Source of the DNA: an uncultured Elusimicrobia bacterium
Lineage (GTDB): Bacteria > Elusimicrobiota > Elusimicrobia > 2-01-FULL-59-12
Direction: 5' to 3'
Assembly: GCA_963702895.1 (NCBI GenBank)
Contig: OY969767.1
Coordinates: 1,152,001 to 1,216,000 of the forward strand
Length of the DNA stretch: 64,000 nucleotides
In this document: positions 1-64,000 of the stretch, in pieces
How positions within the stretch are numbered: the first letter of the stretch is position 1
Layout: every line of letters begins with the position of its first letter
The notes under the pieces: generated by a model
The model's database searches: none
Seen by the model: the letters and a program-made list of their open reading frames with translations, nothing else
Told to the model about the DNA's origin: nothing
Made by a program: the position numbers and the translations under genes

Positions 1-471
1 AAGTCCTTCAAAGGACATACCGCCCGTGATGCAGCCGTCGCTCACGATCGCCACGACGCGGTGGTCCTGTTTGTTTTGATCGCGGGCCACGGCCATGCCG
101 AGCGCCGCTGAAATCGCGGTGGAGGCGTGGCCCGCGCCAAAGGCATCGTAGGGAGACTCATCGCGCCTCAGGAAGCCGGAGAGGCCGTTCATCTGCCGGA
201 TGGTGTCAAAGCGGTCTTTGCGGCCGGTCAGGAGCTTGTGCCCGTAGGTCTGGTGGCCGGTGTCCCATACGATTTTGTCTTGGGGCGTGTTAAAAACGTA
301 ATGAAGGGCAATGGTGAGTTCTGTGGCACCGAGCGAAGACCCCAGATGGCCGCCTCGCGACGAAACAACATCGAGGATTCGGTCGCGCATTTCGCGGGCA
401 AGCTGCGGTAGCTGTTCGCGGCGCAGTTGGCGGACGTCACGTGCGTCTTTGATTTGGTCAAGAAGTCCCAT
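1..471 (-). CDS. dxs: 1-deoxy-D-xylulose-5-phosphate synthase, N-terminal part (runs off window)
   Basis: Manual translation from ATG at 471 gives [17 protein letters not shown]...[13 protein letters not shown]; directly downstream of ispA. Confidence 0.93.
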
Positions 472-472
472 T

Positions 473-1384
473 CTAGTGGTCCCTTTCAATGATGTAATTG
501 GCGAGCTGCTTGAGGACCTGGGCGCGTTTCCCAAAGGGCGCCAGGGCCTTCTTCGCGTCTTCGATGAGCAGCTGAGCCTTTGTTCTCGACTCTTCCAGGC
601 CATAAAGTGCCGGGAAGGTCAGTTTTTCGTTCTTCGCGTCAGAGCCGCTCTTGCCGAGCTTCGTTTTGTCCGCCACAACGTCCAAAACATCATCAGCGAT
701 CTGAAACGCCAGGCCGATTTTCTCCCCATAGTCGCCCAGGGCGGAGAACTGTCGGGGGGTAGCGCCGGACAGAGCGGCACCGGCTTGGAGGCTGGCGCGA
801 ATCAGCGCGGCGGTCTTATGCCTGTGTATGGCGGAGATCAAAGCGGCCTGGTTCTGGTGCTTCTTCCACTGGCCGCCGTCGGCCTGGATGTCCATGACCT
901 GCCCGCCCACCATCCCGAAGGTCCCCGCGCCGTGTGCGATCAACTGAACCACAGTCGGGACCAAGAAGGGCCGCACGCCGCGTATTTTAGCATTTTGGGC
1001 GATGAGCTCGAAGGCCTTGGTCAAGAGGGCGTCTCCCGCCAAAATGGCGATCGCTTCCCCATAGACTTTATGGTTGGTGGGACGTCCCCGGCGGAGATCA
1101 TCATCGTCCATGGCGGGGAGGTCGTCATGGACCAGAGAATAGGTGTGGATGAGCTCCATCGCGGCGGCCGTGGGCAGGGCGATTTCCGGCTTTTTGCCGC
1201 ATATTTCGGCGCCCATGAGGACGAGCACCGGCCGGAGCCTTTTACCCCCGGCGAAGACGGAATAGCGCATGGCTTCGTAGATGAGCTCGGGGTTGGACGT
1301 GGTCTTGTCCATGTAGTGGTCAAGCGCCTTTTCCACCATTTTTCGGCGCGTTTCGAAATAGCTGTGCAGCGGCTCCGGCATCAT
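473..1384 (-). CDS. ispA: Polyprenyl (farnesyl/geranylgeranyl) diphosphate synthase
   Basis: [22 protein letters not shown] and FQIADD motifs. Confidence 0.95.
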
Positions 1385-1413
1385 AGGGGCGCTATTGTAC
1401 CTAAATTCTGGTC

Positions 1414-2217
1414 CTACGCTTCAGACAGGGTGTCGGAGAGCGGCACAAGTTCTGAGAAGCGCTGGATGGAGCGGGCTCGGCCGGTCAGTTCATCGACATC
1501 GAGCACGCAGCCGCACACCAAGGCATCTCCCGCGGCGACCTGGAGGGGTTGATGCAGGCCGGTGGTGAAGCGCTTCATGGTGCTGTTGATGTCGGCGCCG
1601 ATGATGCTGTTGAGCGGCCCGCAGGCGCCGATATCGGTGATAAAAGCGGTGCCCCCCGGGAGTATTCGATCATCGGCCGTTTGAACGTGGGTGTGCGTCC
1701 CAATCGCGGCGCTCGCGCGGCCGTCGATGTGCCAGGCGAGCGCCGCCTTTTCCGATGTGATTTCCGCGTGCAGATCAACCACGATGACTTTCGTCTCTTC
1801 CCTCAGTTTGGCGAGCTCCACGTCCGCGGTCTGAAAAGGGCAATCGGTGAGCGGCATGTAGACCCGTCCCATGAGTTGGAGGACCGCGACAAAGCTTCCT
1901 GACTTGGTTTCATAGACGCCCGAGCCATGGCCGGGGACCTTGGCGGGGTAGTTGGCCGGTCTCAGGAGCCGCGGGTCCTCGATGATGGCCTGGATTTCTT
2001 TGCGGTCGAAAGTGTGGTTGCCCATGGTAATGACATCGACACCTTCTTTCCACATTTCCTCGGCGTGTTTGGGGGAGAGGCCTTTCCCGTGGGCGGCATT
2101 TTCGGCGTTGACAATAATGAAATCCGGATGATGGGCGGCTCGCGCGCGCGGCAATACGGTGTAGAGCCCCTCGCGGCCTGAACGGCCAATCACATCACCA
2201 AAGAAAAGGATTTTCAT
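1414..2217 (-). CDS. ymdB: YmdB-family metallophosphoesterase
   Basis: MKILFFGDVIG, NAENAAHG, GNH, HAEITSEK and GTHTHVQTAD motifs; start set at ATG 2217. Confidence 0.92.
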   Translation of the reverse strand: MKILFFGDVIGRSGREGLYTVLPRARAAHHPDFIIVNAENAAHGKGLSPKHAEEMWKEGVDVITMGNHTFDRKEIQAIIEDPRLLRPANYPAKVPGHGSGVYETKSGSFVAVLQLMGRVYMPLTDCPFQTADVELAKLREETKVIVVDLHAEITSEKAALAWHIDGRASAAIGTHTHVQTADDRILPGGTAFITDIGACGPLNSIIGADINSTMKRFTTGLHQPLQVAAGDALVCGCVLDVDELTGRARSIQRFSELVPLSDTLSEA

Positions 2218-2221
2218 CAGC

Positions 2222-2884
2222 TTATTTCTTCGCCTTCGATCGCGGCGTTGTGAGAGGTTGTTGTTCCGTGCGGCCGGCGCCTTTGTCCTGCCCTTCGATG
2301 GGAGCGAGTGTCGGGGCAATGATTTGTTTTTCAGTCACGATGAAGTGCATGCGGATGTCATGGGTTTCCATGGGCAGATCCACGTGCGCGACTTGATTTT
2401 CAAAGGCCAGTGCCATGCGCACAGCCTTGGGCATGAAGGGAAGAAGCTTGTCGAAATAGCCCCCTCCAAACCCAAGCCGAGTCCCAAGGCGATCAAACGC
2501 GATCCCAGGGATAAGCGCCAGATCTACCTGCGCCGGGTCCACCAACCTTCTAAACTGTGGGTCCACTTGAAGAATCCCGCGGTGCGTGGTGGTGAGTTCT
2601 CCAAAGCGCTTGATTTCAGAAATCGGCGTTCCGTGACGTTCCGCATCGTGAATGGGGATCATCACACGCTTACGGAAGCGCAGGGCCTCCTGGATGATCG
2701 TATGGGTTTCCACTTCGGATCCGAAGGAGACGTAACAAAGAATGCGCTCGGCCGATTTCCAGGCGGGGTGCCCCAAGATGCGCTGGCGGATCATGGAGCT
2801 GTGCCTGAGCCTCAAGTCCTCTTCGAGGCCATCGCGCTTCTTTAAGAATTCTTTTCGGAGGGTCGCTTTGTCTGGGATCTCCAT
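2222..2884 (-). CDS. ygfA: 5-formyltetrahydrofolate cyclo-ligase
   Basis: K..LRK N-terminus, SEVET, PGIAFD..G.RLGFGGGYFD. Confidence 0.92.
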   Translation of the reverse strand: MEIPDKATLRKEFLKKRDGLEEDLRLRHSSMIRQRILGHPAWKSAERILCYVSFGSEVETHTIIQEALRFRKRVMIPIHDAERHGTPISEIKRFGELTTTHRGILQVDPQFRRLVDPAQVDLALIPGIAFDRLGTRLGFGGGYFDKLLPFMPKAVRMALAFENQVAHVDLPMETHDIRMHFIVTEKQIIAPTLAPIEGQDKGAGRTEQQPLTTPRSKAKK

Positions 2885-4200
2885 AAGGATAATCGTTTCC
2901 TGATCTCCGCTTCATAGCCCAGATCCGTGGGTTCATAAAAACCGGTCGGGTTGGGCCAATAGTTCTGTGGAACAAAGTGGCCCGGGTAGTCGTGGGGATA
3001 GAGATAACCCTGGCCATGGCCGAGCCCCTCCCGGTCGAGCGTCGCATCCTTCAGGTGGTTCGGCACTTCACGCATGGTGCCGGATTCTACTTCTTTTAAG
3101 GCTTGCTCTCCCGCCAGATAGGCCGCGTTCGATTTTGGAGCGGTGGCAATATAGGTGGCGGCTTGCGCCAGCGCAATGCGGCCTTCGGGCATGCCCACAA
3201 ACTCGACCGCAGCCAAGGCCGCGTGCGCCACAAGCAGTGCCCTTGGATCGGCGTTGCCCACATCTTCCGAAGCCGAGATAATGAGGCGCCGGGCGATAAA
3301 GCGTGGGTCGTCACCGGCCTTAAGGAGCCGGGCCATCCAGTAAAGCGCGGCGTCGGGATCTCCCCCGCGCAGGGACTTGATAAAGGCGGAGGCGATATCG
3401 TAATGCTGGTCCCCCGCTTTGTCATGGACCAGGGCGCGCTTTTGGACGCATTCCTCGGCGATTTTAAGCGTGATGAGCACCCGCCCCGCGGAGTCGGCAG
3501 GAGTGGTGAGCCCGGCGAGTTCCAGCGCGTTCAACAGGCGGCGCGCATCACCGCTGGCTTGCTGGATCAAGTGAGAGCGAGCCTCGGCTTCGAGCTGGAT
3601 GCGCAGTTGGCCGAGACCTCGCTCGCGGTCCGATAACGCAGAAGCGAGCACCTTCTCCAGTGCGTCTTCCGCCAGTGGCTTAAACTCAAAGACCTGAGCG
3701 CGCGACGTGAGCGCCGAGTTGACGTAGAAATAGGGGTTTTCCGTGGTCAGGCCGATCAGGGTAAAGAGCCCCCGCTCAACGTCCGGGAGGAGCGCGTCCT
3801 GCTGGGCCCGGTTGAAGCGGTGGATCTCATCGAGGATGAGGAGTGTTTTCTGGCCAGAGCTTTGGCGTCTTTCCTTGGCGCGGCTCATCACGGTGCGAAT
3901 GTCTGCGACACCTGCCGTGACAGCGTTCATTTCCTCGACCGCTGCCTGGGTTTTTCGCGCGATGAGCCTCGCGAGCGCAGACTTGCCGCATCCCGGCGGG
4001 CCAAAGAAGATGGCGGAGCTTAAACGGTCCGCCCGCACGGCGCGCCAGAGGAGTTTCCCTTCGCCGAGCAAATGGTCTTGTCCAGCCCATTCCTCAAGGG
4101 TACGAGGCGACATCCGGAGCGCCAGCGGCTCGGTGGTGGCGGCGGCCTCTGCCGGACGGCTAAAGAGTGACAACGTTGACGAAGACTCTGTTTTTGGCAT
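2842..4200 (-). CDS. rarA: Replication-associated recombination protein A (AAA+ ATPase)
   Basis: GPPGCGKS, DEIHRFN, TTENPYF, SAFIKSLRG, SEDVGNADP; start set at ATG 4200. Confidence 0.95.
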   Translation of the reverse strand: MPKTESSSTLSLFSRPAEAAATTEPLALRMSPRTLEEWAGQDHLLGEGKLLWRAVRADRLSSAIFFGPPGCGKSALARLIARKTQAAVEEMNAVTAGVADIRTVMSRAKERRQSSGQKTLLILDEIHRFNRAQQDALLPDVERGLFTLIGLTTENPYFYVNSALTSRAQVFEFKPLAEDALEKVLASALSDRERGLGQLRIQLEAEARSHLIQQASGDARRLLNALELAGLTTPADSAGRVLITLKIAEECVQKRALVHDKAGDQHYDIASAFIKSLRGGDPDAALYWMARLLKAGDDPRFIARRLIISASEDVGNADPRALLVAHAALAAVEFVGMPEGRIALAQAATYIATAPKSNAAYLAGEQALKEVESGTMREVPNHLKDATLDREGLGHGQGYLYPHDYPGHFVPQNYWPNPTGFYEPTDLGYEAEIRKRLSLWRSQTKRPSEKNS

Positions 4201-4220
4201 AAGACGGATGTGCGCAGTTG

Positions 4221-4511
4221 TTAGAGGCCGGAGGTGGCCTGTTCGAGCATCTTGATCCAATCGGCAGCTTTGCTTTCCAAATCCTTGGAACTCGAGCCTT
4301 TGGCTTCTTGGAGACGAAAGAGCTCATCGGTGATGTTCATGGCAGTCATCACTGAGAGTTTGTAGGAGTCGATCACCTTTGACCCTTGCTTCATCTCTTG
4401 CATCTTTTCTTCCACATATTGGGCAAGACGATTGACGTAAAGCTCATCGCCGGGGTTCGCTTCGACAGGGTACTCATGTCCCATGATCTGCACGTACATC
4501 ACGTTTTTCAT
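4221..4511 (-). CDS. zapA: Cell division protein ZapA
   Basis: V.I.G.EY, LA.YVEEKM and AMNITDELF pattern. Confidence 0.85.
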   Translation of the reverse strand: MKNVMYVQIMGHEYPVEANPGDELYVNRLAQYVEEKMQEMKQGSKVIDSYKLSVMTAMNITDELFRLQEAKGSSSKDLESKAADWIKMLEQATSGL

Positions 4512-4759
4512 GACGACCTCATATGATTCAGAGCTGCCAGGGCCCGTTCCACGCGGTGCGTGGCGGCATCGTGCTTTTTACGGAGTTGGTCCATATCGGC
4601 CATGGCGCGCTGAGCTTTGTGATTTTCGCCGGCGAGCATGGTGACTTGGGATTTTAAGGAGTCGCGCTCGGTTTTGAGATATTGGTTCTCCCTGCGAAGG
4701 GACCCAATCACTTCAACTACTCTTTTTATTTTTGCTTCTAGCTCTTCGGTTTTGCTCAC
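4508..4759 (-). CDS. ZapB-like coiled-coil protein
   Basis: 83-aa coiled coil (LEAKI...LRREN) overlapping the zapA start. Confidence 0.65.
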   Translation of the reverse strand: MSKTEELEAKIKRVVEVIGSLRRENQYLKTERDSLKSQVTMLAGENHKAQRAMADMDQLRKKHDAATHRVERALAALNHMRSS

Positions 4760-4800
4760 GTCGTGATCATACTACTTGACCGCCGTCGGGCTCAAGCGCG

Positions 4801-5109
4801 TTAGGCGGCTTTACGGCCTTTGCGAGGGATAATGGCGAGGTCCATGCCAAAAGCACGGAGAATCTGGTGAAGGCTTGCGATTTCCGGATTGCCTTTGTCG
4901 GAGAGAAGGCGATAGAGATGCCCCCGATTCATATGCAGCCGGCGCGAAAGCGCGAGAAGCCCCCCTTGCGCCTCGGCGACATTGCGCAGTGCGATCAGGA
5001 AATGTTTTCTGTCCCCTTCTTCCAGAGCGGCGTTGAGATACGCACAGGCTTCGAGCGGTTCTTTAAGATCTTTGATCAGTTCATCGTGGTAGCTAACACT
5101 CGGTTCCAC
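4801..5109 (-). CDS. Addiction module antidote (HigA-like HTH antitoxin)
   Basis: YLNAALEEGD...ALRNVAEAQGG...LYRLLSDKGNP; GTG 5109 follows AAAGGAG (ATG 5151 is an alternative start). Confidence 0.85.
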   Translation of the reverse strand: MEPSVSYHDELIKDLKEPLEACAYLNAALEEGDRKHFLIALRNVAEAQGGLLALSRRLHMNRGHLYRLLSDKGNPEIASLHQILRAFGMDLAIIPRKGRKAA

Positions 5110-5440
5110 GTATTCTCCTTTGATAGTCTTCCCAGTATGTTTTGGCTTCATCAATGTCCCTTTGTTGTGTACTCTTATCGCCACCGATTAAGAGGATTAT
5201 GAGTGAGAATCCGTCACAGCCAAAATAGATCCTATACCCCGGGCCCCAATTGATTTTAAGTTCTGAAACCCCCTGGCCTATCGGCCGCCAGTATCCCGGA
5301 TTGCCTTCGGAGAATCGCTCAAGCCTATTGCGTAAAACAGACCGAGCTTTACGGTCTCTGAGGCCTCTTAGCCACTCCATGAAAGGCATCCGGCCGCTCG
5401 GAAGTGTATAGGGCCTGAGTTCCTTGGGCCCCTCTAGCAT
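5093..5440 (-). CDS. Type II TA toxin, RelE/ParE superfamily (addiction module killer)
   Basis: PF.EWL..L.D, GVSELKI.WGPGYRIYF, GGDKSTQ.RDI. Confidence 0.9.
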   Translation of the reverse strand: MLEGPKELRPYTLPSGRMPFMEWLRGLRDRKARSVLRNRLERFSEGNPGYWRPIGQGVSELKINWGPGYRIYFGCDGFSLIILLIGGDKSTQQRDIDEAKTYWEDYQRRIRGTEC

Positions 5441-5454
5441 GGCCGGCTCTCAGG

Positions 5455-5483
5455 ATTGTACGGTATAGCGTGCAGATTTTCAA
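5455..5483 (-). promoter_or_regulatory. Sigma70-type promoter of the TA operon with overlapping imperfect palindrome (likely operator)
   Basis: TTGAAA-N17-TACAAT on minus strand; TGTACG-N6-CGTGCA overlaps it. Confidence 0.65.
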
Positions 5484-5495
5484 GGCATGTCCTCA

Positions 5496-5530
5496 TATCC
5501 CTTAGATGCAGAAGGGCGATTCATATTCAC
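5496..5530 (-). promoter_or_regulatory. Bipartite motif GTGAATA-N13-TGCATCTAAGGGATA, copy 1
   Basis: Same half-sites and spacing as copies at 18597-18631 and 33531-33565. Confidence 0.7.
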
Positions 5531-5541
5531 GCGGTCGTCGG

Positions 5542-5581
5542 AAAAAAAGAATACAGCGGAGACGACATATGTCGTCTCCGC
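5542..5581 (-). terminator. Probable intrinsic terminator after dinB
   Basis: Perfect 26-bp palindrome GCGGAGACGACATATGTCGTCTCCGC (5556-5581) followed on the minus strand by a T-rich tract. Confidence 0.7.
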
Positions 5582-5589
5582 CGTTTGCC

Positions 5590-6792
5590 TTAGAACTCTT
5601 CCAGATCCGGTACCCGCTGAAACGAAATTCGAGTGGGCGCGCCGTGCTGGGAGCTCTCGGGCATTCCCACCGAAAGCGTCCCTTTGCCGAACTTGGCGTT
5701 GATGCGGTCCATGGCCGTTCCCAAGTTTTCGCGCTGAGGATTGACGAGAAGCGAAAGCTGGTGGCAGCTTGCGGGAATAAGCTCCCGGAACGTGACAGAC
5801 ACGAGAAACGGGATGCCGCTGGGGCGCACTTTCCAGAGCTCCCGCAGCGCAGAGAGCGCGATGAGCGTGTCTTGCGTTTCTTCCAGGCGTGCTTCCTTTT
5901 CCCAGTACATATCCCCCAGATAACGAACCTGGGCCAGAAGGCGTCTCGCGTAGAACCCTTCTTTGCGCAGGCGAACCGCTGCTTTAACGAGGAGTTTCTT
6001 GATCACGCGCCAAGAGCCTTCTTCGGTGCGAAACTCCGGCTCCAGAACATGCTGGTGGCCTAAGCTCCGGTGGACCGATTCGGCCAGCCGAACGTCTTCC
6101 CCGCGCAGCCAGTCATGGAAGCGCCTTCCCACCACTCCTCCCCAGATGCCGGCCATGGCGCTCGAAGAAAGCTGGCAAAGAGCTTCTACCGTGGAAATGC
6201 CGCGTTCCTGGAGACGGCGCCCCATGCGGGGGCCAATCCCTGGGAAGTCCTGCAGCTTGAGCCCGTAGAGCGCCGCGGGAAGCTCTTCCTTCCGGAGCAC
6301 GGTCACGCCATTGGGCTTGTTCATGTCCGAGGCGACTTTGGCGAGAAACCGGTTGGGGGCCAGGCCCACCGAACAGGTCAGGAATTCCCCCACCTGATGC
6401 CGGAGCGCGGTTTTAATCTGTTCAACGAGCTGGAGCGCGTTCGGGAGCTCGCGCTGGGAACCGGAGAGTTCGCCGATCATCTCATCGATGGACATGATGG
6501 CGTCGATCGGCAGGTGGGCCCCTACGGCTTCCACGATCGCCTTGTGATAGAGGGTGTAGAGATCGTGGCGGGCGAGCACAAACGTAATGCCCGGGCAGCG
6601 CAGACGGGCCTCGGCGACGGAAGTGCCGGTTTTCACGCCAAACTTTTTGGCCTCGCGGCTGGCGGCGAGGCAACAGGTGGTCTCCGCGACAAGAGGGATA
6701 ACCCCTACAGGTTTTCCGCGCAACTCCGGTCGGGCCTGCTGCTCACACGACGCGAAGTAGCTGTCGAGATCCAAAAAGAACCATCGAATCAT
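5590..6792 (-). CDS. dinB: Y-family DNA polymerase (DinB/Pol IV-like)
   Basis: DLDSYFASCE, SIDE, LAKVASDMNKPNG, PGIG. Confidence 0.88.
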   Translation of the reverse strand: MIRWFFLDLDSYFASCEQQARPELRGKPVGVIPLVAETTCCLAASREAKKFGVKTGTSVAEARLRCPGITFVLARHDLYTLYHKAIVEAVGAHLPIDAIMSIDEMIGELSGSQRELPNALQLVEQIKTALRHQVGEFLTCSVGLAPNRFLAKVASDMNKPNGVTVLRKEELPAALYGLKLQDFPGIGPRMGRRLQERGISTVEALCQLSSSAMAGIWGGVVGRRFHDWLRGEDVRLAESVHRSLGHQHVLEPEFRTEEGSWRVIKKLLVKAAVRLRKEGFYARRLLAQVRYLGDMYWEKEARLEETQDTLIALSALRELWKVRPSGIPFLVSVTFRELIPASCHQLSLLVNPQRENLGTAMDRINAKFGKGTLSVGMPESSQHGAPTRISFQRVPDLEEF

Positions 6793-6947
6793 ACATATGA
6801 ATGATAGCAGATGAAGGGAGCCCGGTCACGGGCTGTGATCGGTTGGGATTTCCCCCCTCCTTCGTGGAGGACCTTTAGGCCGGGGGGTGTAGGCCTGACG
6901 GATTCAAGGGACTTCTGTCAGAGGGAGCGCCGCGCCCTGAGCCGCTC

Positions 6948-7145
6948 TTAGGCCGCAGGCGGCTTGGGGACAGGCGGTTCGGCGGTGAGCGTGGCGGTGG
7001 CCTGTTTTTCCGTGATAATCGCTTTTAACCGAAAGGCCAAGTCGACGGCCCGCCGGAGCGTCTTTTCGTCTGCGCTCGCCCTTTCACCGGCAATCACGCC
7101 AGCTAAAATAGTCGCCGACAACTTCGCTATTTCGTTTTCATCCAT
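6948..7145 (-). CDS. Small hypothetical protein
   Basis: ATG preceded by AGGAGGTG Shine-Dalgarno. Confidence 0.6.
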   Translation of the reverse strand: MDENEIAKLSATILAGVIAGERASADEKTLRRAVDLAFRLKAIITEKQATATLTAEPPVPKPPAA

Positions 7146-7256
7146 AGAAACACCTCCTCATGTCTTCCTACACATGATTCATCCATCTCTGGCTATCTGG
7201 ATAACGGGATCCGCGCGAAGGGCGCAAGGCCTACGCCCAGGCCGTCGATGGAGCGT

Positions 7257-7463
7257 TTAGACCTTCCGGACATTGGCCGCTTTGGGCCCCTTATCGCTCG
7301 ACTGCACATCAAACTCGATCCGATCGCCTTCCGCTAAACTTTTCGCACCCTCGCCCTGGATGGCCGAGGAATGCACAAACACATCCTTCGCGCCATTATC
7401 CGGCGTCACAAATCCAAATCCCTTCGCATCGTTGAACCATTTAACTTTGCCTGTCTGACTCAT
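7257..7463 (-). CDS. Cold-shock protein (CspA family)
   Basis: [31 protein letters not shown] before ATG 7463. Confidence 0.95.
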
Positions 7464-7890
7464 GGGTTGTTTCTCCTTTGTATTCGATCGTAAAGTGGTA
7501 GTAAAGCTTGACCCCGCAGGCCATACGGGGGTCCATGTAGGAGCCCGCCTGGCAAATGGCAAGCCCCTCATGGGACTCCTTGGATGAATTCACGGCGTCT
7601 TGAAGGACTTCGGTCAAATGGAATTGTCCGTTGCCGCATGTACTGGGGCACGGAATTTGGAGTGTCAAGGGCTCATCAAGATTAAACATACGTGAATCCT
7701 GTCCGAGGGGAAGGCCAGAAGGCCCTTCCATGCGGATCGCGAGTTGCAGATGGCTGATCTGTGGAAATCTCTGACTCAGCGTTTCCGCATGATCCCGTGC
7801 GAGTTCGGCTTTTTCGTGACGAACCGCGCGCAGCTCATTTTTACTGGGTCCATGGCGGGCTCGCCGCTTACGATAGGATTTTGGAGGCAT
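7441..7890 (-). CDS. Hypothetical protein with four Cys (CPSTC...C...C), possibly metal-binding
   Basis: 149-aa ORF; no family recognised. Confidence 0.55.
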
Positions 7891-7905
7891 TCGTGAACGG
7901 CCGGC

Positions 7906-8073
7906 TTAGCCGCGCATGGGCACGGGCGGCCTTTTCTTAGATTTCGGAGGCGGGAGGCAGATGCAGCCCGTAAAGCCGCAGCCGATGCAGCAATAGACTT
8001 TCTTTTCGATATGAAAACCCTTGGTGGTGGCCCATCGGGATTTTCGCAACTGGCAGTTCCGACACTTTCTCAT
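7906..8073 (-). CDS. Small Cys-rich protein, metallothionein-like
   Basis: CRNC...YCCIGCGFTGCIC in 55 aa; TACAAT 5 nt before ATG 8073. Confidence 0.5.
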   Translation of the reverse strand: MRKCRNCQLRKSRWATTKGFHIEKKVYCCIGCGFTGCICLPPPKSKKRPPVPMRG

Positions 8074-8307
8074 TGGCCATTGTACCACTTTCTGACGCGC
8101 CTCGTCCGAATCAGGCCGGCCGTCACTGGCCGGAGTTTCGTGCTCCGTCGGAAGAGGAAGCCTCCCTTGAGCCAAAGATGAAGCCTCTCGGCAGAACGAT
8201 TGAGCAGGGGGCGCAAAAAGATTAGGTGTCTAACGGGGCGGTTGTCACATCGATCTGGACCGGATTGTGCGAAACTCGAGAACAAGTCCAAGGTCGCATG
8301 CGCCGCC

Positions 8308-9387
8308 TTAACGGGTCGACCGGTTCCAGAGACGTTCGAACTCCCGTTTGAAGCGAGGCGCCTGGTCATCGAGTACCACGAAGTTCTCATCGTTTCTTTG
8401 GGTCGCATTAGACGTCCAGTTAAAGCTCCCCGTGAGGACGTATCGGTCATCAAGAATAAGGAATTTGTGGTGCAGGATGCCTCCTTTGCTGCCCCGCTGG
8501 ATGCGTATGGGAATGCCGGCACTGCGCAAAAGATCGCTGACATCACGCTTTCCTGCGGCTTGCGTTTTGTCGTGGACGACGCGCACCTTCACGCCGCGGA
8601 GTTTCGCCTGGACCAGAGCCCTGGCGATCTTTTCATCGGTGAGGCCATAGATGGCGCCGTCAAGCGACTTTTCGGCTGAGGCAATCCAGGACGTCATGAC
8701 TTGGTCGCAGTGCCCGAGCGGACTAAAACACGTGTCAAGGGTCCTGGCTGCCAGCGGCAGAGCCACCAGGGTCAGCCCCGTGGCGAGAACCAGGCATGCG
8801 GCTCTCCTGGCTGTCCGCTTTTTCAACATCCAGAGGGCCAGGACGAGGTAAACCGCGGCCAGCGCTGCGTAGTTGGAGAGCATGAAGGTTTTGTTACCCC
8901 AGGAGGTGCCTTCATAAAACGGTGTCGGGAACGGCCAGAGGTAAGGCGTTGCAAAAAAACGGCTGGAGTGGGTCGGTATATCGCCCAGGATATGGAGGGC
9001 CCAGGCACCCAGCGGCATCAGTGACCGTAACGGAGTAACGGGGTAACGGGGTAACGGAGTCACGTCATTTTGTAATTGCTCTGACCCCGATACTCCGGTA
9101 CTCCGATACTCCGATACGGCCCAAAGTACTGCAAAGACGGCGGCCCACACCACCAAGCTGTGCGTGACATCGTAGGCATGATACACGTACGCGGGGATCG
9201 TGCTGGGGTCCGGCGGGCCGTGGCGGCCCTTCGCCCAGCGCTCACCGATATCACCCAAATGGGTCAGAAAGAAGGGGCCGAAAGATAAGAGGTCCGGTGC
9301 CACACCTGCGAGGAACGCCTGCTTCCAGCGCTTCTGGCAGAGTCCGAAGGCGGCCCCACCCCACAGTCCATGAGCTAGCGTGTCCAT
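8308..9387 (-). CDS. Membrane metal-dependent hydrolase-like domain in frame with a PLD/Nuc-family domain
   Basis: MDTLAH, PDL, THSL and HIL.D motifs; C-terminal FSP, HHKFLILD (HxKxxxxD), GSFNWT and NDEN. Confidence 0.75.
   Translation of the reverse strand: MDTLAHGLWGGAAFGLCQKRWKQAFLAGVAPDLLSFGPFFLTHLGDIGERWAKGRHGPPDPSTIPAYVYHAYDVTHSLVVWAAVFAVLWAVSEYRSTGVSGSEQLQNDVTPLPRYPVTPLRSLMPLGAWALHILGDIPTHSSRFFATPYLWPFPTPFYEGTSWGNKTFMLSNYAALAAVYLVLALWMLKKRTARRAACLVLATGLTLVALPLAARTLDTCFSPLGHCDQVMTSWIASAEKSLDGAIYGLTDEKIARALVQAKLRGVKVRVVHDKTQAAGKRDVSDLLRSAGIPIRIQRGSKGGILHHKFLILDDRYVLTGSFNWTSNATQRNDENFVVLDDQAPRFKREFERLWNRSTR
9027..9117. repeat. Inverted octamer-microsatellite hairpin inside a CDS
   Basis: GTAACGGR x4, then ACTCCGAT-like x4 in inverted orientation. 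Confidence 0.8.
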
Positions 9388-9393
9388 AGTGCC

Positions 9394-9621
9394 AGTATCG
9401 GAGTAACGGGGTATCGGGGTATCGGCGTAACAGCAGGTTGTGTGTAATAGAGCAACAGCGTAACAGCTGTATCGGAGTCCTGGGGTGTCCGGGCATTGTA
9501 GTGATGGGGAAACGGTGTAACGATATTGGGCAAGGGCTCAGTCCGAAGAAAAATCTGGTTTCCAGAATTTATCTGGTTGTTGGTGTGACCCCGGTACTCC
9601 GCTACTCCCATACACCGATAC
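9394..9621. repeat. Degenerate octamer repeats (GTATCGGR / GTAACRGN family), intergenic
   Basis: GTATCGGA GTAACGGG GTATCGGG GTATCGGC GTAACAGC ... TACTCCGC TACTCCCA TACACCGA TAC. Confidence 0.7.
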
Positions 9622-9626
9622 TAGCT

Positions 9627-9953
9627 TTAGCCGCCGCCGGTCCGCCGCGACATATTAAACTTCGGCACGGTGATCTGGGTATGTTTCTGACCGGATGGCT
9701 GAGCGCCCTGAGGTGGTTTGTGGGAGGTGCCGGACGGTGGGGCTTTGGCCGCCTCCGCCTTTTCCTGTTCGGCTTTTGCGGCGGCTGCTTTTTCCCCTTC
9801 CTGCCATTTCTTCTCGAGATGGTCATGGGTCACGGCGGCGTCTTTTTCTTCGTGGCACTTCTTATATTTCTTACCCGACTTGCAATGGCAAGGATCGTTT
9901 CTCCCCGGCAACTGAGCGGGTGGTGCATACGCGTCTGATTTTTTTCCGAACAT
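9627..9953 (-). CDS. SEC-C motif protein
   Basis: GRNDPCHCKSGKKYKKCH; AAGGAGG before ATG 9953. Confidence 0.85.
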   Translation of the reverse strand: MFGKKSDAYAPPAQLPGRNDPCHCKSGKKYKKCHEEKDAAVTHDHLEKKWQEGEKAAAAKAEQEKAEAAKAPPSGTSHKPPQGAQPSGQKHTQITVPKFNMSRRTGGG

Positions 9954-9968
9954 CGCTTCCTCCTTGTT

Positions 9969-10080
9969 GTCTCCCCGGCGAAAGCCGACCCTCCACACAC
10001 CCGGCGGTCCGTCCGCCCTGCCGTGTGGCGGACGGGGTCTATCATGATGGATCCCCCGCTGACGGCCGCGGGGGATGACA
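9969..10080. repeat. REP-like palindrome pair with nested insert (insert copy 1)
   Basis: 9969-10046 is near-identical to 52593-52670; inverted partner GGATCCCCCGC...GCGGGGGATGAC follows. Confidence 0.75.
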
Positions 10081-10089
10081 TCCTGGGGG

Positions 10090-11088
10090 TTAAAGGTTGA
10101 TTTTACGAATTTTGATGCCGGCCTCTATCAGCAGCTTTTGTGCGGGACCGGCAAGCGGATAGTCCTGATTATAGACGACCTCGATGACCCCTGCGTTGAT
10201 GATCATTTTGGTGCACAAGAGACAGGGGCAAAAGGTGGTATAGAGCGTTGATCCTTTGATCGAAATTCCATGATAGGCTGCCTGGACGATGGCGTTTTCT
10301 TCGCCATGGGAACAGTAACAATCTCCCAAGCCTTGTCCCGAGGGCCCCACGGCATTACAGCGAGGGCACCCGCCTTCAAAACAGTTCTTCGTATTGCGCG
10401 GTGTGCCGTTGTATCCGGTCGAGATGATTCGACCGTCTTTGACGATGAGCGCTGCGACCTTTCGTTTTAAACAGTTTCCGCGGCTGGCGACATGACGCGC
10501 GATATGCATGAAATAACGATCCCAGGACGGGCGCTTCACGTTCTTTAAGACCTGCTTGAGGCGCTCCGTGAGTGCCTTCTCAAGCTGCCTTAGGGTGCCA
10601 TTGTTCGTGATCATGGTGTCCGCCAGGCGTTCGCAGGCGTCGAGGGACTGTTTGTGGGGGTCCGTGTTACTCGCTTCTCGTTTTTCGACCGCCATAAATT
10701 CTTTCAGGGTGCGGGGGTCTTGTTCCCGGGCTCTGACTTTGATTCGTTTGAGGCGCAGGTCCGGCTTGGCGGTGATGGCCCAAAGCGCAAAGTCCGGGCG
10801 CTTACGGAAGGCTTCCACTTCCGCGGGATTGCGGAAAGAGTCAACGACATAATTCTGGCTCTCTACGAGCTTCTCCAGAATACGTTCGGCCAAAAGAGAA
10901 GGACCGTATTGTTCACGCAGTTCATTGCCGACCCGCGTCAGGTGAGCTCGTGTGGGGGTCAGGTGCTTGCGCTTGAGCTCGTCCCGCAAGACATCCGAAA
11001 GAGAGTGATAGTGAAAACCGCGCGATTGCAGGAAGCGGGCGACTTCCCCCTTTCCAGATGCGTTCTTTCCTGTCAAACCAATGATCAT
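10090..11088 (-). CDS. P-loop nucleotide kinase-like domain fused to dCMP deaminase
   Basis: IIGLTGKNASGKG; RPSWD.YFM, TGYNGTP, HGEENA, PCLLC. Confidence 0.88.
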   Translation of the reverse strand: MIIGLTGKNASGKGEVARFLQSRGFHYHSLSDVLRDELKRKHLTPTRAHLTRVGNELREQYGPSLLAERILEKLVESQNYVVDSFRNPAEVEAFRKRPDFALWAITAKPDLRLKRIKVRAREQDPRTLKEFMAVEKREASNTDPHKQSLDACERLADTMITNNGTLRQLEKALTERLKQVLKNVKRPSWDRYFMHIARHVASRGNCLKRKVAALIVKDGRIISTGYNGTPRNTKNCFEGGCPRCNAVGPSGQGLGDCYCSHGEENAIVQAAYHGISIKGSTLYTTFCPCLLCTKMIINAGVIEVVYNQDYPLAGPAQKLLIEAGIKIRKINL

Positions 11089-11097
11089 ATGAGGTTG

Positions 11098-11190
11098 AGC
11101 CGGCGAGTCGGCGAGTCGGCGAGTCGGCGCAAGAACGATCCAAGCGGTCTCCCACATTCCGCCGGTTCGCCGGTTCGCCAGTTCACCGTT
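11098..11190. repeat. Inverted octamer-microsatellite hairpin
   Basis: CGGCGAGT x3-4, then CGCCGGTT-like x4 in inverted orientation. Confidence 0.75.
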
Positions 11191-11209
11191 TCCCTTTGTC
11201 TTCGGAACG

Positions 11210-13603
11210 TCATTGCCGGAGCTTCGCCTCACATTTCTTTTCGAGATCGTCAATCATGCGCTGCACCATCTTATCAACATCCGCGTCGCTTAAAGTCTTT
11301 TCCTTGTTGCGGAAGAGCATGGACACGGTGAGTGATTTCTTGCCAGTCCCAATCTTTTCTCCGCTAAAGAGATCAATGAGCGCCAAGGACTCCAAGTCCT
11401 GGCCTCCGGCCACACGGAGCGTCTTGGCGATCCTCTCATAGGGGCAAGCCTCAGGAACGACCATCGAAAGATCGCGTTTGACCGGCGGAAAGGGGCTCAG
11501 CGCCTTGTATTCGATCTGCTCGGGCTCCGCTTCAAGAAGGGCCTGGACGTCCAGTTCCCCCATCACGACACGTTCATCGGTCCCGAGCGCGACGGCGAGC
11601 TCTGGATGCAGCTCGCCGAACCACCCCAGGGCGCGTGAACCTCGAAGGATTGTCGTCGAGCGCTTGGGATGGAAAAGCGGCGATCGAAGGCTGGTCCATT
11701 GGACGTTCGAAATGTGAAGCGTCGACAGCAACGACTCGATCGTCCCGGAAAGGTCAAAGAAATCGGCTGTTTTCTTCTTCCGGCGCCAATGGGCGGATTG
11801 AATCTCCCCCGCGATCACAAAAGCCAGTCTTCGCTGTTCCTGGCGTCCTTCCTGGTCATGATAAAACACACGGCCCAGCTCGAAAAACTGTGCACCGGCG
11901 TTTTGCCGCCGGAAGTTGAGGAGAACGCTTTCCAGAAGCGCAGGCAAGAGGCTTGTCCGCAGCACCGCTTGCTCTTGGGAGAGAGGATTGGCGATGGCGA
12001 TCGCTTTCGAATCGGCTTTGGTGCCGAGAGGTGGCGTAAAAGGTTGGGCTTGTTTGAGGCTTAAAAAGCTTGTATTGCAGGCTTCCAAATAGCCTAGCCC
12101 GGCGAGCCGTGTCGCCAGTTTCCGTTCAAAACTCCAGAACTTGTCGTCGGGGATAGAGGTTTGCCGGATGAGAGGGCTTTCTGTCGGGATATGCTCATAA
12201 CCATAGAGGCGCGCGATTTCCTCAAGGAGATCCGCCTCCAGCGTGAGGTCAAAACGCCAGGATGGAACACTCACATGGAGCTGGGCCGTTCCGATACTGA
12301 TCACACATCCGAGCTTCCGGAGGAGGTCCGCGGCGACCGACTCGCGGATGTCGAGGCCAAGAAACGTCTTGATGCGCGCGGTCCTGAGTTTGATGGAAAG
12401 GGGCACCGGAGGCGAAGCGGAAACATCCAGGGGTCTTGTGCCCAGGCCGCCCGCCAAGTCTTGGATGAGTTGCGCCGCGCGGCGCGAAGCGAACATCACC
12501 ATTTCATAATCGCTCCCACGCTCAAACCGGTAGGAACTCTCCGTTTTGATGCCCAGCGTTTTGGACGTGCGCCGTACGAGGGCTGGCACAAAAGCGGCGC
12601 TTTCAAGAACGATCTCGGTCGTCTCCGCGGAGACGGACGAAATCTCGCCACCGATGATCCCCGCCAGTGCCGCTGGTTTCTTCTCATCTGCGATGACGAG
12701 CATGCTCTCTTCGAGCGGTGTGTTTTTGCCTTCGAGGGTGAGGAGTGTCTCGCCGGCGGCGGCTTTGCGGACGCGGATTTGCCGTCCTTCCAGGCGCAGC
12801 GCATCGAAGACATGCAGGGGTTGGCCCAGCTCATGCATGACATAGTTGGAGATGTCGACGAGATTGTTAATGGAGCGGTAGCCGCAGCGCGTGAGGCGCC
12901 GGACCATCCATTCCGGGGATGGACCTACGCGCACGTCTCGGAAGTATCGCGCGACATACCTCGGACACAGGTCCTGGACTTCATTGATGATGCTGACGGT
13001 TGCCGTGGCAAGGTCCAATTCACGCGAGCGAGGTTCGAGGTGTTTGAGCGGCAAATTGAGACCCGCGGCCAGCTCTCGAGCGACACCCAAGACGCCTAAG
13101 GCATCACGCCGGTTCGGTGTGACTTCCAATTCGATCAGGGCGTCGTTGAGTTCGAGAAGGGGTCGTACATCCTGCCCTAGGTTGGTGTCTTCAGGGAGGA
13201 CGAGAATGCCGTCTGAAGAAGCGGCGAGACCCAGCTCCTGGGCTGAACAGATCATGCCTTGAGACTCGACACCGCGGATTTTAGCCGCGTGGAGGGTTTC
13301 GCCATCCGGGAGTATTGCGCCAACACGCGCGAAGGCAACTTTCTGCCCCGTGCGAACATTCGGCGCACCACAGACGACCGAAAACTCCGCCTGACCATCC
13401 CAGACCTTGCAGAGAGACAGACGATCGGCATGGGGGTGTTTGGCGCATTCTTTGACCAGCCCGGACACGACCCCCGAAAGCTTGCCACCAAATTTGTAAA
13501 CATTCGCAATTTCAAAGCCCAGGCGTTCCAGAGTGGCGGCCGTGTCCTCTGGCGAGATTTCCAGCGGCACAAAGTCTTTGAGCCAGTTGTAGAGGACCTT
13601 CAT
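11210..13603 (-). CDS. pheT: Phenylalanine-tRNA ligase beta subunit
   Basis: HPHADRL, VVCGAPNV, TPNRRD, RFERG, LRTSLLP, RDLS. Confidence 0.97.
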   Translation of the reverse strand: MKVLYNWLKDFVPLEISPEDTAATLERLGFEIANVYKFGGKLSGVVSGLVKECAKHPHADRLSLCKVWDGQAEFSVVCGAPNVRTGQKVAFARVGAILPDGETLHAAKIRGVESQGMICSAQELGLAASSDGILVLPEDTNLGQDVRPLLELNDALIELEVTPNRRDALGVLGVARELAAGLNLPLKHLEPRSRELDLATATVSIINEVQDLCPRYVARYFRDVRVGPSPEWMVRRLTRCGYRSINNLVDISNYVMHELGQPLHVFDALRLEGRQIRVRKAAAGETLLTLEGKNTPLEESMLVIADEKKPAALAGIIGGEISSVSAETTEIVLESAAFVPALVRRTSKTLGIKTESSYRFERGSDYEMVMFASRRAAQLIQDLAGGLGTRPLDVSASPPVPLSIKLRTARIKTFLGLDIRESVAADLLRKLGCVISIGTAQLHVSVPSWRFDLTLEADLLEEIARLYGYEHIPTESPLIRQTSIPDDKFWSFERKLATRLAGLGYLEACNTSFLSLKQAQPFTPPLGTKADSKAIAIANPLSQEQAVLRTSLLPALLESVLLNFRRQNAGAQFFELGRVFYHDQEGRQEQRRLAFVIAGEIQSAHWRRKKKTADFFDLSGTIESLLSTLHISNVQWTSLRSPLFHPKRSTTILRGSRALGWFGELHPELAVALGTDERVVMGELDVQALLEAEPEQIEYKALSPFPPVKRDLSMVVPEACPYERIAKTLRVAGGQDLESLALIDLFSGEKIGTGKKSLTVSMLFRNKEKTLSDADVDKMVQRMIDDLEKKCEAKLRQ

Positions 13604-14695
13604 TTAAAACTGCTCCAGAAACCGGGTGTCATTTTCGTAGAAAAGCCGCAGGTCACTCACCCCGTATTTGATGAGCGCCATGCGTTCGATCCCCACGCCA
13701 AAAGCGAATCCGGAATACTTCTCAGGGTCAATGTTGACACCCGAAAGAACCTTGGGGTTCACCATGCCCGCGCCTAGGAGCTCAATCCATCCCATCCCTT
13801 TGCACGTGGCACATCCCGCACTGCCGCAGATCCAGCAGGAGACATCCATCTGGGCGGAGGGTTCGGTAAAGGGAAAGAACGAAGGCCGGAAACGCGTCTT
13901 GACGCTGGGAGAAAAAAAGAGCTGTGCAAAACGGTCCAACGTCCCTTTGAGGTCCGCGAAGGAAACATGCTCATCGACGAGCAAACCTTCCATCTGATGA
14001 AAGACGGCCAAGTGCGTCGCATCCTGGGCTTCATGCCGATACACACGCCCAGGGCAGACAATCGCGATGGGCGGCGGATACTTCTGCATGAGCCGCACTT
14101 GGACCGGCGACGTGTGCGTGCGCAGAAGCGATGGGGGCTCCGTGCTGGGTGAGCCGTGTTCGGGAAAGAGGATTTGTTGTGAACCCTGGCCGGGCCCTTG
14201 GGCCAGGTAGAACGTGTCTTGCATGTCACGTGCGGGATGGTCGGCCGGGACATTGAGCGCCTCGAAGTTATAAAAATCATTTTCCATCTCCGGGCCATCG
14301 GCGCAAACGAACCCGAGGGAGCGGAAAATGGAGACCAGGGAGTCCATCACCTGCAAAAGCGGGTGAAGATGGCCGTAGGATTTCGGTGTGCCCGGAAGCG
14401 ACGTGTCCAAGGTGTCCGTCTCTAACGCTTTGGCCCTTGCCTGAGAGGTTAAATCCCGCTCTTTGCTCGTGAACAGATCTTCCAGGCTGGTTTTGAGACT
14501 GTTGAGCTCTGGACCGTAACGCTTCTTTTCATCGATCGTAAGGTTTCCGAGTTGTTTGAGAAGCAGGGTGAGGCGGCCCTCCTTGCGTCCGAGCCAGTGA
14601 ATGCGCAGTTCTTCGAGCGCGTCGAGTGAGCGCACTTTGTTCAGGTGGTCCTGGGCTTCTTTGAGGAGCGTCTGGGGGTCGGGGAATCGGCTCAT
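13604..14695 (-). CDS. pheS: Phenylalanine-tRNA ligase alpha subunit
   Basis: HPARDMQDTFY, LRTHTSPVQ, FPFTEPS, GFAFGVGIER. Confidence 0.97.
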   Translation of the reverse strand: MSRFPDPQTLLKEAQDHLNKVRSLDALEELRIHWLGRKEGRLTLLLKQLGNLTIDEKKRYGPELNSLKTSLEDLFTSKERDLTSQARAKALETDTLDTSLPGTPKSYGHLHPLLQVMDSLVSIFRSLGFVCADGPEMENDFYNFEALNVPADHPARDMQDTFYLAQGPGQGSQQILFPEHGSPSTEPPSLLRTHTSPVQVRLMQKYPPPIAIVCPGRVYRHEAQDATHLAVFHQMEGLLVDEHVSFADLKGTLDRFAQLFFSPSVKTRFRPSFFPFTEPSAQMDVSCWICGSAGCATCKGMGWIELLGAGMVNPKVLSGVNIDPEKYSGFAFGVGIERMALIKYGVSDLRLFYENDTRFLEQF

Positions 14696-14701
14696 GGTTT
14701 A

Positions 14702-14777
14702 GTCGTCCCCGCGACAGCGGGGATCTACGGATATATTACCAAAGACGTGAAGGATTCCCGCGTGCGCGGCAGTGACA
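14702..14777. repeat. Inverted pair of REP-like palindromes
   Basis: GTCGTCCCCGCGACAGCGGGGATC ... GGATTCCCGCGTGCGCGGCAGTGAC. Confidence 0.65.
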
Positions 14778-14778
14778 T

Positions 14779-15141
14779 TCAGGCAGAAACAACGGCGGCT
14801 TTGGCGGTTTCGGCGAGTTGTTGGAAAGCTTTGGGGTCGACGACCGCGAGTTCCGCGAGCACTTTGCGATCGAGCACCACGCCTGCTTTTTTCAAGCCAA
14901 AAATGAACTGACTGTAAGACAAGTTGTTCAACCGAGCGGCCGCATTGATGCGCTGGATCCAGAGCGCGCGGAATTCCCCTTTGCGGTCTTTCCGGCCAAC
15001 ATAAGCGAACCGCAGCGAACGCTCCACCTGCTGCACAACCTGACGCCAGCGGCTGCGCTTCGAATAATAGTAGCCTTTGGCGATACGAAATGTTTTCTTT
15101 TTTCGTTGGCGCGTGGTGACGCCGCTTTTGACTCGTGCCAT
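14779..15141 (-). CDS. rplT: 50S ribosomal protein L20
   Basis: MARVK, FRALWIQRINAAAR, LDRKVLAELA. Confidence 0.97.
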   Translation of the reverse strand: MARVKSGVTTRQRKKKTFRIAKGYYYSKRSRWRQVVQQVERSLRFAYVGRKDRKGEFRALWIQRINAAARLNNLSYSQFIFGLKKAGVVLDRKVLAELAVVDPKAFQQLAETAKAAVVSA

Positions 15142-15147
15142 AAGAGA

Positions 15148-15345
15148 TTACCTGTAAGGAATGAGGGTTTTGATGACGTCCCCATCCACCTTGTTGAGAT
15201 AGCGCGCTTTGCGCATTTGTCTTCCTCGCCCGGAATCCATGCCGGTTAAAAGGTGGCGAAGGCCAGGCTTCTTATGCTTCACCTTGCCTGTGGCCGAGAC
15301 CGAAAATCGTTTGGCGACCCCGCGATGCGATTTTATTTTTGGCAT
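15148..15345 (-). CDS. rpmI: 50S ribosomal protein L35
   Basis: MPKIKSHRGVAKRF...TGKVK. Confidence 0.95.
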   Translation of the reverse strand: MPKIKSHRGVAKRFSVSATGKVKHKKPGLRHLLTGMDSGRGRQMRKARYLNKVDGDVIKTLIPYR

Positions 15346-15354
15346 ATTTCCTTT

Positions 15355-15416
15355 CGTCGTCCTCCGCCGGAAGCGGGGAAACCCTGGATCCCCGATTGAG
15401 GCGCGCGGGGAGGACC
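15355..15416. repeat. Inverted pair of REP-like palindromes
   Basis: CGTCGTCCTCCGCCGGAAGCGGGG ... GGATCCCCG...CGGGGAGGAC. Confidence 0.55.
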
Positions 15417-15421
15417 TTCGG

Positions 15422-15937
15422 TCATTTCTTTGGCGCGAAGAGTAAGCTTTTGCGGTTGCCTTCCATGGGAACGTCCTGCTCCAGGACCGCGACGTCTGAG
15501 ATTTTTTCTTTGACGCGATCGACCAAGGGATTGGCCTGGTCCGTATGTTCCATTTCACGTCCTCTGAACACAATCGTCAAGCGTACCTTGTCATGTTCCT
15601 TGATGAACTCACGCATATGCTCAATCTTGATCTCGAGGTCATGCGCTCCGATCTTAGGGCGGATGCGGAGTTCTTTAACCTGTCCGCCCTTGTGCTTCTT
15701 CCGGGCTTCCTTTAATTTCTTTTCGCGTTCGTAGCGAAACTTTGAAAAATCCGCCAGCTTGCAGACGGGAGGGTTGTTGAGCGGCGCTATTTCGACGAGG
15801 TCAGTACCCTTGTTTTGGGCAATACGGAGAGCTTCCTCTATCGACTTAATCCCCAATTGTGTGCCATCGACATCAATGAGACGGACATCTCTTGCCCTAA
15901 TCTGATGATTGACGCGCGGTTCCTGTGGCTTACTTAT
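15422..15937 (-). CDS. infC: Translation initiation factor IF-3 (ATA start)
   Basis: RVNHQIRA..VRLID, DLVEI...PPVCK, FRGRE; AGGAGG then in-frame ATA at 15937, with an in-frame TAG just upstream. Confidence 0.93.
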   Translation of the reverse strand: MSKPQEPRVNHQIRARDVRLIDVDGTQLGIKSIEEALRIAQNKGTDLVEIAPLNNPPVCKLADFSKFRYEREKKLKEARKKHKGGQVKELRIRPKIGAHDLEIKIEHMREFIKEHDKVRLTIVFRGREMEHTDQANPLVDRVKEKISDVAVLEQDVPMEGNRKSLLFAPKK

Positions 15938-15989
15938 CGGTTTCTATCCTCCTGAATTCATAGATGTTCGAAAACGAAGCTGGATCGTA

Positions 15990-17726
15990 TTAAATTTGTG
16001 ATTCCTTATACAAGAGCGCCTGGACAGCGGAGAGGGTCAGCGTGCCCAGGTTTTCGCCGGTGCGTCGGGCGACCGCGAGGGTCCCCGCCTCCATTTCGCG
16101 GTCGCCCGCGGTGAGGAGCAGCGGTACCTTCTCAAGGAGCGCATCGCGCTTTTTGGCGCCAATCTTCTCGTTGCGCAGGTCGGCCTCAACCCGGAAGCCC
16201 TTGGCGTTCAGATCCTGGGTGAGCTTGGCCGCGAATTCATTCTGCCGGTCCGTGATGGTCAAAACTTTGGCCTGAACGGGAGCCAGCCATAACGGAAACG
16301 CGCCCGCATGCTGTTCAATCAGGATGCCAATGAAGCGCTCGATGGAACCCAGAAGAGCCCGGTGGACCATGATCGCCTGGTGATTTTTCCCGGTCTCGTC
16401 CCGGTAGGTGACATCAAAGCGCTCCGGCAGGTTAAAGTCGACTTGGACCGTGGAGCACTGCCAGTAGCGGCCCAGGCAGTCGCGGATCTTAAGATCGATC
16501 TTCGGGCCGTAGAACGCGCCGCCCCCGGCGTCGATATCGTGCGCGAGCCCTTTCTTTTTCAGCGCCTCGGCCAGCGCCGCCTCGGCGCGATCCCAATTGG
16601 GAATGCTCCCCACGTATTTCTCCGGGCGCGTCGAAAGGGAGACCTGGTAATCGCTGAACCCGAAGGCTTTGAGGACCTCGAGCGTCAGGTTGATGATGTT
16701 TTCCACTTCCTGGGCGAGCTGATCGTCCCGGCAGAAGATGTGCGCGTCATCCTGCGTGAAGCCTCGCACGCGCAGCAGGCCGTGCATAACGCCGCTTCGT
16801 TCATAACGATAGACGGTCCCCATCTCTGTGAGTCGAATGGGAAGCTCGCGGTAGGAATGGAGGTCATGGTTATAGATTTGGATGTGGCCCGGGCAGTTCA
16901 TGGGCTTGAGCAGGTATTCCTGTTCGTCGATCTTCATAGGGCTGAACATGTACTCCCGGTAGAAGTCCCAGTGTCCGGACGTCTTCCAGAGATTGGAATG
17001 CGCGACGTGCGGGGTCACGACGAACTGATAGCCGTTTTGCTCCAGGAGCTTGCGCAGGTACTCCTCGACCAGGCGGCGAAGCGTGGCCCCTTTAGGAAGC
17101 CAGAAGATCAGCCCTGGTCCGATCGTATCGGGCAGAATGGTGAAGAGTCCGAGTTTGGGACCCAACTCCCTATGGTCGCGTTTCTTGGCTTCTTCCAGGC
17201 GCTTGAGGTAGTCTTCAAGATCTTGTTTTGAGGTCCAGGCTGTCCCATAAATGCGCTGCAGCTGCTCGCGCTTCTCGTCTCCGCGCCAATACGAACCGGC
17301 GATCTTCAGCAGCTTAAAGTGACGGATGTCCTTGGTCGATTCGACATGGCCGCCGCGGCAAAGGTCGACGAAGGTGTCATGAGAGCAATGGGTGACGGTG
17401 GGGGCATTCAAATCGTTGATCAATTCGACTTTATACTTCTCCCCCCGGCCGCCCCAGAATTGGCGCGCTTCTTCCGAGGCGTGCGTGCTCATCTTAAAGG
17501 CGTGATTGCCTTCGACAATCTGCCGCATGCGCTTTTCGATCTTCTCCAGATCTTCGGGGACAAAGCGGTGGGCGCTGTCGAAATCGTAATAAAAGCCTTC
17601 CTCGATCGGTGGCCCGATGGTGAGTTTGGTGCCGGGGTAAAGTTCCTGAACGGCCTGCGCCATCACGTGCGCGGCCGAGTGGCGGAGCTTTTCCAGGTAG
17701 AGCTCTTGTTCCGCGTCTTGTGCCAT
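15990..17726 (-). CDS. thrS: Threonine-tRNA ligase (short form lacking the N-terminal TGS domain)
   Basis: RHSAAH, GFYYDF, RDHR, KPMNCP, FYGPKID. Confidence 0.96.
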   Translation of the reverse strand: MAQDAEQELYLEKLRHSAAHVMAQAVQELYPGTKLTIGPPIEEGFYYDFDSAHRFVPEDLEKIEKRMRQIVEGNHAFKMSTHASEEARQFWGGRGEKYKVELINDLNAPTVTHCSHDTFVDLCRGGHVESTKDIRHFKLLKIAGSYWRGDEKREQLQRIYGTAWTSKQDLEDYLKRLEEAKKRDHRELGPKLGLFTILPDTIGPGLIFWLPKGATLRRLVEEYLRKLLEQNGYQFVVTPHVAHSNLWKTSGHWDFYREYMFSPMKIDEQEYLLKPMNCPGHIQIYNHDLHSYRELPIRLTEMGTVYRYERSGVMHGLLRVRGFTQDDAHIFCRDDQLAQEVENIINLTLEVLKAFGFSDYQVSLSTRPEKYVGSIPNWDRAEAALAEALKKKGLAHDIDAGGGAFYGPKIDLKIRDCLGRYWQCSTVQVDFNLPERFDVTYRDETGKNHQAIMVHRALLGSIERFIGILIEQHAGAFPLWLAPVQAKVLTITDRQNEFAAKLTQDLNAKGFRVEADLRNEKIGAKKRDALLEKVPLLLTAGDREMEAGTLAVARRTGENLGTLTLSAVQALLYKESQI

Positions 17727-17728
17727 CG

Positions 17729-18334
17729 CTACTTTTTGGCGAGTGCCTCTCCCACGCGGCCGACGAGGTTTGCCCCGGGTTTGAGCGTCGCCGATCCGGT
17801 TTTCCAATTGGCCGGGCAGGCTTCTTCGGGGTGCTTGGCGAGATAGGCGTTGGCCTGCACCTTGCGCAGAAGCTCATCCGCATTGCGGCCGACGTTGTAG
17901 AAGTTCACTTCGGAATTCACGAGGCGTCCTTCCGGGCTGATGATGAAGCTGCCGCGAAGGGCGAGGCCCGTCGCTTCGTCATAGACGCCAAAGAGGCGCG
18001 ACACGGTGCCTGTCGTATCGGCGCCCATCAGGTAGCGCACGCCGCCCAGGAGCTTTTCCTCGCGCCGCCAGGCGAGGTGCACAAACTTGTTGTCCGTGGA
18101 AACGGAGATGACGGTCGCCCCCGACTTCTGGAGCTGGTCGTGCTTCTCGGCGAGGTCCGCCAATTCCGTCGGGCACACAAACGTGTAGTCCGCAGGATAG
18201 AACACGAGGACCGTCCACTGCCCTTTGGCTTTCAGGTCATCGAGCGAGATCTTTCCAAAATCCGACCGCGCGGGGTCGTAGACATCCAGTTCAAACGATG
18301 GCACGAGTTCTCCGACTTTGACGGAATTCTGCAT
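17729..18334 (-). CDS. ahpC: 2-Cys peroxiredoxin (AhpC/Prx1)
   Basis: FYPADYTFVCPTE and ACPANW. Confidence 0.92.
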   Translation of the reverse strand: MQNSVKVGELVPSFELDVYDPARSDFGKISLDDLKAKGQWTVLVFYPADYTFVCPTELADLAEKHDQLQKSGATVISVSTDNKFVHLAWRREEKLLGGVRYLMGADTTGTVSRLFGVYDEATGLALRGSFIISPEGRLVNSEVNFYNVGRNADELLRKVQANAYLAKHPEEACPANWKTGSATLKPGANLVGRVGEALAKK

Positions 18335-18419
18335 GGGTGCATCCTCCTTGCTGAAGAGGCCAATAGAGCCATCGGCCTAAGGTCGTTATTATAAGCGATT
18401 TTGGACGGGGTTGGTGTTC

Positions 18420-18505
18420 GGTTCAGAGCTGTCAGAAATCGGCTCAGAGTTCAGAGTTTGTCTAGGTCCCTGAGCGCTGAGTTGATTTCTGGCCTTTCTG
18501 AGCTG
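18420..18505. repeat. Degenerate CTCAGAG-type heptamer hairpin upstream of four-helix-bundle gene 1
   Basis: TTCAGAG, GTCAGAA, CTCAGAG, TTCAGAG, then inverted CCCTGAG, CGCTGAG, TTCTGAG. Confidence 0.65.
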
Positions 18506-18596
18506 GCAGCACATCTGGTCCGCGCATCACTCCGCGCTAAGAGATCAAAAATCTTTTGGGATTCTGATCGATCTGTTTGTCCATGGTCAAACAAGA

Positions 18597-18631
18597 GTGA
18601 ATAAAGTATGGGATTTTGCATCTAAGGGATA
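18597..18631 (+). promoter_or_regulatory. Bipartite motif GTGAATA-N13-TGCATCTAAGGGATA, copy 2
   Basis: Ends 27 nt before the ATG of four-helix-bundle gene 1. Confidence 0.75.
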
Positions 18632-18658
18632 GAAGTAACTATTCCACAGGAGGAAGAC

Positions 18659-19069
18659 ATGCAAAACCAAGAGAGGTTTCAGGAGAAGTTTCTCGAATTT
18701 GGGGCAGAAATCGCAACTTTAGTCAGCCAGCTCTCACGAACGACGCCCAGCCGTCAAATCGCCGATCAATTGCTCAGAAGTGGCACTTCGGTAGGGGCCA
18801 ATATTCACGAGGCGCAATCGGCAGAATCGAGGGCTGATTTCATTCATAAACTCCAGATTGGACTGAAGGAAATTCGAGAAACGTCATACTGGCTGGCGAT
18901 TGTTGATAAATCAGGATTGCTCAAAGGCCATTTGCTGGACCATGCTATGAGTCGCTGTCAAGATTTGACGGCAATTCTAGCGAGGTCGGTGATAACGGCT
19001 AAGTCAAAGATTCCAGCTCAGAGACACCAGAACTCGACTCAGAACTCAGAGAGCTATTCAGATCTCTGA
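18659..19069 (+). CDS. Four helix bundle protein (23S rRNA IVP / Avd-like, TIGR02436-type)
   Basis: QLLRSGTSVGANIHEAQSAESRADFIHKLQIGLKEIRETSYWL; AGGAGG RBS. Confidence 0.93.
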   Translation: MQNQERFQEKFLEFGAEIATLVSQLSRTTPSRQIADQLLRSGTSVGANIHEAQSAESRADFIHKLQIGLKEIRETSYWLAIVDKSGLLKGHLLDHAMSRCQDLTAILARSVITAKSKIPAQRHQNSTQNSESYSDL

Positions 19070-19712
19070 GCTCTGAGTTCTGAACTGTTCAAATCTGCCC
19101 GGTACAGGACTCCCCTAAACTGCCCTCAACTCAGAGATCTCAGAACTCAACTCAGAGCTCAGAGCGATAATCAGATCTCTGAGTCCTGAGTTCTGAGCTC
19201 TGAGCTGATCAAATCTGCCCGGTACAGGACTTCCCTAAACTGCCCTCAACTCAGAGATCTCAGAACTCAACTCAGAGCTCAGAGCGATAATCAGATCTCT
19301 GAGTCCTGAGTTCTGAGCTCTGAGCTGATCAAATCTGCCCGGTACAGGACTTCCCTAAACTGCCCTCAACTCAGAGATCTCAGAACTCAACTCAGAGCTC
19401 AGAGCGATAATCAGATCTCTGAGTCCTGAGTTCTGAGCTCTGAGCTGATCAAATCTGCCCGGTACAGGACTTCCCTAAACTGCCCTCAACTCAGAGATCT
19501 CAGAACTCAACTCAGAGCTCAGAGCGATAATCAGATCTCTGAGTCCTGAGTTCTGAGCTCTGAGCTGATCAAATCTGCCCGGTACAGGACTTCCCTAAAC
19601 TGCCCTCAACTCAGAGATCTCAGAACTCAACTCAGAGCTCAGAGCGATAATCAGATCTCTGAGTCCTGAGTTCTGAGCTCTGAGCTGATCAAATCTGCCC
19701 GGTACAGGACTT
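19013..19712. repeat. Tandem array of five 120-bp units (19096-19695) plus one degenerate unit (19013-19095); each full unit carries the 3'-terminal 17 nt of tRNA-Val
   Basis: Sequence repeats with exact 120-nt period; TGCCCGGTACAGGACT(T) starts at 19096, 19216, 19336, 19456, 19576 and 19696 (the tRNA itself). Confidence 0.95.
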
Positions 19713-19769
19713 GAACCTGTGACCCCTTCCATGTCAAGGAAGTACTCTAGCCAGCTGAGCTAACCGGGC
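19696..19769 (-). tRNA. tRNA-Val (GAC), CCA not encoded
   Basis: GCCCGGTTAGCTCAGCTGGCTAGAGTACTTCCTTGACATGGAAGGGGTCACAGGTTCAAGTCCTGTACCGGGCA folds as a cloverleaf. Confidence 0.96.
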
Positions 19770-19963
19770 GTAAATCGTTATAGGTTACTGTCAAGGATTT
19801 TACTTTACTTTTTTGTTTTTTGGTGCCTGTCCCAGCAAGTGTTCTATTTTTTAGATTTGTGACAGGCACCAGTCACCCAAAGCCTTGGCGAAGGCGGAAG
19901 CTCAGCGGACGAAAACGAAAGTGAGCCGATCAATTCCGCAAGAGCCGACAATAGATTAGCAAT

Positions 19964-20116
19964 TCACGGTCGCGTGGGTGTTGGTGCCTGGAAAGGCGCT
20001 TGAGGTGTCATCGCCGACGGTGAAGGAGATTCTGAAATCGGGATCGGCGTGGTTTCACATCCGCAAAGAAATGAAAGCCCCGCCATGGCTACCACGATCA
20101 GCGCCCGTCGCCTCAT
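19964..20116 (-). CDS. Small putative lipoprotein
   Basis: MRRRALIVVAMAGLSFLCGC (lipobox-like) with Pro-rich tail; TATAAT 6 nt before ATG. Confidence 0.55.
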   Translation of the reverse strand: MRRRALIVVAMAGLSFLCGCETTPIPISESPSPSAMTPQAPFQAPTPTRP

Positions 20117-20148
20117 AAGCGCATTATAGACAGGTTTTAGCCGTGCTG

Positions 20149-21999
20149 CTAGGCAGCTAGCGTTTGGGGGTCGCCTTGGTCGCCCGCGATGCGGACAGGG
20201 AGCGAAAATGAAATCGTGGTACCTCGTCCGAGGCCTTCGGAACGAGCGCGGATCGTTCCTCCATGAGCGCAAACAATTTCTTTGCAAATCGCAAGGCCGA
20301 GTCCGAGGCCTTGCGCGCTCGTCGAGCCTCCGGGTGACACCTGGAAAAACTTCTCGAAGACACGCTCTTGCGCTTCCCGAGCAAGCCCCACACCTGTGTC
20401 TTCCACATCGATCCAGAGGGTTTCCTGCTCCACACGCGCTCGGACGCTGACGCGCCCTTCCTCAGGGGTGAACTTGAGGGCGTTAAAAATCAGGTTCCAG
20501 ATGACTTGGCGAATACGAGCTCCATCCAAATAGAGCCTGTAATGCGTCGGCGCGATGTCCATCACCAGACGCAGCGTGAGGTTTCGCTCTTGGGCCTCGA
20601 TCTTGGCCTTGTCCACTTCTTCCTGTATCAACTGGGTGATGTCGACGGCGCTCTTATGAATGGTCAATCTGTCCTTTTCCATACGGGCCAGGTCAACCAA
20701 GTCTTCGACCATCCGTTCCTGAAGCTGTACCTGCCTTTCCATCTGGCCAATCAGGTCAAGCTGGTTCGCGGTGAGCGGTCCGCCTTGCTGCAGTTTGAGA
20801 ACCTCGCAGAAACCCCGGATCCCCGTGAGGGGGCCGCGGAGGTCGTGACTGACCAGCGACAGAAAATGAGATTTCAATTTATTGATTTCGTTGAGTTGGT
20901 CTATATCGAGGCGGCTCTTCTGATGCAAACGGGCGTTCTCGATCGCGAGCGCAGCCTGTCTGCCGAAACTGACCAGAAAATCGATCTCGCGCGGCAGGAA
21001 GGTCCGAGGTGTTTCTGTGGTCATGGCGTTGATCACACCCAAAGGCGTGTTGCTCATGGTAAAAACAGGAACACAGATCAGGGACCTCACCGATCGAGAG
21101 CCTGCCAGATAATGCGGGTCCCCCATCGCATACTCGGCCCAATACGGGTTCCCCGTTTTGAGCGCCCATCCCGCCATGCCTTCCCCCATGGCAAGACGCA
21201 AGGGGCTCTCGATTTTGAAATCTCCGCCCCGCGCCCACTGCGTTTGAAGGACTTTCGCCTGGTGATCCCACAACATGAGGGAGGCACGGTCGACGTTGAG
21301 GATGCCCAAGACGCTGTCGAGGATATGAACGGTCGTCTCTTCGATGCCTTGGGTCGATCCGCTAAAAGTTGCCAGCGCCGCTGCCCCCACTTCGAAAGAA
21401 AAGCGAAGGTCCCCGAGTTTTTCTCCGAGCCGATGAAAGAGAGCGTGGCGCTGCAGCGTGAGCGCGATGGCGTGCGTGAGAGTTCTAAAGAGGTGTGTTT
21501 CTTCTTCGTGCCAGGAGTTCCCGGAGTAGCTTCCGAGAAACAGAACGCCAAAATTGACCTCCTCACTCAAGAGCGGTATGCAGAGATGCCGGGTGTAATT
21601 GAATTGTTCGCTCGCGCAGGGCTCGCCGCTGCTTTGGGTGTAACCAAACGGCGCTTTGCAGACGTAGGCGGGACATCCCGACATGGGAAGGTGCTGGGGA
21701 GAGCCTGGTCGCTTGGCGGGGTGTTCGCCGTACCCTTGCATTGTTTTCCAGGCGGGATTGGCGATCCAAAGGCGTGAGTGTACCCCGAAGGGACCGAGGA
21801 CTTGGCGAAGCTCCGAGAGCAGCCGCCGATAGAGGTCTTGGTCCGAGAGTTCGGGCGGTAAAGCGTTCAGGGACTCGAGGAACCGGACGACCGTTTGAAA
21901 GCCAAGGACGCTGGGTTTGGTTGAGGAAGTTGTCTTACGGACAAGCCTTGCCAGGCTGATTGACAGAAGGAGAATAGCGGTCAGGCCAAGCAGGATCAT
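20149..21999 (-). CDS. GAF-domain sensor histidine kinase
   Basis: N-terminal TM, two GAF-like regions, SHDLRGPL, NLIFNALKFT, DTGVG, GLGLGL; ATGA overlap with the response regulator. Confidence 0.92.
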   Translation of the reverse strand: MILLGLTAILLLSISLARLVRKTTSSTKPSVLGFQTVVRFLESLNALPPELSDQDLYRRLLSELRQVLGPFGVHSRLWIANPAWKTMQGYGEHPAKRPGSPQHLPMSGCPAYVCKAPFGYTQSSGEPCASEQFNYTRHLCIPLLSEEVNFGVLFLGSYSGNSWHEEETHLFRTLTHAIALTLQRHALFHRLGEKLGDLRFSFEVGAAALATFSGSTQGIEETTVHILDSVLGILNVDRASLMLWDHQAKVLQTQWARGGDFKIESPLRLAMGEGMAGWALKTGNPYWAEYAMGDPHYLAGSRSVRSLICVPVFTMSNTPLGVINAMTTETPRTFLPREIDFLVSFGRQAALAIENARLHQKSRLDIDQLNEINKLKSHFLSLVSHDLRGPLTGIRGFCEVLKLQQGGPLTANQLDLIGQMERQVQLQERMVEDLVDLARMEKDRLTIHKSAVDITQLIQEEVDKAKIEAQERNLTLRLVMDIAPTHYRLYLDGARIRQVIWNLIFNALKFTPEEGRVSVRARVEQETLWIDVEDTGVGLAREAQERVFEKFFQVSPGGSTSAQGLGLGLAICKEIVCAHGGTIRARSEGLGRGTTISFSLPVRIAGDQGDPQTLAA

Positions 22000-22445
22000 G
22001 CGGCAAGGAGTCGTTCCACCTCTCGATAGAGGTCTTTCGCGTAAAAGGGTTTGGTGAGATAGCCTGCGCCCCCCACCTCTCTTCCGGTCATGAGGTCTTC
22101 CTTTTCTTTGCAGCTCGTGAGGAAGAGGACGGGCGTTTCCTGGCCGCGCTCTTCTTGAGTCTTGATGACGCGGCACAGTTCAAAGCCGTTGATCCAAGGC
22201 AGCATGACGTCCATGATCACGAGTTTCGGCTGGTGGCGTTGGAGCAGTTCAGGGAGCTGGACGCCGGTGGAGGCCAAAATCACGGTATAGCGCGTATTCA
22301 GGAGCTCCAGGATGATCCTACGGACCACCGGATCATCGTCTACGACTAAAATCTTGTGGCGTTCGGAGTGGGCTCCTTTGGCTTCATCGGGCATATTGCT
22401 GGTCACGGTCTGTTCTACGGAAGATGTCTCTGGGCCCTGGGCCAT
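21996..22445 (-). CDS. Single-domain response regulator
   Basis: ILVVDDD, IMDVMLP..NG, FLT, YLTKPF. Confidence 0.92.
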   Translation of the reverse strand: MAQGPETSSVEQTVTSNMPDEAKGAHSERHKILVVDDDPVVRRIILELLNTRYTVILASTGVQLPELLQRHQPKLVIMDVMLPWINGFELCRVIKTQEERGQETPVLFLTSCKEKEDLMTGREVGGAGYLTKPFYAKDLYREVERLLAA

Positions 22446-22556
22446 GGTCGCCTCCTAAATCCCTTCTAATTATAGATGTGTTTCTTCCTTATACCTAAAT
22501 GCATCGATCGCCGTATTTGAAATGTATCTAGCCCCCGAAGAGGGGATTGTCAATGT

Positions 22557-23687
22557 CTAATTTGGGGTGTTTATCGTCGTAGAACTTACGGCTGGGGTCG
22601 GTAATTCTCGGATGGCATCCAAGGTATAGCGGCAGCTGGCATTCCAAAGGGTCCAGTTCATCACTCCCTGATCGGCTGCGGCCTGGATTTGCGCGCGAAC
22701 CTCCTTGGTTCGATAGGGTATTCCACGGCCTTTGAGTGAAAAATCCTGCAGATAGGGACGCAACTTATGCGCTGAAGATGGTCCCAGAAGCTTGAGAGCG
22801 TCGCGCATCGCGTAAGAAACAGTGCGATAGGGCTCGTCATTGGGGTTTTTGATGCCATATTCTCCCGGCGCATAATGAGAAGGATAGGTCATGGGACAAA
22901 CATAATCTACATACTCCGCCATCGGAACAAGCAATTGACCGATTCCCATCCCGGACATGTCCGAGGTGGTCAGACCAAACACATCAATCGAAATCTTGGC
23001 GCCCAAGGGATTCAAGAGCTGTCTGGCTTCCCGCAGAAAGCTGACAAGAGCCGCCGAAGCGGCGCGACGTGAGTAGGGTTTAGAAAACCGCATGATACCC
23101 AGGGCTCCATCTGTTGGGAAACGAATATAGTCATACTGGATCTCATCGAACCCAATCTTGGCTGCCTCCAGAGAAATGAGATGGATGTACCGCCAGGATT
23201 CCGGGTTGTAGGGGTCGAGCCAGGTCATGCGTTTCCTGTCGAACCATAAGCTACCATATTGATTGTGCACGCCGACGGAAGGGTTCTTTCTCGGCATGAG
23301 GTTGTCTTTGAACACCACGATTCGTGCCACGGTATAAATCTTCCGCTCTTTGAGGTGCGCAAGCCATCCGGAAAGATCCGGAATAATTCGGCGATAGGCG
23401 CCCTGACGCTCCGCCATTTTCACGCCAGGCACATAGACTTCGCCGCGCTCATCCTTAATATCGATGACCACGGCATTAAGAACCGTGCTCTCGAGCATGC
23501 GGTCTAATTTTTCACGGTAACGCATGGAGCCCGCGGCGTCAGCGGTGATATGAATGGCTCGCACGGATGGAAGCGTTGAGGTGTCGACGTCAAGAGAAAA
23601 ACTCGTGGCGGGAGATGAATCACCATCGGTGTGCGCTACGCTGGCGCATAAAAGGGCGCAGGGAAGAAACCATAAAAGTTGTTTCAT
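22557..23687 (-). CDS. Secreted putative glycoside hydrolase (DUF4015-like)
   Basis: Signal peptide; NAVVIDIKD, ARIVVFKD, GFDEIQYDYIRFP, PMTYPSHY, RPYLQDF. Confidence 0.8.
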   Translation of the reverse strand: MKQLLWFLPCALLCASVAHTDGDSSPATSFSLDVDTSTLPSVRAIHITADAAGSMRYREKLDRMLESTVLNAVVIDIKDERGEVYVPGVKMAERQGAYRRIIPDLSGWLAHLKERKIYTVARIVVFKDNLMPRKNPSVGVHNQYGSLWFDRKRMTWLDPYNPESWRYIHLISLEAAKIGFDEIQYDYIRFPTDGALGIMRFSKPYSRRAASAALVSFLREARQLLNPLGAKISIDVFGLTTSDMSGMGIGQLLVPMAEYVDYVCPMTYPSHYAPGEYGIKNPNDEPYRTVSYAMRDALKLLGPSSAHKLRPYLQDFSLKGRGIPYRTKEVRAQIQAAADQGVMNWTLWNASCRYTLDAIRELPTPAVSSTTINTPN

Positions 23688-23873
23688 AAGGGATGGAGGG
23701 TTACAAGGAGGAACCGAAGCAAGCCATAGACCCAACGGGCGCTAGATCATCTGTGGGTTGGCGGCCTATCACAAAAGGAACAAAGCTTCCAGAGGGTGAA
23801 GGCGCGCCACTGAGTCGTTGGCGCGTCCGCCTGGCAGTTGTGGCGGAGAACCGAGCGCCAGACACCTGGCGCT

Positions 23874-24021
23874 CGGTCGCCGGTTGTGTGGCGACCGAAC
23901 CCAAAAGGATGGGCCCTACAGCGGGTGAAGGGAATCGTCCGCCAGACGACCGGCGGACGGTCGCCTGTTGTGTGGCGACCGAACCCAAAAGGATGGGCCC
24001 TACAGCGGGTGAAGGGAATCG
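23874..24021. repeat. 64-bp direct repeat (period 84) including the 3'-terminal 18 nt of tRNA-Gly
   Basis: 23874-23937 vs 23958-24021, one mismatch. Confidence 0.88.
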
Positions 24022-24074
24022 AACCCTCGTCTCAACCTTGGCAAGGTCGCATTCTACCATTGAACCACACCCGC
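24004..24074 (-). tRNA. tRNA-Gly (GCC), CCA not encoded
   Basis: GCGGGTGTGGTTCAATGGTAGAATGCGACCTTGCCAAGGTTGAGACGAGGGTTCGATTCCCTTCACCCGCT. Confidence 0.93.
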
Positions 24075-24398
24075 TGTAGGGCCCCTTAAACTCGTCTCAA
24101 CCTTGGCAAGAATACGCCCACCCTTTCGACCTTTATGTGATTTGCTCCGTTTCACGCTTCGATTTTATCACATGGGCCTAAAGTTGTTGGTGAAAGAATT
24201 GGTGAAGATTTCCCCCCGCATCATCGGCCATCTTCTCAGGGAGGGCCTGCTTCACCCCGCGCCATCTTTTTAGAACGGGATGACGCACTGATCGGATAGC
24301 TGATCGGCAAGAGAATAACATGAGTTCTATAAACCGTTTCAGCTCCAATTCAGCATTTATCCAGGCGAATTCATCAAACCTCACGACCAGCACGTTAA

Positions 24399-26111
24399 TT
24401 ATGCCGCGCGGCGGACCGGTTGCGCATTCGACCTCATCGGCATGCCGGCTGGTCTGCCGAATTCGCGCCAAAGTTTTCCAAGGAGTTCCGGTGTGTCGGC
24501 TTGCAGGAATAGGTTTCGGACAAACAGGCGCCGCGGCAAGTCCGCTTCTTTGCCAGTGCGAGGTTCATCGGTATCATCTAAGCAGCGCAGGAGGTCGCCC
24601 ATGAGCGTTTCTTGTAAGAAAGCGGCTGTTGCGGATGGAGGGAAAAACGCCCGATAACGGTCACGAAATCCGGGAAGAAATCGAGCCACTTGGGGGAGGT
24701 GGTCTAAGACCAACTGCCAGCGAATCGTCTTGATTTTCTCTTCCCGCGATTGCCGGCGAGCCCTCTGAGCAGCGACTTCCGAGAGCCACGGACGAAATAT
24801 CGGTCGATAGGTGATAAAGCGGTCGAGCCCTTTATAGACCGGAAGATCACCGTCTCCCCGTATCGGCTGCCCGTACAGGAATGCATAGAATCGGTAAAGC
24901 GGTCCGTTATCCGATGCGGTAATCTTGGGTAACAACCTTTGATAAGCGGAAAGCAATTCCTGGTATGTGAGCGTGGGACCGCTGATCGAAATGTCCTGGT
25001 AATGTTGAGGGTATTGGACGGGCGCCGCGTCAACGAATGACCGTGGCCAATACAGTCGAAGATAATGCTGACCGTTTTGTTCCCGTTGAAAGAATTTAGC
25101 TGCCGTTTCAATCACGCGCTGGACTGCCGGACTCTGGTCCACTTCGGAAACGCCCCATAGGGCTTCGGGCGTCGTCTTCCATAACTTAAATGTATCGCAA
25201 AACGCCTCAACGCCTGTCGTTTCCGACACTGTCCTATTCTTTGAGGCGTAGGCGCTGATGAGCATGGCAAACTCGTCTTCATGCCCTTGGTGAGCGTCAG
25301 CCAAGGTCAAGTGGATGTTCGGGTTGTTCAAATAATGCGGATGAGCCATTTCATGGAGGATGAGCCCTTCAAGTTCATCGAGGGACGTGCGCTCGTGAAG
25401 GAAGATGTGTCCACCCGCCGTGCCAAGTGCTAAAACGTCCGGGTCCTGTGTCATGCGACCAAACGCCCCATGATCGAGAAAACGGATTGAGACGGTTCCG
25501 GCCCTGGCCGCTTCCGGGAGATCTTCGAGAAGTTCGGCCAGGCAGCGCAATTGGTCGCCGGTGGCTCCTGAAATCTCGACGCCGTAACGCTCCTTCAGCA
25601 TCTTCGGGGATAACGGATGTTCAATGATTTCAATTACTTGCGCCCAACGCGGCGGATTGAAGGCCAATACAAAGGCTTCAACGATGACACCCCCGACGAC
25701 CACATTCTTGAGCCAGCGTCGCCGACTTGGGATGGTAGGTTGGTTGATGGATCGGACCATGAAAAAAAACACTCCCACGACCGCGATAGCAAACCAAGCG
25801 ATCGTCCACCACCAGGCAGGGAATGTCTGAATCGTAGGTGGCTCCGTCAAGGTGTCAGCAAGGAGAGTCGATCTTGTTAACGCGACAGTCGCCAATGCAA
25901 CGATGACCTTCAGACGCCGATGAGGGGCGCTGTCGCGCCGTTGTGCCGATATTGGTAGCATGAGTGCCTGCTGGTTGATCTGTTGCGCGAGAGTGGCAGC
26001 CGCTTGGATTTTTTCGGTTACAAGCGTTGTGCTGACATTGGCGGAGAGAGGTTCCGTGATCAGGCAGGGAATCAGAACAAGAGCAACTCCACTATTGAGG
26101 AACTTGGACAT
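24399..26111 (-). CDS. Hypothetical membrane protein with HExxH motif (possible zinc metallopeptidase)
   Basis: 570 aa; TM segments; LILHEMAHP followed later by EAFCDTF. Confidence 0.6.
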   Translation of the reverse strand: MSKFLNSGVALVLIPCLITEPLSANVSTTLVTEKIQAAATLAQQINQQALMLPISAQRRDSAPHRRLKVIVALATVALTRSTLLADTLTEPPTIQTFPAWWWTIAWFAIAVVGVFFFMVRSINQPTIPSRRRWLKNVVVGGVIVEAFVLAFNPPRWAQVIEIIEHPLSPKMLKERYGVEISGATGDQLRCLAELLEDLPEAARAGTVSIRFLDHGAFGRMTQDPDVLALGTAGGHIFLHERTSLDELEGLILHEMAHPHYLNNPNIHLTLADAHQGHEDEFAMLISAYASKNRTVSETTGVEAFCDTFKLWKTTPEALWGVSEVDQSPAVQRVIETAAKFFQREQNGQHYLRLYWPRSFVDAAPVQYPQHYQDISISGPTLTYQELLSAYQRLLPKITASDNGPLYRFYAFLYGQPIRGDGDLPVYKGLDRFITYRPIFRPWLSEVAAQRARRQSREEKIKTIRWQLVLDHLPQVARFLPGFRDRYRAFFPPSATAAFLQETLMGDLLRCLDDTDEPRTGKEADLPRRLFVRNLFLQADTPELLGKLWREFGRPAGMPMRSNAQPVRRAA

Positions 26112-26399
26112 AGGTCTTGAGCGCGCGGGCGCGCGCGTATAATAAATTGTATCGGCCGAATGTTAACAACGAGTTAAGAAAAAGCTCAGTTTTAGCCTGG
26201 GCCTAAAGCCTATGTCCAATAGGCCCATAAAAATGGCGCTAAACTACGATTTAATTTGGGCAGGCGAAAAGACCAGAATCCGGCGGCTTTGGCGAAGAGG
26301 GTTGCCTGGAGAGATCGTCTGGGGAACGAAAGCCACATTAGCGTCGGAGAATCGAACCCGGCGCCATTTCGTGAGGTCTCGTACCCGCTTTTATTTAAT

Positions 26400-26452
26400 A
26401 TATTATCTACTGCAAAACCTTGCGGAATACTAATTAATGTAGTAAATAATAT
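26400..26452. promoter_or_regulatory. Inverted repeat upstream of the AbiE operon (likely antitoxin operator)
   Basis: ATATTATCTACTGCA (26400-26414) and TGTAGTAAATAATAT (26438-26452), 13/15 complementary. Confidence 0.65.
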
Positions 26453-26454
26453 GC

Positions 26455-27285
26455 ATGCCGCAGTCAAGAGATTATGGAGCCACGGCCGGCCGGAAGCTGG
26501 TACGCCATTTGGCCGATAACGGCCAGTATATTTTTTCGACGGGACAAGCCCATGCCGCCGCCGTCAGGCTGAACATCCCCAGGGGCTACGAGAGCGTCCT
26601 TTTGACCTCCCTGGCCCAGGGACGCTGGATTCAAAGACTGCGAAGAGGCCTCTACGCCCTGGCGGACGTCTCGATCCATCCCTTTGCGATCGCGACCCGC
26701 CTCGTGGAGCCTTCCGCCATCAGCCATTGGTCGGCACTCCATCACCATGGCTTTACCGAGCAGATCCCTCAAGCCGTCTTTGCCATGACACCGGCGAAGG
26801 TGGTGACCCCCAGCATGCGCTTCGGCGCCTCCAACCGGTCCGGCGAACGGCACACCTGGGAGGTCGGTTCCACCCAATATCAATACATCACCGTGAAGCG
26901 CGAATACTTCTTGGGGATCGAGGCCGTCTGGGTCAGCGAGCATTTCCGGATTTCCATCACAGACAAGGAGCGTACGGTCCTGGAAACGTTTGCCTCCCCC
27001 CGGCTCTTTGGCGGGATCGGCGAAGCGCTTTCCGTGGTGGAACAAAATGCAGGCAAGCTCAATATTCCGTTACTGGTGGACTACGCTAGGCGCTACGGAA
27101 AGGCTTCCGTGGCCAAGCGTGTCGGCTGGGCGTTGGAACGCGCTGGAATTGCAGAGAAGATACTCTCCCCGCTGAGAAAGGTGCCGCTCACAGGCATCGC
27201 CATTCTGGATCCGACGCGCCCGCGCCGCGGCCCCAGCAATTCAAAGTGGCAGATTCTGGAGAATCTGCCGGGGCGCGGCGCATGA
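26455..27285 (+). CDS. Type IV TA antitoxin, AbiEi family
   Basis: wHTH with RLRRGLY; SHWSALHHHGFTEQIP; ITDKERTVLE. Confidence 0.9.
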   Translation: MPQSRDYGATAGRKLVRHLADNGQYIFSTGQAHAAAVRLNIPRGYESVLLTSLAQGRWIQRLRRGLYALADVSIHPFAIATRLVEPSAISHWSALHHHGFTEQIPQAVFAMTPAKVVTPSMRFGASNRSGERHTWEVGSTQYQYITVKREYFLGIEAVWVSEHFRISITDKERTVLETFASPRLFGGIGEALSVVEQNAGKLNIPLLVDYARRYGKASVAKRVGWALERAGIAEKILSPLRKVPLTGIAILDPTRPRRGPSNSKWQILENLPGRGA

Positions 27286-28151
27286 AACCGCTGCGCGCGC
27301 GCATTGCCGCGGAAGCCGCCAGGACACGGGTGCCGCAGCCCGTGATTGAGAAGGATTACGCGCTCAGTTATATCCTGGCAGGCCTGGCCACCCAATCCGC
27401 ATTACGCGAAAGCATCGTTTTTAAAGGCGGAACGGCCTTGAAAAAGCTTTTCTTCGGCCATTACCGGTTCTCGGAAGACCTGGACTATTCAGCGATCAAG
27501 GCGCCGAAAGGCAAAGCGCTCCTGGCGGCCATGGAATCCGCCGGTCAAGCCGCCAAGCGCCTGCTTCTGGAACAGGGCCCGTTTGAGGTGGTGATCCGAC
27601 GCTATGAGGAACGGGATCCTCACCCTCGCGGCCAGGAAGCCTTCACCTTTCACCTGCAATTCCCCTGGCATCCCTCGCCGCTTTGCCGGATCAAGGTCGA
27701 GGTTTCGCATGATGAACCGGTGGTTCTGACGCCGCTCACGCGCGATTTGATTCACGGTTATGAAGAGAATCTGGCCGTGCGGGTCCGATGCTATCCCTTG
27801 ACCGAGATCGTCGCGGAGAAGCTGCGTACGCTCCTTCAAACGCACAACCGGCTCATGACCCGGGGATGGAATCGCCCGCGCGCCCGAGATTATTACGATC
27901 TTTGGCGCCTGCTTCGGGAATTTGAGAAGGAGATCGACAAACAGAAGCTGATGCCGTTACTCAAGAAGAAGTGCAGGTATCGGAACGTAAGCTATTCCGG
28001 AATCGATGATTTCTTCACTGACGATCTCGTGGCGGAAGCGCGAACCCATTGGCAGGGTGCTTTGGGCGCTTTCGTGACCGGGTTGCCGTCCTTGGACGAT
28101 GTTCTGAAGGACCTCAGAAGCCAATTGCCGAAGTTGATGGGTATGGAATAA
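27282..28151 (+). CDS. Type IV TA toxin, AbiEii nucleotidyltransferase family
   Basis: IEKDY, FKGGTALKK, RFSEDLD, EIVAEKL, RARDYYDL; ATGA overlap with antitoxin. Confidence 0.93.
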   Translation: MKPLRARIAAEAARTRVPQPVIEKDYALSYILAGLATQSALRESIVFKGGTALKKLFFGHYRFSEDLDYSAIKAPKGKALLAAMESAGQAAKRLLLEQGPFEVVIRRYEERDPHPRGQEAFTFHLQFPWHPSPLCRIKVEVSHDEPVVLTPLTRDLIHGYEENLAVRVRCYPLTEIVAEKLRTLLQTHNRLMTRGWNRPRARDYYDLWRLLREFEKEIDKQKLMPLLKKKCRYRNVSYSGIDDFFTDDLVAEARTHWQGALGAFVTGLPSLDDVLKDLRSQLPKLMGME

Positions 28152-28237
28152 GGCGGGCGGCGCGCCGTTTGAGGATGGCAGATGTTCGACGCAAATAAGA
28201 TCCCCAGATCTTTGTTGTCAGGGGATCAGCTTATAAA

Positions 28238-28311
28238 TGGAGCGGGTGATGGGAATCGAACCCACATCTCTACCTTGGCAAGGTAGCATTCTACCACTGA
28301 ACCACACCCGC
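28238..28311 (-). tRNA. tRNA-Gly (GCC) variant with encoded CCA, inside the islet
   Basis: GCGGGTGTGGTTCAGTGGTAGAATGCTACCTTGCCAAGGTAGAGATGTGGGTTCGATTCCCATCACCCGCTCCA. Confidence 0.93.
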
Positions 28312-28427
28312 GAAATTAGTTGGTGAAAAAGTTGGTGAAGATTTTCCCCTTAATTACTAGTCATCTTCCGTAGTGTCGGGCGGCATTTCCCGAGGTGAAC
28401 CGTCATGTTCCGTACTGTTTTCGGATT

Positions 28428-28466
28428 CCTTGGCAAGGTCGCATTCTACCATTGAACCACACCCGC
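28428..28466 (-). pseudogene. 5' half of tRNA-Gly truncated just past the anticodon loop (islet boundary)
   Basis: Identical to 24036-24074; diverges after CCTTGCCAAGG. Confidence 0.85.
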
Positions 28467-28482
28467 TGCAGGGCCCCTTAAA

Positions 28483-28574
28483 CTCGTCTCAACCTTGGCA
28501 AGGTCGCATCCTACCATTCCCGCCACTGAGTCTCTGGCGGGCCCGCCATGGTGTAGTGGCGGGGAACCACACCC
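28483..28574 (-). pseudogene. tRNA-Gly pseudogene with a 45-bp double-hairpin insertion in the D-arm; most of the T-arm missing
   Basis: Removing 28519-28563 restores GGGTGTGGTTC/AATGGTAGGATGCGACCTTGCCAAGGTTGAGACGAG. Confidence 0.8.
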
Positions 28575-28629
28575 ACTGGAGGCCTTCGCATAGACGTTCA
28601 CGATCCTGATCGAGTGGAGAATGGAATTA

Positions 28630-28711
28630 TGCCCAGGACAGGAGTTGAACCTGCAAGCCTTTCGGCATACGCACCTCAAGCGTACGTGTCTGCCAATTCC
28701 ACCACCTGGGC
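28630..28711 (-). tRNA. tRNA-Leu (GAG), CCA not encoded
   Basis: GCCCAGGTGGTGGAATTGGCAGACACGTACGCTTGAGGTGCGTATGCCGAAAGGCTTGCAGGTTCAACTCCTGTCCTGGGCA; long variable arm. Confidence 0.95.
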
Positions 28712-28890
28712 ATAATTCCATTCTCCACAGGCAACCTCATTCAGTCGGGACAATCCCATCTATACCCGCTCGCTTCAAGAGTTTCTAAAGTGGTTGGGAT
28801 CCCAATTCCATCCCCCTAACTCCCGGGGGATAATCCCGCTGCGTAAGCGAGCCATGAAGCAGGACACCACCAGGGCATAAAAGTCAAATT

Positions 28891-28988
28891 AAAGATCAGA
28901 AATCAGAGAGCAGAAATCTAATACACGGACTTTTATCGCGAGATCCACTGCCCTATTTCTGATCTCTGATCTCTGCTTTCTGCTCTGA
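28891..28988. repeat. Inverted heptamer-microsatellite hairpin downstream of tRNA-Cys
   Basis: AGATCAG AAATCAG AGAGCAG AAATC ... TTTCTGA TCTCTGA TCTCTGC TTTCTGC TCTG. Confidence 0.75.
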
Positions 28989-28994
28989 AGTAAT

Positions 28995-29067
28995 AGGTGC
29001 GGGTGGGATTTGAACCCACGAATAACGGTTTTGCAGACCGCCGCGTTAGCCGCTTCGCCACCGCACC
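28995..29067 (-). tRNA. tRNA-Cys (GCA), CCA not encoded
   Basis: GGTGCGGTGGCGAAGCGGCTAACGCGGCGGTCTGCAAAACCGTTATTCGTGGGTTCAAATCCCACCCGCACCT. Confidence 0.93.
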
Positions 29068-29122
29068 AAATTGTGGATTTGATTTTACAAAACGCGTCCC
29101 GGCCCGATGAATCTCCCTGCGC

Positions 29123-29413
29123 TTAAGGTCCGACAGGGCCACCCGTCGCCCCTGGGAGGCTCTCCAAGAGAGAACGCTGGTGGCGCCGGGATGAAAGGAT
29201 CGTTAACATGACTGACGTGATGACAAAAACAATCGCCATGCCCGTGGTCAGTTTCTTGATAAAGGCTGTCCCGGACGGGGCTGAGAAGAGCTGATCGCCC
29301 CCCCCTCCACCCAGCAAGCTGCCAAGCCCAGCGCCTTTACCTGCCTGGAGCAAGACCACCAGAAGCAGACCGACGCAGACGATAATATGGAGTAAAACAA
29401 ACAAGTTATACAT
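29123..29413 (-). CDS. secG: Preprotein translocase subunit SecG
   Basis: VLLQAGKGAGLG, two TM helices, position after the glycolytic genes. Confidence 0.92.
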   Translation of the reverse strand: MYNLFVLLHIIVCVGLLLVVLLQAGKGAGLGSLLGGGGGDQLFSAPSGTAFIKKLTTGMAIVFVITSVMLTILSSRRHQRSLLESLPGATGGPVGP

Positions 29414-29422
29414 AAAGCCCCC

Positions 29423-30076
29423 TTAGCTTACACTCGCGGCCTGGCGATTGTGGGCCAGAATGCGACCGGAAGCGTCGATCTCATAGGTGATGGGCAAGCC
29501 CGTCGGGATGTTGAGCTCAAGCACCTGCTCACGCGTCATACGTTCCAGGTCCATGACAATCGATCGCAGCGAATTGCCATGGGCTGCGATCAGGACATTC
29601 TTTCCGGCCTTGACGAGCGGCAGAATCTTGCTTTGAAAATAGGGAAGGGTCCGGGCGGCCGTATCCATCAAGCTTTCACTGATGCCTTCGGGGTTCAGAG
29701 GCGTCTTGTCCTTCGGCGGGGCAATATCGTAGCTGCGCCGCCAGAGATGGACCTGTTTGTCCCCGTATTTTTCGGCTGTTTCCTTTTTGTTGAGGCCCTG
29801 CAGGGCGCCATAGTGACGCTCATTGAGGGCCTGGTCCTTTTCGATGGGGAGGTTCCTCTGTTGCGTGACATCGAGGATGATGCTCAGCGTGTCTTGAGCA
29901 CGCTTAAGGCTTGACGTAAATGCGATATCGAAGCGGATGCCGCGCAAGGTCGTGCCGGCGGCTTTGGCCTCTTCCTCTCCCTTCGCGGAAAGCGGCACAT
30001 CGATCCATCCTGTGAAACGGTTTTCCAGGTTCCACTGGGACTGCCCGTGCCGTACGAGAATAAGTTTGCCCGCCAT
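29423..30076 (-). CDS. gpmA: 2,3-bisphosphoglycerate-dependent phosphoglycerate mutase
   Basis: [30 protein letters not shown]. Confidence 0.95.
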
Positions 30077-30078
30077 GG

Positions 30079-31296
30079 TCAGGCCTTGGGGAGGGCCGCG
30101 ATACCGGGCAGGGTCTTGCCTTCGAGGAACTCCAGCGATGCCCCACCACCTGTCGAGATATGAGAAAGCTGCTCCGCAAGGCCCGCCAGCTTGACAGCCG
30201 CGACGGAATCCCCGCCGCCCACAATGGTCGTGGCGCCGTATTGGGTGGCCTCGGCGAGGGCCTTGGCGACACCGAGCGTCCCTGCTGCAAAAGGAGCCAT
30301 TTCAAAAATGCCCATGGGACCGTTCCAGACAATGGTCTTCGCTTTTTCAAGAAGCGTTTTGATAGATTGGATCGTGTTGGGACCGATATCGACGGCAATC
30401 TTGCCTTCCGGAATGGACCTGTCTGGTGTTACGGAAAAGATGGCCTTGGCATCGACCTGGTCGACCACCACATGATCCAGCGGCAAAAAAAGCTGAATGT
30501 GCTTCTCCTGGGCTTTTTTGATAGCGCTTTTGGCCAGATCCACTTTATCCGCCTCAACGAGGGAATTTCCCGTGGCCACGCCCTGTGCTTTAAGGAAGGT
30601 GTAGGCCATTGCTCCCCCAATAACCAGGGCGTTGACCTTGTCGAGCAAACTGTCAATGACCTCAATTTTATCTGAGACTTTAGCGCCTCCCAAAATGGCG
30701 ATAAACGGTCTTTCGGGGTTCTCGAGCGCTTTGGAGAGATAGAAAATCTCCTTGGCAAGCAGCAAACCCGCCGCGCTCGGAAGGAGTGCTGCGACACCGG
30801 CGGTTGAGGCATGTGCCCGGTGGACGGCACCAAAGGCGTCCTGGACAAAGACATCGGCCAAGGACGCGAGTTCCTTCGCGAAGGCCGGGTCATTGGCTTC
30901 TTCTTGCGCGTGGAAGCGCAAGTTTTCAAGCATGAGAATGCCTCCGGGTTGAAGCCCCTTCGCCAACTGGGCGACTTCCTCCCCAACACAATCCGGTGCC
31001 ATCTGGACCGTGCGTCGGGTGAGTTCCTCAAGACGTTTGGCGACAGGACGCAGGCTGTATTGGGGATTGGGTTTTCCCTTCGGTCGCCCTAAATGTGCGC
31101 AGAGGATAAGAGAGGCGCCCCGCTCAAGCAGGAACTGCAAGGTGGGGAGTGTTTCCTTGATGCGCGTGTCATCTGTAATGGCTCCCTGCTCGTTCAGCGG
31201 GACGTTATAGTCCACACGTACGAGGACTCGTTTGCCCTGGACCGGCAGCTCCTCAAGGGTGCGCTGAGCGATGCGCGGGTTGCTGGTGGTCGGCAT
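30079..31296 (-). CDS. pgk: Phosphoglycerate kinase
   Basis: [36 protein letters not shown]; start set at ATG 31296. Confidence 0.97.
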
Positions 31297-31298
31297 GA

Positions 31299-32312
31299 TC
31301 AGCGGCCGGCCGCTTTCCCGATGATATAGGACACGAGGTCGACGACCCGCTTGGAGTAGCCCCACTCGTTGTCATACCAGCCGAAGACTTTCGCGAAATT
31401 GCCGTCGATAACGTCCGTGGAAAGCGCATCAAAGATGCAGCTCTTGTCGTTGCCGATGAAGTCGCGGGAAACAAGCGGAAGCTCCGAGTACTGGAGGTAG
31501 GCGCCGAGCGGACCGGCGGCCGCCTTCTTGTAAGCGGCGTTGATGTCGTCGCGTGTGGCTGGCCTTTCGAGCTCGACCGCCAGGTCGACGAGCGACACAT
31601 CCGGTGTCGGCACGCGGATGGCGATGCCGTTGAGTTTCCCCTTGAGCTCCGGGATGACCAGGCCAATGGCCTTGGCCGCGCCGGTCGAGGTCGGGATCAT
31701 GGAGAGCCCGGCAGCGCGTGCCCGTCGGAGATCCTTGTGCGGGAAGTCCTGAACCACCTGATCGTTCGTATAAGAATGGATCGTGGTCATGAGACCGCGC
31801 TTGATGCCAAAAGCCTCAAGGAGGACTTTGGCCAGCGGAGCCAAGCAATTGGTCGTGCACGACGCATTCGAGAGGATGATGTGCTTGGCCGGATCGAACT
31901 TGTTTTCGTTGATGCCCATGCAGATCGTGATGTCCTCTCCTTTGGCAGGAGCGGAGATCACCACGCGTTTGGCGCCTGCCGTGATGTGGGCCTTGGCTTT
32001 CTCGGCCTCGGTGAAACGGCCGGTGGACTCGATGACGATATCCACGCCGAGGTCTTTCCAAGGCAGCTGCGCCGGGTCTTTTTGGGCCAGGACTTTGACC
32101 GTCTTGCCGTCAATGGCGATGTCCGTGCCCCTGGCTTCTACGGCATGCGGGTCAATCCCGAAAATGGAATCGTACTTGTAGAGATGGGCCAGGGTCTTGG
32201 CGTCGGTGAGATCGTTCACGGCAACCCATTCAATATCCTTGTGGCCCCAACCGGCTTTCAGGACCAGACGACCAATGCGACCAAATCCATTAATACCTAC
32301 GCGAACGCCCAT
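31299..32312 (-). CDS. gap: Glyceraldehyde-3-phosphate dehydrogenase (type I)
   Basis: [29 protein letters not shown]. Confidence 0.97.
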
Positions 32313-32381
32313 GTGTATGTCCTCCTTAGAATTTCACCGCTTGAGATACTGTAGGAATCTGGCGGGATGGGGTGCATTCTA

Positions 32382-33131
32382 TCAAAGGTCCCGTGCCAGA
32401 ACAAGCCCAGAAATCGGCCCTATTCCGGCTTTGCGCAGAGTGCTCGCACACGCTTGGAGCGTGCTGGTTGTGGTACAAACGTCGTCGATGAGTAAAAGGG
32501 GCATGCCTTTGAGCCTGGCGCGCAGCGCTTGTGCTACAGGGTCAAGCGCAAAGGCTTCATGGACGTTCGTTTGACGATGGGCCCTGTCCAGAGTGGTCTG
32601 TGAGACGGTCTTCCTCATTTTCTCAAGCAGGCGTAAGACGGGTCGCCCAATGTGACGACCGAGTTCCTGTGCCAAGAGATCAGCCTGATTGAAGCCGCGC
32701 AAGCGTTCTTGCCGCTCAAAGAGTGGGACGGGAACAAGGCCCACCGTGGCGCCTAAGTCGGCATGGCACCGAAAGGCTTGGGATAAAAGTACCCCGAAGG
32801 GAACCGACAGAGACTTCCTTCCTAAATACTTGAAGCGATACATCGCTTTCGCGACCGCTCCCTGATAGACCGTGGCCGCTCGTACCCGTAAGGCGGGAGG
32901 GAACCTCTGACAGACGTAACACCATCTTCCCCCTTCGGGCAGAGGGATCCCACAAGCCTGACAAACGAGACCCTGAATCCGCGGGAGGTTCAGCCAGCAC
33001 GTGCCGCAGAAGCCTTCATCTTCGAGGCACGATAAAGGTGTCCGGCAGCCGGCGCAAGCCCACGGCAAGAAGAATCTTAAGAGATGAGAAGCAAGAAACG
33101 AGAGCTGAGAGACAGCTCTTCGACCTCTCAT
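32382..33131 (-). CDS. comF: ComF-family double zinc ribbon / phosphoribosyltransferase protein
   Basis: Four CxxC pairs, PVPL, RGFNQA, LLIDDVCTT; ATG 33131 overlaps the upstream stop (ATGA). Confidence 0.85.
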   Translation of the reverse strand: MRGRRAVSQLSFLASHLLRFFLPWACAGCRTPLSCLEDEGFCGTCWLNLPRIQGLVCQACGIPLPEGGRWCYVCQRFPPALRVRAATVYQGAVAKAMYRFKYLGRKSLSVPFGVLLSQAFRCHADLGATVGLVPVPLFERQERLRGFNQADLLAQELGRHIGRPVLRLLEKMRKTVSQTTLDRAHRQTNVHEAFALDPVAQALRARLKGMPLLLIDDVCTTTSTLQACASTLRKAGIGPISGLVLARDL

Positions 33132-33523
33132 GTCGGTTGCTTCTTTTCGCGTTTGGCGTTTGCTTGTGCTGTGCGAACGGAGGCTACTAGGATGGCGGTT
33201 AATTCGCTGCACTCTCGTCGTAGCGCTTCCAAACCGGGTTCTTGGACGAGAGCAGACTCCATAATCAATGCGAGCCAATAGCCGGACTCCCGCATTTCTT
33301 TGAGCGCGATATGCATTTTGTGAATAAAATCTGCGCGTGACTCTGCAGAGCGTGCTTCTTGGGCATTTGCACCACACGATGTCGCGGAGCGCGAGAGTTG
33401 CTCAGCGATTGACTTTAGATCGGAGATTTGTCGCAAGGCAGAAGTGAGGCGTAAGATGGCGACACCAAAGTCTAGGCAACGTTCATGAAATCTCTTCTTG
33501 TTAGTTGGCGATACGTTCATCAT
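33128..33523 (-). CDS. Four helix bundle protein (23S rRNA IVP / Avd-like, TIGR02436-type)
   Basis: QLSRSATSCGANAQEARSAESRADFIHKMHIALKEMRESGYWL. Confidence 0.93.
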   Translation of the reverse strand: MMNVSPTNKKRFHERCLDFGVAILRLTSALRQISDLKSIAEQLSRSATSCGANAQEARSAESRADFIHKMHIALKEMRESGYWLALIMESALVQEPGLEALRRECSELTAILVASVRTAQANAKREKKQPT

Positions 33524-33530
33524 GGACTTC

Positions 33531-33565
33531 TATCCCTTAGATGCAAATCCACGCACTTTATTCAC
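33531..33565 (-). promoter_or_regulatory. Bipartite motif GTGAATA-N13-TGCATCTAAGGGATA, copy 3
   Basis: Ends 7 nt before the ATG of four-helix-bundle gene 2. Confidence 0.75.
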
Positions 33566-33596
33566 TTTATCGTCGGAGAGACTCGAATCCTGGTGA

Positions 33597-33967
33597 AGAG
33601 CGATAGCAGAGAAACAAGAGTAGAGAAATGAGAAGCGAGAGCAAAGAAGCGAAAGCAGAGAAGCGAGAGCAGAGAAGCGAGAGCTGAGAAGCGAGAGCTG
33701 AGAAACGAGAGCTGAGAGGCGAGAGCAGAGAAACGAGAGCTGAGAAACGAGAGCAGAGAAGCGAGAGCAAAGAAAGCAGAGTGGACACACGTCATTGTCT
33801 CTTAACTCGCTTGTCGAGCGAGCCGCTGTCGTCTCTCGTTTCTCTGCTCTCGTTTCTCGCTTCTCGAGCGAGCCGCTGTCGTCTCTCGTTTCTCTGCTCT
33901 CGTTTCTCGCTTGTCGAGCGAGCCGCTGTCGTCTCTCGTTTCTCTGCTCTCGTTTCTCGCTTCTCGT
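33597..33967. repeat. Large heptamer microsatellite hairpin; the right arm is a 50-bp tandem repeat (3 copies plus a partial)
   Basis: GAGAAGC/GAGAGCA/GAGAAAC run at 33597-33781; complementary units start at 33806, 33856, 33906 and 33956. Confidence 0.92.
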
Positions 33968-33971
33968 ATTC

Positions 33972-36900
33972 TTAGAACTGGATGGTCAGCAGGGTGTTGA
34001 CTTCGTAGCCGTAGGTGTTGGCGTCGGAACTGACTTTGTTGGCCGTGTAGAAATAGTTGCCGCCGAAGCTCAAACGGATGTTGGAGGTCATTTCATAATC
34101 ATTCGACGTCGAAATCTTGTAGGTGTCCGTGTTGCTGTTGAGCTCATCGATCTTGGACCTTCGCATATCGACAGAAAAGTTTTCCGTCGTTCGAATGCGG
34201 TTGGAGAAGACCACCAGGTCCGCGAAGGGCAATTTGAGCCCGGCGGGCAAGTAGAGATCCGCGTAGGCCTGCAGGGCGGCGGTTTTTGTCCGGAGGTCGG
34301 CTGTTAAACGGCCGGAAGCATCCTCTGTTTCGCGCGAGGTCTGATCATACTTGGGTGAGAGGCGCCATTTGCCGACGTTAAAGCCCAATTGCATTCCGAG
34401 GACCGAACCATGTGTTTGGGATGTGGTCACGCTGTTGATACGGTCGTAGGAGCTGTCCGAGGTCCTTGTGTAGGTGGTATAGAGATCGAGTTTGCGAAGG
34501 ATGGTAAAGCGCCAGTCACCGCCATTGGTCGACGCCTTTTGCAAAGAGATCCCTGCGGTGTCCACCTTCTTGTGTTGCGTCTTCAAGTTCAACTGGCTGT
34601 TGGACATCCAGCGGCTCGCGAGGAAGAGATGTTCGGTCTGGGCGAATCCCATCAGCAAGTCTGGGAAGACCTGGGTGATGATTTTCGTTGGGGTGCCCGT
34701 GGTCTCCTGGCGTTGCCGCGTGTCCGTGATGTTCGACGTGAGCGACATCGTCCGGATCGTGCGTCCTGGTCCTGTCCATTGCGTGGCCCAGTCAAAGGGA
34801 CTCAGGCGCTGTGTGGAGCGAACGGTTTCCCGGATGGTCAGATTGGTTCTTGTCCCTGAACCCAGGCTGTTTCGGACACTGATCGAATTCAAGCTGTTGT
34901 AGCCGCCTTCAACCTCCTTCCAGCTGTCACCGTTTTCTACAAGGTAAGTTGTGACGACATTCATAGACTGCAGTGGACGCAGGCGCCGTGTTAAATCACG
35001 CCAGGCGAGATCCCATCCCGCCTCGGCGGTCGAGGTGCGGTCCACTGTCTTTCGGTCAGCGGCAAGGAGGTTGGCGGCCAGTGGCAGTCCAAAGGTCTCA
35101 CGGTTGGTGATGGTGTAGCGCATGCGGGGAGAGAACCACCGGCGGAAGCTAAAGACACCATCCAAGCCCAGTGTTTGCGTCTTGAGTTTGTCATATTCCA
35201 CCGTTTGCGTCGAAACATTGATGCCGGTCGATGTTGAGAAGAGCACATCTTTTGCCTCGTGTGTGATGGACCGTGAGAAGCTGGGGTTGATCGAGAAGCC
35301 GCTGGCAGGCTGGAAGCTCAGTTTAGCGTTGATGTCCTGCGTGTTATTGCGCGTGTTCGAAACGGAGAAGGGGTCGCTTGCATTGGTGAGGGCTCCATCG
35401 CCGAAATTGAGTCGCAACCGGGAATACCGATAGCCCATGGAGATATTTCGCGGCAAGAACCGGCTGCGTGCCGGGACATCGTAATCCATGGTGATGCCGT
35501 AACGATCGGCCTTGTCCGTGCGAAAAATCTGGGAGGAGACAGTTTTGTTGGCGTCGTAGAAAAGGCCAAATTTGGGGAGTCGCGGGATTTGGAGTGTGCC
35601 CGATCCTGAAAAACTCTTGTCCCGTACGTCTCCTTCTTGGAGGTAGGACACAAGGGTTGAATTCACCGTGTTGATGGCCGGCGTGATGGTATGGCGTTGG
35701 CTGCCTGTAAAGGCCATCGGAAACCAACTCAGGCGAGTGAGGTTCAAGGTCGCGGTCTGCTCATGGCGGTCCTGGTTGGTGATGGCGCTCGTGAATGTTT
35801 CGAAGTTCCGGTCGATATTTCTGGCAGATCCGGTCAGCGAGCCCCATCCGAAAAGATCCAAGCTGGCCTTAAAGGAGGACGCATAGCCTACGCGGCTGAT
35901 GACATCAGCCCCATAGACCTCGTTGAACCACAATTCACCTGATCTTGTCGCGGCCGTGGTGGTATCGACGCCAAACTTGAGCTGTGCAATGGACGACAGG
36001 TTGGGGTTACCCACGGCTCGAACGGTCCCGTCGGGGACACCGGAAACCCAAAGGTTGGGTCGCTCACCACCCGTCTGGTCAATCTTGATCTGCGTCCAGA
36101 CGTCTGCCACAAGGCTGTCGATCGGATAGGAAAACTCCCAATAGTCTGTGTCGGATCCAGCCCTGAAGACAAGATTAGCCTCTTGGCCTGAGCTTGTTTT
36201 GGCCGCATTCTTTCGAACAAAAAAGCGCACACTCCCATAAGGTGTAAAGTCCATGGGGGACACGGTGACATTCTTGGCCAGGACCGTTCCCGAGGCGATG
36301 TCATAGCTGTAGTTGACTGCCAAGGACTGCTCCTTTCGGTTGGTGGGCGTGGGACCTGTGAGGGCGGTGTTGATTTGGTTGAGATCATCAAAATCCGGGT
36401 CGCCGGCTGGCGAGACATAGCTCGCGTCGTCTTCCGTATTGATGGCCGTAACACTGATGGTCGAGCCCACGACGGTGGGGTCTTCTGGTAACCATCGGTT
36501 CCCGACGATGGCGATTTTGGCGATATGGATTGTCCCGGTTTTGGTGGCTGTTCCCCCAGGCTTGAGTGATAGGCGTAGCTCTTTGATGGCTGACCAGTTG
36601 GATGCTGTCGAAGAGCTGATGTTGAGCGGCACGCGGACAAATTTCCACCCGCTAAAATCAACACGATTCTCAGGCTCACCAGGAAATGTGATGGAACTGA
36701 TCGGGTCGGTCAGAAGATCGGCGTCGTATCCGATGTTTCCGCCAATGAGTATGTTTTCGGTATTGAGGACCCCGTTGCGGTCGAGGTCGTTCGAATCAAT
36801 ACGCAAGTTGTTTGCTCCGAGCGTGGCAACGGTTGAATCTGGGTTGATAAAGGGAATGCCGGTGTCTTCGCTGGCATCGAGGGTGTTATTGCCATTGGCG

Positions 36901-39368
36901 TCTTCTGTTTTGATGCTCGAGTCACCGGAACCATCAAAATCTTCGCTGATTTGTCCGAGTGTTATATTGATCCGTGTTTCACTGGGAGTTGGAGTTGTGC
37001 CGGCAGCCGTGCCGTCTCCCATCATCCACATCTCCAGATACTGCTTTTTGGAGAAGTCCACCCCACCTGTTTTTAGCACGGTCGCGATAGAGGCTTCTGT
37101 CGATAGTGTGAGGTCGTACCTGACGCTGAGGACTTGGGTCTGGTCATCCTCGAGCGCGGCCGCATTAGGGTTGATATCGAGTGTCCTAACGAGATTATTA
37201 GTGAGATTGTCTCCCGGTTGATTGACCAAGGAAACCTGACCAATGGCATTTAGGTATTGCCCGCCTGTGCCAGCACTGGTTGGATTCGCCGCAATCTGCC
37301 AGCCCAGTTTGCTGAGGCTGACCGATGTTTCATCTTTGATGCCTTCCATGTTCTCAATCAGGGCCTTTCCAAACGTGTTGGGATTGCGCACGCTGCGCGC
37401 GACTTCGGCGGAGAAACTTGATTTAAGTGTCGGCAGCGGATTGAAGATGAGGTCTCTCAAGTGAATGTCGCCTTCTAGGATAAGCCAGCTTCCGGAGGTC
37501 TGCCGGATGTCCGGAGCCGCCGTTTGCTTCGGCGCAAAATCATAAATGACGGTCGAGCCCAGCAAGCTTGAGGCAAGGATGGGGTGCACCGGCGCGAAAG
37601 AGACTTCACCACGAGCGCCGACCAGGGTGTCCTGTTGGGTGCCGGCGATCCCGAAGGGTGAGAACTCGTAGGTGGCTTGGATGCGGGTGGTTTCAGTGAT
37701 CTGGTCCTCATTAAAAAAGGTCAGAAAACCCGACGCATAATCCAAGAAATAATCGATATCACGGACCAGGGGTCTGCCGTCTAAGGTGATGCGTTCGCTG
37801 TTGATCACGATATTGGGGCGCAGGGTATAGGTTTTGACGCGCGCGCGATATTCGATGAAGAAGCTGGATTGGGTCGTGGGTGTAAAGAAGTAGACCGGCG
37901 CGAAGCTGGATGCAGGATCACCATTATCCAGGCGCCTCGTGAGAGCAAAAGAACCCGCTTCGAAATCGACAACGATCTGCCCGGAGTTATTCGGCAAGTA
38001 CAGGATTCCTACGGCAGGGCCAATGAAGTTGTTGCCGAGGTCTCTTAATTGGAGTGTAAAGTTGCCTTGATTGTTGTCTCGGACGATCTTGTTGCTGCCA
38101 ATATTGTAGTGGGTGAGTTCTTCCGTAGCAGGGATCAGGGTGATTTGGCTTTCGTCCCATTTGATGGCTTTGGGCATTCCCACGATGCCTCGCGAAGTGC
38201 TCAGCAGATCCGTGGTTCCGGGGATTGTGTAGTCGATGGCCACAACGCTGGTATTGGTCAAGGGTGTTCGAAACGTGACGATCCCCGAGCTTGGATCAAC
38301 AAAATAATCGATTCCCTGCGCCAGGAGGAGGAAGCGCCCTTCGTAAGTCGTGCTCGATGTGACCGGACGGTTGGGGATAAGGGTTAAATCGACGGTTGTG
38401 GTTGTGTACTGCGGACCAGATCGTGTGGTGTCTTGTGTGTCGAGATAGATCTTAACTGTTGAAACGGCCACATTGTTGTCATCGGGGCCGGTCAAGCTCT
38501 TGTAATTATAAAAGCGCCTGCGGACATAGCTGGTGTCAGGGATGTTGACTCTCTGCAGCTGGACATTGCCAACAAATTCTTTCGTCTCGGTTTGACCTTT
38601 GGTCCGGCTGCCAATGAAATAGCCCTTCAGGGCCTTGTATTTGAGCTCCGCGGCTGCGCCAAAGACCTGTTTCGTGTAACCGGCAAATTCTGTTTGGGGC
38701 AAAGACATGTTGATGTCCCCGAAGGCCGCCCTTTGAACCACCTCATCGGGGTCACCCTTGTAAACGATCGAAATATCTTTTTTGTCTGTTTTGGTGTCGT
38801 CAAAGTCGACATTGACCGTCACTTTTCTCCCAATCTGGCCATTGATGCGCACCTGCAGGGACTGGAGGAGCTCAAAGGAACTCTGGGTGTTGGAGACCCC
38901 TTGTGTGGTGGCATAGCCGCTGTTGGAATATTTCGTGCTGCGGAATATCATCCCGATGGTTTTGCGGCCGGAGACCGTGAGCCTCGATTCGTAAGGCAGT
39001 TGGACGGTGAATCCCGGAGGAGGAGGGACCGCGGGTGCCAGCCTTCCAAGGGGCGCGGTGGACAAGGCGATTTCTGATGGCAACGGCATGAACAGAGGCT
39101 GGCCGGCTTCAATGAGCCGGCGCATCTCGTTCCAGCGCTCCCGCTCATTGCGAAGTTCCTGGTGGGGCTGAAGATCGAGAGAGGCCGCTTCAATGGCCTG
39201 GGTGCTAAGAGCGTCACTCAGGTCAGGAAGAAGGTCTTCGATCGGTTTTTTAAGGAGGCGGATAGACTGCAGCACATAATCGGGAAGATCAGCCTCACCA
39301 TAGAGCGTGTAAAACGCGCTACATACGAGCCCGCAGAAAAAGACAAAAATAGCGAATTTACGGCGCAT
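33972..39368 (-). CDS. Very large outer-membrane protein, SprA-like (T9SS translocon N-terminal region plus beta-barrel)
   Basis: LQVRINGQIGRKVTVNVDFDD, YKGDPDEVVQRAAFGDINMSLP.TEF, GIDYFVD..SG; beta-strand-rich C-half ending in F. Confidence 0.72.
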   Translation of the reverse strand: MRRKFAIFVFFCGLVCSAFYTLYGEADLPDYVLQSIRLLKKPIEDLLPDLSDALSTQAIEAASLDLQPHQELRNERERWNEMRRLIEAGQPLFMPLPSEIALSTAPLGRLAPAVPPPPGFTVQLPYESRLTVSGRKTIGMIFRSTKYSNSGYATTQGVSNTQSSFELLQSLQVRINGQIGRKVTVNVDFDDTKTDKKDISIVYKGDPDEVVQRAAFGDINMSLPQTEFAGYTKQVFGAAAELKYKALKGYFIGSRTKGQTETKEFVGNVQLQRVNIPDTSYVRRRFYNYKSLTGPDDNNVAVSTVKIYLDTQDTTRSGPQYTTTTVDLTLIPNRPVTSSTTYEGRFLLLAQGIDYFVDPSSGIVTFRTPLTNTSVVAIDYTIPGTTDLLSTSRGIVGMPKAIKWDESQITLIPATEELTHYNIGSNKIVRDNNQGNFTLQLRDLGNNFIGPAVGILYLPNNSGQIVVDFEAGSFALTRRLDNGDPASSFAPVYFFTPTTQSSFFIEYRARVKTYTLRPNIVINSERITLDGRPLVRDIDYFLDYASGFLTFFNEDQITETTRIQATYEFSPFGIAGTQQDTLVGARGEVSFAPVHPILASSLLGSTVIYDFAPKQTAAPDIRQTSGSWLILEGDIHLRDLIFNPLPTLKSSFSAEVARSVRNPNTFGKALIENMEGIKDETSVSLSKLGWQIAANPTSAGTGGQYLNAIGQVSLVNQPGDNLTNNLVRTLDINPNAAALEDDQTQVLSVRYDLTLSTEASIATVLKTGGVDFSKKQYLEMWMMGDGTAAGTTPTPSETRINITLGQISEDFDGSGDSSIKTEDANGNNTLDASEDTGIPFINPDSTVATLGANNLRIDSNDLDRNGVLNTENILIGGNIGYDADLLTDPISSITFPGEPENRVDFSGWKFVRVPLNISSSTASNWSAIKELRLSLKPGGTATKTGTIHIAKIAIVGNRWLPEDPTVVGSTISVTAINTEDDASYVSPAGDPDFDDLNQINTALTGPTPTNRKEQSLAVNYSYDIASGTVLAKNVTVSPMDFTPYGSVRFFVRKNAAKTSSGQEANLVFRAGSDTDYWEFSYPIDSLVADVWTQIKIDQTGGERPNLWVSGVPDGTVRAVGNPNLSSIAQLKFGVDTTTAATRSGELWFNEVYGADVISRVGYASSFKASLDLFGWGSLTGSARNIDRNFETFTSAITNQDRHEQTATLNLTRLSWFPMAFTGSQRHTITPAINTVNSTLVSYLQEGDVRDKSFSGSGTLQIPRLPKFGLFYDANKTVSSQIFRTDKADRYGITMDYDVPARSRFLPRNISMGYRYSRLRLNFGDGALTNASDPFSVSNTRNNTQDINAKLSFQPASGFSINPSFSRSITHEAKDVLFSTSTGINVSTQTVEYDKLKTQTLGLDGVFSFRRWFSPRMRYTITNRETFGLPLAANLLAADRKTVDRTSTAEAGWDLAWRDLTRRLRPLQSMNVVTTYLVENGDSWKEVEGGYNSLNSISVRNSLGSGTRTNLTIRETVRSTQRLSPFDWATQWTGPGRTIRTMSLTSNITDTRQRQETTGTPTKIITQVFPDLLMGFAQTEHLFLASRWMSNSQLNLKTQHKKVDTAGISLQKASTNGGDWRFTILRKLDLYTTYTRTSDSSYDRINSVTTSQTHGSVLGMQLGFNVGKWRLSPKYDQTSRETEDASGRLTADLRTKTAALQAYADLYLPAGLKLPFADLVVFSNRIRTTENFSVDMRRSKIDELNSNTDTYKISTSNDYEMTSNIRLSFGGNYFYTANKVSSDANTYGYEVNTLLTIQF

Positions 39369-39487
39369 ATTTCGAACTATTGTTGTCCGAATTAGGCTAA
39401 ACTGCAAGACTTTTTAAGCAAAAACGAAAATTGGCACAATCTGTAACGTTTCTAAAAATCATGCCGCAAACACGTATAATTCCTGCC

Positions 39488-40576
39488 ATGAAGATCCTTT
39501 CACGCTATATCCTGAAGGAATTTCTCGGCAATGTGTTCTTGGGGTTGCTGATCTTCACGTTCGTTCTGCTCCTGGACCACCTCTTTGAGCTGATCGACCT
39601 TCTGCTGGGGAAAGGGGTTGGACTGGGGCTCACCCTCAAACTTCTGACCCTCCTTCTCCCCTCCACCCTTTCCCTGACCCTGCCCATGTCCATTCTCCTG
39701 GCGTCTCTCTTGACGTATGGGCGACTGTCCGAACACAATGAAATCACAGCCGCACGCGCGAGCGGCCTTAAGGCGTGGAGCTATGTCAAAATGCCGTTGC
39801 TCATCGCCCTCTTGGCGGCGGCCTTTCTTGTCCCTTTTAACACGCGTTGGGCGCCGCGTGCGCATGCCTCCTTCCGCAGTATTTACGTCCAGCTCCTCAA
39901 ACGCAACCCCTTGGTGCGGATCGAAGAGCGGACGTTTGTTGAAATTGGCGAGTATCATCTCTACATCGAGCATAGGGAAAAAAAGAAGGGCCTCATGCGG
40001 GGTGTGACCATTTACAAACTTCCCACCAGCGGCGCAGGGCTGCGTATTTTCGCCGAACGCGGCAAGGCCGCTTATGAAGAGGGCAAGGGGCTCACGCTGC
40101 TCTTGTCCCAGGGGCGAATCGAGAAAGTGGATGCGGCCGCCCCGGAACGTTGGATGAACACAGAATTTAAGGAGTATCAGTTTTTTATTCCACTGGCGAG
40201 TGCTCAAGCGAGCTCCGAGAGGTCCATCGAAGAAATGGACAATCGCGAACTCCGTAAAGAAATTACCGTGCTCAAAAGCAAAGGGCTTCCTTACCCCATC
40301 CTGGCTTGTCAGATCCAACTTCGTTGGGCGCTCGCGATGACACCGCTTCTCTTTGCGGCCCTCGGCATACCGCTGGCCATCCGCATGCAGCGCGGTGGAA
40401 GGTCGATTGGTTTCGGCATGAGCCTCATCATCATGGTGCTCTACTACATCTTGCTCATGGGCGGCACCGCCTTGGGGCAGCGTGGTTCATGGCCTCCCTG
40501 GATCGCGGTCTGGATGGGCAATAGCGCGCTTCTTGCTTCGGCATCGTTTCTTTATTGGAGGATGACCCGGCGGTGA
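39488..40576 (+). CDS. lptF: LPS export ABC permease LptF-like
   Basis: ILSRYILKE, GRLSEHNEITAARASG, six-TM pattern. Confidence 0.85.
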   Translation: MKILSRYILKEFLGNVFLGLLIFTFVLLLDHLFELIDLLLGKGVGLGLTLKLLTLLLPSTLSLTLPMSILLASLLTYGRLSEHNEITAARASGLKAWSYVKMPLLIALLAAAFLVPFNTRWAPRAHASFRSIYVQLLKRNPLVRIEERTFVEIGEYHLYIEHREKKKGLMRGVTIYKLPTSGAGLRIFAERGKAAYEEGKGLTLLLSQGRIEKVDAAAPERWMNTEFKEYQFFIPLASAQASSERSIEEMDNRELRKEITVLKSKGLPYPILACQIQLRWALAMTPLLFAALGIPLAIRMQRGGRSIGFGMSLIIMVLYYILLMGGTALGQRGSWPPWIAVWMGNSALLASASFLYWRMTRR

Positions 40577-41644
40577 AAATTGTCGATCGTTACCTGATCC
40601 GATCGTTCCTTGTCCCTTTTGGTGTTTGCGTCCTGATCTTTGGTGTCTTGGTCACGCTGGGAAGGTTTTTCGACAAAATGGGCATTTTCGTACGCTTTCA
40701 CGCCCACTTCGAAGACATCGTCAAAGTCTTGCTGCTGGGACTCCCCTTTTGGCTGAATCTCGTTCTGCCGATTGCCACGATGCTGGCGCTTCTTTTTTCG
40801 CTGGGCCAGCTCCAGCAACGCGGCGAGTTTAACGCCTTTCGTGGAGCGGGGATCCCCTCCTGGCGGCTTTACCTCCCCTTTGTGGCGACCGGGTTTTCCC
40901 TGGCCCTTTTTTCCCTTGTGGGCGGGCTCACGTTTCTCCCCAAGCTGAACTTCGAATCGCGAAAGATCTACCGTGTGGAGATCAAAAAGCGCGATGTGCT
41001 CGAATATCAGAAAGACAATATTGTCGCCGCGGGCCGCCATCGCCGGCGCTTCACGATCGGCTGGCTGGACGTGGAGAAGGGTCTCATCAAAGATCTGATT
41101 GTCGATCGGTTCGACGATCAGTTCGCCTGGCTGGAGACGCACTCCGCCAAAACCGCCCTCTATCAAAACGGAAGCTGGCTTTTAAAAGACGGTGTGTGGC
41201 GCTCAAAAGATCCCCTCGCTTCCATGGGCATTCGGGAGGTTCCGTTTACAGAGAAAACGGTGGACATCCCAGAGAAGCCGTCGGATTTTGTCATGGAAGA
41301 CAAAGAAACGGATGATATGACAGGCCAGGAGCTGGTCGAACGCGCGAAGCGCTTAAAGCGAAGGGGCGCGCCCGTTTATAAAGAAAAAGTCGCGCTGCAC
41401 TTGAGGCTCGCTCTCCCCTTCGCCAATGTCGTGGTCATCCTGCTCGCCATACCCTTTGCCCTCCGAAGCGGTATGCAAAGCCGGACACAAAACTTTGCTT
41501 ATGCGCTCGCGCTCGCCTTTCTCTATTGGGGCTCGATCTCGATTTTTCAATCCATGGGTGAACAGGGGAGGCTGCCGGCCTGGGTGGCCGCGTGGATGTC
41601 TAATTTTCTCTTTACGGGACTAGCCGCGTGGAAGCTTTTCCGAC

Positions 41645-41652
<8 letters not shown>
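40573..41652 (+). CDS. lptG: LPS export ABC permease LptG-like
   Basis: IVDRYL, GEFNAFRGAG, LPAWVAAW; GTGA overlap with lptF. Confidence 0.85.
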
Positions 41653-45896
<4,244 letters not shown>

Positions 45897-45974
45897 AACG
45901 TGTCCTTTCGTGTTGCGGGAAGCGCAAGGTCGCGCTTCCACGAATGCGGCAAGGATATCATTTTGAATTACGAC

Positions 45975-46277
45975 GGTTCCAGATGGACGACTCAAAGAGC
46001 AGCAGGCAATATTTGAGGGTCCATGTCGTGGGGGAGGGAGGCATCTCACTCCAGCGCTCCCGGACACCCCGGCTGGGTGGTTCGCGCAGCCTGCGGAACT
46101 CGCCTCCTCCCTGTAGATCAGTGGTCGAGGCTCACCCATCCTCGGCTGGACGCGCTCTCCACCCCGCCTCCGTCCGCGAGTCGTTCGCTGCCCCCCTCCC
46201 CCACGACAAGGAATCTTCACGCTTCCAAGGGATGGAACCTCTTTCCCTGGAGCAGGAGCCTGCTCCAGGAAAAGAGA
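45975..46277. ncRNA. Candidate structured RNA or leader upstream of metK-ahcY
   Basis: Nested complementary segments, including a perfect 15-bp stem 46024-46038/46194-46208; no family recognised. Confidence 0.5.
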
Positions 46278-46345
46278 AAAAAGCACACCCCTAATGTTTT
46301 TCTGCTTGGAGCTCTAAGCCAATGCAAGACAGCCAACGTCCTGCG

Positions 46346-47380
46346 CTAAGAAGTCGCGAGAAGGATGCCTCCAAAGACAGAGATGTTCTCTTTGACCACC
46401 GTGTTGTGGCCCATGACGCAGCCCTCCAAGTGGACATGAGGGGCGACATGAACATGATCCCAGAGCGTGCAATGGCGCAAGGAAGAGCGCGCTCCGACAC
46501 GTGACCCGTGGCCAATGACCGCGTAGGGACCAATGTGGGCCCCGCGCGAGATGTGGGCCCTGCGCCCGATCAAACAGGGGCCTTCCAGGCGCACGCCAGG
46601 CTCAATCGAAGCCCCCTCCTCGACCCAGATCCCACGACGTATTTGCCGACCGGGGAGCTTGAATAAGAGGTGGCCCTCAAGGAAGTTCAGCTGCGCTTTT
46701 TGATACTCAGCGATGTTGCCAACATCACACCAGTACCTCTCTGTCAGCCTGCCGTAGATGGGCTTCTTTTGGGAGAGTAAAGCAGGCCATACATCATGAC
46801 CGAAATCATAGACTCGGCGGGCCGGGATCGCTGAAAGGATGGACGGCTCACAGACATAGATCCCGGTGTTGACTTGATCGGAAAAAACATCCCCCCAGTA
46901 CGGTTTTTCAACGAACTTTTGGATACGTCCCCCCGCCCGCGTCAGGGTCACGCCATAATCAAAGCGCGCGGTCATCTTTTTGAGGGCCATGGTCGCGATG
47001 GCGTGCTTACGTTTATGGAAGGAGATGAGGTCCGTGAAGTCAATGTCGGTGAGCCCATCGCCTGACGTCACGACAAAGGTCTCCTTCTGAAAGAAGGCGC
47101 TGGCTTGACGCACGCCGCCTGCGGTGCCCATAAGTTTGGGCTCATGCGAATAGGAGATCCGGACCCCCCATTGCCGACCGTCGGAAAAATGCTTTTTGAT
47201 GAGTTCAGGATGATGGTGGAGATTCAGGACGATGTCCGTGATGCCATGGCGCTTCAGGTTTTCGATTGTATATTCCATCACGGGTCGATTGGCGATCGGG
47301 ACCATCGGTTTGGGCACATCGACCGTTAAAGGCCGCAAACGCGTGCCGGCGCCCGCGGCCATGACCATGGCACGGACCAT
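46346..47380 (-). CDS. NDP-sugar synthase (mannose-1-phosphate guanylyltransferase-like)
   Basis: AAGAGTRLRPLT..VPKPM, GTAGGV, EKP, NTGIY, C-terminal hexapeptide repeats. Confidence 0.9.
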   Translation of the reverse strand: MVRAMVMAAGAGTRLRPLTVDVPKPMVPIANRPVMEYTIENLKRHGITDIVLNLHHHPELIKKHFSDGRQWGVRISYSHEPKLMGTAGGVRQASAFFQKETFVVTSGDGLTDIDFTDLISFHKRKHAIATMALKKMTARFDYGVTLTRAGGRIQKFVEKPYWGDVFSDQVNTGIYVCEPSILSAIPARRVYDFGHDVWPALLSQKKPIYGRLTERYWCDVGNIAEYQKAQLNFLEGHLLFKLPGRQIRRGIWVEEGASIEPGVRLEGPCLIGRRAHISRGAHIGPYAVIGHGSRVGARSSLRHCTLWDHVHVAPHVHLEGCVMGHNTVVKENISVFGGILLATS

Positions 47381-48792
47381 CAGAAGGCCACCGCGACTTT
47401 CTGCGCCCACTTGAGGAGGCACTCTGTCTTCTGGGGTGACTCGGATTCAGCGTAAGTGCGCATGAGCGGTTCCGTTCCGGAAGGACGCAAAAGGACCCAG
47501 GAGCCAGATTTCAGAATCACCTTAACGCCATCGCGCGTCCTCACTTCAGAGACCTCTTCGCTTGCCAATTTCTCAGGAACGCGTGACGACGTGTCCTGGC
47601 CAAAGCGCGCTTTGTCTCCAATGGGTTGCTCCAGGTGCAGGTCGACCCGTTTGAAGCACGCTCGCCCGAATCGTTTCTCTATGGCATCTAAGAGCTGCGA
47701 GGGGGTCTGGCGACGGGCGGCGAGCATCTCGAGGAAGAGGAGGCCGTTCAAGATACCGTCGCGTTCAGGCAGCCCTCCCCGCACGGCGTATCCGCCCGAT
47801 TCCTCACCGCCCGCGAGAAAATCATCCTGGAGCATACGCTCCGCGACATGTTTGAAACCGACAGGAACCTCTTCAAAAGGAAGTCCAAACTCTCGGGCGA
47901 TCCGTTCGCTCAAATAGCCCAGAGAGACGGCCTGGACAATTTTCCCTTTCCATCCTTTGTGCTCGATGCAGTGCAAGACGAGCATGGGAAAGACCTGATG
48001 AGGGGTCAGGTAGCGTCCTTGTTCATCGACGACGCCCAAACGGTCTGCGTCGCCATCCAAGGCAATCCCGACAGCGGCTTTGCGGCGGCGGACCGCGTGG
48101 CATAAAGCATGGAGTTGGCTCTCCACGGGTTCGGGGTGCAATCCTCCAAAGAGAGGGTCCTCCTCCGCGTGAAGGGCCACGGACTTAACGGAAGATCCCA
48201 TAAGCACACGCTCCGGGATCCCGGCGCCGACACCGTGCAAATAATCAAAGACCACCGTTTTCTTGAATGCCCGCAGGAGCTTCGCGTCAAGGCGGCTTCG
48301 GAGGTACTGGATGTACTCCTTACGGTCGTCAAAAGTCTTGAGGGGTAGATCAACCGCGGCGCTCGATGTGGCTTGGACACTGGCAAAGGCTTCGATCTCA
48401 CGCGTGACCTCAAGCGGTGCCGAGCGACCGAGGGCGTCTTTTATTTTAAAACCGTTGTAGAACGCGGGATTATGGCTGGCGGTGATCATAATGCCCCAAG
48501 AGGCTTTGTGCTGGACGACGCTAAATGAAAGGGCGGGGGTCGGCAGGGGAGTCTCCGAGAGCCTCGTAGGGAACCCTCGCGACATGAGAACGTTCGCGGC
48601 AGCCCTGGCGAAGGCACGCGACAAAAAGCGTCTGTCATAGCTTACGAGAACGGTGCCATCGCCCAGAGAAGGATGGGCCGTCATATAGGCGGCGCAGGCA
48701 GCCGCCGCTTGCCGGACCTTCTCGAACGTGAAATCCTCAGCGATAAGGCCGCGCCAACCATCAGTGCCAAAACGGATGGCGCTATCGGCCAT
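47380..48792 (-). CDS. Phosphomannomutase/phosphoglucomutase
   Basis: FGTDGWRG, TASHNP, DGDADR, GGEESGG, RPSGTEP. Confidence 0.93.
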   Translation of the reverse strand: MADSAIRFGTDGWRGLIAEDFTFEKVRQAAAACAAYMTAHPSLGDGTVLVSYDRRFLSRAFARAAANVLMSRGFPTRLSETPLPTPALSFSVVQHKASWGIMITASHNPAFYNGFKIKDALGRSAPLEVTREIEAFASVQATSSAAVDLPLKTFDDRKEYIQYLRSRLDAKLLRAFKKTVVFDYLHGVGAGIPERVLMGSSVKSVALHAEEDPLFGGLHPEPVESQLHALCHAVRRRKAAVGIALDGDADRLGVVDEQGRYLTPHQVFPMLVLHCIEHKGWKGKIVQAVSLGYLSERIAREFGLPFEEVPVGFKHVAERMLQDDFLAGGEESGGYAVRGGLPERDGILNGLLFLEMLAARRQTPSQLLDAIEKRFGRACFKRVDLHLEQPIGDKARFGQDTSSRVPEKLASEEVSEVRTRDGVKVILKSGSWVLLRPSGTEPLMRTYAESESPQKTECLLKWAQKVAVAF

Positions 48793-49132
48793 AATCATCC
48801 TCGAGACGAACGATATCGTGGACCTGCGGCGTCGACACCTCAAGAATCCAGGCGGACTCGAAAGGGGCCTCAAAGCGATGGATGACCCCCGGTCGAATGG
48901 TGGCGGTATCCCCCGGTTTCATGACCCGCCTCTGGCCCGCGATTTCAAGGACCCAACGGCTCTTCTCGGAGTAAACAGTCTCATGCTTAAAGCGGTGGTA
49001 CTGCTTGCTCAGGCGCTGGCCTTTCCTAACGTAAATAATCTTGCCAACGTAATGCGGGCAATGGGCATACCAAAGCTCCCAGCCCCAGGGCTTGTTGACT
49101 TTTTTTGTGCGCGTTAATGATCGAGAAGCCAT
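48782..49132 (-). CDS. Cupin protein (mannose-6-phosphate isomerase-like)
   Basis: KPWGWE, LSKQYH..KHET, HRF, EVSTP, RLEDDYGR. Confidence 0.85.
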   Translation of the reverse strand: MASRSLTRTKKVNKPWGWELWYAHCPHYVGKIIYVRKGQRLSKQYHRFKHETVYSEKSRWVLEIAGQRRVMKPGDTATIRPGVIHRFEAPFESAWILEVSTPQVHDIVRLEDDYGR

Positions 49133-49133
49133 A

Positions 49134-50048
49134 TTATTTCTTGAAAGACTTGAGGGTCTCCGCCAAACCTTTCTCCAGCGTCATCGCAGGCTTCCATCCC
49201 AAAATCTTTTTAGCACGTTCGAAGTGCAAAACACTTCTCGCCAGCTCTCCTGTTCTTGCGGGCGCCATGGTGGGCGGTGTGGAGACACTTTCAAGGCGAG
49301 CCATCTTCTGGTAGAGGGTGTTGACGCTGGTGGGCACACCGGTCGCAATGTTCAAGATCGTGTTTTCCCCTTTCGTGAGAGCGGCCACATTGGCTTGGAC
49401 CACGTCACCGACATAGACATAGTCGCGCTCTTGTGAACCGTCGCCGAAGATGGTCACAGGTTCGTGTTTTAAAAGCTTTCCGGCAAAAATAGCGACGACG
49501 CCTGCCTCTCCGTGGGGATCTTGTCGTGGTCCATAGACATTTGCGTAGCGAAGGATCGTGTAGGGCAAACGATAGGCTTGCCCGTAAAATTGGATATAGC
49601 GCTCAGCGGTCGCTTTGCTCAAACCATAAGGGGATTCCGGACGCACTGGATCCTCTTCCCGGGCGGGCTCTTGGCCACATTCGCCGTAGATCGTGCCGCC
49701 AGAAGAGGAGAAGATGAATTTGCGCACGCCATAGGAGCGGGCGCATTCCAGCAGTCTCAAGGTACCCAGAATGTTCACGGATGCATCAAAGAAGGGGTCT
49801 TGTACTGATTTTCGGACATCCAATTGTGCGGCGAGGTGATTCACAATTTCAAAGCGCGCCTGGGCAAATAGAGTGCTCACGTTGGGGTCCCTGATGTCCG
49901 AGGTGATGAGGCGCGCCCGGCTATGGATGTTCTTCTTTTTGCCGGTGGACAGATCATCAAGAACCGTGACGTCGTGTCCAGCCTCGCTATAGGCATCCAC
50001 AATATGCGACCCGATAAACCCGGCGCCGCCGGTGACGAGGATTTTCAT
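49134..50048 (-). CDS. NAD-dependent epimerase (UDP-glucose 4-epimerase-like)
   Basis: TGGAGFIGSH, YGLSK, NVYGPRQ. Confidence 0.9.
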   Translation of the reverse strand: MKILVTGGAGFIGSHIVDAYSEAGHDVTVLDDLSTGKKKNIHSRARLITSDIRDPNVSTLFAQARFEIVNHLAAQLDVRKSVQDPFFDASVNILGTLRLLECARSYGVRKFIFSSSGGTIYGECGQEPAREEDPVRPESPYGLSKATAERYIQFYGQAYRLPYTILRYANVYGPRQDPHGEAGVVAIFAGKLLKHEPVTIFGDGSQERDYVYVGDVVQANVAALTKGENTILNIATGVPTSVNTLYQKMARLESVSTPPTMAPARTGELARSVLHFERAKKILGWKPAMTLEKGLAETLKSFKK

Positions 50049-51433
50049 CAGTATGCCCCTTCTTTGGCAAAGATGGCGGGGATGGTTCGCAGCAGGATCT
50101 TAAGATCGAGGCCCAGGGACCAGTTTTCAAGATAAAAAATATCCAGATTGATCATTTCTTCGTAACTCAGGGCCGCGCGGCCGCTCACTTGCCAGAGCCC
50201 GGTTATCCCGGGTTTGATGCGCAGGCGCTTTTTGGCGTGATCGTCGTAGGCGGCGGCTTCCCATAACACTTGGGGCCGAGGTCCTACGAGGCTCATGTCG
50301 CCTTTCAGGACGTTCAATATCTGTGGGAGTTCGTCCAAGCTAAATTTGCGGAGCCATCGACCCACACGGGTGAGGCGGGGATCATTCTTCATTTTAAACA
50401 CGGGGCCTGAGCGGTCGCTTAGGTGTTTAAGTCTTTCAATGTGCAGGTCTGCGTCAGCAACCATGGTCCGGAATTTGTAGAGCTTAAATTTCTTACCGTG
50501 AAAGCCCATGCGATCCTGGGTGTAGAGAGCCCCGCCAGGACTGTCGAGACGAATGAGGATCGCGATGATCGCGAACGGCACAGAAAAAAGGATCAGTATC
50601 ACAAGACTCACGAAGATATCAAAGCTTCGTTTCTGAACGTAGTTGCTGCCATACAAGGACAGAGACTTGATCGTAAAAGTGGGAAGGCCGCAGAACCTGT
50701 CCATGATAATCTCGCCACGGCGCATCTCGAGCAGGTCGGGAACGACTTTACAGGGGACGCCGAACTGCTCGCAGATTTGTGCGGCGCTAAGAATGGCCTG
50801 TGGATTCAGCGGCCCCTGCAAGAGGATGACTTCGGAGATGTGCGCTGAGCGCCGCAAACTCTCGAAGCCTTCGCGTGCTGGAAAATGCTCCATGTAGGTG
50901 CTTTTGACAAAAGGCTGCCGGGAAGCCATCTCTTTGATCGCCCCGATCATTTTTCCTTTTCCAATCACGAGGACGCCTTCGGGACCCGCGAGCTGAAAGT
51001 GCAAAAACCGAAAAATCGCCTTATGGACCTCCCTCAGGATGTAGATGAAGAGAACGCCATAGGCTGCCCATAGGGCAACGACAAGACGAGAGAATTCCTT
51101 CCCACGGTACGACACAAAGCTCATCGCCATAGCCAAGAGCATGCATTGCGTGACGCCTCGTAGGACCAGAATCAGCTCATCGTAAGCGCTCAGCATCGAT
51201 TCTTTGTAAAAGCCGGCGTGGAAGAATACCGCTAAGCAGACAGGCAATAAGAGCATTAACGCTTGATGGTAAACGGATATCTCCGGTATGCCCTTCAGAA
51301 CGGGGAAGAGCGAAACAAAGGGTGACCAATAAAATCGTGTCCAGTAGGCTGCCTGGAATGCCATGACCAGTCCCGCAATGTCCATGCATAGAATGCCGGC
51401 CAAGAAGGAGAGTCGGAAGGTGTATCGCTTCAC
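50048..51433 (-). CDS. Polyprenyl-phosphate phosphoglycosyltransferase (WcaJ-like initiating enzyme)
   Basis: KRSFD, KFRTM, DPRLT, SLDELPQ, SLVGPRP, PGITGLWQV. Confidence 0.93.
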   Translation of the reverse strand: MKRYTFRLSFLAGILCMDIAGLVMAFQAAYWTRFYWSPFVSLFPVLKGIPEISVYHQALMLLLPVCLAVFFHAGFYKESMLSAYDELILVLRGVTQCMLLAMAMSFVSYRGKEFSRLVVALWAAYGVLFIYILREVHKAIFRFLHFQLAGPEGVLVIGKGKMIGAIKEMASRQPFVKSTYMEHFPAREGFESLRRSAHISEVILLQGPLNPQAILSAAQICEQFGVPCKVVPDLLEMRRGEIIMDRFCGLPTFTIKSLSLYGSNYVQKRSFDIFVSLVILILFSVPFAIIAILIRLDSPGGALYTQDRMGFHGKKFKLYKFRTMVADADLHIERLKHLSDRSGPVFKMKNDPRLTRVGRWLRKFSLDELPQILNVLKGDMSLVGPRPQVLWEAAAYDDHAKKRLRIKPGITGLWQVSGRAALSYEEMINLDIFYLENWSLGLDLKILLRTIPAIFAKEGAY

Positions 51434-51457
51434 TGAGACGGATTTTAGGACAATTCC

Positions 51458-52555
51458 CTACTTATATTCAACGAAATACGCTTGAAAAGCAGCCGCGCAA
51501 CGTTGTCGATCGAAAAGGCGTGCTCGGTCACGGATGGTCTGGGAGGAAAAACTCATGGTTTCAAAGCGTTGGATGGCATCCGCGAGAGATTTTACGGTCG
51601 GTTCATTAAAAAAGATCCCGGTTTGGTTTTCGACGACAGTTTCAAGCGCCCCTCCTTTTCGCAGCGCAATGACTGGACACCCCGCCGCCATCGCTTCAAC
51701 GGGCACGATGCCGAAATCTTCCTCTCCAGGGAAGAGAAGCGCGCGCGCCTGAGCGTAGTGCTTTCGCAAGTCATCACTCGAACCCCACCCGAGAAACTCG
51801 ACTTGATCGCCAGCCATTTGCCGCAAAGCTTTTCTTTGCTGACCGTCGCCAATAATGATCAGTCGTCTTCCGAGGTGTTGGAGCGCTTCGATGGCGAGTT
51901 CAACGCGCTTGTAAGGCGCCAGGGCGCTCACCAATAAATAAAAATCATCAGACCGGCGATGGGATGTCCCTTGGCTGAAGAAGTCGACATCGGTAGGTGG
52001 ATAGATCACGACAGACTCGCGGTGGTAAATTCGCTGGATCCGCTCGCTGACATTCTTAGAGTTGGCGATGAATCGATGAACACGCGGCAGGGTGGTCAAG
52101 TCCCACCGCTGGAGTGCTGGCCGTAAGAGCCGCATGGTAACCCGAACAGGCCATGAAGCACGGCCCGGCCCGAAGTAAGAATCGTATTGGTCCCAGATGT
52201 AACGCATGGGCGTATGACAGTAGCACACGTGATGCGCCCCGGGGCGCGGTTTGGCCATCTTGGCGACGCAATGGCTTGTGCTAATCAGAAGATCATAGGG
52301 GGAGAAGTCAAAGCCCTCCATCGCGATGGGCATGAGCGGCAAAAGGTGACGGTAGTATCGCTGCGACTGAGGGAGGTGCTGCAAAAAAGAGGTGTGGATA
52401 GGATGTCGCTCGATCATAGGACTGACGGTGCCGGGGACATGCAACAGTGTAAAAAGATCGGCGGCTGGGAACAGCTCGCAGAGTACCTCGAGCACCTTTT
52501 CCCCACCGCGCATGCCGGTGAGCCAATCATGAATGATCGCAACGCGCTGTGGCAC
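51458..52555 (-). CDS. Glycosyltransferase family 4
   Basis: HDWLTGMRGGEKVL, EDFGIVPVEAMA; GTG 52555 after AAGGAG. Confidence 0.9.
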   Translation of the reverse strand: MPQRVAIIHDWLTGMRGGEKVLEVLCELFPAADLFTLLHVPGTVSPMIERHPIHTSFLQHLPQSQRYYRHLLPLMPIAMEGFDFSPYDLLISTSHCVAKMAKPRPGAHHVCYCHTPMRYIWDQYDSYFGPGRASWPVRVTMRLLRPALQRWDLTTLPRVHRFIANSKNVSERIQRIYHRESVVIYPPTDVDFFSQGTSHRRSDDFYLLVSALAPYKRVELAIEALQHLGRRLIIIGDGQQRKALRQMAGDQVEFLGWGSSDDLRKHYAQARALLFPGEEDFGIVPVEAMAAGCPVIALRKGGALETVVENQTGIFFNEPTVKSLADAIQRFETMSFSSQTIRDRARLFDRQRCAAAFQAYFVEYK

Positions 52556-52592
52556 TTCAGCTCCTTTTGCTAGCCAGAATCCTGCCGTTGGC

Positions 52593-52670
52593 GTCACCCC
52601 GGCGAAAGCCGGCCCTCCACACAACCGGCGGGCCGTCCGCCCTGCCGTGTGGCGGACGGGGTCTATCATG
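52593..52670. repeat. REP-like palindrome with nested insert (insert copy 2)
   Basis: Near-identical to 9969-10046. Confidence 0.8.
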
Positions 52671-52703
52671 TTTCGACGTAAAACTCCAATAGAAGACCTC
52701 CGG

Positions 52704-53468
52704 CTAGCTTTTCTTCTTGAGAATAAAATACCAGTTCTGCGTTATGGCCGGAAAGATCTGGCTCAGCAGGTCGTCTATGGCGTCCAGCGCGCGGCAAAGC
52801 CACCGTTGGTTGGCCACAGCCTTCGGGAGGCGATTCAGGGAATTCCTCGGGATGCTATTGTAGCGGCCGGATTCGATAATCTCGAAAGACGTGCCGTAGA
52901 GGAGTTGCTCGAAGGACTTTCTCGAAAAGAGCTTGCTGTGAGCATGCTTCTGGGTGTTCGCTGAACGCTTGATCGTGCGGACGAGGAATTCAATCCATGA
53001 GTTGCTGTTAGGCAAATGAAAAATGAGAAACAGGCCTCCAGGTTTAAGAAGCCGCTCGATTTCTCGAAGAGACCTTGCCTGATCGCCACCGCGCTCATGG
53101 ACGTGTTCTAAGACTCCCATGCTAAAGACCGCGTCAAAGGACGCGCTGTTGTAGGGCAGGGAGAACGGATCTGATGTCTGTCCTTGGGTATGGCTAAACG
53201 TCGGCTGCCTTGCGAGGAAACGTGGAATGGCTTCGAAAGAATAACCTTGGGTCGTGAAGCCTGATTGCGTCAGGAAATAAGCGAAATGCCCATTTCCACA
53301 TCCCCAATCAAGACAAAGGGACCCCTTCGGGACATAGTGCAAGGTTTTGGTGTAGGGAAGACGATACTGCGCACACGACGCTAGCGAGCCCCATTGCTCT
53401 ACGAAGGAGCTGAGATTGTTCTCCAGAACCTTGTTGTAGAAAGTTGCGGCAAGTTCGGTTTGTTTCAC
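52704..53468 (-). CDS. Class I SAM-dependent methyltransferase
   Basis: LDWGCGNG, FDAV...VLEHV, RLLKPGG. Confidence 0.88.
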   Translation of the reverse strand: MKQTELAATFYNKVLENNLSSFVEQWGSLASCAQYRLPYTKTLHYVPKGSLCLDWGCGNGHFAYFLTQSGFTTQGYSFEAIPRFLARQPTFSHTQGQTSDPFSLPYNSASFDAVFSMGVLEHVHERGGDQARSLREIERLLKPGGLFLIFHLPNSNSWIEFLVRTIKRSANTQKHAHSKLFSRKSFEQLLYGTSFEIIESGRYNSIPRNSLNRLPKAVANQRWLCRALDAIDDLLSQIFPAITQNWYFILKKKS

Positions 53469-54511
53469 GACGTTGCCTTTAAGAGATCCATCGCGGCCTC
53501 AGAGGCTGATTGGACCGAGAGATGGTCCATGCATTTCAGTTGGTACGGGCATGGCGGCGCGTAGCCGTGTTTATAACAGGGGCTGCAGGGCTCTTGTGAG
53601 TACAGCAAACGGTACGGCAACCACAATGGCATTTTACCATGCGGCGAAGTCGGGCCAAAAAAAACGAGAGACGGCGTTCCGGCAGCGCCAGCGATGTGAA
53701 ACAGACCTGAATCATTTCCGATAAAGAGTCGACAGCTTTGAATCACAGCAGCTGTTTCTCGAAGGGTGATTTGTCCCGAGAAATTCTTGATCTGGCTTGG
53801 ATATTTCTCAATCAAAGGCTTCAGGAGTCCCGCTTCCGAGGCGTCACCGACCACCAACAAGGTTGCTTGCTGGTTTAAGATCAACTGTTCACCGAGTTGA
53901 ACGAAACGTTCAGGCAGCCACCGCTTTTGAGGCATGACAAGTTTTGGGTTATGACCCCCTCCGGGGGCAATCGCGATAGGGCATCTATGGAGGCTAATGA
54001 GGTTGCGAGCGAAGGATTTCTCATCGGATGAGAGAAAGAGTCTCGGTGTTCTGCTGGGAACGGAAGAGACGTGATAACGATCGGAAACGGCCGCTAAATA
54101 CTGTGAAATCTCATGGGCTTCTGGATGAGCTTCGACGTAGGAGCTCTGGCGCGTCAGCGCGGAGGCATGACGGTCTCTGGCAAATCCCCAACGATCCGCT
54201 ATGCCGATAGCTTGAAAGAAACGATGGAACAGGGGCGACCAGTGAAGGATATAGACTTTACGGAACCTTTGGCGTCGAAGTCTTAGGGCGAGTTCGATCA
54301 AAGAGAAGACCCTTTTGTGCCAGAAGATGTTCTCATCGATGATCATGAGCTCGTCTACGGCCGGATGGCCTTGAAGGAGCGGCGCGCCGATGCGTCCGAT
54401 GAGGAGCGTGAGGTGATCGCTCGGGTTTTCCTCTCGAATGGCTTCGATCGCGGGGAGCGAGAGTACCACATCTCCGATCGCGCCGAGTTTAACGATGAGA
54501 ATCTTATTCAC
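53465..54511 (-). CDS. Glycosyltransferase family 9 (heptosyltransferase-like)
   Basis: LGAIGDVV, KRW, GNDSGLFHIA, FGPT. Confidence 0.9.
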   Translation of the reverse strand: MNKILIVKLGAIGDVVLSLPAIEAIREENPSDHLTLLIGRIGAPLLQGHPAVDELMIIDENIFWHKRVFSLIELALRLRRQRFRKVYILHWSPLFHRFFQAIGIADRWGFARDRHASALTRQSSYVEAHPEAHEISQYLAAVSDRYHVSSVPSRTPRLFLSSDEKSFARNLISLHRCPIAIAPGGGHNPKLVMPQKRWLPERFVQLGEQLILNQQATLLVVGDASEAGLLKPLIEKYPSQIKNFSGQITLRETAAVIQSCRLFIGNDSGLFHIAGAAGTPSLVFFGPTSPHGKMPLWLPYRLLYSQEPCSPCYKHGYAPPCPYQLKCMDHLSVQSASEAAMDLLKATS

Positions 54512-55718
54512 GGCTTAAATGATGAAGGACAATGAAGTTCGCAACTTCGCTTATGAGAAGGGCGTAACAGGCGCCGCTCACGCCAAATCGGGGAACGAGA
54601 AGGGCGGCGAACGCCAAATTGACCAAGCAGGTGGTCAGCGCGCTGGCGAAGAGCTTGCGTTCGCGGTTTTGAGCGATCAAAAACTGCATCCGGGTGTAAT
54701 TGATCCCGCAAAGGAAGAGGGCCGGCGCCAGGAGCTGCAGAAGCGGGACCGCAGGCCGGTAGGCCTCTTGATAAATATGGACGATCAACCAGTCCGCCCC
54801 GAGGTACAGGCCGGCGGCGAGGAGGCTTGTAGACAAGGCGAGAAAGGTCAGTACACGACGGGCTTTCATGCGATAGGTCGTCGGATCCGTGAGGTGGAGT
54901 TTCGAGAGGGCCGGGAAAAAGACGCCGATGAGAAGCACAGGGTACATGCGCAGGACATCAATCATCTTGATGGCCGAGGCGAAGTAGCCGATGTCCGCTT
55001 GGGGCTGACGAAAGAGATTGAGGATCACGATATCCTGGCTTTCGTAAAGGATCCAAAAGACCGCGGAAGCGAACAGGGGCATCGAAGTCTTCAGCAGGCT
55101 TTTGATGAAGGCCATATCCTTCTTAAAACCAAAAGCGCCGAACCGGCTCTTGAGGATAAGAACAGAGACGCCGTAACCGGTAAGCGACCCCATGGCCATA
55201 GCCGTCGCAATGACGCCGAGCGGCTTGCCCTGAAAGAGCGGGACGAGGCCGAAGATCACGGATAAGGAACGAGAAATGGTCTTTAAGGTCGCTTCCCATC
55301 CCATTTCCTCAATGCCGCTCAGAAGTGAGCTGAAGTAGTCGGTTAAGGCCTGACTGACGGAGAAAAGACCGAGACACAGCGTCAGATAGCGCACCTCTTC
55401 CGTGAGGCCGGCCGCGTAGGTGCCGGCCCAAAGAAGAAGCATCGATCCAAGGGAGGCGGAGACCTTGAGCAGGTGGCTGGACTGATAGATTGAGATGCGT
55501 TCGCTGGGGCGACGCGCGATTTCTCTGGTGAGAATGGCGTTGGTTCCCAAGTCGACCAAGATGACCGTGAGGCTGGCATAAGCCAGGGCTGATGAATAAA
55601 GGCCGAACTCCTGGGCGCCCACGCGCCGTGCCAAGAGGAGCACAAAGCCCGTGGCAAAAAGACGCACACCCGTTTCACCTAAGACTTTTTGTGAAAACCT
55701 ATAAGCGGAGGCCCTCAC
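54504..55718 (-). CDS. Wzx-like polysaccharide flippase
   Basis: Multi-TM; EFGLYS, DLG..LTREIA, LVPRFGVSGA. Confidence 0.85.
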   Translation of the reverse strand: MRASAYRFSQKVLGETGVRLFATGFVLLLARRVGAQEFGLYSSALAYASLTVILVDLGTNAILTREIARRPSERISIYQSSHLLKVSASLGSMLLLWAGTYAAGLTEEVRYLTLCLGLFSVSQALTDYFSSLLSGIEEMGWEATLKTISRSLSVIFGLVPLFQGKPLGVIATAMAMGSLTGYGVSVLILKSRFGAFGFKKDMAFIKSLLKTSMPLFASAVFWILYESQDIVILNLFRQPQADIGYFASAIKMIDVLRMYPVLLIGVFFPALSKLHLTDPTTYRMKARRVLTFLALSTSLLAAGLYLGADWLIVHIYQEAYRPAVPLLQLLAPALFLCGINYTRMQFLIAQNRERKLFASALTTCLVNLAFAALLVPRFGVSGACYALLISEVANFIVLHHLSRE

Positions 55719-55730
55719 CTGATTTTGCAG

Positions 55731-56588
55731 TTATTCGTTATCTCGCAGTAGACGATGGGACTTAAGACGCAAGTATTCACGGAAGAGAGCGGAAAGATAG
55801 ATGGCATTGCCTAGGAGATATCGTTTCCATAAGCGACGAGGTTCACACCAGAGGCGATAGAGCCATTCAAGACCATATTGCTGAAGCAGCCTTGGGGCAC
55901 GCGGGATACGTCCCGAAAGAAAATCAAAGGCTGCACCGACGCCTATCGATACAGGGACATGCAAGGCTTCCAGGTTCTGTGCAATCCAAAGCTCCTGTTT
56001 CGGCGCCGACAATCCCACAAACAAAATATCGGGCTGGCATGCTTCCAGTATGGCCAGGATCTTGAGATTTTCTACCGTCGTCATCTGATCTGCGATGGGT
56101 GGGCTGTAGGTGCCTACAATCTGAAGGCCTGGCGTATAGGCTATGAGCTTCTTGGCTAAGGCCTCCAAGTTGTCTTGGGTGCTGCCTAAAAGAAAGATCT
56201 TGTAGTGTTTGGCGGACGCTCTTACACAAAGCGCGCGCATGAGATCCGGGCCTGCGATCCGACCCGGCAGTCGGACATCGACCCATCGGCTGCCCCACAC
56301 AATCGACATTCCGTCTGCGAGAAGGAGGTCTGCACGATTGAGGACATTCCGGTAGGCGGCGTTGAGCCTGCAGAGTGCGACGGTATAGGCATTGCTGAGG
56401 CAAATCTGGTGAGACTTGCCATCGCGGATGAAGACATCGATGATGTGGAGAGCTTGGTCCATGGACACAGCGTGGAACTGGGCTCCTAAAACCGAATGAC
56501 GCAAAACGCCCTGAAGAGGACTGGCCACAGTTTCTCTTGGGACCTGAAGGACGGAATTGTTTTCAACGACTACGGTGGAAGACGCCAT
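55731..56588 (-). CDS. WecG/TagA/CpsF-family glycosyltransferase
   Basis: ADG, GPDL, GLSAPKQE, GVGAAFD, LEWLYRL..EPRRL. Confidence 0.92.
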   Translation of the reverse strand: MASSTVVVENNSVLQVPRETVASPLQGVLRHSVLGAQFHAVSMDQALHIIDVFIRDGKSHQICLSNAYTVALCRLNAAYRNVLNRADLLLADGMSIVWGSRWVDVRLPGRIAGPDLMRALCVRASAKHYKIFLLGSTQDNLEALAKKLIAYTPGLQIVGTYSPPIADQMTTVENLKILAILEACQPDILFVGLSAPKQELWIAQNLEALHVPVSIGVGAAFDFLSGRIPRAPRLLQQYGLEWLYRLWCEPRRLWKRYLLGNAIYLSALFREYLRLKSHRLLRDNE

Positions 56589-56619
56589 AAGAAATCGCTG
56601 ACATTATAGCCCCGTCGCC

Positions 56620-57783
56620 CTATGAGCGCAATACGGATTCGTAAAGCGCAAGCCGATTAGCGATCGCACGCCCTTTGGAAAATCTTTGAGAGGCATGGTC
56701 CTGGCACCTCGTTCGATACGCGAGTTGTTGGGCTTGGGCGCTAACGCTCTGAATCGCACTCAAGAAGCGATCAGCGTCATGCGGCGGAAAGGTTTCACCG
56801 TTTGTCCCTGCCTGGATGAGCTCTGGGAATGCCCCATGAGAGGGCGCAACGACAGGCACCCCGAGCAGGTTCGCTTCCATCAGAGCCAATGGGAAATTTT
56901 CGTAACATTCCGACGGCAGCACAAGAAGCATGGCATGACGAAGGAGTTCTTGCTTTTCATCACCTTTGACGAAGCCTCGATATTCAATGGCAGCATGGCT
57001 TTGATTCGTTAGCTTATGTTTGAGCGGACCATCGCCGGCAACGATTAATTTCAGCGGACCAGCTGAAGTTTTGAAGCACTCCATTAACCACAAGATCCCT
57101 TTTTCTTCCGAAAGGCGGCCCAGGTAAAGGGCGTAAGGGGAGGGAGGGCAAGGGAGAGGATGATGATCAATCGGTGAGAAATGGCCCTGAACCACAAGAC
57201 GATCTTTGAAAGGCAGAAATTGCTCATATTTGCTTTTTAAGAATTGGCTGGGCGCAATAAACAGATCGACTTCACCGTACCACTCTCTTTGGTGCGCCGC
57301 CCATAAATGGGCAGCCATGCCGATGCTTTGAGCACGACTGCCGCGATAGCAGCCTCTTAGGATTCCTGGTCCATAGTGGCCCGGCCTACATCTCTCACAT
57401 AATTCGCGGCTGGGTGTCATAAACAACCCGTTCAAACAGATCGGGCGGAAATTGTGCAGGGTCTGAATCGTTTTTGAGCCGTGGTCATGGGCGAATTTAA
57501 AAACCCTTGGGGAAAGCAGCGGAAACAGATTGTGCGCATGAACAAGATCTGGCTTGTCGTGCTGGATGAGCTTCTCAAGTTCTGCTTGAGGACCACGCCC
57601 CCAAGGAGATAACAGCGCATCGCGTTTCGTGGAAAAACTGGAATCGTTGTTGACGATAAAGGATTGAACGTGGTACCCCGAGTCGCGAAGAGCCTCCATC
57701 TCATTGGAAATACAAGCGTCTTCACCGCCTGGATGAATGTAGCGGTTGTGAACGATAAGGAGACGTTTCAACGAAGTTCCCAT
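56620..57783 (-). CDS. Glycosyltransferase family 4
   Basis: HNRY...GGED, HAHNLFPLLS, GRLSEEKG, YENFP...EA. Confidence 0.88.
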   Translation of the reverse strand: MGTSLKRLLIVHNRYIHPGGEDACISNEMEALRDSGYHVQSFIVNNDSSFSTKRDALLSPWGRGPQAELEKLIQHDKPDLVHAHNLFPLLSPRVFKFAHDHGSKTIQTLHNFRPICLNGLFMTPSRELCERCRPGHYGPGILRGCYRGSRAQSIGMAAHLWAAHQREWYGEVDLFIAPSQFLKSKYEQFLPFKDRLVVQGHFSPIDHHPLPCPPSPYALYLGRLSEEKGILWLMECFKTSAGPLKLIVAGDGPLKHKLTNQSHAAIEYRGFVKGDEKQELLRHAMLLVLPSECYENFPLALMEANLLGVPVVAPSHGAFPELIQAGTNGETFPPHDADRFLSAIQSVSAQAQQLAYRTRCQDHASQRFSKGRAIANRLALYESVLRS

Positions 57784-58805
57784 AGGTGACGAAGGCAAGC
57801 GGCGCTTTGCGAGACGAACTTAGGGAAAAGACTCAAGGCATAGAGGAATGATTTCATCATAACTTCAGAAAGTGAACGAGCGGATGATTGACGCAAGCAT
57901 GAACGAGCTTGCGATCTGTGGCCTGCTTTGAGGAGCTGCGTGGCCTGTCCGATCAAGAGGTTTTCGGTTTGGCCTGTTTGCGGAGGAATCTTGAAGGCAT
58001 CAATCGCCCTTTGATCCGCCAGACCTTGTCGTCGTAATGAAGCGCAGGCTCTGCTTAAAGACGCGTAGGCCTCTTGTTCGATTAACTTTGTGCGACCAAT
58101 GCCAGCCTGTGTGAGTCGGAGGTGATAGAGCGGTGCGGGCACAACTGCCATCTCCTCCTTTTCGAGCAGCCTGAGGAGAAGGTCATAGTCCTGCGCGTAG
58201 GCAAAGAATGGACGATACCCTCCGACGTTGCGATAGCTGCTCGCGCGGATCATCAGGGATCCATGGACAATCGGGTTACGATGGCGCAGTTGACGTTTGA
58301 GCAAAGGTGTCGATGAGAAGGTCTTTGATAGTCCGAGATCATGGCCTTGATCGTCGTGCATGGCGACCCATGAGCTGACAACGCCAACCGCAGGTCTCGC
58401 CTGAAGGACCTGAGATTGCATGTTCATGCGCTCAAGCGCTGACCAATCGTCAGCATCTTGCCGCATGAAATACTCGCCGCGCGCCTCAGCGGCGAGTTCG
58501 ATGAGCGAAGGGGTCAAGCCGAGCCTGTTCGGATGCCTGTACCAATGAATACGCGGATCACGAGCAGCAAAAGTGGCGAGGATTTCGCGTGTATCGTCCG
58601 TTGAACCATCCTCCATCACTCTTGCTTCCCAGTCCTGAAAGCTTTGAGCGCTCAAAGATCCAAGCGACTGAGCCAGGGTGGTTGAGGCGTTGTGCGCGCT
58701 CATGAGGACGGTGATGAGCGGTCGTTCGGGACTCAAGGGTGTATGCTCTCGGCCTTGGCCTTGTCTGGTGAAGGTGGGATCAGGCACAGGCCAAGACTTC
58801 CCCAA
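57768..58805 (-). CDS. Glycosyltransferase family 2 (start uncertain)
   Basis: DGSTDDT, RQDADD, AQDYDL. Confidence 0.85.
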   Translation of the reverse strand: MGKSWPVPDPTFTRQGQGREHTPLSPERPLITVLMSAHNASTTLAQSLGSLSAQSFQDWEARVMEDGSTDDTREILATFAARDPRIHWYRHPNRLGLTPSLIELAAEARGEYFMRQDADDWSALERMNMQSQVLQARPAVGVVSSWVAMHDDQGHDLGLSKTFSSTPLLKRQLRHRNPIVHGSLMIRASSYRNVGGYRPFFAYAQDYDLLLRLLEKEEMAVVPAPLYHLRLTQAGIGRTKLIEQEAYASLSRACASLRRQGLADQRAIDAFKIPPQTGQTENLLIGQATQLLKAGHRSQARSCLRQSSARSLSEVMMKSFLYALSLFPKFVSQSAACLRHLWELR

Positions 58806-61381
58806 AAGAAGATGGATTTAAAGGGACTCTCGAGGACGACATCACTGAGCATATGGAACAGGATGTAGAGCGTAAAGAGGAAGGCGAAAATCCAGACAGG
58901 CCGTTGTGGCGAAGAGGATGCATCATGAAGGATTTTGTCGTAGGTCAAACGGAGGATGCTGATCACTAAGCCAAGGAATCCGATGAGTCCCAAGATGCCC
59001 GTTCTGTAGAGGACCGCGACAAAGGAGTTGTGCGGATCATACCGCGGAACATCGAGCCAATAACTCACCTGGGCAGGCACGAACACTTTGCCCATGGGCA
59101 TGCCAAAAAGCAGCCGGATCAGGGGCCATGACGACAGATCGACCATGGCTTTTTTTACTCCCGGTTCAAGTGGTCTGGCCCAGCCGGCCAAGGGGTCTTC
59201 CAACACGCGTTGCCACAGGTCGGGGTCCGTAACATGGTTTTGTCGACGTGAAGGAATACGTCCTGAGCGCTCCATCGATTGCTTTCGTGCATCAAATCGC
59301 TCCTGGACATCGGGCTTTGTGGTTTGTTCACGGGAAGTCCTGCCAATCAGAATTTCCTCATATGCGGATTGCCACATCCAAAAGCGAGTGTGGACATTAC
59401 CCATACTGCTTCCAGCCATGGAAGGAACGAATGCAACAAGCGTCCTGAGATCTGATAGCAGAGGTTTCATCAGTCTGTTTGGCTGAATCAGGGACAAAAG
59501 GATAGCGATGCTGATACTTGCGGGAATGACGCCAATGAGAAAATGACAAAAACGTGGGAAAAAGATATTTTGCGCGTGCAGGACAATGGTCACAGAGAGG
59601 ATGAGAAGCCATGCCAACCAGGCTGAGCGTACGGTGACAAGAAAGAGCATCGAGACCAGCAGAATCTGAGCCCCATAATAAAGCCATTTCTTGTGGGGCT
59701 TGATGGAGTGAATAGCCAGAATCAAAAGACCAGACATATACATGGCACTGCAAGCCGGTTGCAGCGGTAAGTGACTGTCTAAAAAAAGGTTGCCTAGGAT
59801 GCTCAAAAGTCGCGCGCCAATAACGAAACAGGCAGCATATTGAACCAGCCGGATAAGGGCAGGGGAGAGGGTGCGAACCTGCGTGACCAAAGCGAAAACA
59901 AGGTATCCCGCGAGCATATACCCAATCAGCATGGCATCACGCATGGCATCACGCATCCCATAAATGATCACACCGCGCAGAAGTGAAAGGCTGAAGGATA
60001 GGGCGAGCATTCCTGTCAGCCACTTCGCAGGGAGTCGCCACGGCCGTGCGCGCCCGGACAAAAGGAGAGTGAAAAGACTCAGCGCTAACAAGGTGTCCGT
60101 GATATATACAGGACGACCCGCTACTGAAAAATGGATATAGGCAAATGTTTTATCCAAAAGGATGTTTCCCAGGAAAGCGGCGCTAAGACAAAGGAACGAA
60201 ACCTGGAGGAACCAGGAAGCCCTGCTGTATGCAAGCTTTGACGTTGCAGCCAGGTCCTCGAGCAAACGAATTTCATCCTGGATAAGTCGCGAGAGATCAA
60301 ATCGGGTTTCAACCATCGTTCTGGCATTCCTCGTGATTTCTTCGGACGCATCAGGATTCTGGAGCGCCGTGCCGAGCGCTCGAGCGATGGCCTGGACATC
60401 CGTTGGTGGGCATGTATAAGCCGTACGACCGTGGGAGGTGAGGTCTTGGTTCCCTTCGCACTCTGAGACGACACAGGGGACTCCGGCGCTCATGGCTTCT
60501 ATGAGTATTTTCGGATGACCCTCGATGTGTGACACAAGTGCGAAGACGTCAGCTTCACGAAACACTTCTGGAAGCTTGGCATGGGGAACCGGGGGACTTA
60601 TCGTCAGATTGACATCATGTGCTCGAGCGAGCGTTTCGAGGGATTCTCTTTGAGAACCATCTCCTATCCAGAGAAGCTTGACCGGCATCATTTTCTGGAG
60701 TACGGCAGTTCCGAGAATCAGATTCGCGAGATTCTTTTGCTTTTCAAGTCGTCCGATATACAGGATCGTTTTTGTTTTCGAGCGAGCGCGTGTCGTTGTT
60801 GACGGGTCAAACTGTTTTAGATCGACACCGTTTGGAATTAAGGCAACACCCTCATGTCGGCGCCATAAGGCAATTCTTTCGTAGAGGATGCGCGTGGTGA
60901 CAAGGGCGATGCTTGAGCGCCATGCGGCGATGCGTTCCAATGCCATCGTCGTCCAGACTTTCCATCTTGGTTTTCCTTCGACTTTCGCAAATTCAGAATA
61001 GGAATATCCAAAGGTCACAAGACATTTCGCGCTTTGTGACCAAGGACCCAAGAACGGCAAAATCCCTGTGGCTTGGAAGACCCGGAACACGGCGCATTGC
61101 CGGAATTCCTTCCAATAGGCGATCGGCATCAAGAGGCCATAGAGAAACGGATGGATATTCCATCGACGCGGTAGCACCTGGACTCTGGAAAGAATCTGAG
61201 GATCGCTCGTAAAGTCTTCGAGCCGTTCCGAAAAGTAGCTGAAATAGTAGATGGTCTGGAAGGAAGTTAAATACGCTTTGATGTATTTTTCGATAAGCCT
61301 GGCATCTTGTCCCGTTGTACGCAAAGCGGTCAATCCGCTTTTGTAGGATGCGACCAGGCCCAAAGTAAGGTTTCTTGACAT
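58733..61381 (-). CDS. GT4 glycosyltransferase fused to an O-antigen ligase/polymerase-like membrane domain
   Basis: IPNGVD, GRLEKQKN, EGHPKILIEAM, then multi-TM domain with RSAWLA and DPHNSF...GILG. Confidence 0.82.
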   Translation of the reverse strand: MSRNLTLGLVASYKSGLTALRTTGQDARLIEKYIKAYLTSFQTIYYFSYFSERLEDFTSDPQILSRVQVLPRRWNIHPFLYGLLMPIAYWKEFRQCAVFRVFQATGILPFLGPWSQSAKCLVTFGYSYSEFAKVEGKPRWKVWTTMALERIAAWRSSIALVTTRILYERIALWRRHEGVALIPNGVDLKQFDPSTTTRARSKTKTILYIGRLEKQKNLANLILGTAVLQKMMPVKLLWIGDGSQRESLETLARAHDVNLTISPPVPHAKLPEVFREADVFALVSHIEGHPKILIEAMSAGVPCVVSECEGNQDLTSHGRTAYTCPPTDVQAIARALGTALQNPDASEEITRNARTMVETRFDLSRLIQDEIRLLEDLAATSKLAYSRASWFLQVSFLCLSAAFLGNILLDKTFAYIHFSVAGRPVYITDTLLALSLFTLLLSGRARPWRLPAKWLTGMLALSFSLSLLRGVIIYGMRDAMRDAMLIGYMLAGYLVFALVTQVRTLSPALIRLVQYAACFVIGARLLSILGNLFLDSHLPLQPACSAMYMSGLLILAIHSIKPHKKWLYYGAQILLVSMLFLVTVRSAWLAWLLILSVTIVLHAQNIFFPRFCHFLIGVIPASISIAILLSLIQPNRLMKPLLSDLRTLVAFVPSMAGSSMGNVHTRFWMWQSAYEEILIGRTSREQTTKPDVQERFDARKQSMERSGRIPSRRQNHVTDPDLWQRVLEDPLAGWARPLEPGVKKAMVDLSSWPLIRLLFGMPMGKVFVPAQVSYWLDVPRYDPHNSFVAVLYRTGILGLIGFLGLVISILRLTYDKILHDASSSPQRPVWIFAFLFTLYILFHMLSDVVLESPFKSIFFWGSLGLCLIPPSPDKAKAESIHP

Positions 61382-61382
61382 G

Positions 61383-62594
61383 TTACGACCGGGACAGAGC
61401 GCGCGATGAGAGTACCGAAGAATCTGATTTGACATTCTCACGAAGAGCGTCGTACTGCTTACCGTAGGCGGTGGTGATGGTCTCCCAATTGAAATAGGCT
61501 TCCACTCTTGCGCGATTCGCATGTCCGAGCGCAAGCATATGCTCAGGACGAGCCAGGGTTCCAAGCATGAGGTCGGCAAACGCGCCAGAGTCACGTGGTT
61601 CGACCATCGTCCCCGTATCGTCAGTCATAATGTCCAAGGTCCCGCCGGCGCGTGTTGTAATGACGGGCTTGCCAGAGGCCATCGCTTCCAGTAGGACAAT
61701 CCCGAATCCTTCGTGAAGGGTATGGAATGCAAAAAGGTCGCATGTTTGATAGTAAAGCGGCAGGTCCTCATCAGAAACACGTCCGGTGAAACAAACATGG
61801 CTCGCAATACCCAGCGCTTGCGCTTTCTTCTCGAGCAACTTCTTCTGCGGCCCTCCGCCGACGATAACAAAGTAAAGATCAGGCCTGGCGCTTAGGGCTT
61901 TAGCGATCGTATCCAAGTAGTAGGCAACGCCTTTACGCTCGTGAAGACGCTGTACCGTCAAAATGATCGTGCGGGATGTCGGAAGATTGAGCTGCAGGCG
62001 CAATCTCTGGATTTCGGCTTGAGACACAGGTCGGAAACGATGGACGTCAACGCCATAGGGAATAACGGACAGTTTGCTCGCAGGGACTCTGTATTTGGAT
62101 TCCAGCACACGACGTACAAATGTAGATGCCGCTACAATTCGATCGGCATGACCCAGTAGCCACCGGTTTAAGGGACTCAAGAACGAGCAGGGAATATAAT
62201 ACGGATCGTAAATATCATTCCCAACGAGCGTGACCATGGTGGGTCGATGATTCTTCACGCTCCAAAGCATTCCGGGATACCCGGTAAAAAAGAGGTAGTG
62301 AAGATGAACAAGATCGGGTTGAAAGCGATTCAGGCGATGAAAAACACCCGGAACAGCCTGTAAGGAATGTGCCACTTCAGATAGACGACGCAAACCCGAC
62401 GGCGCCAGGGAGATATACCGCTCAATGCGAAGACCCTCCATTTCTTCTGCTTCAGGCCATTCGAGCCGATAGCGTGGTGTGATGATGAGCACTTCGTGGC
62501 CACGCTTGACGAGCCGCCGGCCCATCTCCCATGCGCCGATTTCAGCGCCGCCACGGTTGGGTAGAAACCAAGGGATGAGAAGTGCGATTTTCAT
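61383..62594 (-). CDS. Glycosyltransferase family 4
   Basis: GGAE, IPYGVD, RL..RKG, EGFGIVLLEAMASGKPV. Confidence 0.92.
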   Translation of the reverse strand: MKIALLIPWFLPNRGGAEIGAWEMGRRLVKRGHEVLIITPRYRLEWPEAEEMEGLRIERYISLAPSGLRRLSEVAHSLQAVPGVFHRLNRFQPDLVHLHYLFFTGYPGMLWSVKNHRPTMVTLVGNDIYDPYYIPCSFLSPLNRWLLGHADRIVAASTFVRRVLESKYRVPASKLSVIPYGVDVHRFRPVSQAEIQRLRLQLNLPTSRTIILTVQRLHERKGVAYYLDTIAKALSARPDLYFVIVGGGPQKKLLEKKAQALGIASHVCFTGRVSDEDLPLYYQTCDLFAFHTLHEGFGIVLLEAMASGKPVITTRAGGTLDIMTDDTGTMVEPRDSGAFADLMLGTLARPEHMLALGHANRARVEAYFNWETITTAYGKQYDALRENVKSDSSVLSSRALSRS

Positions 62595-63589
62595 GGGATA
62601 CGGGCCTGTTGTTTTACCGATGGCTTTACATTATCGCGCCAGTAATCTAATAGGTCCCGGAGCGTCTGTTTGAAAGGTATGACCGGCTCCCAGGCTGTTA
62701 ATTTGCGAAACTTGCTGCAATTGCCATAGACCATCGGAAGATCAGATGGTCTAAGGCGGGCAGGATCCACTTCAGTGGCTATGGATACACGCGTCAGCTC
62801 AAGGAGCTGATCTAAAATATGTCGCATGCTGAGCGGACGACCGGAACAAATGTTGTAGGCTTCCCCGGGTTCCCCTTTTTCGAGAGCCAAGACGTACGCG
62901 TGTGCGACGTCGCGGACGTCGAGATAATCTCGCTGGGCCTCAAGGTTTCCCACGTGTAAGACTGGCAAGGATAAGCCCGCTTCGATGGATGCAATCTGTT
63001 TGGCAAAGTTAGAGATCGCATACTGGTCTGGGCGCCCCGGACCGGTGTGATTAAAAGCGCGTGTCGTTAAGATGGGGAGGTTGTAGGATCGGAAATACTG
63101 AAAGGCCATAAGATCCTGTGCCACTTTGGAGACAGCATAGGGAGACACAGGCCTAAACGGTGTCTCCTCATGAACTGGCAGATCCCCTGTTCGCACTGCG
63201 CCGTATTCTTCAGAAGAGCCTGCGACAAGAACCCTGGGGGTCAAGCGATGCTTCCGCAGTAACTCGAGGAGATTCAGTTGGCCGAGTACATTGTTCGTAA
63301 AAGTCTCGTGAGGGTGCGTCCAGGACCGTGCAACTTCAGCTTGACCTGCCAGGTGGAAAATCCAGTCCGGATGAACCTCCATTAGGATTCTGTCTATGTC
63401 CGCTGTATCGAGAAGATCGCCTTGCACGTACCGTTGCGGATCCAGCGGCAGCTGTCGCGGCAAGGGTCGTGTCTGATGCCATCCCCAAATCTCAGTGTAG
63501 CCCTTGGTGGATAGCGCATTCACCAAATGGGAGCCGACAAAGCCGGTGGCCCCTGTAATTAAGATGCGAGGTTGTTTACCGTCTATCAT
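62591..63589 (-). CDS. GDP-sugar short-chain dehydrogenase (Rmd/Gmd-like)
   Basis: TGATGFVGSHL, SSEEYG, YAVSK, RAFNHTGP, GNLEAQRDY. Confidence 0.87.
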   Translation of the reverse strand: MIDGKQPRILITGATGFVGSHLVNALSTKGYTEIWGWHQTRPLPRQLPLDPQRYVQGDLLDTADIDRILMEVHPDWIFHLAGQAEVARSWTHPHETFTNNVLGQLNLLELLRKHRLTPRVLVAGSSEEYGAVRTGDLPVHEETPFRPVSPYAVSKVAQDLMAFQYFRSYNLPILTTRAFNHTGPGRPDQYAISNFAKQIASIEAGLSLPVLHVGNLEAQRDYLDVRDVAHAYVLALEKGEPGEAYNICSGRPLSMRHILDQLLELTRVSIATEVDPARLRPSDLPMVYGNCSKFRKLTAWEPVIPFKQTLRDLLDYWRDNVKPSVKQQARIP

Positions 63590-63999
63590 GCAAGACGTCT
63601 TCTGTGGTAATTGAACCATGTTTGGAAATTGGCCATATGGGGCGCACAAAAAGCAATGACTTTAGCCAGCCAGCGATAGGCGGTCCGAGACATATATTCC
63701 TTGGGGACATGCACAATGGCCAGACCTTCCGGAACTTTGGATGAGATCTCCGTTGTGCAGCCATACAAATGCGCGAGGATCCGGCAATATCGCCAAGCCC
63801 AACGCGCACGGCCCAGGACATCATGAAGAAGGATGATGCCGCCCGGAGCGCAAGTCCGTTGGCGTAATACGGTTTCTAGTTCGCGGGGATAGAGCGCTTT
63901 CAGATGGTCAATCAAAATGAGATCAAAGCTCTGGCCGGCTAGTTCGTGTAATTGAGTGGCTGCATCCCCGTGCCGGAATTCATAAACCTCAGGAATCCC
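63586..63999 (-). CDS. Probable class I SAM-dependent methyltransferase, C-terminal part (5' end outside window)
   Basis: Frame open to the window edge: GDA...FDLILIDH...PGGIILLHD. Confidence 0.7.
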   Translation of the reverse strand, partial: GIPEVYEFRHGDAATQLHELAGQSFDLILIDHLKALYPRELETVLRQRTCAPGGIILLHDVLGRARWAWRYCRILAHLYGCTTEISSKVPEGLAIVHVPKEYMSRTAYRWLAKVIAFCAPHMANFQTWFNYHRRRLA

Positions 64000-64000
64000 T

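Follow-up and report, generated by a model that had tools for sequence, protein, structure and literature searches.

Competence genes can form regulons under an alternative sigma factor, as in the ComX/SigH type. At the tyrT locus of Escherichia coli, tandem repeats lie behind the tRNA gene, each with the tRNA 3' end, and are associated with the rtT RNA. The name rttR is mentioned in a preprint (bioRxiv 10.1101/2024.07.17.603846). Intervening sequences (IVSs) of 23S rRNA genes can bear an ORF of the S23p family (PF05635/TIGR02436) (PMC4990558). A restored tRNA gene with displaced 3' fragments is the signature of a genomic island (Islander, PMC4383910). Ssn nucleases of the GIY-YIG type are associated with NTS/SRM hairpin repeats and cut hairpin-forming single-stranded DNA during natural transformation (PMC11893778); the main text of that paper contains neither 'tRNA' nor 'four helix'. 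The Avd protein of diversity-generating retroelements (DGRs) is a pentameric, RNA-binding barrel that binds a defined RNA site (PMC6182149), and multicopy heptanucleotide elements of unknown function have been described (PMC2700814). PMC4679880 has no match for 'four helix bundle' or 'S23'. In the published literature, covered mostly through the main texts of open-access papers, no heptamer-armed TIGR02436 cassettes, no motif like the one reported below and no integrase-free T-loop arrays are described.

This work concerns one locus within a 64,000-nucleotide stretch of DNA from an uncultured Elusimicrobia bacterium (hereafter the window), whose genome is a single contig of 2.72 Mb that is 98% complete. 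The locus sits between a peroxiredoxin gene and tRNA-Val, and a four-helix-bundle gene, a 120-bp array and the convergent tRNA-Val(GAC) are all present at 18420-19769. A preliminary description had given its layout as a hairpin, a motif, the gene, one degenerate and five further repeat units, and the tRNA; tandem repeat finding (TRF), profile searches and alignment bear this out. In the explanation that we favor, and that we consider reasonably probable as a whole, the locus is a hairpin-promoter-gene-hairpin cassette facing the 3' end of tRNA-Val, and the five 120-bp units are a recent by-product of DNA joining in the T-loop and subsequent multiplication, not a conserved RNA array. The features are as follows:

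About 18420..18506, plus strand: upstream heptamer hairpin; a homologous hairpin also lies upstream of the ortholog at locus L236
18597..18630, plus strand: bipartite promoter-like motif GAATAW-N16-TCTA, with a putative promoter function
18659..19069, plus strand: TIGR02436/PF05635 four-helix-bundle gene, 136 aa
19013..19088, minus strand: distal (resident) heptamer hairpin, overlapping the 3' end of the four-helix gene
19089..19112, minus strand: most distal tRNA-tail copy, with tRNA positions 57-73, G57 (at 19112) and a 7-nt trailer
19113..19712, minus strand: five identical 120-bp units, each with tRNA positions 57-73 (A57), trailer, heptamer hairpin and 13-nt spacer
19113..19125, minus strand: 13-nt spacer, one per unit
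19696..19769, minus strand: tRNA-Val(GAC), without an encoded CCA, with A57

The ORF at 18659-19069 (plus strand) was matched by TIGR02436 with 84.1 bits (cut-off 24) and by PF05635 with 67.8 bits (cut-off 33.8), which upholds the original family assignment, and its product matches the S23p family structure PDB 2rld (E 3.9e-18). The gene is enclosed by arms that are 506 nt apart: the inner arm of the upstream hairpin is 80% complementary to the downstream arm over 44 nt. The most distal, degenerate copy of the repeat was said to encode the C-terminus of the protein, and it does overlap the last codons of the gene; its last 18 residues are translated from hairpin sequence and have no counterpart in the L236 ortholog. 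Since the L236 protein stops at K-S-K-L, before its hairpin, this repeat-encoded tail is not conserved. A structural relation to Avd had also been put forward. The protein has no sequence match to Avd. A single-sequence structure model reached a pLDDT of 64.8, and a fold search with this model placed Avd (4dwl) at rank 20 (E 0.58, TM 0.44), below unrelated bundles. The likeness in this fold search is weak, and a DGR-type context is absent.

TRF detected the array at 19066-19712 with a period of 120, 5.4 copies and 99% matches. Read in the orientation of the tRNA, the units at 19593-19712, 19473-19592, 19353-19472, 19233-19352 and 19113-19232 are 100% identical. Alignment confirms that each full unit opens with the last 17 nt of the tRNA (positions 57-73), followed by the 7-nt trailer; in the first unit these 17 nt are the 3' end of tRNA-Val itself. 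The unit was also claimed to be able to fold as a hairpin, and its predicted fold (-53.8 kcal/mol, z = -4.0) is indeed far better than those of shuffled sequences, none of 200 being as good. The distal copy (about 19013-19112) matches the unit in 85 of 100 aligned columns with one additional 7-nt gap, one heptamer having been lost. Its divergence is uneven, with 1 difference in the 24 nt that derive from the tRNA and 14 in the other 76. Unique spacers as in a CRISPR-like array are absent, all five units being identical, and the 13-nt spacer of the unit is no dispersed element, as no exact copy exists outside the array. The idea that the unit is a solo hairpin, recombined from an upstream and a downstream hairpin after gene loss, is unsupported by the matches of its gene-side arm (28/36 to the L236 upstream hairpin, 27/36 to the L236 downstream hairpin and 30/36 to the resident copy).

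Identical units raise the question of whether the assembly has inflated a true copy number of one or two. A short-read contig of 143 nt, possibly from the window's own sample, spans one unit junction rather than the whole array, and the short-read run gave three short contigs, so that neither its depth nor the junction contig is informative on array copy number. Still, this contig crosses the junction with 0 differences, the single 2.72-Mb contig suggests long reads, and the genome has other multi-copy tail arrays with internal SNPs. Of the explanations weighed here, we regard assembly inflation as the least probable.

A scan of metagenome contigs for the tRNA tail with its trailer returned a single locus, L236. 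Its tRNA-Val has 71 of 74 bases in common with that of the window and an identical trailer, followed by one downstream hairpin, a convergent ortholog (94 of 118 residues identical) and a copy of the upstream hairpin. L236 has neither an array nor a tRNA-tail copy. No further ortholog was found among 401 genomes of the phylum, searched both by arm pattern and by protein. From this one orthologous locus and the family loci described below, we consider with good confidence that the array is a derived state and a recent by-product of some kind, whether through joining at the T-loop or through ordinary duplication.

The survey was extended to other loci of the protein family, to look for adjacent arrays of tRNA 3' ends as had been proposed. 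None was found: the array is absent from all 101 other loci, comprising 51 TIGR02436 loci of relatives (out of 56 matches in genomes other than this one, five of which were omitted as weak or partial) and 50 distant family loci. A tRNA lies within 700 nt in 6 of the 51 loci of relatives, of which 2 are convergent at the tRNA 3' end, and in the flank of 2 of the 50 distant loci. In the genome studied here, 3 of 10 four-helix genes face a tRNA 3' end or a remnant of one (Val, His and a Met remnant). The same hairpin alone, without gene or tail copy, occurs behind tRNA-Met in genome G003 and behind tRNA-Pro in genome G009. tRNA-Val(GAC) directly precedes thrS in six of the nine family genomes for which the thrS 5' flank was retrieved, the other three having no tRNA in the thrS 5' flank. 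The cassette at a tRNA end is thus recurrent without being the rule, and the combination of gene and array is seen only at the locus in the window.

These results bear on the proposal of a functional repeat RNA, in which read-through from tRNA-Val is cut into tRNA-ended hairpin RNAs of about 120 nt that bind the protein or act as antisense RNA, as with rtT of E. coli. The terminator scan detected no intrinsic terminator on the tRNA strand between 18300 and 19950, which makes read-through into the hairpin plausible; the matches of the combined sigma-70 and terminator scan were at chance level. The stable fold of the unit and the strong conservation of the tRNA-side arm relative to L236 also speak for an RNA, and Avd of DGRs sets a precedent by binding a defined RNA site (PMC6182149). 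On the other hand, the units lack the 5' strands of both the acceptor and the T stem, so that tRNA-like processing or CCA-tailed unit RNAs are unlikely, and the Rfam scan gave only the tRNA above its cut-off, the other matches being hairpin chance matches. The five identical units point to a very recent origin, and the array is missing from L236 and from every other family locus surveyed. A repeat RNA as the purpose of the array is therefore improbable. As a conserved system, the protein-plus-repeat-RNA module initially suggested is not supported, given these same absences and the tail duplications found at 16 other tRNAs, behind which no four-helix gene lies except by separate sites.

The comparison with L236 also informs the origin of the unit. 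On the tRNA side, the hairpin arm of the unit matches L236 at 56 of 57 positions, versus 46 matches, 4 mismatches and a 7-nt gap for the resident copy; on the gene side the unit is not closer (27/36 for the unit, 29/36 for the resident copy). The spacer contains a 7-nt exact match to the end of the L236 gene, for which a chance of 0.5-0.9% was calculated after the fact, and reads K-L-P where the resident gene has K-I-P. The spacer is thus likely a remnant of the last codons from another allele of the four-helix gene. Taken together, the tRNA-side arm, the spacer and the unequal distribution of differences (1/24 versus 14/76) give the unit the look of another allele, not of a resident copy that has decayed. 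Within the tRNA-side segment, 40 of 41 non-tRNA bases are the same as in L236, whereas the gene agrees with L236 at 17 of its 40 four-fold sites, which indicates constraint on, or homogenization of, the single hairpin. The contrast supports a degree of constraint on the arm that immediately follows the tRNA, and this leaves room for an RNA role.

The SNP noted earlier at 19112 is real, yet it lies not inside the hairpin: the distal tRNA copy begins with this base, which corresponds to tRNA position 57. The distal copy has G at this position, while tRNA-Val and the four inner copies have A. Position 57 is a purine in most tRNAs. G57 is present in all eight tRNA-Val(GAC) genes of relatives with the same T-arm, including L236 (19 loci were examined; the remaining ones have other T-arms, and 4 of those have A57). 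Since the distal copy carries the base of the relatives, it is probably the old tRNA end, and we consider the distal tail copy likely to be the displaced original end of the tRNA. A divergence polarized away from the tRNA, as proposed before, is thus retained as polarity but not as a gradient: five units do not differ at all, and the only departures are a single base at a junction and one copy that has diverged.

The same base distinguishes between ways of joining. The homology shared by the repeats starts at position 58, and a crossover between A57 and G57 copies within the shared positions 58-80 would give an inner G57. As all four inner junctions have A57, at least one join occurred exactly at 56|57, or one point mutation took place. 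The combination of A57 inside and G57 at the distal end thus favors precise joining in the T-loop over an ordinary crossover. This argument concerns one base beside a G run, and a single point mutation would remove it. Ordinary duplication of the tRNA tail and hairpin long ago, followed by expansion through crossover or hairpin-aided slippage, with 19112 as a later point mutation, would yield the array as a by-product without any special joining. The 24-nt direct repeats that flank each unit provide for such expansion, the SNP at 19112 lengthens the G run, and the arms of four other four-helix genes in this genome have longer tandem duplications without tRNA sequence (units of 103, 111, 50 and 38 bp). 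However, ordinary duplication would require two substitutions, G57A in the tRNA and then, in precisely the distal copy, a reversion to the base of the relatives, and it has to accommodate the 1/24 versus 14/76 differences. It also leaves the genome-wide preference for T-loop starts unexplained: for 17 of 48 tRNA calls, the 3' end is repeated in the next 800 nt downstream, and for none is it repeated upstream; of the 30 tail copies, 27 have their first base at one of the T-loop positions 55-58 (one spurious tRNA call had no T-loop). Most of these tail copies carry a different, twin-hairpin repeat. We therefore rate ordinary duplication as unlikely, while giving it more weight than the other alternatives to T-loop joining.

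Arrays that start in the T-arm of a tRNA could also stem from an integrase, each unit being a minimal island or remnant at a T-stem att site that is served by a tyrosine integrase in trans. A restored tRNA with displaced 3' fragments is what islands leave behind (PMC4383910), and a search of the genome for enzymes acting in trans, as had been recommended, returned matches to three reverse transcriptases and four tyrosine recombinases, none of them at the locus. The tyrosine recombinases all lie far from the array; two look non-Xer, the Xer identity of the other two being assigned by position. The integrase reading is nevertheless very improbable: no integrase is nearby, the units are only 120 bp long and share homology with the resident hairpin from end to end, and 17 different tRNAs with the same T-loop start would be too many targets for two integrases. 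The three reverse transcriptase matches are all in frames of 507 aa, and a scan of one of them identified a group II intron maturase. The locus itself contains no gene for a nuclease or recombinase. Elsewhere, nine GIY-YIG matches were found, of which five adjoin tRNA genes or stubs and none is at the locus; the only Y1 match is a fragment. By analogy with Ssn-type GIY-YIG nucleases, which cut hairpin single-stranded DNA in transformation, the GIY-YIG proteins may be the best candidate cutters.

Under the favored explanation of T-loop joining, the history of the locus may be pictured as follows. A fragment that runs from position 57 through the hairpin to the last codons of the gene and that bears A57, possibly the allele of a related strain taken up as single-stranded DNA, would have been inserted into the resident tRNA gene at the C56/G57 junction, so that the old end was displaced downstream. 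A 120-nt circle could have supplied it in concatemeric form, or one re-joining at the same point could have been followed by expansion through unequal crossover. The cutter would have acted in trans, with small tRNA-linked (Ssn-like) GIY-YIG nucleases or an HUH (Y1) enzyme as candidates. An alternative sigma factor would drive the four-helix gene along with genes of competence and recombination, and the heptamer arms would be the likely binding site of the protein. A single hairpin behind the tRNA would likely serve as a shared 3' structure for the two convergent transcripts.

The link to competence follows from the motif at 18597-18630. It was correctly described as a conserved upstream motif, yet it is not gene-specific: it occurs genome-wide and is particular to the bacterial family studied. 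A motif specific to four-helix genes was accordingly rejected, given its 38 sites across the genome, and 15 nt separate GAATA from CATCTA in 34 of 39 cases. A profile of the motif gave 37 sites, versus 0-1 in two shuffles, and its strict form is present in 7 of 11 family genomes and in 0 of 30 others. The motif is non-palindromic and oriented towards start codons; its spacing and asymmetry rule out a sigma-54 site, an integron core and a palindromic operator, as judged by their consensus sequences. At L236, the motif spacer is 17 nt.

Across the family genomes, a relaxed version of the motif, GAATAW-N16-TCTA, was found upstream of recA (8 of 10), comF (9 of 11), comEC (6 of 10) and yraN (5 of 11), but never upstream of the control gene thrS (0 of 9). 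For recA, the genomes that contain its 5' end were counted; two fragment rows were dropped, and G003 was included with a flank of 103 nt. The motif is absent within 1.5 kb of dprA in all 11 genomes; here, dprA is the third gene behind yraN, in a row of genes that resemble comM, dprA, topA and xer (named by inspection, except dprA). Among four-helix genes, the motif precedes 7 of 10 in this genome and 24 of 35 across the family, where 8 sites are exact and 16 have one or two mismatches, versus 0 of 16 outside the family, and its 9-nt core is absent from all 50 distant four-helix loci; these counts are descriptive, as kin are not independent. When 20 of the about 37 ORFs downstream of the motif were scanned, matches were found to RecA, ComEC, UPF0102 (YraN) and YhcG (four ORFs), as well as to ORF6N, BrnT, Phd, PIN, Gp49 and a Y1 fragment, with four ORFs giving no match. 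Promoters of the RpoE type have a GAA-N16-TCTA spacing. The motif is spaced like these, and eight sigma-factor candidates exceed the cut-off as single matches in the genome. The motif likely acts as an alternative-sigma promoter for a regulon of competence and recombination genes, and many small accessory genes have likely acquired this competence-type promoter motif as well.

This link between four-helix cassettes and a likely competence promoter is the more valuable result, the array probably being ordinary debris. In the family studied, four-helix genes share a likely promoter with recA, comEC, comF and yraN-comM-dprA, and the motif is the first regulatory handle that we could find on TIGR02436, a very common family of unknown function. 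It makes the function of TIGR02436 and of the heptamer hairpins addressable on single-stranded DNA during competence, and the set of motif-headed genes constitutes a candidate competence regulon for an uncultured lineage. The debris in turn marks, by one base, where integrase-free duplications of tRNA tails join, a process that touches a third of the tRNAs of this genome. A bolder reading, which is conceivable but doubtful, is that heptamer-armed four-helix cassettes are selfish passengers of natural transformation that use the competence promoter of the host. Their proteins would then be made as single-stranded DNA comes in, would bind the heptamer hairpins on it and would aid the joining of fragments with such hairpins at fixed nicks, 56|57 of the tRNA T-loop being one example. 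If this were true, the array would be a 120-nt fragment of a foreign allele, inserted as a five-mer at the T-loop.

Compared with the known systems, the locus shares its protein family with the ORF-bearing IVSs of 23S rRNA, and here too the gene is enclosed by complementary arms. It differs from them in lying outside the rRNA, in having heptamer hairpins as arms and a promoter-like motif of its own, and in facing a tRNA 3' end. As with the DGR protein Avd, a four-helix bundle is involved, and the S23p entry 2rld has five chains, whereas a reverse transcriptase or a template/variable repeat is lacking at the locus. The Ssn systems likewise link a small gene to hairpin repeats, and transformation is the setting to which the promoter motif points; here, however, the gene encodes a four-helix bundle without a known catalytic site, and GIY-YIG genes lie elsewhere in the genome. 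The candidate regulon resembles those of competence in that one oriented, non-palindromic motif heads recA, comEC, comF and yraN-comM-dprA, while it deviates from the ComX/SigH type in its consensus and in also heading toxin-antitoxin, YhcG, ORF6N, Y1 and four-helix genes.

As for the array itself, it shares with tRNA-targeted islands the displaced tRNA 3' fragments downstream in the same orientation (five here), which start in the T-loop region. It differs from islands in that no integrase lies here between tRNA and fragment, in size (120 bp versus at least 2 kb; PMC4383910) and in cargo, which is a non-coding copy of the resident hairpin. The tyrT/rtT locus has the same tandem arrangement of units containing a tRNA 3' end, whereas the units here are identical, contain a heptamer hairpin, have no terminator and are absent from the ortholog. 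By the features compared, the locus is neither an rRNA IVS nor a DGR, an integrase island or a CRISPR-like array. Overall, it works most like a hairpin cassette related to IVSs that is combined with a duplicated tRNA tail as in islands or at rtT.

The spacer between tRNA-Val and thrS is short in six of the nine family genomes examined. In the window, this interval holds an AhpC-like peroxiredoxin gene (17729-18334) together with the four-helix cassette. At locus L129 (G023:C100:46300-48000), tRNA-Val(GAC) and thrS flank an independent four-helix cassette, co-directional and built on a different heptamer word.

Four-helix-bundle genes are also present elsewhere. A second one in the window (33128-33966 and 32382-33377) has a heptamer word of its own and a duplicated hairpin arm (50 bp, 3.2 copies), and the order around 32382-33966 is putative promoter motif (GAATAW-N16-TCTA), four-helix-bundle gene, comF. 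Genome G001 carries another, different four-helix gene at the equivalent position near comF. Outside the window, a 103-bp hairpin duplication (2.1 copies; G000:C1:354185-354440) lies at a four-helix gene that faces a tRNA-Met 3' remnant, and the counterpart of this gene in genome G007 faces an intact tRNA-Met.

Repeats were likewise observed behind other tRNA genes. tRNA-Gly(GCC) (window 23856-24075) is followed by two 84-bp units of its own tail, i.e. its copied 3' end, with a twin-hairpin insert within the T-loop; these units and a six-copy tRNA-Gln array elsewhere in the genome constitute one repeat family. In the tRNA-Cys/Leu/Gly cluster (window 28300-29070), a heptamer hairpin is located downstream of tRNA-Cys, and the interval from tRNA-Leu to tRNA-Gly contains several broken tRNA-Gly 5' halves. 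At locus L130 of another genome (G035:C1:1561300-1564600), tRNA-Val(GAC) precedes an unrelated repeat with multiple hairpins, present as two units that are each closed by a weak T-loop/T-stem match of 7-8 nt.

Further copies of the putative promoter motif precede a RelE/HigB-like ORF, assigned to this family by inspection (window about 5093-5530; G000:C1:1157093-1157530), and each of three tandem YhcG/DUF1016 genes (G000:C1:2035265-2039540), two of which are shortened. In relatives (loci L103, L117, L101, L106 and L113), the motif is also located upstream of ORFs that were named by inspection: one resembles a Flp pilin, one resembles a secretin, and others are Y1/RAYT-like and full-length.
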